DNA of 63,998 nucleotides, the filler included, from Ionaspis alba (Eukaryota): the NCBI GenBank assembly GCA_964255285.1. It is 6 parts of 6 records of this genome, joined end to end, with 100 filler letters (N's around TTAATTAATTAA, not from the genome) between each part and the next. Parts side by side here need not be neighbours in the genome. Positions count along the whole stretch, not along the records: positions 1 to 11,034 come from CAXUUL010000576.1; 5 more parts are not named here. The stretch is one strand, 5' to 3'. Under the pieces are notes generated by a model. It saw only the letters and a program-made list of their open reading frames with translations, was not told the DNA's origin and searched no databases. Of the stretch, positions 1 to 63,998 are shown one piece after another. Numbering within the stretch: position 1 is the stretch's first letter; every line of letters starts with the position of its first letter. The position numbers and the translations under genes are program-made.

Positions 1-237
1 CTTTGCTCTGTTATCTCTACCAGCAGGCGCGCGTGCGGACAAGTAGAAATTATAGATTCAAGACTAGATAGGAAGGCGTTCATGAGATCGCATACTGTTC
101 CTCGCAAGAGACACTCCAAAACTCGTCCTTGTAAGACTTCTCTCATTTGAGGAATCAACGAGCTATAACCGGAGGGGTATCAAACATAATTCCATCGACG
201 CTAAATCAGCTTACTCACATCGCAGTCCTCTGATACT

Positions 238-2484
238 TCATTTGACCTTGGACATGACGGTTTCCGGTCCTCGCTCTACATACACCTCTGCTGCCTTGCC
301 CTTGACAGAACTTAACATCCCTCTATCATAATCGTCTCTTGAGCGAAGCACACTCTCCACCCAGCTTAGCTGCACATCCCAATATTCTTTCTTGAGAGAC
401 TCGTACACTGCTGGTACACCTGACTTATCAGCTTCTAAGAGACGCACGAGGTAGTCCACGACTCTCCACTTCTGCTTGATCAAAGCAAAGTCCGGGAACT
501 TCTTGAAGAACTCAAAAGCGGTAATGACATCGTCCTTGAACTTGTCAGTGAAGGGTTCCGAGCGGCGGAACTTCGCGCCTTTGTTGCGAACTGATAGCAG
601 GTAACGGACGAGTAGGGTGTCGGAGAGCTCTTCCACAAAGATATCGAGCATGCTGTGGTGCAGGACCTCGGAGTAGTCGCTGATGTAGTCATCGAAGGTA
701 GACGTTATACGCTTCATGCCAAATTCGGTATACCATTTGGCGGTGAAGAACTCGGTGATTGTGGAGCGAAAATCGATAGTGAAGATCAATGAGACGAATG
801 ACGAAATGCAGTGGGTGCCGAGATCCACGTAGCCATCTCGGATTATATCCAGCTCAGTATCGGCATTCATCATGTACTTGGGAGGTACCAGCGGCTCAAA
901 ATCCCGCTTGAATCGAGTTAGATAGCCGAACTGCCCAGACTCCTCGTTATCATCGATGCACGAGATCTGGTCGTTGGCAATAGCGACGAGCCAATCTTGC
1001 AAGACTTGAAGGCCATCTTGATCTGCTGAAGCACTCTTGTACTTCGCACACTCGTCGTCAACCAGTCTCTGCCAGTTTGCCTGCCATCTCTTCAAGGCAC
1101 GGAACATCTCGTCTAGAACACCCTCCACGACATCTGCACGATTAGAATTGCCAGCCACGAGAGTTTGCTCTCTCAACATTCGCCACATATCTGGCAACCT
1201 TTTGGTGCGAAAGTAGCCTTGTGAGTCATTGTCAAGACTTTCAGGCTCGCGAGCAAGGAATGACTTCTTGTCTGTGGTGAACATGCGGCCCATCCATTCG
1301 TCAACGGAGTTGACGATCAGCTGTCTCCAATCGCGAACAAGCTCGGCCTCTCTATCGTCGAGTAGCTGTGGCTGTAAGTCTGCTGGGCTCCAATCGAGCT
1401 TGGCCATTTTGGCATAATATTTCTCGCTCCAATGGATAATGCTTAATATGTGGGCTGGAGCAGACTTCTCATCATCGACTAGCTTGATGAGCCAATCATG
1501 CATAAGCTTGTGGTATATAGTGGTGTACGTCTTGAAGATTTTCCACTTCTTCGGCATTAAGCCAACCATGCCTAGCTTCACGGTGTTTAGGTCGTTGAAG
1601 TACCATTTCAGACTCTTTTCAAGCCTATCAGGATCTTCGAGAAAGCTCTGTTCAGAGCTATCGAATTGGGCTTGGGCGTAGTACTCGATAGCTTTCAAGA
1701 ACTTCTCCTTGTAACCTCGCTGTTGTTTGGGTCCCGCCTTGATTGATTTGAATCGCGAGGCTAGCTCCTTGTACTCCTTGTGCGCGTCTAGCATAGCTTT
1801 GACCTTCAAATCACTCTTCTCCTCCTCTTCAATAACCAGGGCTAACCGCACGACCATGCTTTTGTTGTCAGACTGAACCAAGGGAATTAGATTGATGCAA
1901 GCTGAGCCAACGTGCTCGTCGAATATGTCCACAACCTCGTCCAGCTTGACAAAATAATCTTGTAAAGTACCTTCCAATGAGGCATCGGAAGCCTTTTTGA
2001 TCTGGTCCATGGCGTCGTCCCGGATGTCCCTGAGTTGTGTAAGGCCGTGGTGGACATTCAGTAAATTGGGTTGATTCTCTAGATCCCGCTCATCATCCAG
2101 TAGTAGCAGCTCCAGGTCCTTCAGCCTCTCATTGAAGGTGTCGATATTGTTTTTCATAGTCTCGACCTGCAAGAAATTCCTATGTATTTGTGATACGACA
2201 TTGATATTGGGGAAGTCCCGGATCATATTCTGCGACTCAGCGCATAACTTGTCGATCTTCATCATCTCCTCCTTGATCTGGTTGACAGTGCGTTGACTCT
2301 CGGTGATAGATCCCATTCCCGATTGTGTAACTTCCAATTGCTCTTTCAACCCAACTTTCAGCTGTCCGTCGACGGCAGCTTTCTTGCGGGTGAATTCCGC
2401 CTTCAAGGCAGGAATTTTGTCAAGATCCTCGGGATGTCGCAGAAGCTCTGCGAGCTTGACGGTAAAAGAGTCGACGTCTGCCAT
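238..2484 (-). CDS. SEC6: Exocyst complex component Sec6
   Basis: 748-aa intronless helical ORF. N-terminus LAELLRHPEDLDKIPALKAEFTRKKAAVDGQL and C-terminus YVERGPETVMSKVK are typical of Pezizomycotina Sec6. Confidence 0.95.
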   Translation of the reverse strand: MADVDSFTVKLAELLRHPEDLDKIPALKAEFTRKKAAVDGQLKVGLKEQLEVTQSGMGSITESQRTVNQIKEEMMKIDKLCAESQNMIRDFPNINVVSQIHRNFLQVETMKNNIDTFNERLKDLELLLLDDERDLENQPNLLNVHHGLTQLRDIRDDAMDQIKKASDASLEGTLQDYFVKLDEVVDIFDEHVGSACINLIPLVQSDNKSMVVRLALVIEEEEKSDLKVKAMLDAHKEYKELASRFKSIKAGPKQQRGYKEKFLKAIEYYAQAQFDSSEQSFLEDPDRLEKSLKWYFNDLNTVKLGMVGLMPKKWKIFKTYTTIYHKLMHDWLIKLVDDEKSAPAHILSIIHWSEKYYAKMAKLDWSPADLQPQLLDDREAELVRDWRQLIVNSVDEWMGRMFTTDKKSFLAREPESLDNDSQGYFRTKRLPDMWRMLREQTLVAGNSNRADVVEGVLDEMFRALKRWQANWQRLVDDECAKYKSASADQDGLQVLQDWLVAIANDQISCIDDNEESGQFGYLTRFKRDFEPLVPPKYMMNADTELDIIRDGYVDLGTHCISSFVSLIFTIDFRSTITEFFTAKWYTEFGMKRITSTFDDYISDYSEVLHHSMLDIFVEELSDTLLVRYLLSVRNKGAKFRRSEPFTDKFKDDVITAFEFFKKFPDFALIKQKWRVVDYLVRLLEADKSGVPAVYESLKKEYWDVQLSWVESVLRSRDDYDRGMLSSVKGKAAEVYVERGPETVMSKVK

Positions 2485-2808
2485 TGTGGCAGGTAGAAGC
2501 TGTGGCTACCGAGGCATCTTACATCTGTCCGCACGAGAGCCGTAAAGTTGGGAAATGAGACCTTGATGTTGCCCATAAGCTTCGAGGCATGACAGGGTTA
2601 CGTGCACAGACCAACAACTTCGAAAAGCACAACCAACCTCCAACTTCAGAAGTGCCAACGTCAATCATTGGACGACTATGAACGAAACAGAACTCGAAAC
2701 TAATTTGAGCCCTTGACAAACAGTAGGCTATGCTTCTGCAACTTCTCGCGCATCTCGCTGATCAATGGATAGTCGACCCCAGGCACGTCGTGGCCTTCTC
2801 TGCTCGAT

Positions 2809-3069
2809 ATGCCCTTCTTCAGAATCACTCAAATCCGATCTTCGATTGGTCTACCAAGGAAGACACAAGGAGTATTGCGGGCACTTGGCCTGAAGAAGCG
2901 TATGGCTACGGTTTTCCACCCTGTCAACTCGGATGTCGCAGGTCAGATCATGAAGGTCAAGGAGTTGGTTGCGGTGTCAGAGGTGGAGCAAGCGTTATCA
3001 CCACAGGAGGTGAAGGAGAGGAGGAAGCCGGATCCAGGATATTATGTCGAGACATCTGTGCCGCGATGA
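2809..3069 (+). CDS. MRPL33: Mitochondrial large ribosomal subunit protein uL30m (L33)
   Basis: 86 aa, FRITQIRSSIGLP...LRALGLKKR...VAGQIMKVKELV matches the L30 family. Divergent from SEC6 across about 325 bp. Confidence 0.93.
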   Translation: MPFFRITQIRSSIGLPRKTQGVLRALGLKKRMATVFHPVNSDVAGQIMKVKELVAVSEVEQALSPQEVKERRKPDPGYYVETSVPR

Positions 3070-3632
3070 TAAAGATTTGTCTGTACGAGTCTGAAGAATG
3101 TGTGGAGGACTGAGCGGACACTGCAGCCAAAGGTCATCGTTACTGCACCTTGCGTGCAACATCTAGTCGGAGTAGAGTTTCGGACAAAGATTATGACCTG
3201 GCGACCTTCCTGCTTGTACACATCTTGCAGGACTGCCCGGGAGTATGGACGGAATGAAGATTGAAAGGCGTGATATGTGATGGGAGATATATGAGGGTTT
3301 CGAACTCGAGCTTTCGAATGCTATGAGACAGCAGTGGCTTATCAAAGCAGATCTAGGTCCTGTCAAAGCATTTTGCGATATTTAGCCAGAAGTGGTTTGA
3401 GTGAGCCCCTCATTCCACCATCACAAGCAATGTTCAAATTACCTAGATAAGTGAGGTGCAAGGAAAACGGGAGGAGGATGCCGCATAGATACTGTTCTCA
3501 AAGCATGTAATTACAATAGTCGAGTTGGAATGATTCTAGAATCTGGAAGGCTTCTGAGTACTGGACAAGCCAGGCCACGGATGCCTCCCCTGCCTCAAAT
3601 AAAGAGGACTTACGGAGAGGGAGCGCCAGGAA

Positions 3633-5615
3633 TTACTCCCCGGCAAGCTCACGGTAATCAACTCTGTTCGTACGCCTCGAGGACTTTCGAGTTCCTTGGG
3701 CGATCGGTTCAGAGCGTGATACCTCGGGCTCTTCCTCGTCATCGACCTCAAACCTCGGTTTGGCAGCCTTTGCAGGCGCTTTACCAGGCTTCGAATTCGA
3801 AGACTTGGAGGGCCCGGCAGAGGATTGTGCTTTCACTCGAGCTAACCGAGTGGAACGACCACCGGGTTTAGCATCTAGAACCACATGATAAACCCCATCT
3901 TGTTGCTTGAAAGGTGCCGAACGCTCTGCCTTGTTTCTCTGACCCTGTTTCCATTTGGTATGGTGATGTTGGCATGGTGCGCACCTTAGAACACCCTCGA
4001 TTAAAGAAGAGACGAACTTCGACGATTTCACAGTGCCGCAGTTCGAGCAAGGATGATGAACCGAGGTGTCCCAGAAGGTTCCTGGTCGATCAAACTTGTA
4101 TTTTACTGCAAAGGTGACACATTTGTGGCAAAGATACCGCGAAAGAAGATGCGCTGCGGAGGCGTCTCGATTCTTCGGGTCTCTAAAGCACACATCTATA
4201 TCACCGCTCTTACAGTTCTGACAGGAATTGCCATCGAGGTTGAAATTCCCCTCGTGGTCGTTCCCTATGTAACCATGAACATAACAAGCCCAGCATAAAT
4301 CGTTGGTTTGCGGTCTCCCACTCTCCAGCGAATACCATTTGCGTGCATTGTTAGCATTTTCGCCACAAGCAATGCGGTCCTCAAAAGTCACCGAACAAAT
4401 AACACAAAACCGATCTCCGGGCTTTCGCCCCATTCGATTTTGGTTTATTGATATAGCACCATTGAGACCGCAATTCTCGGTCCAAGGGACTTTGGGGAGA
4501 CCGTGCGGAGTCGTTTTTCGAACGAGCTCAAAGCATGAAACAGGACACCATGTATGAGGTGTGGTGTTCATTCTAAGAGTTCGTAAGAAAATCATCATCA
4601 CTGTCTCAAAACTGATGACGTAGAACGGACTCGTTCCCATAGGAAACTTTGCTATGACGCGAAGATTCATCTTTGAATCTTCTTTCAGGGCATTGCGGAG
4701 ATGGGCATGTTTGAGCTCTTCTTTACGGCCATTGCCTGTTTGAGCCAGGACGTATTGATGCAAACGTGCCCATAATCCAGCCTTGCGCCCGTTTCGTACC
4801 AGCATAGTTGCACTTCCCACATAGGGGCGGCAACCCTGGGGACTGGTGACAAAGTCAGCATAAACACCAGGATTTGATACACCTCTCCATGCAGAAGGGA
4901 GAGAACAAAGTGCCCGGACATCTAGCTGATCTTGTCCAAGTATATGCTTGACTGAGTCTGGGACCGCGTCAAGATACACCTGGACAAGATTGTCCAGTGT
5001 CGAACGAATACAGGTAGACCAGAATACCCTTGTAAAGGGCTGATCAGCCCACCTGACACCCTCGCTCTTCACAGAGATAGAAAGACAAGCGTCCCGTATC
5101 TCTTTGGTAATGGAGCGAACGTGCTCAGAAAAACGCTGGATATTCACCGGTGAAAGGCTCCCCACGTCCACGTCCGGAGCGTCTCCACCAGCAACATCCG
5201 AGTCGTCCTCATCGACGTCGTCCAATGCTGCAGCCAAGGCTGCCTCCTCTTCATCGACATAGTCGGCGTCGAATTCAAGGTCCTGCTCCCGAACCTCGTC
5301 GTCCTCGTCGTCCTCGGTACGGCTCTCCACAGCCTCGAACTCGCTTTCAGGATCAGCCACCGCCTCAGGAGAGGCAATGACGTTCCTGGCAGCAGCATTC
5401 TCGGCCAGGGGTGCACGCACCTTGGACTTCCGAGGAGTCGAAGGAACGGAGTCGGCACCTTGCCTTCGATGTTTGTTCCCCAGAGGGGAACGGGAAGGAG
5501 GAGCGCTCCCCAATTGCTTCGCACGCTTTGGAGGAGCCAAAACTATGGTATCGCTACCATAGCCATGGTCTTCCGCCACGTCGAAAGCGCGTTTGGTTGG
5601 TGTATTGGATGGCAT
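3633..5615 (-). CDS. Uncharacterised protein: acidic/disordered N-terminus, GIY-YIG-like endonuclease domain, three C4 zinc fingers (last one GATA-like)
   Basis: 660-aa intronless ORF. GVY-x12-YVG at 4868-4815, then ARLHQY (Arg), FETVMM (Glu) and GLN (Asn). CxxC pairs: CVIC..CWAC, CQNC..CHKC, CSNC-x18-CAPC. Probable 5'UTR intron from GTGAGG at ~5756 to CTAAC...AG at ~5643/5635. Confidence 0.75.
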   Translation of the reverse strand: MPSNTPTKRAFDVAEDHGYGSDTIVLAPPKRAKQLGSAPPSRSPLGNKHRRQGADSVPSTPRKSKVRAPLAENAAARNVIASPEAVADPESEFEAVESRTEDDEDDEVREQDLEFDADYVDEEEAALAAALDDVDEDDSDVAGGDAPDVDVGSLSPVNIQRFSEHVRSITKEIRDACLSISVKSEGVRWADQPFTRVFWSTCIRSTLDNLVQVYLDAVPDSVKHILGQDQLDVRALCSLPSAWRGVSNPGVYADFVTSPQGCRPYVGSATMLVRNGRKAGLWARLHQYVLAQTGNGRKEELKHAHLRNALKEDSKMNLRVIAKFPMGTSPFYVISFETVMMIFLRTLRMNTTPHTWCPVSCFELVRKTTPHGLPKVPWTENCGLNGAISINQNRMGRKPGDRFCVICSVTFEDRIACGENANNARKWYSLESGRPQTNDLCWACYVHGYIGNDHEGNFNLDGNSCQNCKSGDIDVCFRDPKNRDASAAHLLSRYLCHKCVTFAVKYKFDRPGTFWDTSVHHPCSNCGTVKSSKFVSSLIEGVLRCAPCQHHHTKWKQGQRNKAERSAPFKQQDGVYHVVLDAKPGGRSTRLARVKAQSSAGPSKSSNSKPGKAPAKAAKPRFEVDDEEEPEVSRSEPIAQGTRKSSRRTNRVDYRELAGE

Positions 5616-6850
5616 TGTGTAGAATTATAGAGTTCTATATACCTGTTAGCACTCGCACATTCGCTCAGGAAGGGCATATACTCATTCAATGGCATTCAAT
5701 TACAGAGGAGAAGGAAGAGGTCAACCGTCTGTAGAATTCATATAGTATACCCTCACCTCGCGCCCACCCACCCCTCCTCTCCTTCCCAATCCGCGCCCTC
5801 TCCCCAATCTTTGGGGCATCTCACCCAGGAGCCTAGCTCCGAGAGTTTGCCTGAACTCAAAAGCTCTCCCCCTTCAGCATCCAATCTCCCCCAGACTGTC
5901 CATGACGCATCGAGCATCTCAAGATGGACCAATAGACCTGCAGGGTTTTCACCTCGTGCCATCAGAATTTACCCCTGGCAATCGGGTCCAGCTTCCGTCG
6001 TGACTCGGAAGTCACCGAAGCCGTCAGGCCATCTCAGGCCAGCACAGTACATCGGAGAGCTGTCAAATGTGGCTCGTGCACGACGATGAAACATCGTATT
6101 GGACTCGATTGCTCGATCGGGCCAATCTGGCGATAGCCGTTTTCTCCGTAGCCCTTAGCGTGGTGAACCCCCTGTAGCGATCCCTACACATTTGGACAGA
6201 GATCATCGGCGTTCCCACTAAGACTATACAATGCAGACTTACCTTTGACGATTGCGCTGCTCTTGCTCGTGTGTTCCAGGTAGGAACAGGCCCTCCCCTC
6301 GCCTTCCAAAGGCTTCTATGCCTATGCATCGCTCCCCAATCTCATCCAAACAGACATCGTGAAGACCTCCAGCTGCTAGAGCCCAATCATATATAGATCA
6401 CGATAGTCAGCAGCTTCCAATGATGATTGACGCTAGAAAAATGCACTAATGGGCACTTGTGCTGTCAGAAATGGGGCTGTTAGGGTACCTGGAAGCTAAA
6501 TCGACAGGGGTCCGAAGAGAATCATGAGCATCGATATCCACTGTAGGTCCAGCAGTTCAGGCCTCGGAACAACGTCATGTAGACTGTAGTGAATCACGCG
6601 CCCCACGTAGATAAGTATTCCCACATTCCCCCTTCGTAGTCCCTCTCCCTTCCTCACCTTTACAACTCACCAAGAAGTCGAGAGTAAGTTGCCCCTTTCC
6701 CTCTTGTCCTGGTGAAGCCTTCCCTATATCAGAAGCGAGTTGCAATGAGTTGCAGCTCACTGCAATTGTTCATTTGAGCTCTGGTCTCCCTTGTGGCGCT
6801 GTCGTTGTCCGGTAGTAGCATGACTGACATATGTATAGAGCAATCATACC

Positions 6851-7782
6851 ATGGCTCCGACGATCAACATCCAGAACAACTACGCTCCACTGTCAGGCAG
6901 TGGTGGTTATAGACGTGTAAGTGCTGACCCCTCTCTCTCTTTCTCTCTCTCTCCCTCTCTCCCTCTCTCCCTCTCTCCCTCTCTCCCTCTCTTTGGAGGC
7001 CTCCGTGACTTGATGCAATGATTATAGAAGCATGCTAACATATGTGTATAGAGACCTCCCCCGAAGAAAAAGCCTTCTGTCGAAGGCTCTCGAGTCACTA
7101 AGGAGAAGAAGGAGAAGAAGAAAGAGAAGAAGGAAGGGGAGAAAAAGAAAGAGGAGAAGAAGAATGAGAAGGAGAAGAAAGGAGAAGAGAGAGGAGAGGG
7201 GGCCAACCTCCAACAGGACGAAACTGTGAGTATCTCTCTACATTTTGAATCCAGTGTTGGCATCAATTAATATGTATATAGAGAAAAGCTGCATGCAATC
7301 TAGTGAAAGAAGACCTGACTATGGAACCGAAATATGTCAGGCTCGTGAGAGGAGATTGGGGAGATGGTGGTGGAGAGGTGTGGGATGATGCGGTAAATGC
7401 ATGTGTTTTCCAAGTGTTCTACTAGTTGCTGATCACGTGATTCAAGCTGTGTGTTGGCTATCGTGCGTTCTCTTTAGCGTATAGTTCCGCTAAATCTAGT
7501 GGAGATTCGCACGAGAAAGCTCGAGAAGCTGGTCACGAGGCGGTACAGGCTTTGAGAAGTGGGGAGGGCGCCACGATGAGCGATGAGGAGGCTACGGGGG
7601 GCAAAAATGGGAAAAGAAGTCGAAATCGGAAGGCTGCTTGGGAGGCCGGCTACGAGAAGGGAAAGGAGGAGGCCGCTGAGTTGAAAAGGACGATTGAGCG
7701 GTTGGAGAATGATCTCCAGAGAGTGAAAGCTCAAAATGCCGATCTTGTTCGTCGGCTCACGCCAACTCCAATTATACATTAA
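6851..7782 (+). CDS. Orphan 228-aa Lys/Glu-rich protein with C-terminal coiled coil (4 exons)
   Basis: Exons 6851-6916, 7052-7225, 7282-7392 and 7447-7782 are joined by GT-AG introns (GTAAGT, GTGAGT, GTAAAT; CTAAC/TTAAT/CTGAT branch-like sites). All are phase 0 and give one open frame: MAPTINIQNN...KEKKEKKKEKK...AWEAGYEKGKEEAAELKRTIERLENDLQRVKAQNADL...IIH*. Confidence 0.7.
6928..6993 (+). repeat. CT-rich simple repeat (CTCTCTCC-like units) in intron 1 of the orphan gene
   Basis: Pure pyrimidine tract ccctctctctctttctctctctctccctctctccctctctcc... Confidence 0.85.
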
Positions 7783-8163
7783 TCTAGATAGCTTGAATAT
7801 GATTTTAAATTTTTATTTATAATATTTCGAATGCAGGCGAGTCATCAACAGGAAACAAAGACACTGAAGTGACAAATACGGTATGTAGGCTCCAGTTCTA
7901 CAATTGCTAACCCAACTGAAGCTGGACTGCGGAACGACAGCGCTAGTACTCCTTCCTGCCAAGACTTTTTGCTCCGATCCCTTCGAATGTGCCCTAGAAA
8001 CCTTTCGATCAGCCATTCAAATTTCCTCCTTCTCCTCTGCTGCAACGTCCTTAAACGCAAAGGAAAGCTCCTGACCCGAGCCCAATCAATCATAGCGGCA
8101 AGCTTGGCGCCTTGCGCCATAAGCTCATATGCGGACAAGCAACACTTCTCTTTCATAAACGAC

Positions 8164-8883
8164 ATGCCTCTCAGTCTACCAAACACCCTCCTTTCCCTCC
8201 GCCCACAACCCTCATTATCATCACTAAGTCAACTCCGGACCTTCACCACCACCTCCGCTCTCCCACACCGGCACTCCACCAAATCCCTCATCCACAAGCA
8301 CCGCAATATTCCACCCTACCCTCACGGGCCTTCGCAATGGTACAAACAATCAAACTTCGGTCTCTACGGCTCCACTCGTCTGCAATTCGGCAACACCGTT
8401 TCAGAGCGGACCGAGATTAAAAACCGTCGTAAATGGCACCCCAATATCCGACACCAGCGACTGTGGAGCGAGGCTCTGGGGAGGTTTGTACGAGTCAAGG
8501 TACTGGCGAGGGTAATGAGGACGATTGATAAGGTGGGAGGGTTGGATGAGTACTTGCTTGGAGAGAAGACGGGGAGGGTGAAGGAGCTAGGAATGGGTGG
8601 ATGGGCGCTGAGGTGGCGGGTTATGAGGACGGAGAAGGTGAGGGAGAGATTTGCGAGGCAGAGGGCAGAGATGGGGTTAGTGGCGCAAGGCGGAGAGGGG
8701 GAGGAGGTTGTAGGGATTGATGGGAGTGTGGCCGCTGAGCAGGAGTTGAGGGAGCAGGAGGTCAGGTTTGATCGGGCGTTGGATAAGGATGATAGGGCGG
8801 CAGAAAGGGGAAAGGATGGGGGATTAGAGCTGGGGGGTTTGGAGGAAGAGGGAACGAGGCCCACGACGAAGGAAGCTTGGTGA
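8164..8883 (+). CDS. MRPL24: Mitochondrial large ribosomal subunit protein bL28m (L24)
   Basis: YKQSNFGLYG...FGNTVSE...RRKWHPNI...LWSEALGR...RTIDKVGGLDEYLL matches the L28 family. ATG at 8164 is followed by a mitochondrial-presequence-like segment. Confidence 0.9.
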   Translation: MPLSLPNTLLSLRPQPSLSSLSQLRTFTTTSALPHRHSTKSLIHKHRNIPPYPHGPSQWYKQSNFGLYGSTRLQFGNTVSERTEIKNRRKWHPNIRHQRLWSEALGRFVRVKVLARVMRTIDKVGGLDEYLLGEKTGRVKELGMGGWALRWRVMRTEKVRERFARQRAEMGLVAQGGEGEEVVGIDGSVAAEQELREQEVRFDRALDKDDRAAERGKDGGLELGGLEEEGTRPTTKEAW

Positions 8884-9036
8884 GGATAGAAGCTCTGTCG
8901 TTTCAAGGCCAAGATCATTGTGAAATACGCATATACGGGAGTCAATAACACTTTGTGGATTAGTCTAGCATTCGCTTTCACGACCTGGAAATCCATCTAG
9001 ATAATACACTGAGGTCATGGCCGGATTCAGATTTTA

Positions 9037-11034
9037 TCAAGCCAGTCTAACACCGGCCTGGCGATTCTTCTTCGCTGTCTGACCCAGCGCGTTGTTCAAA
9101 CCCGTAGCCTGACTGGTATCCAGGGAGCTCTGCGCCATCTGCTTCTTCTCATTTTCGATCTTCTTCAAATGCTTCTCAGTCTTCTGCTTTCCACTTCCCT
9201 TGCCGTGGAACAGGTGGCTGAGATGCTTGAATGCCTCTTTCTGATTCATTGATCTCCCAAATTCATCCACGTACTTCAGCTGCACATCTGGCTTGTACTC
9301 CTTGCTGAAGATCTCCGCCATTTGTCTTGACTCTTGTTGATCTCGTTGCTTGTTTTCCCATCGAGCATACTCCTCACGCTCACGAGCAGACATGCGGTCG
9401 AGCTTACCTGATGCTCGATCACGCTCACGCTGCAGACGGGCTTTGTGTTCTGCTGCGGCTTCTCGTTTCTGCTTCTCCGCAAGAAATTTCTGGCGTTCGC
9501 GGTGAAGGGCATTGATGTCGCCGTTGTTGGAATTCTCAAGTAGACCACGTTGTGTCAACAATGAGAGAGTCGAACCAATGCCTTGGGTAAGAGTGGCTTC
9601 TTCTTCTAGTCCAGTAACTGGAATATCTGTTCGGACAGGGGTCGAAGTCTCCCTCTTAATCCTGGCCTCAATCTCATCCTCCGCTTCAACATCGTCGTAA
9701 GGGCGTTCCATGTCCACATCTCCGTTCTCATCAGCCCCCGAATGCGACAGGTTCTCCACCTTGACAGTACCATCCGTCTTCGACGAGGGTGCCCTGGCCT
9801 TTTCGGGAACAGTAGGTCTCTGTAGATTTGCAACAAATTCTGAAGTCTCGTCTATAACTAGACCACCTTCGTCCGCGGCACGGTCGTCATTGGGTCCTGG
9901 CGTAGCTGATGCCTCTTCACGTAATTGCCGAGCAATATCCTCTGGCTTCATCTTCCTTCTTTTCTTGAGAGCTTCACGCCTTGATTTTGCTAAGGACGCT
10001 TGTAAATCATCATCATCGACAAAGGACATATTGTCTGTCCGTGCACGTGGCGGATAGGCTGGCGTTGATTTCTCGCCCGACTCCACATCCATCATGTCTC
10101 CATTTGCTTCAGCTCCATTCATCGACTCGACCGTGGGAAATATATCATCTTCGTCAGCAGCCTTCTGCCGAGTCGACTTTGCCTTTTTCTTCTTCGGTTT
10201 CTTGATCTTAAAGTCAGACACCTCAACGTAATCGGAGGTTGGCAAATCCTTCAAGATATCCAGACTAATAGCTTGAGGTTTAGATCTCTGTCCACTGTCC
10301 CGCATCTTTGCCTCCGTCTCCTCGGCCGTCGACCCTTGCGCGTCCAAAGTGAATCGCTTCCTCTTCTTCCCATCTATAGCCTCATCATAATGCTTAAGAA
10401 GTACCTTCTCCTCACTGTCATCAATGTCATTGGGATTATAGACAGGCTTCCTCTTCTTCAGCTCCAATTTCTCTCCAAGTCTTTCTCGTTCCCTCAATTC
10501 CAAGTTCTCCAACTCGTCTCCCTCCTCCTCGTTCTCCTCAATCGTCGTATCCTTCAATACAAGCACTTGCTCTCCTTCGCCCTCGAAATCCCCTATTTCA
10601 TGGCCGACCTTGACACCTTTGAGGTCCTCTCCAGTGTACTGTATCCCTTCCTCTCGCTCTCTCAACTCCCTCTCTATTCTTGCCGCTTTCTCCCTTTCCT
10701 TCTCCAATTTCTTCTGTCTCTTCTTGGTCTGCAGTAGCCAGCTTTTGGTGTCCATTTCTGTCACGTCATCTGCCTCCCCAAGTCCCTTCCCCTCCAACTT
10801 CGCGTATTTGCGTGCCGCATCATGCGCTTTCTTCACAGCTTCTTTCTTGGCCTCACGTCGGGCTTTGGCAGCGGCTTCATCCTGGAGTTTCTTCCAATTG
10901 TCATACCCCTCCGCCTGCCTAGACTCTAAAGTACTTCCTTGGTCTTCCTCGTCAGAGGAACTCTCGGAGTCATCTGAGGGTTTGAAGGTGGGCCCAGTGC
11001 CAGGTACTGGTAATGGTTTGAGACCGAGTGAGAC
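9037..11034 (-). CDS. SNU66: U4/U6.U5 tri-snRNP protein Snu66/SART-1 (5' end lost in gap)
   Basis: SLGLKPLPVPG next to the gap; GVKVGH; YKPDVQLKYVDEFGRSMNQKEAFKHLSHLFHGKGSGKQKTEK is the SART-1 C-terminal signature. Confidence 0.93.
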   Translation of the reverse strand, partial: VSLGLKPLPVPGTGPTFKPSDDSESSSDEEDQGSTLESRQAEGYDNWKKLQDEAAAKARREAKKEAVKKAHDAARKYAKLEGKGLGEADDVTEMDTKSWLLQTKKRQKKLEKEREKAARIERELREREEGIQYTGEDLKGVKVGHEIGDFEGEGEQVLVLKDTTIEENEEEGDELENLELRERERLGEKLELKKRKPVYNPNDIDDSEEKVLLKHYDEAIDGKKRKRFTLDAQGSTAEETEAKMRDSGQRSKPQAISLDILKDLPTSDYVEVSDFKIKKPKKKKAKSTRQKAADEDDIFPTVESMNGAEANGDMMDVESGEKSTPAYPPRARTDNMSFVDDDDLQASLAKSRREALKKRRKMKPEDIARQLREEASATPGPNDDRAADEGGLVIDETSEFVANLQRPTVPEKARAPSSKTDGTVKVENLSHSGADENGDVDMERPYDDVEAEDEIEARIKRETSTPVRTDIPVTGLEEEATLTQGIGSTLSLLTQRGLLENSNNGDINALHRERQKFLAEKQKREAAAEHKARLQRERDRASGKLDRMSAREREEYARWENKQRDQQESRQMAEIFSKEYKPDVQLKYVDEFGRSMNQKEAFKHLSHLFHGKGSGKQKTEKHLKKIENEKKQMAQSSLDTSQATGLNNALGQTAKKNRQAGVRLA

Positions 11035-11134
11035 NNNNNNNNNNNNNNNNNNNNNNNNNNNNNNNNNNNNNNNNNNNNTTAATTAATTAANNNNNNNNNN
11101 NNNNNNNNNNNNNNNNNNNNNNNNNNNNNNNNNN
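11035..11134. other. Assembly gap, 100 N with artificial TTAATTAATTAA spacer
   Basis: N-run containing an all-frame-stop linker. The same construct occurs at 22101-22200, 33160-33259, 44173-44272 and 55168-55267. Plain 100-N gaps occur at 27484-27583 and 49427-49526. Confidence 0.97.
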
Positions 11135-11724
11135 TAGTGTAGCATTGAAGAAGACTATCTGCCAAGCAGATGCGGCGATCGTTTCGCATGGTCATCCCAA
11201 GCGCACGATTCCATTTGCCGCGGAGCCCGGATCACAGGACAGGTGTGGCTGTAGTTCTCCAACGTCGCTCACTCGCTATTCACAGATTGAAGATCGACTT
11301 CTTTCATTTGCAAATTGCTAATACAACACAAGTCTGTCAGTCGTGACAGCAAAAGAACCTACTACTATACATTGTGCCAGGACCATTTCCGACCGCCACC
11401 TCCCCACTCAGCGAGGCCGGCCCTACGAAAGCGTAACACAAAGAACAATCGAAATAGATTCACACCGGTGCAGCAGTGCAGTCGCCAGCATGATCGAGAC
11501 TATGCGACGGAAAGGATTATCAGCCCTCAACTCGAGATATATATACGGCAAAGTGGTGGGTGTCTTCTCTTCTCCAGATGCTCCTGCTCGATCGCGATGA
11601 CTTCACGATTTGCCAGCCGCAATCTCAATTTAGCGATTTCCTCTTCACTTCACCCTCTGCAACGCTGACTTTACGCATCAACGACCTACAGCCTCTCCTA
11701 CATGCTATCATATTCTTTATCGAA

Positions 11725-12643
11725 ATGGTTCTCACAGCACGGCTCGTCGCTAAATTCAACTCCTATTATGCCGAGAAGCCAGGTAAGGGAATTATTTGTC
11801 GTTGTAGAAGACGTTCACTAACGGTGTATACAGTCCTTACCATCATGATGACCAATGCCGTATGTCCACACCTTCCTCTACGCTATTTTCTGGATGCAAC
11901 CTGAGTTACGAGACACTCAAAGGGACGGAGGCTAAGTACCAAATAGATTCTGGCAGGCATCGCAGACACAGTGGCACAATCCCTGACCGCCATAAGAAAG
12001 AGATCAATATCACAACTTAGAGGGGCACACAAGGATGATCTGGTATCTATCGAGATCCAAGACATGAGCGAGAAGCAACGATGGCCTGCACATGAAATGA
12101 TGCTTGGCACGAAAAGCCTTCCCCCTCCATTCGATTTTGAGCGACTTACCCGTTTCATGGCTTATGGCTTCATCATGTCGCCTGTACAGTTCCATTGGTT
12201 CTCTTTCCTGTCGAGAGCTTTCCCCATGACAAAGAGCGCTGCGACGATTCCGGCGCTGAAGAGGGTTGCGTTTGATCAGTTGATATTTGCTCCGATGGGT
12301 ACGAATATTCTATCTAGGAGGTGGCTGCTGGGCTAATGCTGACAACTTGATTAGGTTTGGCCTGCTTCTTCACTTTCATGACAGTCGCAGAGGGTGGTGG
12401 CAGGCGAGCAGTCGCCAGGAAATTCCAGGATGTGTACCTTCCAGCTCTCAAGGCTAACTTCATGCTTTGGCCTGCTGTGCAAATACTCAACTTCAGAGTC
12501 GTTCCCCTCCAATTCCAGATCGTAAGTTCAGTGAACCGCAGGCATAGACTCCAAAGCTAATTTCAGTCTAGCCTTTTGTGTCCACTGTTGGTATTGCATG
12601 GACGGCATATCTCTCCCTCTCCAACTCATCCGACGAAGTTTGA
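11725..12643 (+). CDS. Mpv17/PMP22 family membrane protein (Sym1-like), multi-exon
   Basis: Spliced frame MVLTARLVAKFNSYYAEKP|VLTIMMTNA|ILAGIADTVAQ...FDFERLTRFMAYG...KRVAFDQLIFAP...ANFMLWPAVQILNF...PFVSTVGIAWTAYLSLSNS, with GT-AG introns. Confidence 0.9.
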
Positions 12644-13160
12644 AAAGATTCCTTCGTCTGTTTCTGGAGGTGCTTTTGGTCGTGTACTCGGTGCATCTTG
12701 TCTTACTGCATAAATTAGCGCCTGGCATACACGGTCCTTGGCTGTGAGGCTTTGAGACTGCGGGGTTCGCTTTGGGCCTTTCGAGACGGTGCTTGGACTG
12801 GGTATCGGCGTCTGGTTTTCTGGTAGACGTCTTTTGGTTTGGTGCCGGGCGTTCCGAGAAAACCTACATGATGTCGTTTAGGACAGCTCTGTCTGCCACC
12901 ACTCTTTTCTTCGAAATACAATATAAAGTTATTACCAACCATTGTTTCATCGTGCTATATGGGATGTGTATACTACGTATACTGACTCCTGTGTACATTT
13001 CGAAGGCTTCTAGCGCTATTCCGTGAGGAAAAATCCATTTCAGCGACCGATTCATCTTCCCGCCTTTCGCAACACTGGTCAATCAATACTAAGCACCGAG
13101 GATGCCAAAACTGACGAAGCCCTCCACCATCTTTCTTGCTATACTTGCTCCGCAAAAGAT

Positions 13161-13888
13161 CTATCTCTCTCCCTCGTTTGCGTTCTCGGACGGATCCCAA
13201 ATCATGCAGGCATGAGATCTTGTCCCGCTACTAACACTACTCAAGTCCACGTCGTGGCTACCAATCTTGCGGAAGCCAAATTTCTGATACAGGGGCAGAC
13301 CGACAGGGGACGCGTGCAGATAGATGGGAATGTTTAGGGCCCGCGCTTGATCCATACCCCACCGCAGGAGAAGAGTAGCAGCGCCGCGACGGCGATGGTT
13401 CGGCGAGGTTATCAAGGTTTCGAGGTCTATTGTATCTTGGTCAGTAGGAACGATGGGCACGCTTGTTGCAAACGTCAAGTTCTGATAAGATATCAAAACT
13501 TACAGATATAGGGCTTCGCTCCCATCAATTCCACCCTCTTTAAATAGCTTTCCCGAATAATAGTCTTGTACGCATCCCCGTGCCACCCGACCCGGTCCGC
13601 CACCACCGGGGGTGTCTTCCATTCCTCGCCCTGCCGCTCGCGAATGAAGTACCAGTCAGAGGAACTAACCATTTCGCCTGTCTCCGTGTCTGTGACTTGC
13701 ATTTTCCGTTCTGTCGGGTCCTTGCCCCAATTTGCCAATGTGGCATCTATACTGCCTTGTAGTACAATCGAGCTGGCGGGCACAGTATAGAAAAGCTTGC
13801 TGGTTGGGTCTTCGCGATATGCTGCATACATCAAGTGTGTGAGTTCTGTGACGGAGGACTTTGGGACCAGGCCGACTTCGAGAGGCAT
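13161..13888 (-). CDS. GNAT family N-acetyltransferase (2 exons; intron 13427-13503)
   Basis: YLETLITSPNHRRRGAATLLLRWG (acetyl-CoA motif A) and LHASPVGLPLYQKFGF (motif B). GTAAGT donor, CTGAC branch and TAG acceptor. Confidence 0.9.
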
Positions 13889-14334
13889 TTTTGTCTTCGA
13901 CTAAAGGGACCTTAATGCGTGATTGTGGAGAGAGGGAATTCGATTAGATAGGGGCCGAGTGAGTATGGTTTCTTGCCTTAAAAGACAAGGAGGATAATTC
14001 GATGGCGGAAAGCTCCCACGATGCAAGAGAGACAACGAATCAATTCATTAGAGTAAAAGATCCTTCGCGTAGAGCACAGAAGAAAGCTACAATAGCTCGA
14101 CCTGAACTTGACAACGACAATGAGAAAAGTAGTTGACTCACGAACTAAGAATGCTATCCAATTCCAGAGATCAGTCTGACTCATACCTACATATGCATGT
14201 AAGTTCCCTCATTTTATCAATGTGCATCATTGTTGTCTAAGCGAGCATGTTACTTATTTGCGTACTATCTGATCCCTAGAATATTCACAAGGCAGGGAGC
14301 AATAGCGCTCAGCGCTCACATCCAACGTCACAGA

Positions 14335-15260
14335 CTATAGCTCATCAAGCTTTAAGCGATATAATCTCTCCCTCTCAATTCTGTTCCCCTTGCCCTTCTT
14401 CGCTTCCTCGATCACCTCTCCAAGATCATGCTGCGAATCGATGTACTTCCCACTCAACAATCTGGCGTCTTCATCTGCGCATAATGTAACAATCGTGTTG
14501 GCACTGAGCTGCGGCGTCTGAAATTCCAGATTCTGGAAATTGCCCATAATCTCCTGCATCTTAGGCGTTCGTTGTAGAGTCTCCATATTCACAGCACCTT
14601 CCGACTTGCTGAGATCCGTAGGTACAGAGCCCGGATGCACTGTGTAGGTGAATACACCCCTGTCTTGGATTTCCGCGCTGAGATCCTGGTGGAATTTGAT
14701 CAGGGCAGCCTTCGAGGTAGCGTAAGCAGTATTGAATGGAATGTCCTGGCTTCCAGAAGTGCTAGCCACGGAAATGATTGTGCCACTACTGCGTGCCAGC
14801 ATGGAGGGAAGAACAGCATGGATCAAAGATACGGCCCCACGGAGGTTGATCTCGAGCACGGCCACCAGTCATCAAGGGACTCTTCTGCTTCGAAGAAATT
14901 GTACCTGGTCACCCCGGCGTTGTTCATGAGGACGTCGATCGATCCAAGTTTCTCTTCGACTTGCTTGACAATTGTTTTTCCTGCGTTCGGATCCGAGATG
15001 TCGGCAGATATAGCCACAGCTGGAGTATTGTGGGTCTTTTCGATCTCCGCGACGACGTCGTCAATGTCGTTCTGGTGGCGAGCAATGCAAACAACACTCG
15101 CACCAGCTCCGGCAAAGGCGAGGGCTGATACTCGACCAATGCCACGACCAGCTCCGGTGACCACGACATTCTTGCCTTTGAGCTTGCCCTTGAAGCGATC
15201 GGGAGAGATGAAGGGGTAGGTGTCATTGCGTGGAGTCAGAGAGCACTTTGCAGTAAACAT
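14335..15260 (-). pseudogene. Short-chain dehydrogenase/reductase split by a 1-bp frameshift (pseudogene or sequencing error)
   Basis: TGAGRGIG and NNAG lie in the upstream frame; YATSK (YxxxK) and VHPG lie in the downstream frame. The junction reads TGG TGG CCG TG where TGG TGG GCC GTG would give DDWWAVLEINLRG. No intron signals at the junction. Confidence 0.8.
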
Positions 15261-16360
15261 TGTGGATGTGAAAAAGGATCAAGGAACGGCCTTGAGGTTT
15301 GCAAGTCAGACAATCAAGGAGATGAATATACGTAGTAGATTTACAGTTCTTAGCTCTTTGGGTTGCCAATGTATTGTTGCGGATGAAGGACCGAGATAGA
15401 GTGGATTATGCTTGGTCTGTTAGGCCAAGTTGCCCTCCTTTCATAGACAACAATCTCGACGCCTCTGATAGCACAACAACGGCACGGGCCAAGCAAACCC
15501 GAAGAGGAGAATGGAGGCATCCGAATCACAAGGCTCGTATTTCCGCAAAGTCCGTCGGAATGTTTTGAATATAGTCACCGAAGTGGCGATCAGCGGAGAA
15601 GGGACGGAGAGTCAGTAAGTATGTACGACGCATGGCGTGGACACTCTCTTCCAATCGCAATGTTCTGTCAGGAACATACTGAGTGTCTAAGCACAGACTT
15701 CATCAAACACGAAATTCGACAACGATAGTGATTGGAAATAGTATGCAGATAGCCTGATTGACAGACCACGATCGTAAGTGTCAAGCATCATCGTAATGGT
15801 AGTATGCAGTCTTTACAGAGGTACTGCAGAATCCGATTTGGTTCGGTAGGCCTGTAATTCATCGTGGAGAAGATCCGATAAGTCGACAAAGTGCAAATTA
15901 ACTTTATAGGATGAACAAACCAGGACGAGGTCGAGAATTGCCAGCAAATTGCGCTTGGGGACAGGGGGTGTGCTAGGTCATTCAGGCGTGGCACCGCGAA
16001 CGGCTTTCTTCATCCTACCCGCTCGTCACGGACCTCAGATTCTCATTCAATACTATACTTACATTACACGGAGGCTTGGCTCTATCGTATACAACATTAA
16101 TATCTAATACTTAATTCTTTTCTCTTTTCTCTACAATCCTCATAGTGCAAAGGTCGAGCGGCATTCGGAATAGCGCAGCTGAACCACCTGCTACCCGATA
16201 TTTGCAGTATCTACCAAGCTCATTGACAGATTCGAACCACTTTCTGGCAACTATCCGAGGTTGGCAGCGAATATCGAGCGTTCTCAATGGATAATTGTCG
16301 GTGACACAAGAGGTTCTGCGAGCTACCAACAAGCAAACGTTGACCGTTCTGTCGCGTGCC

Positions 16361-18880
16361 ATGGAGACCCCGTCCAAGCATCATGTCCACGAGGCAGCGG
16401 TTCCATCTTCCCCGGCCCTCACGAATCCGGATATGATTTTACCATATCTGTCTCACTCGCGGGACTCCACTCCCCTTCCAATCGATCGAATCCCGTCTTT
16501 GACACAATTGGATCACCAAGCAGGCAAAGACGAGATGCTGAGTACAGAGACGACTCCCAAGGGAAGCTATGTGGGCAAGGCGCAGAACACTTCTAGGCCA
16601 TCTCTGCCTGGAGCTTGGCTGACCGAGGAGGACATACACGGGCCAGTACAACAAGCAGACAATCGAGAGCCATCCCCAAATCTAACACAGACTTCGCTGC
16701 CCGAAGAACCTGACTTTGGCACGGAAACAAATCAATACGATGAAGATGATGAAGGCCCATATAAGGAGCCATACAACAACAAAGATGGAGGAGACGGAAG
16801 AATTCCTAGGAGGTCTACTGTGGACAGTCTGGAGGATGGTGATGACCACCCCAAAACAGCACCATTTGGAAGATCGAACCTGGCGCGTGCTGTACTCGAG
16901 GAAGATGAGAACGATCCCACATCCCATGCTGCGCTGAGTTTACGTGCCGAGGAAATTCTGGCTAATGCGAAGAAAAGACTTACCGTGAGTGCCATCCACG
17001 AAACTTCGACTTGTGAAGGTCTGTGCTGACAGTCCACGAAGGACATGGAGGACAATCTTAGCCGCGCTCGCCGATCCCTCAGTGCTACACCCTCTATCTC
17101 TAGATCGTCGCCAATGAATAAAATATCGCGGCTATCTCCGCGTCAAACAGCTGGGCGTAACGAAGACAATTGGTACCTTTCTGCAGCAAAACACCGTCAG
17201 CTCAGTCATGCTACCTCCCCTGGATCGGGAGGCGGGCATTCACGGGTCTTCAGCGAAACGTCAATTCCTTCTCCCATGCCTAGCCTTCTCACCGAGAAAG
17301 CTCGGGAGCTCCAACGACGCCGAGCGTCAAGCGCTATGGGAGCTGTAGGATCAAACCCCAACCAGCAGAGGAACAATGGCCCGGGCACACCGGAAGGTCT
17401 TGATGATGATGGACTGACGAGCTTCATAAATCGCAGTTCTAGTCTAGCCAGTCGGCAAAACCGCCACCTTGAGCCTCTGCGTGAGGATGAGCCAGCACTA
17501 ACTTTGGCCGATACACTTTCTCCCTGTGACAGCCCGCCATCCACCAATGAGAGCCAGCTGTACAGAAGATTTACCTCGGCCGGATCTGCTGGACCGCACT
17601 CGGGTTCGAGGGCAAATGGGCGAGAACTGACTCGAGCACGTTCAAACATCCAACTTCGAGATTTGCGAGAACAAATGCACGACTTGAGAGACAAAGTCAC
17701 ATCGTTGAAACAGAGGACTCGGCAAGATAGCTTGCAAAGACGGAGTCTACAAACGCTCAAGACACCCAGCCCTTTCACAGTTGCCAAGGACTGGGCCAAT
17801 GGCGACAGCTACTTCAATCCATCACCCCTCTCCACGGATGCTGGCTCAGACCCAGCTGCGCATGGTCCGCATAGCCGAGGATTTTCGCCTCTAATGTCCT
17901 CTCCCACTCCGAGGTCAGGAGAGCAGCTGGTGAAGGTTAAGGAGGAAGATGAGACGGAGGAACCATATCGGGATACTAATCTCGATGGTGACTCGCTTGA
18001 CCAGGCTCAACAAGATGGAGAGGATGACGATCAAGCCGATGATGTCGAGGACTTTCATTCAACACTACCAGGTGATGAGGACTTCGTTGAAGTGGAGGAG
18101 AACGATTCCGAGCAAGTATATCAAATCAGGGAGGAGAGACATGAAGATCGCGCCGACGCCTTCGACTTCCAGCACGTTTTTCTCTACAGTGGCAATAGCA
18201 CTTCTCGTCGCAGCGACAGCCGTAGGAACAGTCAGAGCTCGCGCGAGTCGGTCGAGACGACAAAGCCGGATGTGGCTCACATAGATGAGAAGCACGATGA
18301 TGCAAAAAGTACCCACGAGCAGAAGAACTCCGCACATTCAAGACAAAATAGCAAAGACTCTATCTCCACAGCCGCCACATTCGCGACAGCAACGGAGGGC
18401 AACGGGTCCGTACATGGGGGCCAGGAAGCCGACGAATGGAGCTACAACCCTGCGTCCCAAGCATGGCAGCATGAAGCTCGTCCGGGAAGTCAACAATCCG
18501 TTGGTGACAGAGGATCACGGAGCAAAGACCGACGGGTCCAGAATGGCACGTATTTAGAAGCGCCACTGCATCCACAGAAGCAGGCGCGTATGCCCAGGAC
18601 CAAAGGCACCAAGTCCTCGGCCATGGCCGAAGAACAAACACCTATCTCAGTGCTTTTGTCATCCATCTCATCGCCCAAGCACGGTTCGACAACCTCTCGT
18701 ATCTGTCTGGGTAAAATAGACGAGGACCTGGTGCAGAGACTACTGGGGAGTGTGCAGGTTGCTTGTAGGAATCTCGATGAGGGAAAAAATCAAGGGTCGT
18801 ACGAGAGGAAAATCTGGAGACGGAGATTGGATATGGCGAGAAGGGTGTTGGAGGGAGAATTCGAGGAGGATAGTGAATGA
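16361..18880 (+). CDS. Hypothetical fungal protein, largely disordered with coiled-coil segments (intron 16985-17041)
   Basis: Splicing at GTGAGT...CTGAC...AAG joins LRAEEILANAKKRLT|DMEDNLSRAR. A second coiled coil is LRDLREQMHDLRDKVTSLKQR; also HEDRADAFDF and C-terminal WRRRLDMARRVLEGE. Confidence 0.75.
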
Positions 18881-19993
18881 GTTTCATATTCTGGCTTGCT
18901 TCACTGCTTTATACCCATTTTTTGCATTACTTTGCGAGTTATTGGCGATTTCTTACTATGGAGAGGAGGTTTAGATATTTGTGGTTGTAGTCTGCACATA
19001 ATGAACTCTAGTATTTACGTCTTCAAGTTCTGAAGAACTGACGCAGCACATCTGACGCAGTATTTTGGATGGTGAAGACCTAATCCCTTGTGGAACTAGG
19101 ATAATGGAGATGATCGATACTGATGCAAGCACTAGAATCTGACCTAGCCTTCTACCAATCAATCCCGATTACACAGATATCCATTCTACCATGCCATGTT
19201 TCACCACCAAAAGCTGTGGCTTCGACCTTGAATTTCTCATGATTATTCCCGTCATTATTATTAATTCCAGCGCAGAATTTCTATTGAAATTACCCGCCCG
19301 GTGAAAATTCCACCAGCCATTCCCGTCTGGATACTCGTTCCGCTGGAACCACCAAGGCCCCGACCAGTCTGAAAGTAACTTATGGTGCAGCTAACTCATG
19401 CACCCCCTGAATCTGACAGAAGCTTGCTGGCATTTGACCTTTCGCTTGAGGGCCGGCCCTTGAAGGTTTGAAATGATTCCTCCGCCAGTTCCAACCATTC
19501 CTTCCGCCTTTCACACGTCCCATCTCCCCCAACGTCACATTTCACATCGTTTTGTCCAATGGGTTCTCCTCCCGCTGCAACGTCCATGTGTCTGGCTTGC
19601 GGTCTGAGGTCCTAATATACCGGGGCTTGACTGCCTTCTACTATGATGATTCGTCAATTGATATGCGGTCTGAGCATGGCCCGTTATGGGGAAAGCAACA
19701 TCCCGGTATTTGTTTGACACCACGATTCGAGATGCCTTGATCGAGCTCTGCTTTCCCTTTCCCTCGTGGCTGGAGCGGTTCTGTTTGCCTTTTCCCCATC
19801 TCTTTCCATCTCACTTTATGGCACTCTCCCTGTATGCAGATGCTGGGAACGGGATTGTAATTGTTTAGCTTCTTCCAAGCTAGCTTGTCGATTGCCGGTG
19901 ACACTGGTCAAGGCTCTATCTCCACAGTTTCAGCAGCATGGCTTCATCTTTCCTTTTCCCCTCTCCGTCTTCCTACTCCTCCTCTAAGCACCA

Positions 19994-22100
19994 ATGGCCC
20001 ATCGATTTGATATCCGCCGTATGAAGAACACTCTCCGATCAGGCTCTGTTACCACTTCTCGCGACGATGACAGTCCAAGACCATCGACATCATTGCCACC
20101 CATCTACATTGGTCCTACTAACTATCAGCACTCCGTAACGGCTATGGCATCGCCAGCCAAGCTGACCCGGAAAGCCAGCACAGGCCCACAAGTCCGCAAA
20201 GTGACCTCTCGAACACTTCTCTCCCCCGAACCACCTTCTTCGCCACCAAGCACAAAACCTCCGTTACCTCCGTTACCGCCCCTCTCCGCAGTCCAAAGTC
20301 GAGGTCGATCCCCTGACCAAAGCCAAAGCTTCGACCTTACACCTCCTCCGCCCAACTCCACCGCGAAAACAACCGAGGGCCTCGCTGAACGTCTTTACTC
20401 CGCCGACCATCTGCGCCTTATTCTCGATGATCCCGTTCTCTCTCTGCGCTTCACTGTCTTTCTCAACAAATATCGGCCCCATTGCGCGGCTCAATTGACG
20501 CACTATCTTGAGTCTCAAAAGGCTATCAAGGCGATTGAATATGCGAATGCTATTGCTGTCAAATTGGCCCCACAGCCACAAGGTGCTGAAGCCAGCACAC
20601 CCTGCGCTGCTGCGGCTATGGACGAGAAATTTGAGGAACAGAATCGGAAGGCTTTTGATGGGCTTGTCAACGAGGGGTTGACTTCGTATATCACTAGGCT
20701 TCTCGTGGATGTGGTGACCGATACCATGATCCGGGAGATCACGGGACATACGCTACCAAGCATGCAGAATCTGGTTGGAGGACTAGCGGAGGTCTTTTGC
20801 TTGTCGGACCCAAGTCTGGAGGACTGTCCGATTGTGTATGCTAGTGAAGGTGAGTTTCGAACAAGGACTATGCATGATCTTAATTCTGGATATTGTGGGG
20901 AAGAGAGACAAAGCTGATATCCACCTCTCCACAGAATTCTACCGCACAACCCAATACGGTCGCGACTATGTCATCGGCCGCAATTGTCGCTTCCTACAAG
21001 GTCCAAAAACGCATCGACCCTCCGTCGCGAGGTTACGCGCCGCGATACAAGCAGGGCAGGAAGTTTGCGAGACGATAATAAACTAGTACGTCTTCCACAC
21101 CGCCTGTTCCACCTCTTCACACTTTTACCCCATCAGATTCCCTGGAACATGTAGCTGACTGTTTTATTTAGCCGCCGAGACGGCACCCCCTTCCTCAACC
21201 TCCTAATGGTCGCCCCCCTCTTCGACTCCCACGGCCGCGTCCGGTACTTCATCGGCGCCCAAGTCGACATCTCCCTCCTCCTAACAACAACACACAGCCT
21301 CCCCTCTTTCGCGCGCCTCCTCGCCTCCTCTCACCTCCCTGTCGCCTCCGTCCCCTTCTCCCAAAAACCCCACAACAGCACGTCCCGCACCCCAAATCCC
21401 ACTCCTTTCCCCTCCCATCTCAAAAGCCTCCGCGAATTAAGCGATCTCCTTTCCTGGGAAGAAACCCTCGAGATCCAAACCGGGAGTCCTCGCCAAAGCA
21501 GCAGTGTCCGCGATGACACCAGTATTGCGGGATCTGTCTCTCGTGCCCAGGCAGGACCGGGACCGCGGGGCGGGAGGAGTCCCGGGGGGAGAATGGTGTT
21601 GAGGGATCAAGAAGAGGAGGTTGAGAGGGCGGCGTGGGGGTTGGCCGGGTCGCCGTTGAGTGGGAGGTTGCCGGGGGTTTATCAGAATGTAAGGATCATC
21701 ATCCTTCTCGTCCCTTATCAATCCATGTAGCCTTTGCTACGAGCTGGGATGTTGAAGACAGAGCTTGGAGTTGGGTTTCGGGGAGCTATGGCGGTACCTT
21801 TTGCTGACGCTTGTGAAAATAGTATATGCTCATCCGCCCCGCCCCAACCCACCGCATCGTCTTCGTCTCCCCTGCGCTGCGCATCCCCGGCCTTCTTCAA
21901 TCACCCTTCCTCTCGCGCATTGGTGGCCCCCCGCATATCCGCTCCCGCCTCGTCGATGCCCTGGCGAATGGTATCCCGATCACGGCGAAGGTGACTTGGC
22001 TTACCTCGCCCGGTAACACTACCCCGACACCTTCGCACAGCTCGGGCAATCCTTCGGTATCTAGCACGCCACCGAGGAGAACGGTGGTGGAGGGGAGGGA
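19994..22100 (+). CDS. RGS-LOV-DUF type blue-light photoreceptor (BcLOV4-like architecture), 3' end in gap
   Basis: Exons 19994-20849, 20935-21085, 21172-21688 and 21823->22100. LOV domain: FCLSDPSLEDCPIVYASEEF...IGRNCRFLQG...NYRRDGTPFLNLL...YFIGAQVD. Preceded by a helical RGS-like region; followed by GRLPGVYQNYMLIRP...RIVFVSPALRIPGLLQSPFLSRIGG. Confidence 0.85.
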
Positions 22101-23005
22101 NNNNNNNNNNNNNNNNNNNNNNNNNNNNNNNNNNNNNNNNNNNNTTAATTAATTAANNNNNNNNNNNNNNNNNNNNNNNNNNNNNNNNNNNNNNNNNNNN
22201 TGTGGGATGGCTGGGAGAGGAAAGAGGGTAGATTTTGGAGGGAATAAGGGGTTGGATGAGGTGGCAGGATTGCTGTTGGACCATCTTGTGGAGTTTTTCC
22301 TTTATTTGGGGAAAAGAGTGTGCCTATTCTTGGTGGGTTGATATGAGATTGGGAAATTCCTTCTCTGGGTTTGGTAATGATGACTGGCGGCGGGTCTCCA
22401 GATGTTGTGCAATTAATTAATCCATCCACTGCCATAGAAAACAACGTAGAAGAGTCGAAAACATAGCCAATCTCGAAACCAATATATACACGTACCCTTC
22501 TAATCTCTCTATATACCGATATATCCAGTAGCTCCGCACTCACCAGACCCAAACAACATCCACGAGGACGATTTCTTGCTCAATTTATATAAAACTCTGT
22601 CCTTCGCAAAAGAATATACAAAATACCACCATCAAATATAGAACTCGCTAGAAAAAAAAAAGATCGAACAAGTAAAATAACAAGGACTATGCCCGCCCAA
22701 AGGTATCTCTCGCTGAACCAGAACAGACTCACACAGAGAGAATATTTCGCAAAGTTTGCTGCACGCTGGACTGAAACAGATTGCCGACCGACCCGGGGGT
22801 ATCTCGAAGCGCTGAAGAACAGAAAAGGGAGGGAAAAAAGAACGGAAAGGACCACCCAAGAAAGTATCGTATTCTGTTGGTGTGAAGATTTGTTTGTAAA
22901 TTTGGTTATATACATCGTGCAGACTGTCCGCTCGTGTAGATTTGTGGCTTTGTAAATTGATGTGTACATTTGTACGAAGATCCAGTTCCGTAGAGGTAGA
23001 TGTCC

Positions 23006-24577
23006 CTACTCGGGTTTCCAATTCCTCTCGTAGCCAGGAGGTGCGGAGGGATCGTATGGCCCTAGTTGAGTAGGTGCAGGTGGTAGTGGAGGTCGTCCAC
23101 CTGGTGTCTGCGCCTGAGAGTCCGGAGGGACATATGGACCTGGGGTAGAGCCATAAGCAGGCTGCTGGTTTGACTGAGGCATTGGAGGTTGTGGCGGAAG
23201 TTCGTAGGTAGTGCTATAAGCACTGATTCTCCTCCTGGTATTCCTGCCTTCCTGACCACCCCTCTCTTCAGACTGCTGCCACTGCACACCCGGAGTTGCA
23301 CCATTCCCAACAGGCTGGGCCATCCTTCTCAATCTCGGAGATGGAAGCCTCGGTGTCACAAGGTTCTGAGTCGGGGAACTATACACAAGCCCTCTGAAGT
23401 AATCCCTCTCCATGCGGTAATACTCTCTCTCCTCGCCGATGTCACGGATGTGGTTTTCCAGCTTGGCGATGGTCTGGGAGGCCTCGCGTTCCTTCTCCTT
23501 GCGGCGCTGACGGAATCGGGCCGAGGCTCCGGCGTTGCGCTTTCGTTTCTCGTCAGCCATTTTCGACGCAGCTTGCACGTCAACAGGTACCTGTATGGGA
23601 CCTTGGTCCGTGTCAAGCGTCATCAGCTGATATGTGCTCTGTCCAACTGCGCTTGTGACGGGGCCGTAGGCGGACTCGGTGCCGAGCGTGAGCTGAGGCC
23701 CACCGGGTGGACCGCTGGGTCCGGAGCCCGTAGGACCATAATAGTTTGCGATCGATGCTTGTGAGGCTGGTGTAGAGTATTGGAGAGCCGGTGAGGCATG
23801 GCTGCGATGGCTGTAGGAGGAATATGACGTTGTGGGGCTGTTGCTTTGCGATTGCGGTGGTGGAATTGCTTCGACTAGACGCCGGTCTGGAGGAGTTACG
23901 GCGTGTTGGAGAGGAAACCCGTAGGTTGGTCGCGGAGCGATGGGCGGAGTTGATCCAACTGTTGGTCCGAGCGAGAGACTTGGCCCGGTGTCTGTGCTGT
24001 ATGCCGGCCCACTACCAGAAAGAAATGGAGACCTCTTCGCGTCGATCGTTCCACTTTGAAGGCTGATGCTTCCTAGACTTGCAGCACGAGTCGCCACTAG
24101 ATGAGGTGATGGTATCTGAGGGTTCCCTTGCATGGAGACAGGCGGAAATGGGTTCATCGCCGGAAGAGCTCTACCAGGCGTAATACCGTAGCCCATGGAT
24201 TCTGGTGACTCTGGAGGATGCCGTGGGCTCGCTCTTGCAGCGATCGGGCTCTCAGCCTTGATTGCTGTTGGCGGCCTACTATGGTTTTCCGTGGCACCGC
24301 TCGGATTGAGGATGTTCTGCATTCTGATGGGACGGGAAAGTACTTGTTCTGGATCTGAAGGCGTCGTCATTGCGGAAGAACTAGCACGCGACAATGATGC
24401 CGGACATGACGTTACTTCCGCTGCTGCTCGGCCATGCTCGCCCAAAATCGGTGAGCCATAGCTCCGACTATCGACGATCGGTGGCAAGACTGGTGTCTGC
24501 CTAGACGATTGTGGCGGTTGACTTCCATTGTAAATGGGTTTCGAATCCGGTCCAGAGGCAGCTGGCCGATGCGACAT
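23006..24577 (-). CDS. bZIP transcription factor
   Basis: VDVQAASKMADEKRKRNAGASARFRQRRKEKE basic region followed by a zipper (LENHIRDIGEEREYYRMERDYFR). First in-frame ATG is at 24577; the frame stays open to 24928. Confidence 0.9.
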   Translation of the reverse strand: MSHRPAASGPDSKPIYNGSQPPQSSRQTPVLPPIVDSRSYGSPILGEHGRAAAEVTSCPASLSRASSSAMTTPSDPEQVLSRPIRMQNILNPSGATENHSRPPTAIKAESPIAARASPRHPPESPESMGYGITPGRALPAMNPFPPVSMQGNPQIPSPHLVATRAASLGSISLQSGTIDAKRSPFLSGSGPAYSTDTGPSLSLGPTVGSTPPIAPRPTYGFPLQHAVTPPDRRLVEAIPPPQSQSNSPTTSYSSYSHRSHASPALQYSTPASQASIANYYGPTGSGPSGPPGGPQLTLGTESAYGPVTSAVGQSTYQLMTLDTDQGPIQVPVDVQAASKMADEKRKRNAGASARFRQRRKEKEREASQTIAKLENHIRDIGEEREYYRMERDYFRGLVYSSPTQNLVTPRLPSPRLRRMAQPVGNGATPGVQWQQSEERGGQEGRNTRRRISAYSTTYELPPQPPMPQSNQQPAYGSTPGPYVPPDSQAQTPGGRPPLPPAPTQLGPYDPSAPPGYERNWKPE

Positions 24578-27500
24578 ATGGTTGTGGCCCGGACTTTGCA
24601 AGCTCTTGCTGTCCCGAGAGTCGGAACATCGACGGTAGGACTCTCTTTCCCAGTAAGTCGATGGCCCTTTGAGTTGGAGATGCGACAGAGACTGCTGGAG
24701 AGATGCCTTGAATTCCGCGACGCGCTCTTCGAGGACGGAGAGGGAGTAAGGCCCAGGAAATGGAAAGCCAGTCAGCGGAGGGCTAATGACCTGCGAGGTA
24801 GCCACGGCGGCGGATACGGGGGGAACGAGACACGTCCCCACGTTTGGCACTGGCTGGGCGGAGAGAACTCGCTTATGAGGTGATTGGAGGATGAAGACGG
24901 GACGACGTCGAATAAGAAGGCGTAGCACTCAGAAAACCCCAGCACGCACGTATGAGCGGCACAAGGCAAGATTCAGCAAGGTGAATCAAATTCGAATGGG
25001 GGACAACGAAGATGATGTAGGAATAGCGAACAAGTTTTGCTTGGCTTGAGAGATTCAGATTGCAGACCTGGGGAGGAAGAGTGTATGGGGACTGGCTAAA
25101 GTAAGCGGTGAAGGAGCGGGAGAACCGGACTGTTATGATGACACTGAGGCTGCAGAGCCAGGTGCATGGGCAGGGGAGATCTGACGACGTTTGGATTCTT
25201 TTCAAGACGGGGAGGTGGGTTCCGTGAAGCAGGGAGAGCTTAGACAGCAGGGACTCGATGCCCTACTGCCGGCTCAAAAAAGCTCGAGTTTCATACCCGA
25301 TGGGCAAAATGCGTGGCACTCGACGAACAGGAGGCCGCAGCCCAAAAAGCAACGAGCGGACTCGGGGAGGACGGGACATGGACTGGGGGCAACAGTAGCA
25401 CATTTCTGTATGATGATGAGCATGCGACGGGGATGCATCGAGGAGCTAATTAGCTGTGTACCGCAGAACAGGAGAGCTAGGGAGTTGCATCCATGTCAGA
25501 ACGTGCAAGCCCTGTTTGTGCAGAGCTTAGTTTCTCGAGTAGCACGGTTAGGATGCAGTTATGTCACAGTAGTTCCCCTTCTAGGCTTCTGGCATTTTTA
25601 TTCCCCGATGCAATTCCTATGATAATGGCGGCTGGGTTGGGTAGGCGTACTGCTGCGTCGAATGGTAGCGGTACAGTGATAGAAATCGGTATGAGCAGAG
25701 CACCGGGTGCTGCTAGAGTTGGAATAGATCGAATCTCAGATTCCAAATGGCAGATGGATAGGCAAGGCGATATCATTGGAAGTAACAGCACAATCTCCAC
25801 CAGAGCAGCCATGCTGGTAAGCTGGCTTGGACGATCTGACGCCCTGGTCGGATCTGGTGGTGTCTACAGACTGCCCTGCATGAGATTGATATTAATAGCG
25901 ATAACGAATAACGATCGTCTGCTGTACTCCACGTCGCTGCCGCATAGGAGAGTATGGGCAGAGGTACTCCGTGCTGCAGTAATTCTGATTCATGGTGGAC
26001 ACTCGAGCATGGTGGACGAATCTGCAGCTGCGTGTGTGCCACGACCCAACAGGATTCGTCATTTTATCTCCATCGCATCACCGCCTGCCCCAACTTATGC
26101 TAAGGTTATGTGTCTCCTCCTTCGCTGTTGTTCACCCACACACCGACACCCAGACAGTCGGAGTGCGCTAAAGCAAGGTGCCAACCGCCAACAGCACCCA
26201 CCTCTGCCGCAATCCTGTCGATGCTGGACAGGGAGAGGTAGGGTTTCCCTGGATAATCATTGCAGACCTTATTCGTCCCCTCACACGAAGTACCTAGATC
26301 GGAAGCCGTGTTCCCAGAAGCGAAGCAAGCGGGTCATGGTCTGTATGTATGTCAGAGCAATCCCACCCATCGGTACTGCAATGAAGAAGCGCCCGTCTGT
26401 GTCACAGTGGTAGGATTGATCACCGCATGCACCTTCGCACTTCATTTCCGACTATTTCCATGCCGTGTCGCTAACAGCCAGGTACTCTGTTGTCGCGTGC
26501 GTAACCTGTACTCGAGGATTTTTATCTACTCGAAAACGTACTCCAATGCCCCGATTCCGCCACATCGAAGGATCATCCGACAACAATGTGGGGGAAAGCA
26601 TCGTCATAGACGAATGAGGACATTCTGTCCTCGCCATCGATGATTCGCTGGCCCACGTGGTTCGACTGACAGCCTCCCACGCCGACCATCCCAAAGGAGT
26701 GGCGGGTGACGGTCCGCGACAAGTGTGCGGCAACAGAAAAGTTACAGTAGGATTTCCCGTACCCCGGAGGATTTTCCAGGGGACTCCTCCTCCCCAAGCA
26801 TCCCAGCCGAGTCTCTTTGACAGGCGGCAAAAGCAAGCATTGTTCCGGTGGCATCCTCCCCTGGACCACCTAAACTGTAGAGAAGATTTAGGTTGAGATG
26901 CACGGAGAGAGAACGGACGAGGGAATGACAGTTTCAGTCCTGGTCCTTGTCGCGGCTGCTCTTCCCCGAAGGCCGCCGTGCATCCAAACTATATCCCCCA
27001 TCAGGTCGTATGCAGCAAAAAAGCAAGTCTGCCGCTGAACAATCGTCGATCCTGAACCTGGTGAGGGCGGTGCTCAAGGGCGTCGAGATATCGACTCTTT
27101 CCAAAGCATCGTGGCATCCTCCACCGAGCCAGTGCCGTACCAAGACCTCGCGTAACAACCTCTCTGGCCAATGCACCTTATCCATATGTACAACACATCG
27201 ATCTAGATACAAACCTGCAACCACTTAAAGTCGGAGGACCTCGCTGACACGATGAGCACCTGAAGTGCCAATTCGTAATGGACGAGTCAGGTCCAGAACG
27301 GAAAATTGGAGCTAGGGCAGATCAGATTTCTCTCTCAATTATTCACAACAACGGCTCTGTGTGTCGCTCGATTCGTGCTCATAAACATACTTTAGCACCC
27401 TAGCGGAAAGCTTCAGATCGGTGAAGGTTAAGAAACCTGACTACTGTATTTGGAGCGACAACGTGATCTGTGGCTTTGCTCGCNNNNNNNNNNNNNNNNN

Positions 27501-29256
27501 NNNNNNNNNNNNNNNNNNNNNNNNNNNNNNNNNNNNNNNNNNNNNNNNNNNNNNNNNNNNNNNNNNNNNNNNNNNNNNNNNNNCGTCTCGCTCGGACTCG
27601 CAGCTCCGCACAGACAATCTCGATGATGATCTTTGGCAGCAGATCTGATCGAATCCTCAGAATCCGAGATAAAGGACGAGATCGTCCAACGTCAAAGATT
27701 GATCTCACGATGCACACCACCCAATGGCTGCGAGCATTAGGCATAAACATTGTGCAGCAGTTGCTTAGCTGCATTCTCCGGATGCACGGTGCGACTGGCT
27801 TCCCAGTGCCGGAATCCTTGTGCCGCATGCATATGACAGGCATACCTGCAGAAAAGCATGCATCAGGCCTCGATCCATCTGTGTTGGCACTGTACGGAGT
27901 AATGCACCCTCGACAGAAATCCCAGGGAAAAACCAACAACATCTATCTCCTTTCTTTTTCCTCTCTTCACGAAATGCGCGAATAAGAAATCACGGTTCCC
28001 ACTGTCTTCCTCGCTTCCAGCGACTTCTGCCGTTCCAGGCACAAAATGGATTATGGTGCATGACCTTTGGTGGTTGGATCTACAGGGGAAGAGGAGTGTG
28101 ACTACGTGCTTGCTGCTACTGCTTTTGCTGCTGGACAGCGCATCTTGACTTGCAGCAATCCCCGAATGCTGACGATCCAACCCCTCAAATGCTGCAACCC
28201 ATGCACAATGAAGGGACCAAGCACATCACCATGATCAATCGTTCCTGCCAGTCATTCCTCTCATTAATCGTCACCATCCTAACAGCACCGTGTCTCAGCC
28301 ACGAAGCGATCAATAATGATTTCTTTTTCTCGCGATTTTTTCTCATTCGATAACGTATTTTGCCGTCCCCCCCTCGTTGACTACGCTCGTACGCAATGTA
28401 ACCTGAAAAGGGCTGTCAGCGCAGCCGCACCATCCACACTCACACAGACACACTCAAGCAAAATGTTAGCGCGCAGCATAATGTCGTGCTTGCCACGAGG
28501 CTGGTAAGAAAGGAGCAGGTCCGGGATCTTCGCTTGTATGCAGTCCATCCTAAGCTTGATTTAAAGCTCCTCAATTGGCTGCCTTGGAGGTGCTCGTGCT
28601 CAGTCGCAATTTCATTGCCGTCTGGGCCTGCACCCACCTTGGATTGAGATTAATGCGCACATTCGACTTAGGAATGATATCATGTCATTTCCATTAGTTG
28701 TTCTCCGAATTGGATCGGTGCATAATCTAGGGACCTTCAGCAAGCAGGTAAGACAATTGCGCTACAGCCGCTATTTATTGATCGACCATCGTGTTTGTTG
28801 GGCCAGACTGGTTAGCTTGAAAGAAACACGATTCATGCCAAGTTATATTTGCCCGAGCAAGACTCTCACTGCGTAATTTCCCTTTCTAAACAAGTTTCTA
28901 TCGGCCATAGTTACATTTTCCGCAGGACTCTTTCCAGATCTGACGAAGAATTCCTGCCCTAAGAGGCTGAATCTCAGCGCCTTGAACCGGCTCTGTCTCC
29001 ACTCTCCCGGTGTCCCTGGCGATGTCCCTAGTCGGAGACGGCGGGACACCATGGCAGCGCTGGTCTCAAGACGGCGCGGAATGCAAACGACAGAAACATT
29101 CCGGTAGACAGGACGGAGTAATCTCAGGAAGCGTACAGAAGCCTTGGTGGGGTTGAAGTTGCAGACTATAATTCTAGAATCTCCAACTTTGGAACCCTCA
29201 GATACCGACAGAACGGCTCGCATATAAGAACGACAACAATAATAACCACAGCCTCC

Positions 29257-30353
29257 TCAGCCTCGCCACTTATTTGGCTGCATGCCTTTCACGCCAACAT
29301 TGATTCTAAACACACTTCCCTCATACCTCGTCGACTCCGGAAATTCCTCCGGCTTCTCCTCCATCGCACTCGTAACCACCAATTCGTCGCCCACAAATAC
29401 CGGACACGTGACACACCTCGTCGGCAGCTTCACCACCCCTATGACCGTCCCCTCCGGCGAAACCCTCAGCACCTTCCCAGCCCCGAACACGGCCTGCCAA
29501 ATACACCCCTCAACATCCATCGCCCACCCATCCGGCGCCGCATCTTCCGCCTCGCCCTCCAGCCGCCAATGCACCCGCCGATTCGAAATGCTCCCCGTGG
29601 CTGCATCGTAGTCGAATCTCGCAATCGTCTTCGTCGGCGTATCGGTGAAGTACATCGTCTTGTCATCTGCGCTCCAGCCGATGCCGTTTGGTATGGTAAC
29701 ATGCGTGATCATCCGGTGCAGTGTCCTGTCTGGGTCGAGCCGGAAGACCACGCCCGAGTCTGTGAAGGTGCTGACGAGGGGGTCGTTCATGACACCGAGC
29801 CAGAAACGGCCGCTGCTGTCGATGGCGCCGTCGTTGGAGCGCATCCTGTGTAGCTGTTAGTGCTAAAGCCATGTTTACAGACTGAAGGAGCATAGAGGTA
29901 AGGATTAAGAACTTCTCTTTGAACCCCTCTCCGTCCCGCTCATCCCAGACCTCCTTGATCATTTCTTGCTGCCCTGTCTCTCGATCCATGATCGCGTAGC
30001 CGTACTTCGACCCCACGATGAGCTTCCCATTTCGGCCTTCGATATTCGCTGTGACGCTACCTCGTTATTAGCTCTAATTCTACTTGTAAGCAAGATCCAA
30101 AAGCCCGCACCTAACAGCATGCTCAAGATTAATCGTCCTCAGCGAAGATGGCCCTTCTTTCAAATCGATGACGTGGAATTTTTTCTTCACAATATCCACG
30201 AATCGTAATGTATCAGTAGCCTCTTCCCAATAAGGCGCTTCTCCCAGGCCACACTTGATGTGGAGGTAGGGCTAGGGTTTGGTCAGGATAGATCCTGTGA
30301 TCCACGAAGCCAAAACGTACTTCAGAGATCGTCCAATGCTTGATATCGGCCAT
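29257..30353 (-). CDS. SMP-30/gluconolactonase (regucalcin-like) family protein, multi-exon
   Basis: CGLGEAPYWEE, RSNDGAIDSSGRFWLG, IPNGIGWSADDKTMYFTDT and PDGWAMDVEGCIW motifs. ATG at 30353, followed by short GT-AG introns. Confidence 0.9.
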
Positions 30354-30921
30354 GATCAGCAGAATAGGTCAGGGAAACGGTTAGTAATTTAGTTTCAGGT
30401 AACGAATACTTGGTACTTGGATCATGACCAGGAAATGAGGTCGCAAATCCTTGATTTGCGACTCCATTATAACGTCACTGGCGCGGTACCTGCATTCGGC
30501 TAATTCAGCTGTGGGCTGAAGGGATATCCCAGATCTCTGGTTTGACGTAGCTCCGTCACGAGGGCACAGCTGCAGGAGATGTATTACACAGATTTTTCAA
30601 TTGCGAAGGATTTCTGGTCTTAAATTATGGTCAGACCAAGTAGAACAACCAAAAAAACCATGACTCCTTTCTTACCGAGTCTTCGTGCATACAATGTCCA
30701 TCACGCATTGTAGCCAGCGATATAGATACAGCGTTGTACCAATGCCGGCAGCTATCCGTGTACAAGAGTCAACACTATATACTCGTTTCCAATCCCTCAA
30801 GCCAACTGCATGCTGAAAATGCCCCAACCAATGCCATGAATTCCATGCCCCTATAGTATGCAATGTCACAAGGCATCCAATGCTCAAAAAGAAACCTCCT
30901 CTGGTATCCCTCGCGTTCTAC

Positions 30922-32933
30922 TCAAGCCACCACAAAACCCAAACACACCACCACCGCCAACGTCCACATCCCCATCCTGCTTGACTTCCCAGCCCCCGAC
31001 TGTACATTCACCAGCGTCCCCCTAACCTTGGGCTCATACTCCACCGGCCTTGTACTATTCACAGTCCCATCCCAACAATACTTCCGAAAGCACTGATCAC
31101 ACGCATCCGGCACCTGCGTACCTGTCCTCGTCCAACTCCTCTTCAAAATGGCACAACCCGCACAAGTCGGCCACATAGTATCGGCAGTCCCGTTCGCCAT
31201 AGTGGCGACATTGTACCCATTCATGATAATCGCGTCCCGCTCGCTGTTATTATAGGTCGGCGTGAAAGTCGACACATTGCTGAAGTAGACGTAAGGCGCG
31301 TTCGGGATATACACGATAAGCGGGCTATCGGCCGTGACGTTTTTCTCGTCGCAGCCGAAGAACGTCGGGCGCGTATTCAAGCCCAAGTTGACGAACGTGT
31401 TCTGGTCTGGGATGGCGGGGAAGACGGTGCCGTTGCTGATACCAGAGGTGTTGCGAGCGCGCTCGTAGGTCGCGACGAGGCTGGTGCCGTTCGGCCAGTG
31501 GTAGGTAGTATCGGCGGAGGAGTCGACGGCGAAGATGACGTCGACGGAGCGGATGGGCTGGATGAGGGGGTGGAGGGGGATGTTTTGGAGGTCTTCGCCG
31601 CCATCGACGAGAGTGAGGTTTTTGGTCGCGGCGTTGCGCGAGGTGGTGTTGTGGAAGTGGTAGAAGGGGTTGGGGTGGTAGGCGGCGATGTCGTTGTTTG
31701 CTTGGCCGAGGTCGGTGAGGAGTGTCTTGAGGACGGATTTGAAGGCGGGGGCGATGGAGGTGTCGTTTATTTGGAGCAGGAATTGGTTGAAGAGAGAGGA
31801 GGAGGTTCCCATTACGTAGCCGGCGTTGTCGAAGCCCCGGACGCATTGCTCGCTAGAGGGGAGAATGCCGTTGGAGAAGTTGGAGCCGATGTATTCGAGG
31901 GGCGCGAAGCCGTAGGTTGTTGGGTCGAAGGTGCCGAATTCCCAGGGGTTGAACTCGTAGACGGTGGCATTATTGGAGACGAGGAGTTCGCCTGGAGCGC
32001 GTCCGTCCGCGACTAGGATTGGTAGAGGGGTTTCTCCTTTGGCGAAGTTGTCTGCGAGAGCGATGGACGACCACGTGTACTCGGGGCCGCCGTTCGTGGC
32101 ATTGATTAGCTGGAAGGAAAGAGCACGTCCCCAATAATCCGTGATCGAGGTGTCGAAGTCTGCAGCATTCGTCTTTCCCTGGACTTCGTCGTATATAGTA
32201 CGGTAGTAATCAGCACTGCTCAGAAGCTGAATGCCTTTGGTATCCGGACCCGTAAAGATCGAGTTGCCAAACTCCCATACAGTGCTCGTGTTATCGGTCT
32301 GCAGCGCCGAGATAGTGGTGAAGTTGTTGATGAAGATACTGCCGACCAACCATCCTCCGCCACTCAGCCCAGAGAAATATGTTGCAGCTTGCAGCAATCC
32401 TCCCAGATGACCTGGAGCAGAGAATTTGGATTCCCTACCATCGAAAGCCTGAATAGCGCCTGCACCGTTCAGACAAGCTCGATATCCTCCTCCCGATACT
32501 GCAATGCCAATATTTGGAAGCTGAGAAGTATTGCTCTTGTGGTCGTCAAAATATTTGTTCGCGTCAAAGCCAGCAATATTGAGCCTGGCCAGCAGCTCTT
32601 GCATGGCCGGTATTGTATTTTTCCGTCGCTCTTTCAGCCATGACGATTCTTGTGGGGACAATCCCGATTCTGCGCTTCGAATGGACGGCCTGGTGGAAGG
32701 GCAATCTCCAGCCTCAGGAGTGTAGCCATTGGGAGCATTGGGAAGGGCACGCTCTACTAGAGATGGGAGTATGAGGTCGCCATGCAATTCTGGATGCGCT
32801 TCACGTGGAGTAAATGCAAGTGCTAGTAATACCAGTTAGCTACCTTTGCAGCCCCTTCTTTTGCTGCAATGTACTCACAGTGGCACGCGACAGCGAAAGC
32901 AACACAAGCGATGAACCTCGACTTTGGCTTCAT
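30922..32933 (-). CDS. PLB1: Lysophospholipase / phospholipase B, secreted and probably GPI-anchored
   Basis: SGGGYRA, GLSGGGW and LVDGGEDLQNIP catalytic motifs. Signal-peptide exon starts at ATG 32933 with an intron at about 32822-32878. Hydrophobic C-terminal tail. Confidence 0.92.
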
Positions 32934-33376
32934 TGCGAATTCGAAAAGCTTAATATACATAACAATGCGCTGATACTCGAGATAAGCTGTTCAAGAAGAC
33001 GACAAGAGAATTGCAAGCAGGCTGGTCTCAATATCGACCTGGCCTTTCAGCTTGTCAGCCTCAAATATATGCTGTGCAGTAATCCTACCAAGTATTTACT
33101 GTTGTTGCTATGACGCAGACCCCTGTCTCGTCTACTCAGCCACTTCCTAACCTCCATGANNNNNNNNNNNNNNNNNNNNNNNNNNNNNNNNNNNNNNNNN
33201 NNNTTAATTAATTAANNNNNNNNNNNNNNNNNNNNNNNNNNNNNNNNNNNNNNNNNNNNATGTATTAGCATTACAGCTGGAGGCGGCTTTCAACAGTCAT
33301 TACCACATTTAGTTATCAAATCAACTGCTTGCCTTCATTCTTCTTCAAAAGGTTGAATCATTGAGCCATTCTCCTG

Positions 33377-36300
33377 CTACCTAATCTTCTTACTCCCCTT
33401 TCCGCCCCTCTTGGCCTTACCCCCAGCTCCCCTACCCTTCTCCGCCCCACCACCACCCATAACAACCCGACACTTCCCAACAGGCACAACACCCACAACC
33501 TCCACATCCCTCAATCCTTTCACCAATTCCCCTTCCCTCCTCGCCACTTTCTCCATCTCCTCCTCTCCCTCCCTCGGTCCCTTCCTCTTCTCCCTCTCTG
33601 CAATCGCCTTACCCCACCCTCCAAGGATCTCCCTGACAGCCTTCCCCTTCTTCACCGTCCCCGGCTGCATCTTCACTCTCCACCTCAACCTGCTCCCCAG
33701 TGCATCCCATGGCGCACAAACAACAAGCGCATCTAGGATTTCGTCTCCGGGTAGTGGCATACCGACGAACGCATCTAGGAGCCCAAGCTCCGCCTCCTCG
33801 CTCTCCTCCAGCGTCTCAATCCCCTCTTCCATATTCAGTCGCCGAATCTCCTCACTTTCCTTCCCCGCTTGCTGAGCGCGAAGATGCTGTTCCCGACGGC
33901 GTTCTTTCTGCGCCGCCAATTCCGCTTCCCGGACCGCTTTAGCTTCGGCGTCGGAGACGTGTTTCTCTTGGGCGGCGGCCGAGCCGAGGAGGCGGAGGGC
34001 GAGAGCGCGGTCTTCGGCATCTTGGTTCGCGTATTTAGTTTTTTGCTTCGTGCGCTGGCCGTGTTTACCGCGGACTTGGGGCTGCGCAGGCTGTGATGGG
34101 CCAGCGGTGGAGCGTACTACTTTTGTGGACGGTCGGGAGTCGTCGGCAGAGGTATTCGCTGTAGAGGGTTGAGAGGGTGTCTGGCCAGCGCGGGAGAGAC
34201 GGCGGTCTTTGGCGGCGAGGTGGCGAGTGTTCGAGGCTGATTGGTTGTCGGTTTGTGGAAGAGACTCTTCGCCTTCAGCAGGATGTTGCTCTACTTCGTC
34301 ACTCGAAGACGCTGAATGCTCGTCGCTTCGATTTTCAACCGACTCAACAGCCATTGAGGGTGGGTTGTTGTCGTCCATGTGAGCGACGCCGTTTGATTGA
34401 AGTGGGTTCTGGTAGGCGGAGTGCTCTTCATTGTTGTCGTCTACATTCTTTAAGTCGGCCTCCTGGTCGGAGTCAAGTGACTGGTCATCATCATGGCCGC
34501 CATCTGGCTCTCGTTCGTCATCCAAATTCTCCTCTTCGTCGCTCTGGTTAGCACCATCTTCAAGCCCTCCTTCGGATGCTCCTGCGTCGTCGGCCTCATT
34601 TAAGATATTCTTCGTTACAGCCCCACCCTCAGGCTTATCCTCCTGTAGACGATGCTTTAGATGCCGAGCTTTACTCTCTTCGCTAATCTGGAACATGACA
34701 CCAAATCCAAGAAGAAGAGGTGCAGGAGGTAAGAAATTCTTATTTCCCCTTATCATGAAAGCCCCAGTTGTCAGGTATTCTCCAGTAGGCGCAGTCTTCG
34801 ACACCTGGTCAGAGTTGACCCACCAAGCTGACATGACCGCTTTAGAATCCCAGGCAGTCGAGGTCACCACAGCCAGTGTTCCAGCTTGCGAGAGTGTCGA
34901 AGGTGGGATGGGCGAGTCAGACATTCCTTGTTTATTCTTGATGATGACAGACGCCGCGCCTTGGAGCTCGGCATGAACGTAGACGTCTCCTTTCTTTAGA
35001 TATCGTTTATATAGTATCTCGTTCTGCTGCGCATCCCGTCCACCCAACACCAAGTAACCGTCCGAGGAGATGAAGTAGTAGAACTTCTCGAACCAGAAGG
35101 CTTTGCGGACTGGTCGAAGAAGCTCTTTTTCCTGCTTTAACCCTTTCTTAAGATCAGCCGTGATCTTCTTCTCTGTATTCTTCAGCGCCATAGCTGACGA
35201 CTGCAATGTCTTCTGCTCCTTTACTGCGGCAGTCTTCTTCTGATCATAGTACTGGCGTGCGTTGGACCAAGGTGAAAGCGCAATATCCACGTCTACCGCT
35301 AAATATTTACCTACAGGGTCTGCCGGCTCCTTTGGCTTCGAGGTTTTTGCTACCTCATCTTCGCTGTCCGAGACCTCACTCCCTGTTTCATCTCCTTCGA
35401 AGTCATCCTGATCCTCAAAGTCTGCTTCCGAAAGTCGCAATGTGGCAGTGTTTTCGTAGAGTTTGAGTGGAAGCTTGATCATCTCCGCAACGGGATTCTG
35501 ACGGGCCTGCTCCCTTTCTATAAGCTTAGCGATCTCCATCCAGTCCATGCCTTGAGCTATGAGACCGTTCACAGCAGCGATCGCTTCTTGCACCCGTTGC
35601 AAGTTTGCTTCTATAGCCTGTGCTTTCCTTACATTGAGTTCTTGAACTTGCTGCAGCCCTCCGACTCTTTTTTGGTGGTCTTGCCTTGCAGTTTCTAGTT
35701 TCTTTTTGGCGTGCTCTTCTCGTTCTGTTAACCGCGACTCTAGCTTCTGTGATTCAATCGAAGAGAAGAACTCGTCTACCGTCTTGTTGAACCCATCAAA
35801 CTCTAATATTCGAGTCTCAGCGGAGTCTTGAAACTGTTGTGGTCGAAAAGGATGGAAGTCCTCATACATAAGGTTCTCCTTTTTGCTATCTTCGTCACCA
35901 TCTCTTCCGTTACTGTTTTCCACGGATGGTCTCCCTTTAGCAGGCTTTGCAATGATGTATCCTTTGGTCTTTTGAGATGTTGTTATCTGTGAGACGACTC
36001 TCTTAGCCTCCTCTAAGACTTGCATGAGGTGTACGAGCATGGTATCATCTTTTACAACGTCCTCAACCGGTGTGGCGGGATCAAAATTCTTGGCTCGAAG
36101 AGCGTGATCGAGCAGCATAGGCGGAAATTCTGTCAAAGACGTAGCCAAAGCTTTCCGTAACGCATCTCCAGATTTCCTTTTCTGCTTCTTCCCAGGTGCC
36201 TCGTTTTCTAGCTTGGTTCTTTCCAATGCTTTTTGCAAACCTTCCTTCACTCTCTCCTTCGTCAAAGAAGGAACGCCACCGTAATTCTGCCTATTTTCCA

Positions 36301-36827
36301 AAGAGTACTTCAATCCAACACGTAGCTCTTCTTGGCCTTCTCCCTCACTGACGATCCGCAGCAGTGCAAGAATCGTGAGGTCCTTGTCCGTGAGCACCAG
36401 ATTCCCTCCGGCATAAAACTCCAGAAAGAGTTTGTATTGTCCATCGCTGAACTGAATCTCGATGATCCGATCTGTGCCAATTTGCGATACGGCTGTAACT
36501 CTTCTCGTCCTCAAGTATTTCCTCAAACGAGTCACAAAGGCCGAAGGGGCAGCAGCTGTTGTTCGGGCGAAGTCAGTAAGATGGCAGCGAAAGCCAGAAT
36601 CTATGACCATTTGCTCTCGGTGGTTCGGCTTGGCAAATTTGAGGAGAAAAATGCGGGAGGAAAGGTCGTAGACATTTGCGAGGCGAAGTGTACAGAGACT
36701 GTTCGATAATTCATGGGCAATTACCTGGCCTCATTTTAGCACATGTAAATGAGCAAAGTGGCAGATGCCTCCACCAAGAACTTGAAACACCTACCTTGAC
36801 ATCAAGGGAGCTGAATCTTTGCTTCAT
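33377..36827 (-). CDS. RQC2: Ribosome quality control complex subunit Rqc2/NEMF (Tae2)
   Basis: MKQRFSSLDVK|VIAHEL (intron about 36725-36794), [37 protein letters not shown], and C-terminal VVCAPW...KMQPGTVKKGKA. Confidence 0.95.
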
Positions 36828-37301
36828 GATGACGGACCGTGATTGTGTCTTAGGGAAGGTAGGGTTGGAAGTAGAATAAGCTCTAAAAAACGACAACCTT
36901 CAAACGGTGCCTTATTCGAGGTTGAAGTGACGTAGCGACGTGGAAGGGGGGCACCTTGTGGTGCCTTATCGATAAGGTGCCTATAGTACAATCCTTGCCC
37001 TAAAGCCAGCTCCTGTTTCGCAGGCGGACATTTGAAGCTACGATGGCTAACGGTCTCTATGAAAGTGGTAAAGCAATCGACTATCGTTCTCAATACCGAA
37101 AAGCTGCAGTACAACAATGAGCTGTCACTCTGCTCCAATCACCTCCAAACAACCACACTCCGGCTTGACGCCGGGGGCTTGGAACCTGCCTTGCACATGC
37201 GTGGATGGTAGCCTTACTCAACTCCACTCCTGTGCGGCTGAAATGATCCACTTATCAGTGTCGCGAATGATCATGTCTTCACATCAGTTCACAAAGCCGA
37301 G

Positions 37302-39253
37302 ATGGAGGTTGCCGGTTTTGCATTCGCGGTCGTGGGCATGTTCCAGACCTGCATTCAAGGCTATACCATTGTCTCGGATGCTCGCAACGCGCCTCGAGAT
37401 GGACAGGAAGCAGCTCGCCGAATTGACATTGAGAGCTCTGTTTTACATGGATGGGGAGAGCATTTCAATATAGAAGGTGAGCCTTCTGAGCACAATGAAA
37501 AGCTGAAGGTCTATTTGGGCAAAGGCCGTACTTTCGATGGTGTATTCAGTGCTCTGTGTGCTATATCTGAAACGTTCATAAACGTGCGCCGGATGAGCGA
37601 GAAGTATGGCATCGTCTTCAATTACAAAAGGAGGCGTGGCGAGGTTCGTTACTTCGAGCATCTGAGAGATCGAAACCACGCTGATGACATTGTCTTCAGA
37701 GGCTAGAAATACCTCGGGACGTGGAAGATCTGCTTAATGGACGTGATCCGTCTCCAAGGCGCTCTCCTAGAAGAGAGTCATCTTCTAATGCTCTGGCAAG
37801 GCTCAATAATTGCAAGGCCAAAATGTCTCTTCTCGCGAGATGCCAATGGTCTTTAAGCGGCAAAGCTCGAATCCGTGGTCTTATCAGCGATCTTCGGGAA
37901 TACAATGACGACCTGATCCGTCTTTGCACATGGGAGGCACAGTCACAGATCAATCGAGGTCTGCCGGCAGTTACTCTGAGCCACCTCAACAACTACGTTG
38001 CACTGTTCTTTGTCGCGAACGCCGCAGAGGACGCAGCTAACGAGCAACGCACATCCCCATCTTCTGAAGGTCGTCAAATGGTCGCAGATATGGCGCGATT
38101 CAAGGCGAGGCTGAAGACACCGAATAGCGTATCAGACAAGTTCAGGAAGTCTCGAAATTCACTGGACATTCGGGACTTCCAATTCTCTCGGAACGGTCAA
38201 AATGATTACTCGTGGACCACGGCTGTGAGGACGTACGACAGGACCATGGTCTTCGTGGAATGGAGATCCTATTCCAGCGACAGCGTACTCTTGAATAATC
38301 TGACACTTGCTCACGACAATGACAGGCGCTCTCTTCAACTGCTTGCCGAGCAGCAGATTGACAAGCTCGGAAATTTCCTCTGTACCCGTGACCGGCCGTA
38401 CAAACTCCGTACGCTTGTTTGCATAGGACTTTTTAAAGACGAGTTGAATCAGCGCTATGGTGTTGTATACCACATTCCCCAGTATCTAGAGGAATTGCCA
38501 TCACGATTCATTCAGGCAGATCTGTCAGAGCGATTTCCAAGCACCTTGACAGTTCTCTTTCATCGTATAACCCACGTACTCGATCTTGGCCTACGCTTCG
38601 ATCTAGCCAGGAAACTGATGGAAGCCCTAATGTCTCTGCACGCGGTCGGCTGGCTACACAAAGATCTACGCTCTGACAACATCCTCTTCTTTCCGGTGAA
38701 GCCCAGCTACACACATGGGAGGATCGACGGGTCTAAGAAAGATTTTGGCCATCCTTACATCATGGGCTACGGCCTCTCGAGACCAGACGATGTGGATCAC
38801 GGACCCCGAGAGACAAGTTCTGCGAGAGTATCCCCGCACGACGTTTCTATAGTGCGAACTATTCCTGCCATTGTTCCGCGCTCCCGTTCGCATTCGCCTT
38901 TGCCACCGCCGAAGCAAGTCGACATCTACCAACATCCTAATAAATGGACGAATCCCTCGAACCGCTACCGCCATGGTTACGACATCTATTCCCTCGGTGT
39001 TATCCTCCTGGAGATAGGCTTGTGGAAGAGCCTTAAGAGCCTGAGATTGGGTCCAGGATACAATGCAGAGGACTATCGGTCGCACATTTTGACGAACCTG
39101 GTGCCTACATTGAACGGCCAGTGTGGGTCTATATATGCGGGGGTGGTCAAGGAGTGCTTGACTATGCCCTGTGAGGTTGCGGATATGGAGAGGCAGAGTC
39201 AACGGAAGCTCTGCTGGGATCTAGCGGAGAGGTTGGATAAGTGTATTGCGTGA
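37302..39253 (+). CDS. HeLo (prion-inhibition/HET-S-like) domain plus protein-kinase-like domain protein, about 631 aa (intron 37644-37699)
   Basis: N-terminal MEVAGFAFAVVGMFQTCIQGY...RIDIESSVLHGWG and WSLSGKARIRGLISDLREYNDDL are HeLo-like. C-terminal LHAVGWLHKDLRSDNILFF, IYQHP and YDIYSLGVILLEIGLW are kinase-fold motifs. Confidence 0.85.
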
Positions 39254-39687
39254 TGGTAGATCAAATGAATGTTGGATTCATCGGCAACGGAAAACACCGA
39301 GGCTCTAGCCGGCAGCAAATTGCATTTCGAGCGACTCCCATGATTGAACATAAAAGATTATGAGACCCATCCTTTCCATAGCGTTGCACAAAATACAAGC
39401 GGATACATCACGTACCATGCAGATTCGTTGCCTGGTGACCATCATGTTTGTAACAGCGCTTGAAGTTTCAAATATGCATTCAGCATCACGCTCATGGTAC
39501 TACACTATTACCCGCCCCGCTCAGTCTACCAGTAGACGTTTCAAAAACAAGAATTCGAAGGCTCATGACCATTTTCCAGATTACCATCCCAGCACCGGGA
39601 TTCCACCACCAGCGCCTGCTACCCAGAGGTTCTAACCTCCTAGTACACCCTTTTATGGGACAAAAACCCTCCTTGACGAGAAAATGC

Positions 39688-41619
39688 TCAAGAAGCCAAA
39701 ACTGCACCTCCTGTTTGCTCAGCCTGCTCTGCAATCTCCCCACCTGCTTCCCTCTCCGCCCACGCACCCCACAAACCTCTCTTAGCTCTAACCCGGATCG
39801 GTCCTCCTAGCTCCCCAGGTGCTTGCTCCACTTTGACAGCATCTTTGGTGGCAAGGACAAGGACTTCAAAGAACATCTTCGTAGCATCAACCTTGCTCGT
39901 CGTAGCCTCGGGCAGCAGGTCTTGGAAAAGCACATTGGCTTTCCTTTGCTGCGACGGACTGCTCTCCGCCGAGGCTCCGAACTTGGCGCGCAGAAGATGG
40001 ACTGCATGTTGGGTGCCGAGCGATACAGGCCCGGAGTCAACAGGATGAACGAGAGGCGCGGTCGTGTCATCGAAGTTGTCTCGTATGGGACTGAAGGCTT
40101 CATCTTCGCTGGCATGCCGACCCAGCTGTACTGAGCTGGCGCGGTGCTCGTCTAGGCCAGGTATGATTTCTTGGTCAGCTGGGAGGTCGACCATTGTGGA
40201 TTTCTCGTGGCGAGAGGCGTCGTCCATTTCAATGCCTTCGTCTGGTAAGACAATATCGCCGTCTTCGGGGATCTCGAGTTGTGGCATGTCATTAGCTTCT
40301 GCTTGCTCGTCTTCGTCGACATCGGCGATGCCGCTGTCACGCTTTCGCTTTAGAGCCCCCGCTTTCCTGACTACCTCGATAGAAAGGATGCCTCGCAGTT
40401 CCGGCGCCCAACCTTTGGACCGGCCGTCCCGCATGATATTTGAGACGAAATCTCCGTTTTGTTGCATATTCATTAGTGTGAGCAAGACGGGATCACGTGG
40501 GAGGAATGAAACAGGCTTAAGGATGGCCGAACGATCGTTCTGTTGTTGTTTGATCTGGCTACTATGCAAAGTCGTTTCTGTATCGAAGGGTAAAAGTTTC
40601 CGCTTCTTAGAGGCAGGCTGCCGGGCTTGGTGTATGGATGGGTCTTCAGATATCCTAGTCTCGTCAAATTCTCTGACGACACTAGATCTGGCAGATGAGA
40701 GAGGTGATTGGGAGTCGCGTTGTAATCTAGGGTCAGCGGCAGCTTCGACCGGGGCTGGGGTATCATCGACTGGGAACACGAAATCGTCGTGGACTCCTAG
40801 TTCCATAGGATCATCAAGGCCATTTGGAACGTCACCATTAGCCATGGCTGATGGAGCTTCGGTACCGAAACGAGTCCTCAAAGGCCCGTTCTCACCCAAG
40901 TCCAGTCCAAGGTCGTCCTCGTCGTTGAACTTAGCACCGTCGCTCATGAGGTCCTCCGCCACGGGTCTTGGAGCAGGCGCATCTCTGCCAATTTCGATGC
41001 TTGGGCCCTCCGTGAAATCGATGTCGAGTCCAAGATCCTCTTCATACAATATGGGTTCATCTCTGGGCGCAGCGGGTGACTGTTCGGTCGGCGGATCGGA
41101 GAAACCTTGGCTCGTCCAATTGAGCGGATTGTTGTCTTTGAGGCCTAGGTCTAGCCCGTAGGACGGGAGATTGAGAAGCGTCTCATCAAGCATAGGCTGT
41201 AGCGTAAATGTGTCTGTCAAGACATCGGGTAGATTCAAGCCATCGTTGGGCACATTCGAGGTCACTTGGGCCAAGTCGTGGGAGCCACCGGGGCGGAAGG
41301 TCTAGGATCAGTGAGTGGGAGGTCATAAAGAGGCAACCTCAGGAAATTTTCTTACCATTTTCAGTTTCAGCAGCGCTTCATTGCAGTCATCCATCAAATA
41401 ACGCGCCTTTCGACTGTATATTCTCACAACTCCCAACAACAATTGTCCACTTAATCGTAGGGCCATTGGTGCTTGTCCTTGATCGACGATCGCATCGACA
41501 CTGCTCTGGATGTTGGATTGAAGGATGTGAGTCTTGTTCAACTTGCGCTCAAGATTCGCAGAAAGCCAGACACGAGCCAAGGGCCCGGTCTTCGAAAGGA
41601 GCGTCTCCGAGTAGAACAT
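39688..41619 (-). CDS. RAD21: Cohesin kleisin subunit Rad21/Scc1 (intron 41302-41355)
   Basis: MFYSETLLSKTGPLARVWLSAN...ALRLSGQLLLGVVRIYSRKARYL is the Rad21/Rec8 N-domain; ATKMFFEVLVLATKDAVKVEQ is the C-terminal winged helix. Confidence 0.95.
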
Positions 41620-41633
41620 GGCGACAGAGTAAT

Positions 41634-41879
41634 ACGCGTGCAAGTAATCGAGAAGGTATAGCAATATCGGCGTCGAGTATACAGAGTGAAGTCAGTTCGA
41701 TGATGGAATTGTTGACGGTTTAGGCGCGTCCAATGTGTACGTGATGCCCTTGAAGAGCCAGTCAACTCGACAATGCGCCGATCGCGTCGACAACCTCTCA
41801 AGACTCTTGATTGTATTGTAGATGATATCAAGACCTCCTCCAGCAGCAAAGCAAGGTATGCGCATCCATTCGCACGAAA
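41634..41879. promoter_or_regulatory. Cluster of MCB/SCB-like G1/S elements upstream of RAD21
   Basis: ACGCGT at 41634-41639, CGCGT cores at 41725-41729 and 41783-41787, CACGAAA at 41873-41879. RAD21/MCD1 is an established MBF target in yeasts. Confidence 0.5.
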
Positions 41880-42314
41880 TCGCAATGCTTGAACAGCTAT
41901 GGTGAAGGAATGGAGAGAAGTGTGGCCTGGAGAAGGGATGTAAAACAGAGGTGGCGGGGAGGGCTTGCCAAGATATAACGACTAGGGGGACTGGACAGGG
42001 GTCTGTGATGCGAAATAGGTGAACCTGGCGTTTGCAATGTTTGCAACCAACGGTGCGGATGAAGTATAAGTGGTATGGTTAGCATCTTCGTGAACAGTTC
42101 TTTCATCTCTTGCCGGTCGCATTATAGATCTGATGCTAGAGAGACTCTGCTGCGACAGGAGGCAGACTCGAGGCTGACCGATCCCTACAGTCGCTCCTGC
42201 CCTATCCTGCGCTTTTCGTCCAGGACCGCCAATTTTCCTGGTCCGGACAGCTTTCCTCAACAGTCGCAAGATTGCTTTCGTAATATCTCAATCTCATGTC
42301 TCGACCATGATATA

Positions 42315-44172
42315 ATGTCCAGATCACATACTCCTTCAGCTTTACCCCTGTACAATACCACCAAATATGCTTCTAAAGATGCTCTCCGAGTTCCGTCACC
42401 AATCTCATCTGCGCCATTGCCGACACCTCGAACACCGAAAACATCTTCTGTAAGTCACTACTGATTGTGTATTTTTGCATACTTTTACTAACCAATCATC
42501 ACTAGTCGATAACATCTACCTTCTCTCTCCTGACTCCTGAAGAAGCTACAACGCGCCTCGATTCCTCACTTACTCACGGTCTCTCTCCTCCAGAAGCCGC
42601 AAGTAGGCTTCGTCAGTATGGGACGAACGAACTCCCACAAGAAGGATCGGAACCATTGTGGCTTCGATTCCTCAAGCAGTTCAAGGAAACACTCATCCTA
42701 CTCCTTCTCGGCTCCGCCCTGATTTCATTCCTCATGCGCAATCTGGATGACGCAATCAGTATAACGGTCGCAGTCGCCATTGTTGTCACTGTAGGATTTG
42801 TCCAGGAATACCGATCAGAAAAGTCGTTAGAGGCATTAAGTAAGCTAGTCCCACATTTTGCGCATTTGATCCGGGGTACGTCGGCCAGGGTGGAAAAAAC
42901 AAGCCGCTCTCAGGATGGCCACGAGAGCATTGAGATGGAGCCTTTGATGGATGGATCTGCTGCTGCGATATCCGCTGCTGAAAGAGCGTCAACGACAGTA
43001 CCTGCAACGCAGCTTGTTCCCGGTGACCTCGTGCTCTTCTCGACGGGAGATCGAATCCCAGCCGATATCCGAATTACCAGCGCTGCAGACCTCTCCATTG
43101 ACGAGTCCAACTTGACTGGCGAAAATGAGCCTGTCAACAAGAACTGCGCAGCTCTCCGCTTTTCGTCCGGAAGCACAAGATTTTCTGTCAGAGGGGTTCC
43201 CTTGTCACCAGCATATGCATCTCCGGCTACAGGCATTGTTGGAGCAGACGTCAGGCTCAACGAACAAGTGAACATCGCGTTCATGGGCACGTTAGTCAGA
43301 TCCGGGTATGGACAGGGTTTAGTAATAGCCACAGGAGGGAGCACAGAATTCGGCGCAATATCCGCATCACTACAAGAGATAGAGAGTCCTCGAACACCTT
43401 TACAGCTTACAATGGATCGACTTGGCCAGGAGCTCAGTTATGTGTCTTTTGGAGTCATTGGTTTGATCATGTTAGTGGGCATATTACAGGGAATGCCTTT
43501 CCTCGAAATGTTTACCATTGGAGTTTCGCTGGCTGTCGCAGCTATTCCGGAAGGACTGCCCATCATCGTGACTGTCACCTTGGCCCTGGGTGTGCTTCGT
43601 ATGGCCAAGCAAGGTGCGATTGTGAGGAGACTTCCCAGCGTGGAGACTCTAGGATCAGTCAACGTCGTGTGTAGCGACAAGACGGGGACTTTGACACTCA
43701 ACCATATGACGGTCACTAAGCTATGGCACGAGGATGCGATCAATGCTATCGAAGTGTCCAAGGACATGTCCTCTTCAACTCCGGATCCTGTTACTAGAAC
43801 CATACTACGAATCGGAAATATCGCTAATAATGCTCGACTCTCTCGCACACATGCAAATACACCGGCCACAGCGGCCTCGGCTGCAGTTTTGTCGTCCACC
43901 CTAGGTGATAGCTCGGGATCTACAGGCATTAAGAGTAGATGGGTCGGCCAACCAACAGATGTTGCGATGTTAGACCTCCTCGATGCATTTGGCGAGGATG
44001 ATGTGCGCGAACGCCTTGGTGAGCGGACTGCAGAGACACCATTCAGCTCAGAGAGAAAATGGATGGGTGTGATCATTGGAGGCAAGAGTGCTTCTCCCGA
44101 CATCAATCCTGGACCTGAAGTTGCATATATTAAGGGCGCGTTGGAGCAGGTTCTCCAGCGGTGCGATACCTT
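42315..44172 (+). CDS. PMR1: Golgi Ca2+/Mn2+ P-type ATPase (SPCA/Pmr1), C-terminal half lost in gap
   Basis: [56 protein letters not shown] (phospho-Asp) and KGALE. Intron at 42450-42505. Confidence 0.93.
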
Positions 44173-44272
44173 NNNNNNNNNNNNNNNNNNNNNNNNNNNN
44201 NNNNNNNNNNNNNNNNTTAATTAATTAANNNNNNNNNNNNNNNNNNNNNNNNNNNNNNNNNNNNNNNNNNNN

Positions 44273-44466
44273 CGACTGGGACCCATGGAACTACTACCAC
44301 TGGAACGCATGGGACAACTGGCACGACTGGCACCACCGGCACCACCTCAGCAGATCCCGGTGCGGCAACCACCACGATGCGGGAAGACGGTACGGAGGTC
44401 ACGGAGGGAGGCCATGAGGTGTTGAGTAAGGGACCCGAGAAGCATAGCATCCTGAAGGGATTCTAA
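44273..44466 (+). CDS. 3' end of an unidentified Gly/Thr/His-repeat protein (5' part in gap)
   Basis: Open frame TGTHGTTTTGTHGTTGTTGTTGTTSADPGAATTTMREDGTEVTEGGHEVLSKGPEKHSILKGF*, with synonymous variation among the repeat codons. Confidence 0.55.
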
Positions 44467-45779
44467 GGGACGGCGAGATGTAAAGAAATGTGCAAGCGGG
44501 ATGACGAGAAAATTGATGCCCCTGTTCTTTACGAAGGTTGGGTTGTATCTAGTAATGATCGATGATAGTGCTGTAGCATGAAAATGATGGTTTTCTTGAA
44601 AAATGGCGAAGAGGTGCTGACGCCTGTTACGTGCTACGATTTTGAAAGTGGTCTCCTTGGTGTGCTGATTCCATAGCATGTTCGTAATGTTTTTCTGTAA
44701 GTGTAGAACAGGTGCTGGTACCCGCCGCGTTCCATGACCGTGAGAGTAGCCATCTTAATGTACTCGTTTGTGTTGTCGCACTGTTGTTGTCGACCGATGG
44801 TCTCCTGACTTTTGTGGCAGGAGGGAGGATGCTACATTCCTTGCGCATGGATTGCTGGCACTGACTCTTAGGATATCCACTGCTAGATAAGACTTTGGAT
44901 CCGCGACGTAGATCCAAATACATTTCATTTATGTCTGTACTTATCCAGAAGCTTCAGCGCTAAGGAAATGATAACCACAAAGTCAAGATAGCTCTTCTCG
45001 GCGGCCTCCAGGATACATTTGTTCAATTCTTTGCGCATTGGTATAAGCTATCTAAGCAAAGAAGTACAAACATCCACTGATGGTATACACTGCTGTGTGT
45101 ATCTAGTCAAGTCCCGTTCCTGTTCCAATGCCCTGCTATGTGCCGCTTTCCTCATCGACTTGCTGGCACCATCCATTCCTACCAATTGAACTTGGCCTTA
45201 TCCTCCTCCAACATTCCTGACGCTGGCTCGAGTAAAAGCGTATCTAGCGGGAAGTTGGTATCAGCCTGGGTGAGCTTGTTACCATTACCAAGTTCGTTCC
45301 CAGTTTTTCCATCTTCCTGGTTCGAGACATCGTAGAGGTCGTCATAAGGAAGTAGGGCCGGTCAACCCGAGCTTTACAAAAAGCGAGGATGGTTATACAC
45401 TTTCCCAGAATCGTCTTCAGCCTGAGGAGACCTTCGAGGATTTCCATGATCCCACGAACGTTGGCCAGATTGAGCATTGACCGGTTCGCATCCTTCTCGG
45501 CTTGGCCTCGAATCCTGACAAGCATGGCCTTGCTTGCGGCGACTTCGAACTTCTTCGTAATGAAAGCCTCCATTGCCCGAGCGTATGGACGATCTTTCAC
45601 CGCAGTGCCTTGTCAATCGGTGAGCTGACCTTGATAGTAAAAGGTATTCGTCAGCTCTGCCAAAATCGGAACTGCCCGAAGCTGTCCCCAAAGAATTGCT
45701 GATGGATGGCCTAAGGCCTTGAGACGATGGAGTAGAGGCACAAGTGTGCACAATCACCAACGACGTAGATTCAACACTT

Positions 45780-46031
45780 TTAATGCTCCACGTATTGTCG
45801 AAGATAGCCAGTCATGCCTAAGTACGTCTCCAATTGCTTCAATGACTCGGGAAATTTGAGCATGGCAATTGCACGTAACTTATCTTCTGCAGTCGCTAAT
45901 CCCAAGGCATCAACCTTCTGTCCTAGCAGATGTACTGACGGGTAGCCAAGAAAAGACTTCTTCCCAGATAAGCAAATGTTGTGCCTTCGTAGCGTGGAGA
46001 ATACTGCTTGCAGAAATCTGCTGTGGAAATG
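45780..46031 (-). mobile_element. Ty3/Gypsy LTR-retrotransposon reverse-transcriptase remnant
   Basis: ATG-less frame FLQAVFSTLRRHNICLSGKKSFLGYPSVHLLGQKVDALGLATAEDKLRAIAMLKFPESLKQLETYLGMTGYLRQYVEH*. This matches the RT segment just downstream of YxDD and the thumb in fungal Gypsy Pol. Confidence 0.85.
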
Positions 46032-47445
46032 TCATACATATTACAAAAGGCCAAGATTGGCCAGCCTTTAGCATGAAGAACTAGCTTTGCCAAATCAATT
46101 GTCAATACCAGAATGTGAATGTGAGTCAAAATAAATCAGTTGAATAAGTACACATGAATGCTGGTTGTGAACTTCATTGAAAGACGTCCAAATGAAGATA
46201 TGCCAATTTCGTCGTGTTGCTCTGCAGATATCTCGTTAAGATTATTCTGCTGGCGTTCAACTTATTAACGCAACTTTCCAAATACAAAAACTCGGATATC
46301 GTCGATTGATAACCCCACCAATAACATTCTAACATTGGACCAAGTAATCGCAAAGATATGTCCCGTACTCATTTTTTTCCCTTGCGGAGTTTGGCTTTGG
46401 ATACGGAAATGTATGGCTCTATTATCCGTATCGATGACATCTCCAGTAATAACCTTAAAAACACTCTGCTCTGTCACATTGGCTGTTCCAATATAGATCC
46501 TTCCGGGGAGATCGTGCGAGGTATTCATAGTCTGGACAAGATTCGTTGTGAAGACGTGCAAAGATAAGAACTAATAATTGAAAACGCAAGATCAACTTGT
46601 AGATACAAATCAGTGAACGCATAATGCGGGGTGTGAATGATCAAACAATGGACATTGAACAAGTGCCGAGCCCAATTGTCGGCCTCTCCGCAACAAAGAA
46701 CGTGAGATTGAGGGATCATATATACCAATAAATGACCCAAACGCAGTTGCATCTAATGCTGAACTCACAACGGAACTCATGACCGGAATATCTGGATGAA
46801 CCTCTGGGAGTGACGAGGCCTCCCTAACCATTAGTCGTGATGAATGTGTCAAGCACATGCTGTGACCGCGAGGCAATCAGTAAGTGCACATAAGTATGGG
46901 AAGCCCTCCAGGGAGGCATTAGTACAAGCACCTGCGCCATCCAAATGTGGAAGCATCAAAAGAAATTGACACAACAGCTTATCTTATAGCAAGGAGACCT
47001 CCCGTCACGTTTGGCAATAATGGACCGCCGGGCCATCTTCCAAAACCGATTGAAGGTCCCAGGCTCTTCCCCGACCGTGAAAGACAGAGCAGAAGGCCTC
47101 CCCCCTCTCATGTCATCATATATACGCAGCAAACATTCTCATTGCGACAACAATCAAGGCCGTCATATGCGGAGGTCTCCTAAAACAAAAAATACATCGT
47201 GCTGGGAACTTCCGATCGTCAATCAAGTATGAGGTTTCTCTTGAAAAAGTGATTAGTCTATCCTGCACTTCTATCAATAATACAAGAGGACAACAGTCTA
47301 AGCCAGAGCCTTTCCATGAATCCCAGTGTTCACCTAGAAGATGCCTCATGCATGGAATCTATGACAAGGAAGAATCGTAGCACAAACAAAAGTTAGTCTA
47401 GCGCGGAGGCCGCCGACTGATCATCAGCCGGTCGGCTAACCACAT

Positions 47446-48673
47446 CTACTTGGCAATTTCCACGCCCCCAGTAGCCCCTGTCAAAGTCAGCTTCATTTTC
47501 CACCCAAGCTTCAAAGACTACTTACCCAACGCCTTCTTGATATCTCCATATATGGCAAATTGCAGCGAGGTGAGAGTTCCAATCATGAACAGCCTCGTAC
47601 CAATGCCAGTATAACTGCCGCGCAGTCCGAGTTCTCTGGCAATCTTGATCAGGCGGCTGGTGGTTCCCTCGCCAGGCAGACCCTTTGTCTTGTTGATTTT
47701 GCTCAGCATAGTATCAGCGGGCTGCGAGACGATAGCGGCGGCAAAACCGGCAATGAGACCGGAGCCGAGGTTGATGGTGGTTTGCATGGCGTCGGAGGTC
47801 TTGGATTTGTCGACGCGCCTGTAGACGGCCTCGGCGACTTTCTCGTAGACGACGAATTTGGCCATGGTATAGGGGACCCTAGAAAGCATCAGCGTTGAGC
47901 TTAGATCTTGAGAGGTAGGCAATGCCGAAGGGAGAGTATTGAGAAGGGATGCTTGGGGATGCTCCAGACTGCTGGACAGGCAATTGGCGAACAGACTCAT
48001 AAGGGCTCTACGTACTGCTTGAAGAGAATGGGGCCGAAGCCACTATAAAAAGCACCAATACCCTCATTCTTAGCAATCTTGCCAAACCCACTGACAAGAC
48101 CCGAAGCAAAGGTCGGCTCGGACACAAGCCGAATTCTCGTCGCCTCAAGAGGGCAGAGCGCAATATCGGCAAAGAATTCCGCCGTAGCAGCCGAAGCCAG
48201 GTAGACCGCAGTGCGGTTATTGGAAGCAGCTTCGTATCCAAAGTAGTTGATGAATTGCTGCTTGAAAAGTTCATACCCTCCGAACTTGAATGCGCCTTGG
48301 AGGAAGTATCCAGCAGCGGTAGGACCGAAGCCAGTCAGGAGAGCACCAGCTCCTTCGTTGGCGATGACTTGTCGGAAGGTCCCGATCATGCCTCTGTTGT
48401 AGATTGTGGGTTCGAGCTGTATTCTTGTCTTGACGCTGTTTCCGAATGTCAGGTCGAGCTTGGCAATCCCATTGGCAGAGAGCAAAGGAGAACTTACACA
48501 TCGACAGGCGTAAGCCCACCATGAGTGACAGCACAGCATACAGCACCAGCGAGCGCGAATCTCGAATAGAGTTGCAGTCCGCTTAACTTCGCTGGGCTTT
48601 CGGCACTCGTCCTCTGCACGATCGCGTCGAGCTTGGTGGAGCCTGTCGAGGCCGGGGGCGCGGATGCAGCCAT
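47446..48673 (-). CDS. MIR1: Mitochondrial phosphate carrier, multi-exon
   Basis: [58 protein letters not shown] and [12 protein letters not shown]; ends [10 protein letters not shown]. Confidence 0.95.
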
Positions 48674-51600
48674 CTTGAATTACTAGGATAAATGAGTGAG
48701 TGGGAAAGAGTGGAGAGGATGAATGGATGAATGAATGCTGGGAGGGATTGAGCTTCTGAAGTGATAGTTGTCACAAAAATTCTCCCCTCGGCGAATATCG
48801 GGACGGTAACTCCGATTGGGTGATCTAACCTAATTCTGTGAGCTTGCTAGGGCATGTGGATTTAGCTTGCACAAAGGATGCCGAGAAATGAGCTTAAGCA
48901 CAAGAAGCTTTTATGCTTCGACCATTTTGGGATTTCCTTCTTCGATAAGTCGACGTCGACCATGGTTTATGTCTTTCCCTTGTATCATCACAGATTGACA
49001 GCGGAAAGACCTTGCTGTCGGAAAGACAAGATCGGATCTCTCAGAGAAAACTGAATCTCTCCGCTGTGGCGCCTTGCAAACGACGATAATACTGAGTTTG
49101 AGACAATAGAAGAGAATATAACATAGGTCATTGAACATCTCTGAGAATTCACAAGTCTTTCGTTTCTGCTTGGGAACTTCTTCCGCACCCTGTTTTTCCA
49201 ATTTGATCTTCAGGACATTACGAGCAATTTCAGGGGAAATTTGTAATGTACCCGAACAATGGCGGTAAGAATAGTACTTCAATATTCAATACTCCTGACC
49301 TACGATATGTTGCCGGCCGTGTACAGCTGATAGTAAAACGAGGGACTTGGATATCCTTGGAGGTATTCAACGACTCATGCTACATACTCTTACATCGGAT
49401 TGATGTAGCGATGACGAGGCAAAGTTNNNNNNNNNNNNNNNNNNNNNNNNNNNNNNNNNNNNNNNNNNNNNNNNNNNNNNNNNNNNNNNNNNNNNNNNNN
49501 NNNNNNNNNNNNNNNNNNNNNNNNNNGACTCATGCTACATACTCTTACATCGGATTGATGTAGCGATGACGAGGCAAAGTTCAGCTACAATACTTAGTCC
49601 TGGCCTCCCGAGCGGTAGTCATATGTTCCCTGCAAGTATTTGCAGGCAAATGGCACAAGATCTGGACCAAATATTGCAGGGGAGATGACATCCGAAGCAG
49701 CAGAAAAAGCTTCGGCTCACTGAGCCGTGAACACGCGTCAGCTTCTACCTGGGTCTAACCAGCCACATGAACTCAGCAGGGTCTAGAGTCTTCAAGTGCC
49801 TTGGTGAGACGGACTTGACATGAGCTAAACAGCTGACGCCATTGCGGCAAGTCTAAACATGATACACGCCACCTTTTCTTGGTAAATTGGCTCTGCTCAA
49901 CGCTCATGTGGTGCAGTCTGAATAAGCACCAGTGATTGGGGTCGGCACCATGCCAACCTTTGTGGAGAACGAACTGGAACACGGTCTCGCCACCTGGCTG
50001 GGCGGTACTTGGCTGCCGACGCTGCTGCTGCTGCTGTCCGTGCGGGGAGAGGAACAGGGAGAATTTCCTGTCGAAGATGTTCAAGGGAATCTTGACAGCA
50101 TCGCTGGTCAGCGAACGGGAAGGGAACCATCACCTGTGGGTTGAGGAGATACATCGTCCGATATGCTTAACCGCGCCTTTGAGGATCGGTATGGTCGAGT
50201 GCCGCATGGGAGGGAACACAAGGGGCCGAACCTATTTTTTGTGGGATCTGCGGGGCTGAAACATCGAAGACGACCGTTGAAGACAAGCGGCACAGACCAG
50301 ACAGACAACTTGGAGTAAACGCCAGGGAGATCTCCGTGCAGGGCATACACGAGGCTCACACGCTGCCATATATGCCGTGGAAATGCATTGGCCAAGGTTC
50401 GGCTCGTCGGTGGGCTGTGCGTGTGAGCGTTACGTGGTGTGTTGAAATCGAAGGTCGGTTGTTTCTGCGACAAAGTTCATCCTTCTCTCGAGGACAGGTT
50501 GACGAATCGTGATGATTCGTGTTTCAGATTCTGCTCTTGCTCATATGACAGTGACACAGGTTACGTACTTCTTTTGATTGGGTTATCTGTGGCGGTACAG
50601 CCGGCGCAGGTCTATGGGTGCGCCAAATATAGCTCTGCCCTATTCCCATGACTTGCATAAACTCTTTTTGCTTCGGGACCCTATGACCGACGAGCCTCAT
50701 GTTTGGATCTTCACGACTGTGGTTTCTTAGTCTCCGTAGCCCTGGCTCGGGCTTGCTTGACCGCACGAGACATTTATTTCATTCGAAATGATGAGCATGC
50801 AAGTGATCTCCGATCAAAAATTTCCCTCCTGTTTGACGCCTGTCGGATATATTCCATAGGTCCAGAAGGTTTTGGTGGAGAACCTGCCTATCTGTCGGCT
50901 CGAAACCTTACTCGAAGTAGACTTAGTTGAGTGGCAAATGCATTGCTGTTATGTGGACTTGACGAAAAGTCCCTCAAAACGACTGAGACAGACTTCTGCG
51001 CATCATTGTTGCAGTGGCGCCGATCTTGTTGTGATGAGCATGCCTGATGTCGTCCTGATCAAAGACGGAGTTGAATGCTGAATTCAGGAAGAATCAATGC
51101 AAGCTCGCAAATTGATTCGGTAGGCGAACGCGCTCTGCAGTATGGGAAAATCTGGAAGTGAAGTAATGTGAGGACGGAGTTAGGCTTGCTTAGATGGATG
51201 GGAATGTGCGTTCGCATTATCTGGCAGGCTGCGTGCCCCATACGGGCGTCATGAACAAATCTTTCTCGGACGATATCCTGCCCGTGCTTGCCCATCATCC
51301 TGAGTTGGCACAACAAATTGAATGGGAAGGAGAATTGATAGGACTCGGTCATTCTAGAGGTGACGGAGGATCTCCTCTGCCGCAGAAAACGACAAGTCTC
51401 TTAGCCCCCAACCAGCGAATGAGAGAGCAACGTTGGATCGATTGGAAGTCCCTGTGGAACACACCAACCTTCGGCCTATCATAGAGCGATGACGCATGGA
51501 ACATTCTTCGTGCCTTCCATGGGATCTTGTTCGCGCGGCTATATCGAAGCTTAGATGATCTCGACTATTAATCCTCGATGTGGTCTAGCGGACTGACGCG

Positions 51601-53668
51601 TTTCGGGCGACTAAACCTGAAATGGCTTTGGACGGTCATGCGCAAAGCGGTCCTTGGAGGCTGTGAGGGAGTGCGCGGCCAAGCGATAGGCAAAGCTGAC
51701 CGAGGCGAATAATGCCGACAGTCAGGAGTGCCAGCTTGTCCGCCTCCACAGGGTGTGTTTCAGGTCTTCTCTTCTCTCTCTCTCTGTTTTCTTGTTACGC
51801 AAGATGATGATGCTGGAGGGAGCAATACCGGGTGGCTGAGCTGGGGTTGAAACGGTCACCCAACCAGCAACGCTGCGGAGTCTCCCTGACCAGAATCAAC
51901 GTTCGGATCCTTCCAGCCTGTTTTTTTCCTCCTTACCGGCGGCCGAGGATCTTAGTGGCCAGAGGACTCTCCTGCATGGAGTCTGAAACTGCGATTGACC
52001 TTCACATCAGGCTCGTTTCAGACTTATTCTCCCAACCCATGATTTTCCTCTCCGGCTTGTTCTGGCCACGCTCAACGGTGACGTTTGCACTCCAACGAAC
52101 CATCAAAGCTTTTTTTTTTCCGGGCGCGAATATCGAGGATGAGGCCTACCTTAGCGAGGCATCGTTCGACTGACCTCGAAACAGAGCCCGATCGAGGGGG
52201 AATAACAGAGTGCAATTTTTTCGTTACTGGATGGAGATTGCATCGGACGCATGTGAACAAATCAGGAAGAATCCGAATCGGGCTTGCACCTTCCATGATT
52301 CCATGATGCCTACCACCACCCCTTCTAGAAGGTCGACCATTCCAGGGGGGAGTTGGTCCAATGAGAGGATGGGATGGGAAAAGCAATTAAAGATTGGATC
52401 AGACTAACACGGGCATGGAGGGCATGGGAGGCATGGCGATCTTGCTCGAGTACCGGATTGACACTGATCCAAAGACGCCCTATCTCAAGCTGGCTCCGAC
52501 CGAATGATCGTTTGCTGACGATGACAGGACAGGGGTCAGGGATGTTGGGGAAAGAAGAGCAGGGATAATGTCAACAGGGATCTGAACATCTCGAGAGTAC
52601 TTGAACTAGCTGGGTTCAGGGTTCCGGGAGTCAAGGCCGGGGTCTGACCCCCTCCACCATGATGCCGTCTAGTAGTATGTACAGTAGATGCTTGTGATGG
52701 TGCTTGTGCTTGCTGTCACCCTGGTTGTGTGCCACTATTGCTCTTGACATCGTGCAGACTAAACACACGCCCAGCCTTATTCCTTATTTTCTCATTCGCC
52801 TATTCGTCTGCTGTTTGCCCTTCGAGTTTATGCTGGTGGTTGATCCACCTCGAACTGCATCCTAGATGACTCGTTGTTACCAGTTACATGCGCGCGACCA
52901 CCCATCTCAGGTCCACTACTAGTCTACTTCTGTACCAGAGAAGCTTCGTACCTGCGACTACTCCTTCGCAGGGTACGAGAAAGACATTCCCACCATGACG
53001 TTTCCTCCTCTCCTCCTCCTCCTTTGTGGCCAGGTAATCTGCATCCACCGAGTCTCTCTCTCTCACACACACACTCACACATTCTACTTCCTTCCATACT
53101 GCTAATACTACACTACCACTAATTACCACCCCTCTCGCTACTACCTCTCGTCTCTTTGCCCACTCTGGTGGTGCTGCCTTTCATATTGTGTAATATCGCT
53201 CGAGCATGATTAGACTCTCGTCGGCGGCTGACAAGTACATACCTGGCCCTTAGCGTTCATGTCTCTGCTGCTCCCCTGCCTCAAGACCACATTTCCCATA
53301 CCGAGACCCCTACCCCGCAAACCCTGGCAGGCCTGACGCCCTGACGTGCCCTAGCTTGGCGAATCTTTGCAGGCCTCGTTGCTCTGCGCGTATATCCATC
53401 CTTGCCCTGTCCAACTAAGCCCTTTGGCCATGCTTTTCTGTATCAACAGTACCTAGCACTGTTTTGGGAGATCGTTGTACTTTCTTGTCAACTCTTCTTC
53501 CTTATAACCTCCTGTCCTCTTCCTCCTCCTCCCTCCTGCTTGGTACCGGACCACAAGAGACCTTCTGGAAGAACTCTATTCTTATTCTTCAAATTGATCC
53601 AACCAGCTCTATTCTTATAACTTTCTCCACACCAAGTCTTCACAATAGCTCCTCTACCCATAGCAAAC

Positions 53669-54941
53669 ATGCTTCTGTATCACAGACCTGTTCCGCCCAA
53701 GATACCTAAACGCCGCTCCAGAGCTGGTGAGACATCACTCTTCTTTTCGTTTCTTTCATCAAGCTTGCCAAAGCCATGTTTGGGAATCATGGGCTGACCG
53801 TCGACGTGTCTTCTTCTTGTCTTGCTTTAGGCTGTGTACATTGGTAAGTTGACATCATATATCACCATACCAACCTCAAGCTGACCTTCATCCAAAGTAA
53901 AGAAAAGAAGAAGAAGTGCAATGAAGAACGGCCACAATGCGATCGGTGCATGGAACGAGGCCTCAAGTGCGAGTACGAACCAGTCAAACCCCGGAAGAGG
54001 AGAAGGACTGTATCCAACCCGGAGCACTTTGGCCTGCGTCCACCGACGACCACTCCGGGCCAGCACCTAGGCTTCCAAAACAGACTGCAAGCCCTGCGGC
54101 AGGACTCCAGTTCCGGATCCTCCATCCTGTCCTCATCTCCCACGCCGCCCTTGCCAGCGATAGCCGAACATTGGGAAGTTCACAGTGCGCATTCGGTCTT
54201 CAGTGATTCTGCATCGAGCTGCGGCAGTGACACCATTCTAGATATGCATTCACCCCTGCCTCCATTCGACCTGGAGAACTACCCCCGGACGTCGGCGGAA
54301 ATGGCCGACATGAAGCAGCAGCAGCCCCTGCATATGGAGCCGCTCGACATGTTCGCCAAGGACATGTACGGACACCACCTCCACCCCACGGCGCACCACC
54401 AGCAGCCGCACCACTCCCACCACGACGTGCAGACGACGGCGGCGGCGACGACGACCCAGGACATGTTCGTGCCGACGTCCGCCTTGTCGCGCAGCAGTTC
54501 CTATCCCGACCCCACGAGTGCCTTCATCTCGCCGACGTCCGGGGGTTCGCCGTACGACTTTGCTGCGGTCCCCGCCTTCAGTGAGTTCACGACGAGAGAT
54601 TCGCGCAGAGGTTTGCTGGATCACTTCTGCAATGTTCTCAGCCATCTGATTGTGTTCAAGGAGGATTCTGGGAATCCATTCCGGCAGCTGGTTTTGCCCC
54701 TGGCTCAGAAGAGCCCGCCCCTCCTCAATGCGATCTACGCTATTTCGAGCGCCCATCTCGAGCATCGTGGTTTACAGGTGGAGGAGAGAGCGCTGGATTT
54801 GCATTCGAAAGCTTTACAGGGCCTGGCGAATTTAATAGCGCATAAGGATGACGGCAATCGGGATGAGGTGTTGGCGGTTATTATTTTGTTGCTTTATTAT
54901 GAGGTGAGTTCCTTCCTTCTCTTATAACCAACCCCAGAATT

Positions 54942-54975
<34 letters not shown>

Positions 54976-55167
54976 CAACATCACAATGCTTACATACTTC
55001 CTTCTCAGATCGTTCGGACAGGTTCTTCAACCGTGCTAAGCAGTCATCTAAGAGGTGCTTTATCCATAATGCGGGAGCGACGAGCACGTCGTGGCCCAAC
55101 AAGCACCTTCTTGGAACGAGTACGCAGCTATCACCACCCCCATCCGACCCCCCAACCCTCACTAACC
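53669..55167 (+). CDS. Zn(II)2Cys6 transcription factor with fungal-specific TF domain, 3' end in gap
   Basis: Exons 53669-53726, 53831-53843 (13 nt), 53898-54903 and one from about 55009. Splicing gives [36 protein letters not shown], followed by NPFRQLVLPLA...LLNAIYAISSAHL. Confidence 0.9.
54942..54974 (+). repeat. (ATC)11 microsatellite in an intron
   Basis: Perfect trinucleotide run inside the intron that starts GTGAGT at 54904. Confidence 0.9.
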
Positions 55168-55267
55168 NNNNNNNNNNNNNNNNNNNNNNNNNNNNNNNNN
55201 NNNNNNNNNNNTTAATTAATTAANNNNNNNNNNNNNNNNNNNNNNNNNNNNNNNNNNNNNNNNNNNN

Positions 55268-55905
55268 CCCCCCTCCTTCGCACCCCCCGTCCCGAATTTC
55301 TTCGCCCGCTCCAGCGCTTTAATCGCATCCCCGCTGCCCTCTGCTGGCTGCCCACCGAAACGGGCGGCGCGCGCTTTGCGCTTTTCGAGCTCCGTGTCGA
55401 GCGTTGTGGGTGTGAGGCCGCGGGTGAAATCTATGGCTGGTTCGGGGGGCGGGGCGGAGGTGGATGTGGGAGCTGAGGTTGGGCTGGCTGTGGACGGTTG
55501 GGTGACGGTTAGGTCGGAGGTTTGCGCTGGGTCGATGGCCGGGGTTTGGTTGGGGACTGCTGTTGGATTTGGGGGCTGGCCTTTTCCTCCTGCTGCTGCT
55601 GCGACTGTGGACGCTGGTGCGGGTGCGGATGCGGGTGCTGATGTTGAGGCGGTGGTGCTGCTGGCGGCAGGGGGGTCTAGAGGCGCGGTTTCATCGTCCC
55701 AGTCGATTTCGTCGTCGACGGCTGTTGCTGTGGAGGACTTTGCGCTGTCGTTAGGTTTGGCGGTAGTGCTGGGTTGGGCTTTTTCTTTGTCGTCTTGGAC
55801 CAGTCGGGCTATCAGGTCGGCTTTCTTGCCGGTGTGAGGGAGGGTGCGTGCGCGTAGGAGGTCTTCGAGTTCGGCATTTTTCTTTTTGCTGTAGTCGATT
55901 GCCAT
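55268..55905 (-). CDS. SAP-domain ribonucleoprotein (Tho1/SARNP/Mlo1-like), 3' end in gap
   Basis: DYSKKKNAELEDLLRARTLPHTGKKADLIARL is a SAP domain; ELEKRKARAARFG and LERAKKFG are Tho1 C-terminal repeats. Confidence 0.88.
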
Positions 55906-56361
55906 TTTTTTTTTGAAAGGGAGTTCTTTGGAGGTGGTTGCGGTCTAGAAGCGATCGTGTGGGGAAGAAGCGGTGGTCAGATTACAGAGTGTCTTCGAGG
56001 ATTTTCCGCGTGGTGATAGATGGCGCAAGGCGAGTCGTCGAGGTGGAGGAGAGGTAGGACTGTTGAGGTGAGGATTTCACGCGTTGACTCGCAGCTCGTG
56101 ACGATAATTTGGCATTCTAGGTCGTTGACGCGCTACCGTGATCTTGATCTTAGGTAGCTTGAGCAGTTAATGACAAGAGAGGTCCGCACGGATAGAAGTA
56201 TTTTTGTTTTGATGAAGCTTTAGATTGTTGAAGCTTTGGTTGCGACTGGAATGTTTCATGCATGACGACATTAACGCTTGTCGTGCTGTAATATGCAGTG
56301 AGGTCCTGCTCCCTTTCATGATAGTGACTGTTTATGCTAACAAAAACGTGGAGAACCATGT

Positions 56362-57153
56362 TCATAAGTGAGCAGCACCACTAATCGGTCCTCCCATTCC
56401 TGCCTGTATCAGTACAGCCCGCCCCAGACCTTTGTCTTCGGAATCAGGGACCAAAAATGTCTGTGATCCTCCAATCCAAGTTCCTAAGAACGTAACGTCT
56501 CGAACAACATTGCCAAGAGGTAGAATTCTCCCCTTATTCTCCCCTCGCGTGGTAGGTACATCTATCTGTGTGGAGTTGTAACGGACCATTTGTACGACGC
56601 CCGAAGCTCCCTCGCTACCGATGACGGGGATACCTCCTCGAACAGCTTCAATCGTTGAATCCCTCCTGGTTCTTTGAACTCCACGTTCTATCAGATCGAC
56701 CAATTCGTTAGCATCGTTTCCCAGCCCATCGACGATGCCGGTGACGATGACCTATCACGTCTGTATCAGCGTACAGGTAGATTATGCAAGTAAAATGATA
56801 GAATTGACCTAAGGTGTAAAGACATTCTTCTTCCTCAAACCTCTCACATAATCCCGTTGTCGGGAGTTGAAAGACGAGTTCCCAAATGTGTCTTTCCAGC
56901 CGAGTCGATCCCAGTAGGTGACATTGTATATCAGAACGAGCAGGTTTGGATCTTTAGTCAAACCGAGTACCTCCTCGCTGGTAGGTGGGCAGGAGGAGCA
57001 TCCTTGGCTCTGGAAGAGCTCGAGTACGTGGAGGGTATCATCTTCAAGAGAACAATACGGAGATGGTTCTTTATTGATTGTCATTGGAGATCAGGAACAT
57101 GAGGTCGATGATTTGGAGTGAGAGGGATGGAGGGGAATTAGAAACTTTCTCAT
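56362..57153 (-). pseudogene. DUF1223 thioredoxin-like protein with in-frame premature stop(s)
   Basis: VLELFQSQGCSSCPP, YNVTYWDRLGWKDTFG and RGENKGRIL..NVVRD motifs. TAG at 56809-56811 replaces the Q of the TPQ motif just before intron 56752-56808. TGA at 57091-57093 lies in frame between ATGs 57153 and 57084. Confidence 0.75.
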
Positions 57154-59772
57154 CAAGGCAACAAGTCGTGATGATTGAGTACTTATTGGTTGCTAGCAAT
57201 TAGTCTGAAGTCTTTCGACATGCTGTTATATGTTCGAATGTGATTTGCATTCATATCGTGGCCTTCTTGATATTTGGAATCAAACATGTATATGTACAAA
57301 TCATAAGCATAGCCACGCAGCCGGATACGACTTCTCTGAGCCACATGGGTATCATAAGTATTCAGCATACGGAGTAAAATAGAGAAGATACAATTTAGAG
57401 AATCTTCAAGCAATCACCATGCAAATGGACTGCTTGAATGGCGCTTCGGTGATGGAAAGAGGATAGTACGTAGCCGATGGTCTCGAATTTCTACCGTGCA
57501 AGACTGATTGAATATCCACAACCGCCGGTGCTAACATAGTCCGTGATCAGATTCCACAACCTCTCTCTGGCATTGTTATGGTCGCGATCATGTGGAAATG
57601 GGCATCACACCATCATCACATCACATGATCGAAATTGTATGCGGGCTCATGTCTCGGCAGCCGCCAATGGGCTCACAGAAGTGCAGAAGATCGCTGTGAC
57701 GGGTTCCCATCTCATGCAGGTCGAACGATCTGTGTGCCACACCAGTAATGCCAGTAGCGGTAGGTGGTACGAAATGCAAATCATGGAGTGAATCTCCACT
57801 TTTCATGTCCGCTTTGACAGGGTCGGATGTCAATCTTCACACCTCCATCCAAGCGATAAGCATTGCGGGAATGAGTGGACCTTGGGTATTTGTGACAGTC
57901 ACAAATTCGTCGGAGCCAGCCGTCTTTTCAACAGGAGCTCGCGCATTTGTCTTGCGGAGCTCAAGCTTAGAGCGTTACATTTCTAAGACAAAATCCCACG
58001 CTCGGATAGCAGGAGGGTGGAGTGATTGGTGATGCTCTCTTGCCGTGCTGACCCACAACGGGCGGAAGAGCGGGCCTACCCTTCAGATTGGACAGTCGCC
58101 GTCGAATCATGCTGCAAAGACCAGAAAGCAAATCTTGTGGGAGACACCTTGCGGATGAATAAGAAAGATCGTCTCTGTTGGCTTGGTACGACCACACGTA
58201 TGTGGCGACCTGAATTTGGCAGCTTCGTCTCGAGCATGAGTCGACGATTTGTGGAAGAGCGAAGAGATATAAAGCTGGCTCTATAATTCTATATTTGTTG
58301 ATGCTAACCTCTAGGGATCTTTACTACTGTTAGGCTGAAAGCCAGTTTTCGTTAGCCTACAAGATCTTGCCTGAGCCTCCATCGTTCAGAGGTGCATTAT
58401 CGGAGCCGTCTCTTAGCTCTGTCCCCGAAGAGGATTAGATCTATGGCGAGCTACGGCGAGGTGCAGCATCTAACACTCTCGACACAGTCCGAAGCGCTCT
58501 CATTCACCGGAAAAGTCCTCGCGGCATATGCAGGTGCCACGCTCCGTCGCGACGCTTGCTCTCCAGCTTCACATGGGTCTCGAGCGAATGACCTAGCGGT
58601 CTCTACGGTTGCACACCACTTGACTCGCTGAGTACTCTGTGACTCTCTCTGCATTCTCGTCCTTGCGGGCAGTCAGGTGCTGCTGGAGTGTATGTCTGGC
58701 TGCGGTGACTCGGAGGAGATGTCTAGTATCCCATCCTGTTCCAAATGAGGAGGTGGCATCGGCTGAGGAAGGATGCCATCCAAGAGTCATTTCGATAGCT
58801 CCCTTCCTCACGGTCAAATCATGCCTCTACCAGAGTATATCGCGACAAAGTCACCACTCTGTGAATAGCATAGCGCAATCAGGACCAGCGATAATACTCG
58901 CACTATTCGACATGAAATGTCCCTTTGATTTTCGTGCAATTCTCACCAGACTGACCAATGATTGGATGCATGATAGATTTACGCGCACACGCCAGAGACA
59001 TGGAACCAACTAAGGTCTCGTTGGTCTGCCCCCCGGTGTCATCGCTACCACAAATGGGAGTCCCGGGAAACCCTCCTCGACATCCCTAACTGTCTCCCCC
59101 ACTATCGCGGGTCTGGGGATCACCAGCCGGGAGACATTCCTAAAATCCCTCGAAATCCCCCCCCCATCTTGCTTTTTCGGACATCGTGCGAACTTCGCAT
59201 CTTGCATATGATCGTGGCCTTCTATTCTTCCATCGTCTTCTTTGCCTCATTCTACTCATATGTATGCGTTGTCAGATCGCCACAACTTCCAACCGTCCAC
59301 TTATGCAGGCCTGCGTCAACCTTGAACGGTGGCCCCGAAACTAAAGCGTGGCGCAGTTGGGCTTCCTAGGCCAGCTACGTACCGACCGAGGGAAAATCAC
59401 CAAGAATACACACACGCACATCTGAAAATAATCGTTGCATTTTCGCAATTTCGCATTTCTAACATTTTAATAATTCCTTCTAATATACTCCTCTCCCTTG
59501 CTATCTTCTTCTCTTTTGTCATCAGTTTCTTGGATTCTTGCGCATGTGCCACGAATTATGAGAATATCAATATCAGCGCTACCACTATTACTGCAGCTTA
59601 GGGCAAGTTGCCCTTTTCCTCCGCCGTTCTCCACCAACAGCTACCCCCGGCTGACCACATGCTGACCTGAGGGTCGCAAAGCAGGTCTGATGTCTATCGA
59701 AGCTCACAATAGATTCCTTGGTACATACTGCCCCATGTTTGAAGGTTCCACAACTATTTTTGAGAGACAAAG

Positions 59773-62700
59773 ATGGCGTCTCGACTGCTCTATGGGGCGA
59801 AGGCACACAAGAGAAGGGATGAGGAGGAGGAGAAGCGAACAGCCGAGCAATCGACCGGCGCAACTTCGAAGAGACTATCTACCATTCCGCGTCCGACGAA
59901 CACCTCCAAGATACCTAGCCATACCACATCCTTGTTCTCTCGAAGCAAATCCAATCTATCGGACGAGAACTCTTCCACCAGAGGTCGAAAGCCACTCGTA
60001 TCACAGGCTAGACCGGTAGAGCATATGTATCGAGAAACGTCTTCTGAGCAGAGAAGCAAGGATTCACCTGCTTCAGGCATATCGCGGAGCTTAGGTCTGG
60101 GACTTAATTTGCGGTCTGAAGTGTCCTCGATACCTACGTCAACCAAATCCGCTCCAGTTCCCAGAAATCGTCTGAGACGAAAACCCTCTTCGATTGATCA
60201 GCGGAGTCGATATGCTCAGTCCGAGTCAAGCAAATCATCCTATGATCCTGTTCCTCCTCCACGAGCGATTGAGACAGCGTCTTCTCCAGGTGGATATGCA
60301 GATCCGTTTCCAGGATCTATACTTGGCATCAGTATACCTGCAGTCTCCAGCTCGACCTCGAAAATGCCTACAGTCAGATCTACGCCTACTGCATACGCCA
60401 CATCGAGCTCAAGGATGGCTCAGTATATGTCGAGCAAACCTCCACCGAATATCTACACTCAAGACCTCCCACCTCCACTACCAACTCCTACCTACGCTGG
60501 CCGCAGCAGTAGTACATCAACTCGATGCTCCGAATCACCAGGCCCTTTCAGCAGAACATCCACACCTACCTCGATTTCGTCTCATTCTCCAGGCATTGTC
60601 CTACCCCCGAAATTTAGCTCTCGGTTGGGACCACAGCTCAGTCCAACTCGAAGTCGTCCACCTGTCACAAGGCGCAAGGTTGGTGGACCACCACAAACTG
60701 CAGACCCAGTCGACAGTCAAGGCTTGACAGCTTTGAGAGAATCGCAGACTTCTTCATCTTCATCTTCCACGGTCAAAGCCCCAGAGTCGAATGCAGTCAC
60801 AGGATCTACCCAGACCTCTACAAGAACCAAATCAGAGCACCCCCAGTCAGCTTTGCTACTCAGATCAACTTCAAGAAGACTACCCAAACTCTCCACTCTT
60901 CCGCGCGACGGGCAACATCAGGACCAGGCGCAGACAGGTTCACGAGACCAAGATGCTTTCACGAGTCGAATGCAACAACCTGTGTCATCTTTGACAAAGA
61001 TACCTACCTCGACTAGTAGTTTAAAATTGCCTCCTCAGCGCCCAAGCCGAGAAGGCACTCCGAGTCTGTTCAGCCAGAGTTCGTCACCTGTTATACAGAG
61101 CAACATGAGTCATCTTGCAACCACAGGACATAAGCGACGGGAGTCTATGGAGAAAGCTGTTCTAGCGTCGCCGTCAAAAGTGGATGGTCCTTCGACAAGC
61201 CGGCAGCCACTTGTTCGATCAGATTCTATAAATTCAAATTCCTCGAAAAAGAAAGTAAGGTTGCCTTCTCCAGGTACGACGGGACGTATCAGTCCACATC
61301 TGTATTCGCAAGACAAGCCCCAGGCACGAGAGACACGACCACTGAAGGCAGAATTACACAATAAATTGTCGAAAAGAGATCCGAGCCCTACTGTTGGTGG
61401 TCCAGCCAAATCGCCGAGCAGATTTGGCCTCTTCTCTAGGAAAGCCAAACCATCTTTGGAAGCTAGCACTGCAGCTCCGAGTGAACGACCTGCGAAGAAA
61501 GGACCAGCGGCTGGAACTGGCCATGAAGGATACGGCAAGTATGCTCGACGTGGGAGAGGTGGTAGTGCGAGTACATCTGCGAGTCGGGGTCGTTCGTCGA
61601 GCACAGATCGAACCTCGATGAGCGGCGGTCGTCCTACTTCCAGCCGGAAGAGCAGCTTTGCTGGTGAATCTAAGCCTCAGCTTGACGACTTCTACAAGGA
61701 AAGACTTGAGCCTGTTGTGATCGGTGGTGGAGGTAAAGTCAAAGAAAATCGGAATAGTGGTGCTAGTCTTTATCGTCTGAGCAGTGCGGAGAGTTCTGTC
61801 AGCATGACCTCAAGCGCTGACTTCAGCCCTCGATATGGCATGATGCCACAGAAGATTCGCCGCCAAGATGATGACTTTGCTACTGGGAAACCAGATGTCA
61901 CTGATACGAGACGAGACTCCAGGACATTACTACCTGCGCCTGAACTTGCAACTCCCAGAAACCACGACAGCTATGTTGAAGTTCAAACACTAGCTCATCG
62001 AAGATCGCTCCATCGATCTCAGCTTTTCAAAGAAGCCGAGCCTCTGAAAATTCCACAACCGATAAATACCCGGACACTGGAACCTTCGCCATCACTGGAT
62101 AGTCGCGAATCCGAGCCGCTCTCGGTGCCTCCGACTGGTAGTACCTTCAACCGTATTGATGATCTCTCGGAAGGCCACGAAGGCAACTGGCTCAAGCCGA
62201 GAAAAGCGCAAGAGAAGATCAAGCAACCTCGCAAATGGAACTTCTTCCAGAGGGCACATCATAGTCCGAAGAAGGCAGTATTCCCGGACTACATGGACGA
62301 AGTAGTTGATTCCCAAGAATCGTTGGCGTCAAGCACAAAACCTCTGGACTTTCGTTCTGTCGCTCATTACGCCATGCTCGATTCATCGGAGCAAGAGGAC
62401 CCAGAGTCCTTGGAAGATCTACTTCGAGTCATCGAAGACGATTTGGATCTCAGGAAACGGAGCAGAACTGCAGCACCTCTAGCTCCGACCTCTGCTACAC
62501 GTGAGAGAGAATACTCGATGCTTTTACCCTCGCCTCCAAAATTTCCAGCAACTTTCACCGAGATTGAGAGGTCTTCATCCCCAAAGGTGTTCTTCAATCA
62601 GCCGTCAGCTCCCCAGGAACCAATACCGACACCTATTGCACCTGAGACGGTGGTCAAATCGAAGGAGCCTCGACTGCAGCAGATTGGCCGTATTCCAAGA

Positions 62701-63998
62701 GTTGTTTCAAAACGAGATCGCCTTCATCGACCTCCGCCACAGTCTTTCTCGAGGCCCTTTGCACGGAAACCCACTGCTGTGGCCGAGCCCACTTCTGCAG
62801 TGGAGGCAATAGAAGCAGCCGTGCCTGTCGATAAACCTGTACTGGCTCTCCAGACACAACCTCTCCCGTCTGCCCCTTTTGCTGGCTACAATTTCGGAAA
62901 ACCCGCTAGCGCACCTCCCACAAACGGGATGCTCTTCAACCTTGATGGGGAGAAGGAATTTCTCTCGCTCTCTCCGAGGAAAGGATCAGAAGTCTCTGGA
63001 TCGAGTAGCTCTGGTATCATGAGCTTCACTGCCATGAACGCTATATTGCCAACGCCTGAATCAGTACTAAGCGAGGATGAGGTGTGGAATGAGTATGACG
63101 AGCTCCTCGATCATGTCGCGTCGCCCGCATCGGTAGTGCCGGGCTCACCTGATCGAGACCAGCTTCTCAACAGCTTCCCCAGTCTGAGCAAGCTCCGAAG
63201 TCGTGAGGCTCCACCTTCGGGAAAAGCCAAGCAAGAATCGCCTGTCATTGTGAAGGATCGAAGTTCTGGAAGTACTACCATCTCTGCAACTTCCCCATTG
63301 TCTCCTCCCCCTCAAAGGGGCTTGCCAGTTCGTCCAGATATTCTAGAGCTTCCATCACCCCATCGATCAGAAGCTTACCCTCTCACGCCAATGTCGTTCT
63401 CCGAAATCTACGCCGGGTATGGAAACCGATCGAGCGCCGGTATAACTCCCAATCGGCAGAGCACAACCTCGGGCAGTCGGTACAGCTCGCAGACCATGAT
63501 ATCCAGATCAGGGTCCAGCAGCAGCAGCGAACACGCCAAGCGCTACACCCGCATCATGGCCGAGAAAACAAGAACCCTCTCCAACAGCCCCGACAACCTC
63601 CGCTTTACAGCTCTCATGGCTTCCCGCTGGCTTTCCTTCGACCGCGTCCTCTTCAGTCCCGTCAGCGAAGAAATCCGCGCCAACCGTCAAGATCGCGTCC
63701 TTGTTCTCGACGGCCTCGGCAACGACGACTGGTCCTCTTACTGCGCTTTCACCTATCCCTCCGCTACCGTCTACAATCTCAGTTCCTCCCCCTCATCCTC
63801 AAAACTCCGCGACTCCTCTTCCACCACCTCCTCGTCGACTTGGCAACCTCCATCCAACCACCGTCAGATCCTCCACCCCAGCATCGCTCACCCCTTCCCC
63901 TTCCCTAAATCCTTCTTCACGGCCGTCGTCTTCCGCTTTCCAACCGCCAACTCCGAATCCGCCTACCGCAACGCTATCTCCGAATGCAAGCGCGTGCT
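59773..63998 (+). CDS. Large Ser/Pro-rich fungal protein with C-terminal SAM-dependent methyltransferase-like domain (runs off the window)
   Basis: Frame from ATG 59773 appears open to the window end (>1400 codons, spot-checked; absent from the ORF track because it has no stop). C-terminal LMASRWLSFDRVLFSP...RVLVLDGLGNDDWS...FPFPKSFFTAVVFRFP...ISECKRVL. Confidence 0.8.
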   Translation, partial: MASRLLYGAKAHKRRDEEEEKRTAEQSTGATSKRLSTIPRPTNTSKIPSHTTSLFSRSKSNLSDENSSTRGRKPLVSQARPVEHMYRETSSEQRSKDSPASGISRSLGLGLNLRSEVSSIPTSTKSAPVPRNRLRRKPSSIDQRSRYAQSESSKSSYDPVPPPRAIETASSPGGYADPFPGSILGISIPAVSSSTSKMPTVRSTPTAYATSSSRMAQYMSSKPPPNIYTQDLPPPLPTPTYAGRSSSTSTRCSESPGPFSRTSTPTSISSHSPGIVLPPKFSSRLGPQLSPTRSRPPVTRRKVGGPPQTADPVDSQGLTALRESQTSSSSSSTVKAPESNAVTGSTQTSTRTKSEHPQSALLLRSTSRRLPKLSTLPRDGQHQDQAQTGSRDQDAFTSRMQQPVSSLTKIPTSTSSLKLPPQRPSREGTPSLFSQSSSPVIQSNMSHLATTGHKRRESMEKAVLASPSKVDGPSTSRQPLVRSDSINSNSSKKKVRLPSPGTTGRISPHLYSQDKPQARETRPLKAELHNKLSKRDPSPTVGGPAKSPSRFGLFSRKAKPSLEASTAAPSERPAKKGPAAGTGHEGYGKYARRGRGGSASTSASRGRSSSTDRTSMSGGRPTSSRKSSFAGESKPQLDDFYKERLEPVVIGGGGKVKENRNSGASLYRLSSAESSVSMTSSADFSPRYGMMPQKIRRQDDDFATGKPDVTDTRRDSRTLLPAPELATPRNHDSYVEVQTLAHRRSLHRSQLFKEAEPLKIPQPINTRTLEPSPSLDSRESEPLSVPPTGSTFNRIDDLSEGHEGNWLKPRKAQEKIKQPRKWNFFQRAHHSPKKAVFPDYMDEVVDSQESLASSTKPLDFRSVAHYAMLDSSEQEDPESLEDLLRVIEDDLDLRKRSRTAAPLAPTSATREREYSMLLPSPPKFPATFTEIERSSSPKVFFNQPSAPQEPIPTPIAPETVVKSKEPRLQQIGRIPRVVSKRDRLHRPPPQSFSRPFARKPTAVAEPTSAVEAIEAAVPVDKPVLALQTQPLPSAPFAGYNFGKPASAPPTNGMLFNLDGEKEFLSLSPRKGSEVSGSSSSGIMSFTAMNAILPTPESVLSEDEVWNEYDELLDHVASPASVVPGSPDRDQLLNSFPSLSKLRSREAPPSGKAKQESPVIVKDRSSGSTTISATSPLSPPPQRGLPVRPDILELPSPHRSEAYPLTPMSFSEIYAGYGNRSSAGITPNRQSTTSGSRYSSQTMISRSGSSSSSEHAKRYTRIMAEKTRTLSNSPDNLRFTALMASRWLSFDRVLFSPVSEEIRANRQDRVLVLDGLGNDDWSSYCAFTYPSATVYNLSSSPSSSKLRDSSSTTSSSTWQPPSNHRQILHPSIAHPFPFPKSFFTAVVFRFPTANSESAYRNAISECKRV

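Follow-up and report, generated by a model that had tools for sequence, protein, structure and literature searches.

How did two unrecognised genes come to lie between two conserved mitoribosomal genes of Ionaspis alba, and do they belong together? The window, a 63,998-nucleotide stretch of six genomic parts joined with filler (assembly GCA_964255285.1), had been interpreted as containing a self-contained inserted module, either a non-canonical mobile element or a toxin/antidote pair. The explanation that we put first, tentatively and short of calling it probable, is that a free-standing homing-type nuclease (gene 1) stands beside a locally duplicated resident gene (gene 2) at a breakpoint in gene order.

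The layout of the locus is as originally predicted, with two conserved gene pairs enclosing two unrecognised genes. Pfam names Sec6 (SEC6, 238..2484, minus strand, E=4.6e-166) and Ribosomal_L30 (MRPL33, mitoribosomal uL30m, 2809..3069, plus strand) on the left, and Ribosomal_L28 (MRPL24, mitoribosomal bL28m, 8164..8883, plus strand) and SART-1 (the 3′ part of the SNU66/SART-1 frame, 9037..10755, minus strand, E=5e-178) on the right. MRPL33 is intact and single-copy, with one match in its own genome. The island genes lie head to head, as described, about 1.2 kb apart: gene 1 (3633..5615, minus strand) is an intact ORF of 660 aa in a single coding exon with its ATG at 5615, and gene 2 (228 aa, 6851..7782, plus strand) starts at 6851, leaving a gap of 1235 bp. 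This divergent region (5616..6850), assigned to promoters and 5′ UTRs, contains no detected conserved-gene fragment. A predicted 5′ UTR intron of gene 1, recognised by a motif scan for its branch point and 3′ splice site (5635..5650, minus strand), ends 19 nt before the ATG, and gene 2 has a predicted 5′ UTR intron of its own (6684..6838, plus strand) with donor and branch/acceptor motifs. The predicted exons of gene 2 (6851-6916, 7052-7225, 7282-7392 and 7447-7782) join into an uninterrupted reading frame, their introns being canonical GT-AG and of phase 0. Both island genes are real. In the non-coding parts of the island, the proteins of the neighbourhood (16 queries) gave no credible tblastn match; no fragment of MRPL33 or of another flanking conserved gene was found inside the island, and ARAGORN and Rfam returned no match there. 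These non-coding parts also carry no clear RIP signature (TpA/ApT 0.71-0.81 vs 0.63 for the window). The right end, described earlier as very AT-rich, is indeed so (15% GC at 7790-7830), but only over about 40-50 bp.

Gene 1 encodes, in order, a basic start, an acidic tract (residues 88-150, 49% D/E), a helical extension with a GIY-YIG domain, three GATA-like C4 fingers and a basic tail, which bears out the earlier description of a nuclease with zinc fingers. The putative catalytic core (4452..4874, minus strand, about residues 248-388) was modelled by AF2 with a pLDDT of 93 and a pTM of 0.92, and its fold is nearest to I-TevI. Compared by VIA, it aligns with I-TevI (1ln0) over 92/92 residues with an rmsd of 2.4 and a Z of 6.8, a value that is middling on VIA's own scale. 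EndoII (Z 5.5) and UvrC (Z 5.1) are the only other matches with Z of at least 5, and all three are GIY-YIG structures. Foldseek against the PDB found no match for gene 1 at E<=0.001; among viral structures, the best neighbours carry the names of intron-associated or homing GIY-YIG endonucleases, every one at E>0.03. Across family alignments of 51 and 72 rows, every residue of the active-site set (GVY252, Y265, YVG267, R284, H305, E337 and N385) is conserved at 90% or more, the G, R and E without exception (51/51 and 72/72). According to PMC12774661, the catalytic residues of I-TevI are R27, H40 and E75; the Arg, His and Glu of gene 1 match these by motif order, which is how correspondence to I-TevI was set throughout. 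The Pfam model PF01541 does not match gene 1 and matches 5 of 51 family members weakly (best E=0.0012). The three CxxC...CxxC fingers (residues 404-444, 465-499 and 523-548; 3972..4406, minus strand) are GATA-like; the family profile matches GATA-3 (E=2.6e-07), and the fingers of GATA-1 and AreA reach Z 5.0. By predicted fold and by motif alike, gene 1 is a member of the GIY-YIG nuclease superfamily, and it is a probable DNA-cutting enzyme of the homing type.

Searches of its own genome with the gene-1 sequence, PF01541 and other queries recovered no further copy. A weak match on contig C183 was rejected as a relative, not being a member of the family, and a separate, canonical PF01541 gene on contig C763 is presumably of SLX1 type. 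Elsewhere, gene 1 has 115 relatives, in a family of 116 representatives at E<=1e-3 that are mostly 25-35% identical. Of 30 clusters looked up, 14 carry an organism name, in every case a filamentous ascomycete, from four classes, and no relative was found on a metagenome or viral contig. In the literature, judged from titles and abstracts, we found no description of a fungal family combining GIY-YIG and GATA-like fingers, though members may stand in supplements, and no mention of two member locus tags. Among the relatives in lichen fungi, identity is 25-35%, vs about 70% for SEC6. The family tree, a quick tree with SH-aLRT support only, cuts across taxonomy: Teloschistaceae fall into three separate clades, and the A. 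terreus member groups with Leptodontidium, apart from Exophiala. Ancient paralogy with loss accounts for this tree equally well. Clusters of at least 97% identity hold intact and split alleles side by side, with identical breaks on several contigs, and finger number varies among near-identical copies (641 aa vs 576 aa). Split and truncated alleles occur in four clusters, where assembly or gene-calling errors could explain part of them. The family shows the patchy spread, with intact and degenerate alleles, by which free-standing homing genes are recognised, a pattern that paralogy or errors may also produce. Of the mobile element first proposed, a selfish gene 1 thus stays plausible (from fold, active site, patchiness and broken alleles), while a clean insertion is unsupported.

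The same observations bear on whether gene 1 might instead serve its host, as a nuclease or regulator in DNA repair, chromatin or genome defence, drawn from a birth-and-death family and lying, together with gene 2, at a breakpoint reached by ordinary local shuffling. Its single copy, its own predicted promoter and 5′ UTR intron, and its host-like GC and dinucleotides (GC3 is somewhat lower, 0.50 vs 0.54-0.64) would suit a host gene, as would an active site conserved across four fungal classes. Look-alikes in the Atlas stay below 0.9 at best for either island gene, and the weak ones of gene 1 include plant EFFECTOR OF TRANSCRIPTION-like GIY-YIG proteins (score 0.78), which we take as a lead only. 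The low identity among lichen fungi relative to SEC6, the recurrence of loss-of-function alleles in near-identical copies and a tree at odds with taxonomy all argue against host service, and we regard this alternative as unlikely.

Gene 2 fits its first description as a charged coiled-coil orphan: it is K/E-rich with a coiled-coil-like C-terminus (all Pfam coiled-coil matches are sub-threshold), and no relative outside its own genome was found among longer proteins with exon 4 as query, which is a weak search. Within the genome it has company that the original prediction missed, namely three decayed pieces on two other contigs (C277 and C213). Intron 2 is identically placed in two of these paralogous pieces and is 79% identical between copies, vs 41% for synonymous sites. 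Over 56 codons compared with the decayed pieces, dN/dS is about 0.15, and by this sequence measure gene 2 has evolved under purifying selection. CpA is depleted in the C213 piece (0.67). Similarity to the C213 copy continues into the 3′ UTR of gene 2 (7783..7834, plus strand, with the AT-rich stretch) and stops at about 7831. It reappears as a 28-bp remnant of a gene-2-type 3′ end (3420..3447, minus strand) directly downstream of gene 1. The remnant is identical to the 3′ UTR of the C213 copy at 25/28 positions, a score reached by 0/1000 shuffles and 0/1909 real control pieces, and its consensus pattern has two sites genome-wide, the remnant itself and the C213 copy. Compared directly with the gene-2 end inside the island, the remnant is not significant (122/1000 shuffles). 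It too had escaped the first reading.

That MRPL33 and MRPL24 are never neighbours in the relatives examined had likewise been overlooked. SEC6 is divergent from MRPL33 in 27/43 fungal loci, and MRPL24 is absent from all 43. Where at least 1.5 kb of sequence continues beyond MRPL33 (18 distinct loci), MRPL24 follows in none and DPL1 is next in nine; the others carry other genes, in variable order, as ordinary shuffling around a host-serving gene 1 would also allow. In I. alba, DPL1 sits on C277; this contig and C213, the two that carry the gene-2 pieces, both hold genes that occur near MRPL33 in relatives. An empty site joining MRPL33 to MRPL24 was found in none of the 18, all of them distant (SEC6 at most 75% identical, 69-75% in the nearest) and different in gene order; an empty allele may occur within the species. 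The 10-bp direct repeat noted earlier, TTTCGAATGC, is present at 3312..3321 (plus strand) and 7825..7834, but its reading as a possible target-site duplication does not hold up: among 20,000 random pairs of window segments matched in size to the flanks, 18% share a 10-mer, in line with the original caution about chance, and the right copy has 7 of its 10 bases within sequence alignable to the 3′ UTR of the gene-2 paralogue on C213. These two results led us to reject a target-site duplication; the 10-mer, its left copy included, is probably a chance match. Because the repeat is at chance level and no relative joins MRPL33 to MRPL24, the locus is a synteny breakpoint and not a demonstrated duplication-flanked insertion, and the self-contained module is not upheld. 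A local rearrangement would have parted MRPL33 from DPL1 and brought in MRPL24-SNU66, with the 4.5 kb at the junction. To hold the nuclease responsible for these breaks would be guesswork.

Might gene 2 have been the nuclease's host or target? WHO elements of Torulaspora and Lachancea (10.1101/2020.01.20.913210; 10.64898/2026.08.13.744650) are free-standing nuclear genes for an endonuclease plus zinc finger, downstream of a conserved gene, and the first of these describes a 3′ fragment of the host gene downstream of the element. In a bold form of this idea, gene 1 would be an active nuclear homing endonuclease with gene 2 as its target, its cutting having scattered the pieces and broken the MRPL33-DPL1 order in a WHO-like drive; it would represent an undescribed GIY-YIG/GATA-finger family outside introns and inteins, retargeted by gain and loss of fingers. 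We hold this proposal to be decidedly unlikely. A narrower version, about as improbable, has gene 2 as a WHO-like or intron-borne host whose pieces were scattered by cut-and-repair; that gene 1 once lay inside, or just upstream of, a minus-strand gene-2 copy whose 3′ end is now 3420..3447 is similarly improbable. The remnant on the same strand directly downstream of gene 1 is what such a history would leave, the contigs that hold the other pieces all belong to one ancestral neighbourhood, and intron 2 is better conserved than synonymous sites. Acceptors ending in TATAG point the same way, making up 3/4 motif matches in the island (one of them gene 1's) vs 0/56 outside, a post hoc observation. 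Against this stand the shortness of the remnant (28 bp), the failure to find any gene-2 5′ part in the minus-strand sequence upstream of gene 1, and the lack of a nuclease copy or relic beside the other gene-2 pieces. Homing elements usually target conserved essential genes, moreover (FBA1 for WHO), whereas gene 2 is an orphan.

The toxin/antidote pair of the original prediction, in which the nuclease would kill sibling spores and gene 2 would bind and inhibit it in carriers, gained no positive evidence and appears more improbable still. It would explain why gene 2 is intact only where the intact nuclease adjoins it, all other pieces being broken, and why it was under purifying selection; a head-to-head layout allows co-regulation, and local rearrangement would suppress recombination. 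The nuclease family, however, counts 116 representatives, with no gene-2 relative found outside this genome in the weak search described; gene 2 has diverged without gene 1 at three places in its own genome, and the finger array would point to a specific site, not general toxicity. An inserted, self-contained mobile element made up of both genes, with a 10-bp target-site duplication between MRPL33 and MRPL24, is very improbable: an exact copy of the 10-mer lies beyond each 3′ end, and C213 homology stops near its right copy, but chance sharing, the overlap with gene-2-family sequence and the gene order of the 18 relatives speak against it, as does the lack of a second full copy and of any transposase or recombinase. 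A DNA transposon with terminal inverted repeats was rejected, since Pfam found no transposase or recombinase domain above cut-off (and so no DDE or tyrosine recombinase, as first reported) and no such repeats occur among the 25 longest of 130 pairs, also as reported.

In the favoured reading, gene 1 would be an intact nuclear gene, free-standing, from an ascomycete family of homing-type endonucleases that evolves fast. Through its finger array it would bind an extended DNA site, with cleavage by the nuclease alongside; in a diploid nucleus the gene-less allele would be cut and repaired from the carrier, and gene 1 would spread by this repair. Once fixed it would decay, and occasionally it would move to a new site. 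Gene 2 would be a resident, lineage-restricted spliced gene, repeatedly duplicated and broken locally, which would stand next to the nuclease without being its antidote. Recent movement of gene 1 has left no direct sign, the gene being single-copy and the empty allele not seen in distant relatives.

Several known systems help to place gene 1. I-TevI is encoded in the td intron of phage T4, and free-standing GIY-YIG members exist in phages and organelles. Gene 1 resembles it in an N-terminal GIY-YIG domain that precedes a modular DNA-binding region containing zinc, and in a decay-prone family. It differs in being nuclear and chromosomal, with a predicted spliceosomal 5′ UTR intron and no group I intron, in its helical extension of ~100 residues, acidic tract and core insertions, and in having GATA-like C4 fingers where I-TevI has a single finger and an HTH. 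With SLX1 and other host GIY-YIG repair nucleases it shares a nuclear setting and a GIY-YIG domain before a zinc-binding module, but it gives no match to PF01541 and comes from a much more diverged, patchier family. The fungal spore killer Spok confers killing and resistance from one gene, whose protein has a kinase domain; gene 1 resembles it as a fungal gene that evolves fast, occurs patchily and combines a nuclease with a cysteine-rich region, but has no kinase, a different nuclease fold and no evidence of killing. Besides a free-standing nuclear nuclease with zinc fingers downstream of a conserved gene, WHO elements share with gene 1 a patchy distribution, intact genes alongside pseudogenes, and a 3′ gene fragment downstream (here 28 bp of gene-2 UTR). 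Their nuclease is LAGLIDADG/intein-like and not GIY-YIG, and the island has neither a duplicated 3′ end of a conserved host gene (MRPL33 is single-copy) nor a cluster of nuclease genes. Shintrons, the spliceosomal homing introns of mirusviruses, also place a GIY-YIG endonuclease in a nuclear, spliceosomal setting, according to PMC12768974. Gene 1 was rejected as a shintron, with no GT-AG intron of a conserved host gene around it, though it may lie in an intron of an untranslated or non-coding transcript: none of the four flanking genes reaches into the island, MRPL33, SEC6 and MRPL24 being complete without it, and no host exon was found there to the left or right of gene 1.

Most known homing endonucleases of eukaryotic nuclei come from rDNA group I introns, inteins and yeast WHO elements. 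If gene 1 serves its host, the family would still be an unstudied group of fungal nucleases, of more modest interest. If it homes, a GIY-YIG family with swappable arrays of GATA-like fingers would add another class to the selfish genes of the nucleus, a possible reason for the local shuffling of gene order in filamentous ascomycetes and a natural modular nuclease for studying specificity, and this locus supplies an intact, non-intronic member for assay. Were gene 2 in truth the target of an active gene 1, filamentous ascomycetes would have built a WHO-like drive independently, from a different nuclease.

Two genes lie, as the original prediction had it, in the island between MRPL33 (stop at 3069) and MRPL24 (start at about 8164): gene 1 (3633-5615, minus strand), a 660-codon open frame, and gene 2 (start 6851, plus strand), which is spliced. 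Both are real genes, and Pfam named all four predicted flanking genes (SEC6, MRPL33, MRPL24 and SNU66). The assembly is fungal (18.3 Mb, 1282 contigs); positions 1-11034, an entire contig, are the only part of the window that represents this locus, the remainder (11035-63998) being pieces of other contigs joined by N runs.

By its modelled fold and its residues, the predicted product of gene 1 is a member of the GIY-YIG superfamily. A Pfam search assigned it no family name. The earlier reading of a nuclease with zinc fingers is borne out by the fold, the active-site residues and three fingers, formed by six CxxC motifs. AlphaFold modelled residues 150-401 with pLDDT 93 and pTM 0.92; of 48,161 chains compared with that model, just three reached Z of at least 5: I-TevI, the best match (Z 6.8, rmsd 2.4, 92/92 aligned), T4 EndoII (Z 5.5) and UvrC (Z 5.1). 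Foldseek gave no match at E<=0.001 in PDB or BFVD; the top viral (BFVD) rows, all at E>0.001, were named GIY-YIG homing endonucleases. Alignments of 51 and 72 family members show no variation at G267, R284 and E337 and at least 90% conservation at Y252, Y265, H305 and N385; all seven are present in gene 1, leaving the active site intact. The catalytic residues of I-TevI are given as R27, H40 and E75 (PMC12774661), with which gene 1 residues were equated by motif order. The best PDB sequence matches of the family profile are GATA fingers (E=2.6e-07), and the domains are flanked by an acidic tract and basic ends. Gene 1 is single-copy in its genome; the sole canonical PF01541 match there (C763:1159-1368) belongs to a separate gene, presumably SLX1.

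A HMMER scan with residues 150-580 recovered 116 representatives at E<=1e-3, including gene 1, and 38 at E<=1e-10. Thirty clusters were looked up and 14 had organism names, from Agyrium, Thelotrema, Pleopsidium, Caloplaca (two), Rusavskia, Flavoplaca, Physcia, Aspergillus terreus (two), Exophiala, Neophaeococcomyces, Fusarium and Leptodontidium. Lichen-forming fungi are the nearest named relatives. A quick tree, built from 84 of the 113 scored proteins with SH-aLRT support only, splits the Teloschistaceae members over three clades (100, 99 and 95) and places A. terreus with Leptodontidium (98), apart from Exophiala; either horizontal movement or old paralogy could produce this pattern. Within clusters of near-identical copies, intact alleles occur beside broken ones. 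In the P0020 cluster, with 15 of its 16 members listed, five are full length, four end at residue 408 with the rest called separately, and two change frame after residue 492; the P0024 cluster has 4/10 full length and 6/10 split pieces. The P0047 cluster holds 641-aa and 576-aa forms one repeat apart, plus three broken entries, and in P0047 and P0159-P0171 near-identical alleles of a family member differ by one finger repeat of ~65 aa, a variable finger array. Identical breaks on 3-11 contigs argue, not decisively, against errors as the source of the broken alleles. Literature searches at the level of titles and abstract openings yielded no description of this nuclease family, which appears to be undescribed. 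The alternative that gene 1 is a nuclease serving its host fares best among the rivals, and we regard it as unlikely.

The island marks a breakpoint in gene order. A scan for MRPL33 kept 80 loci, of which 43 (>=70% identity) were used and 37 (<=50%) omitted; the 43 reduce to 27 distinct loci, 18 of them by hand count with at least 1.5 kb downstream. The divergent SEC6-MRPL33 pair (238-3069) is kept in 27/43 fungal loci. The gene 3′ of MRPL33 differs among relatives, and none of the 43 loci has MRPL24, SNU66, gene 1 or gene 2; no empty site was seen among the 18 loci with that much downstream sequence. What we take to be DPL1 comes next in 9/18 loci (eight same strand, one inverted), and in 7/7 loci with SEC6 at least 69% identical. 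In the Ionaspis genome, DPL1 lies on contig C277 with presumed LYS20 and MNN10-like genes, and a presumed thioredoxin-like gene adjoins the gene-2 piece on contig C213; the latter three lie <=10 kb from MRPL33 in 3, 1 and 4 of the 18 loci, the thioredoxin-like matches being only 32-51% identical. All gene-2 pieces therefore fall within one ancestral neighbourhood. The nearest SEC6 relatives (69-75% identity) lie on metagenome contigs; at such distances an insertion may have followed the rearrangement, and the species may include an empty allele.

Gene 2 has four predicted exons (6851-6916, 7052-7225, 7282-7392 and 7447-7782, plus strand) in open frame with canonical phase-0 GT-AG introns, encoding a predicted K/E-rich product of 228 aa with a coiled-coil-like end. 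Three related pieces, 66-74% identical, lie in the same genome: C277:7360-7563, C277:18709-18848 at the contig end, and C213:21119-21626, with stops and deletions. With pN 0.16 and pS 0.59 across 56 codons, dN/dS is about 0.15, which indicates that gene 2 has experienced purifying selection. The CT tract of intron 1 is where the piece at the C277 end breaks off and where the one on C213 begins, so these two may be the halves of a single copy. A further 28-bp stretch (3420-3447, minus strand) shares 25/28 bases with the 3′ UTR of the C213 copy, a score reached by 0/1000 shuffles and 0/1909 real control pieces; its consensus pattern occurs at these two genome sites only. A weak search, with exon 4 against longer proteins only, found no gene-2 relatives outside this genome. 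That gene 2 is the host or target of the nuclease is quite improbable, and the proposed toxin-antidote pairing of the two genes, which found no support, is slightly less probable.

Intron 1 of gene 2 contains a CT-rich microsatellite (6930-6990). Intron 2 (7226-7281) is 79% identical (44/56) to the C277 paralogue, versus 41% at synonymous sites; no common fold was predicted for its three copies. TATAG ends four predicted island 3′ splice sites (5635, 6838, 7051 and 7281); strict motif matches number 3/4 in the island versus 0/56 outside, and loose ones 4/17 versus 5/329, a post hoc pattern in which the gene-2 introns are not independent. The extracted C213 stretch also holds a short coiled-coil-like frame bounded by stops (L010:9690-9960, contig end), which runs divergently from the decayed copy of gene 2 and matches nothing else in the genome. 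In the C277 stretch, a tRNA-like gene (L012:6870-7005, probably Pro-UGG by eye) just 5′ of one gene-2 piece has a GT-AG insert in its D arm and was missed by ARAGORN and Rfam; L012:14-316 matches the Rfam sRNA Afu_309 (178.7 bits).

An element flanked by a target-site duplication is very improbable: the repeat at 3312-3321 and 7825-7834 is present and is the sole 10-mer common to both flanks, but 18% of 20,000 size-matched random segment pairs share one, and the gene-2 alignment with C213 runs to about 7831, covering seven bases of the right copy. The right end is AT-rich as described, over only about 40-50 bp.

Two known systems do not fit. WHO elements have a different type of nuclease, and the island has no duplicated fragment of MRPL33 or another conserved gene (10.1101/2020.01.20.913210; 10.64898/2026.08.13.744650); a shintron was rejected since no host exons were found in the island (PMC12768974).

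A free-standing homing-type nuclease, with gene 2 as its neighbour, is our tentative preference, at slightly less than an even chance. In its working, gene 1 would most resemble a homing endonuclease of the free-standing I-TevI type, placed in the nucleus. On the model of I-TevI-type and WHO nucleases, its protein would cut site-specifically and the gene would spread by gene conversion; attributing the local breaks to the nuclease is a guess.
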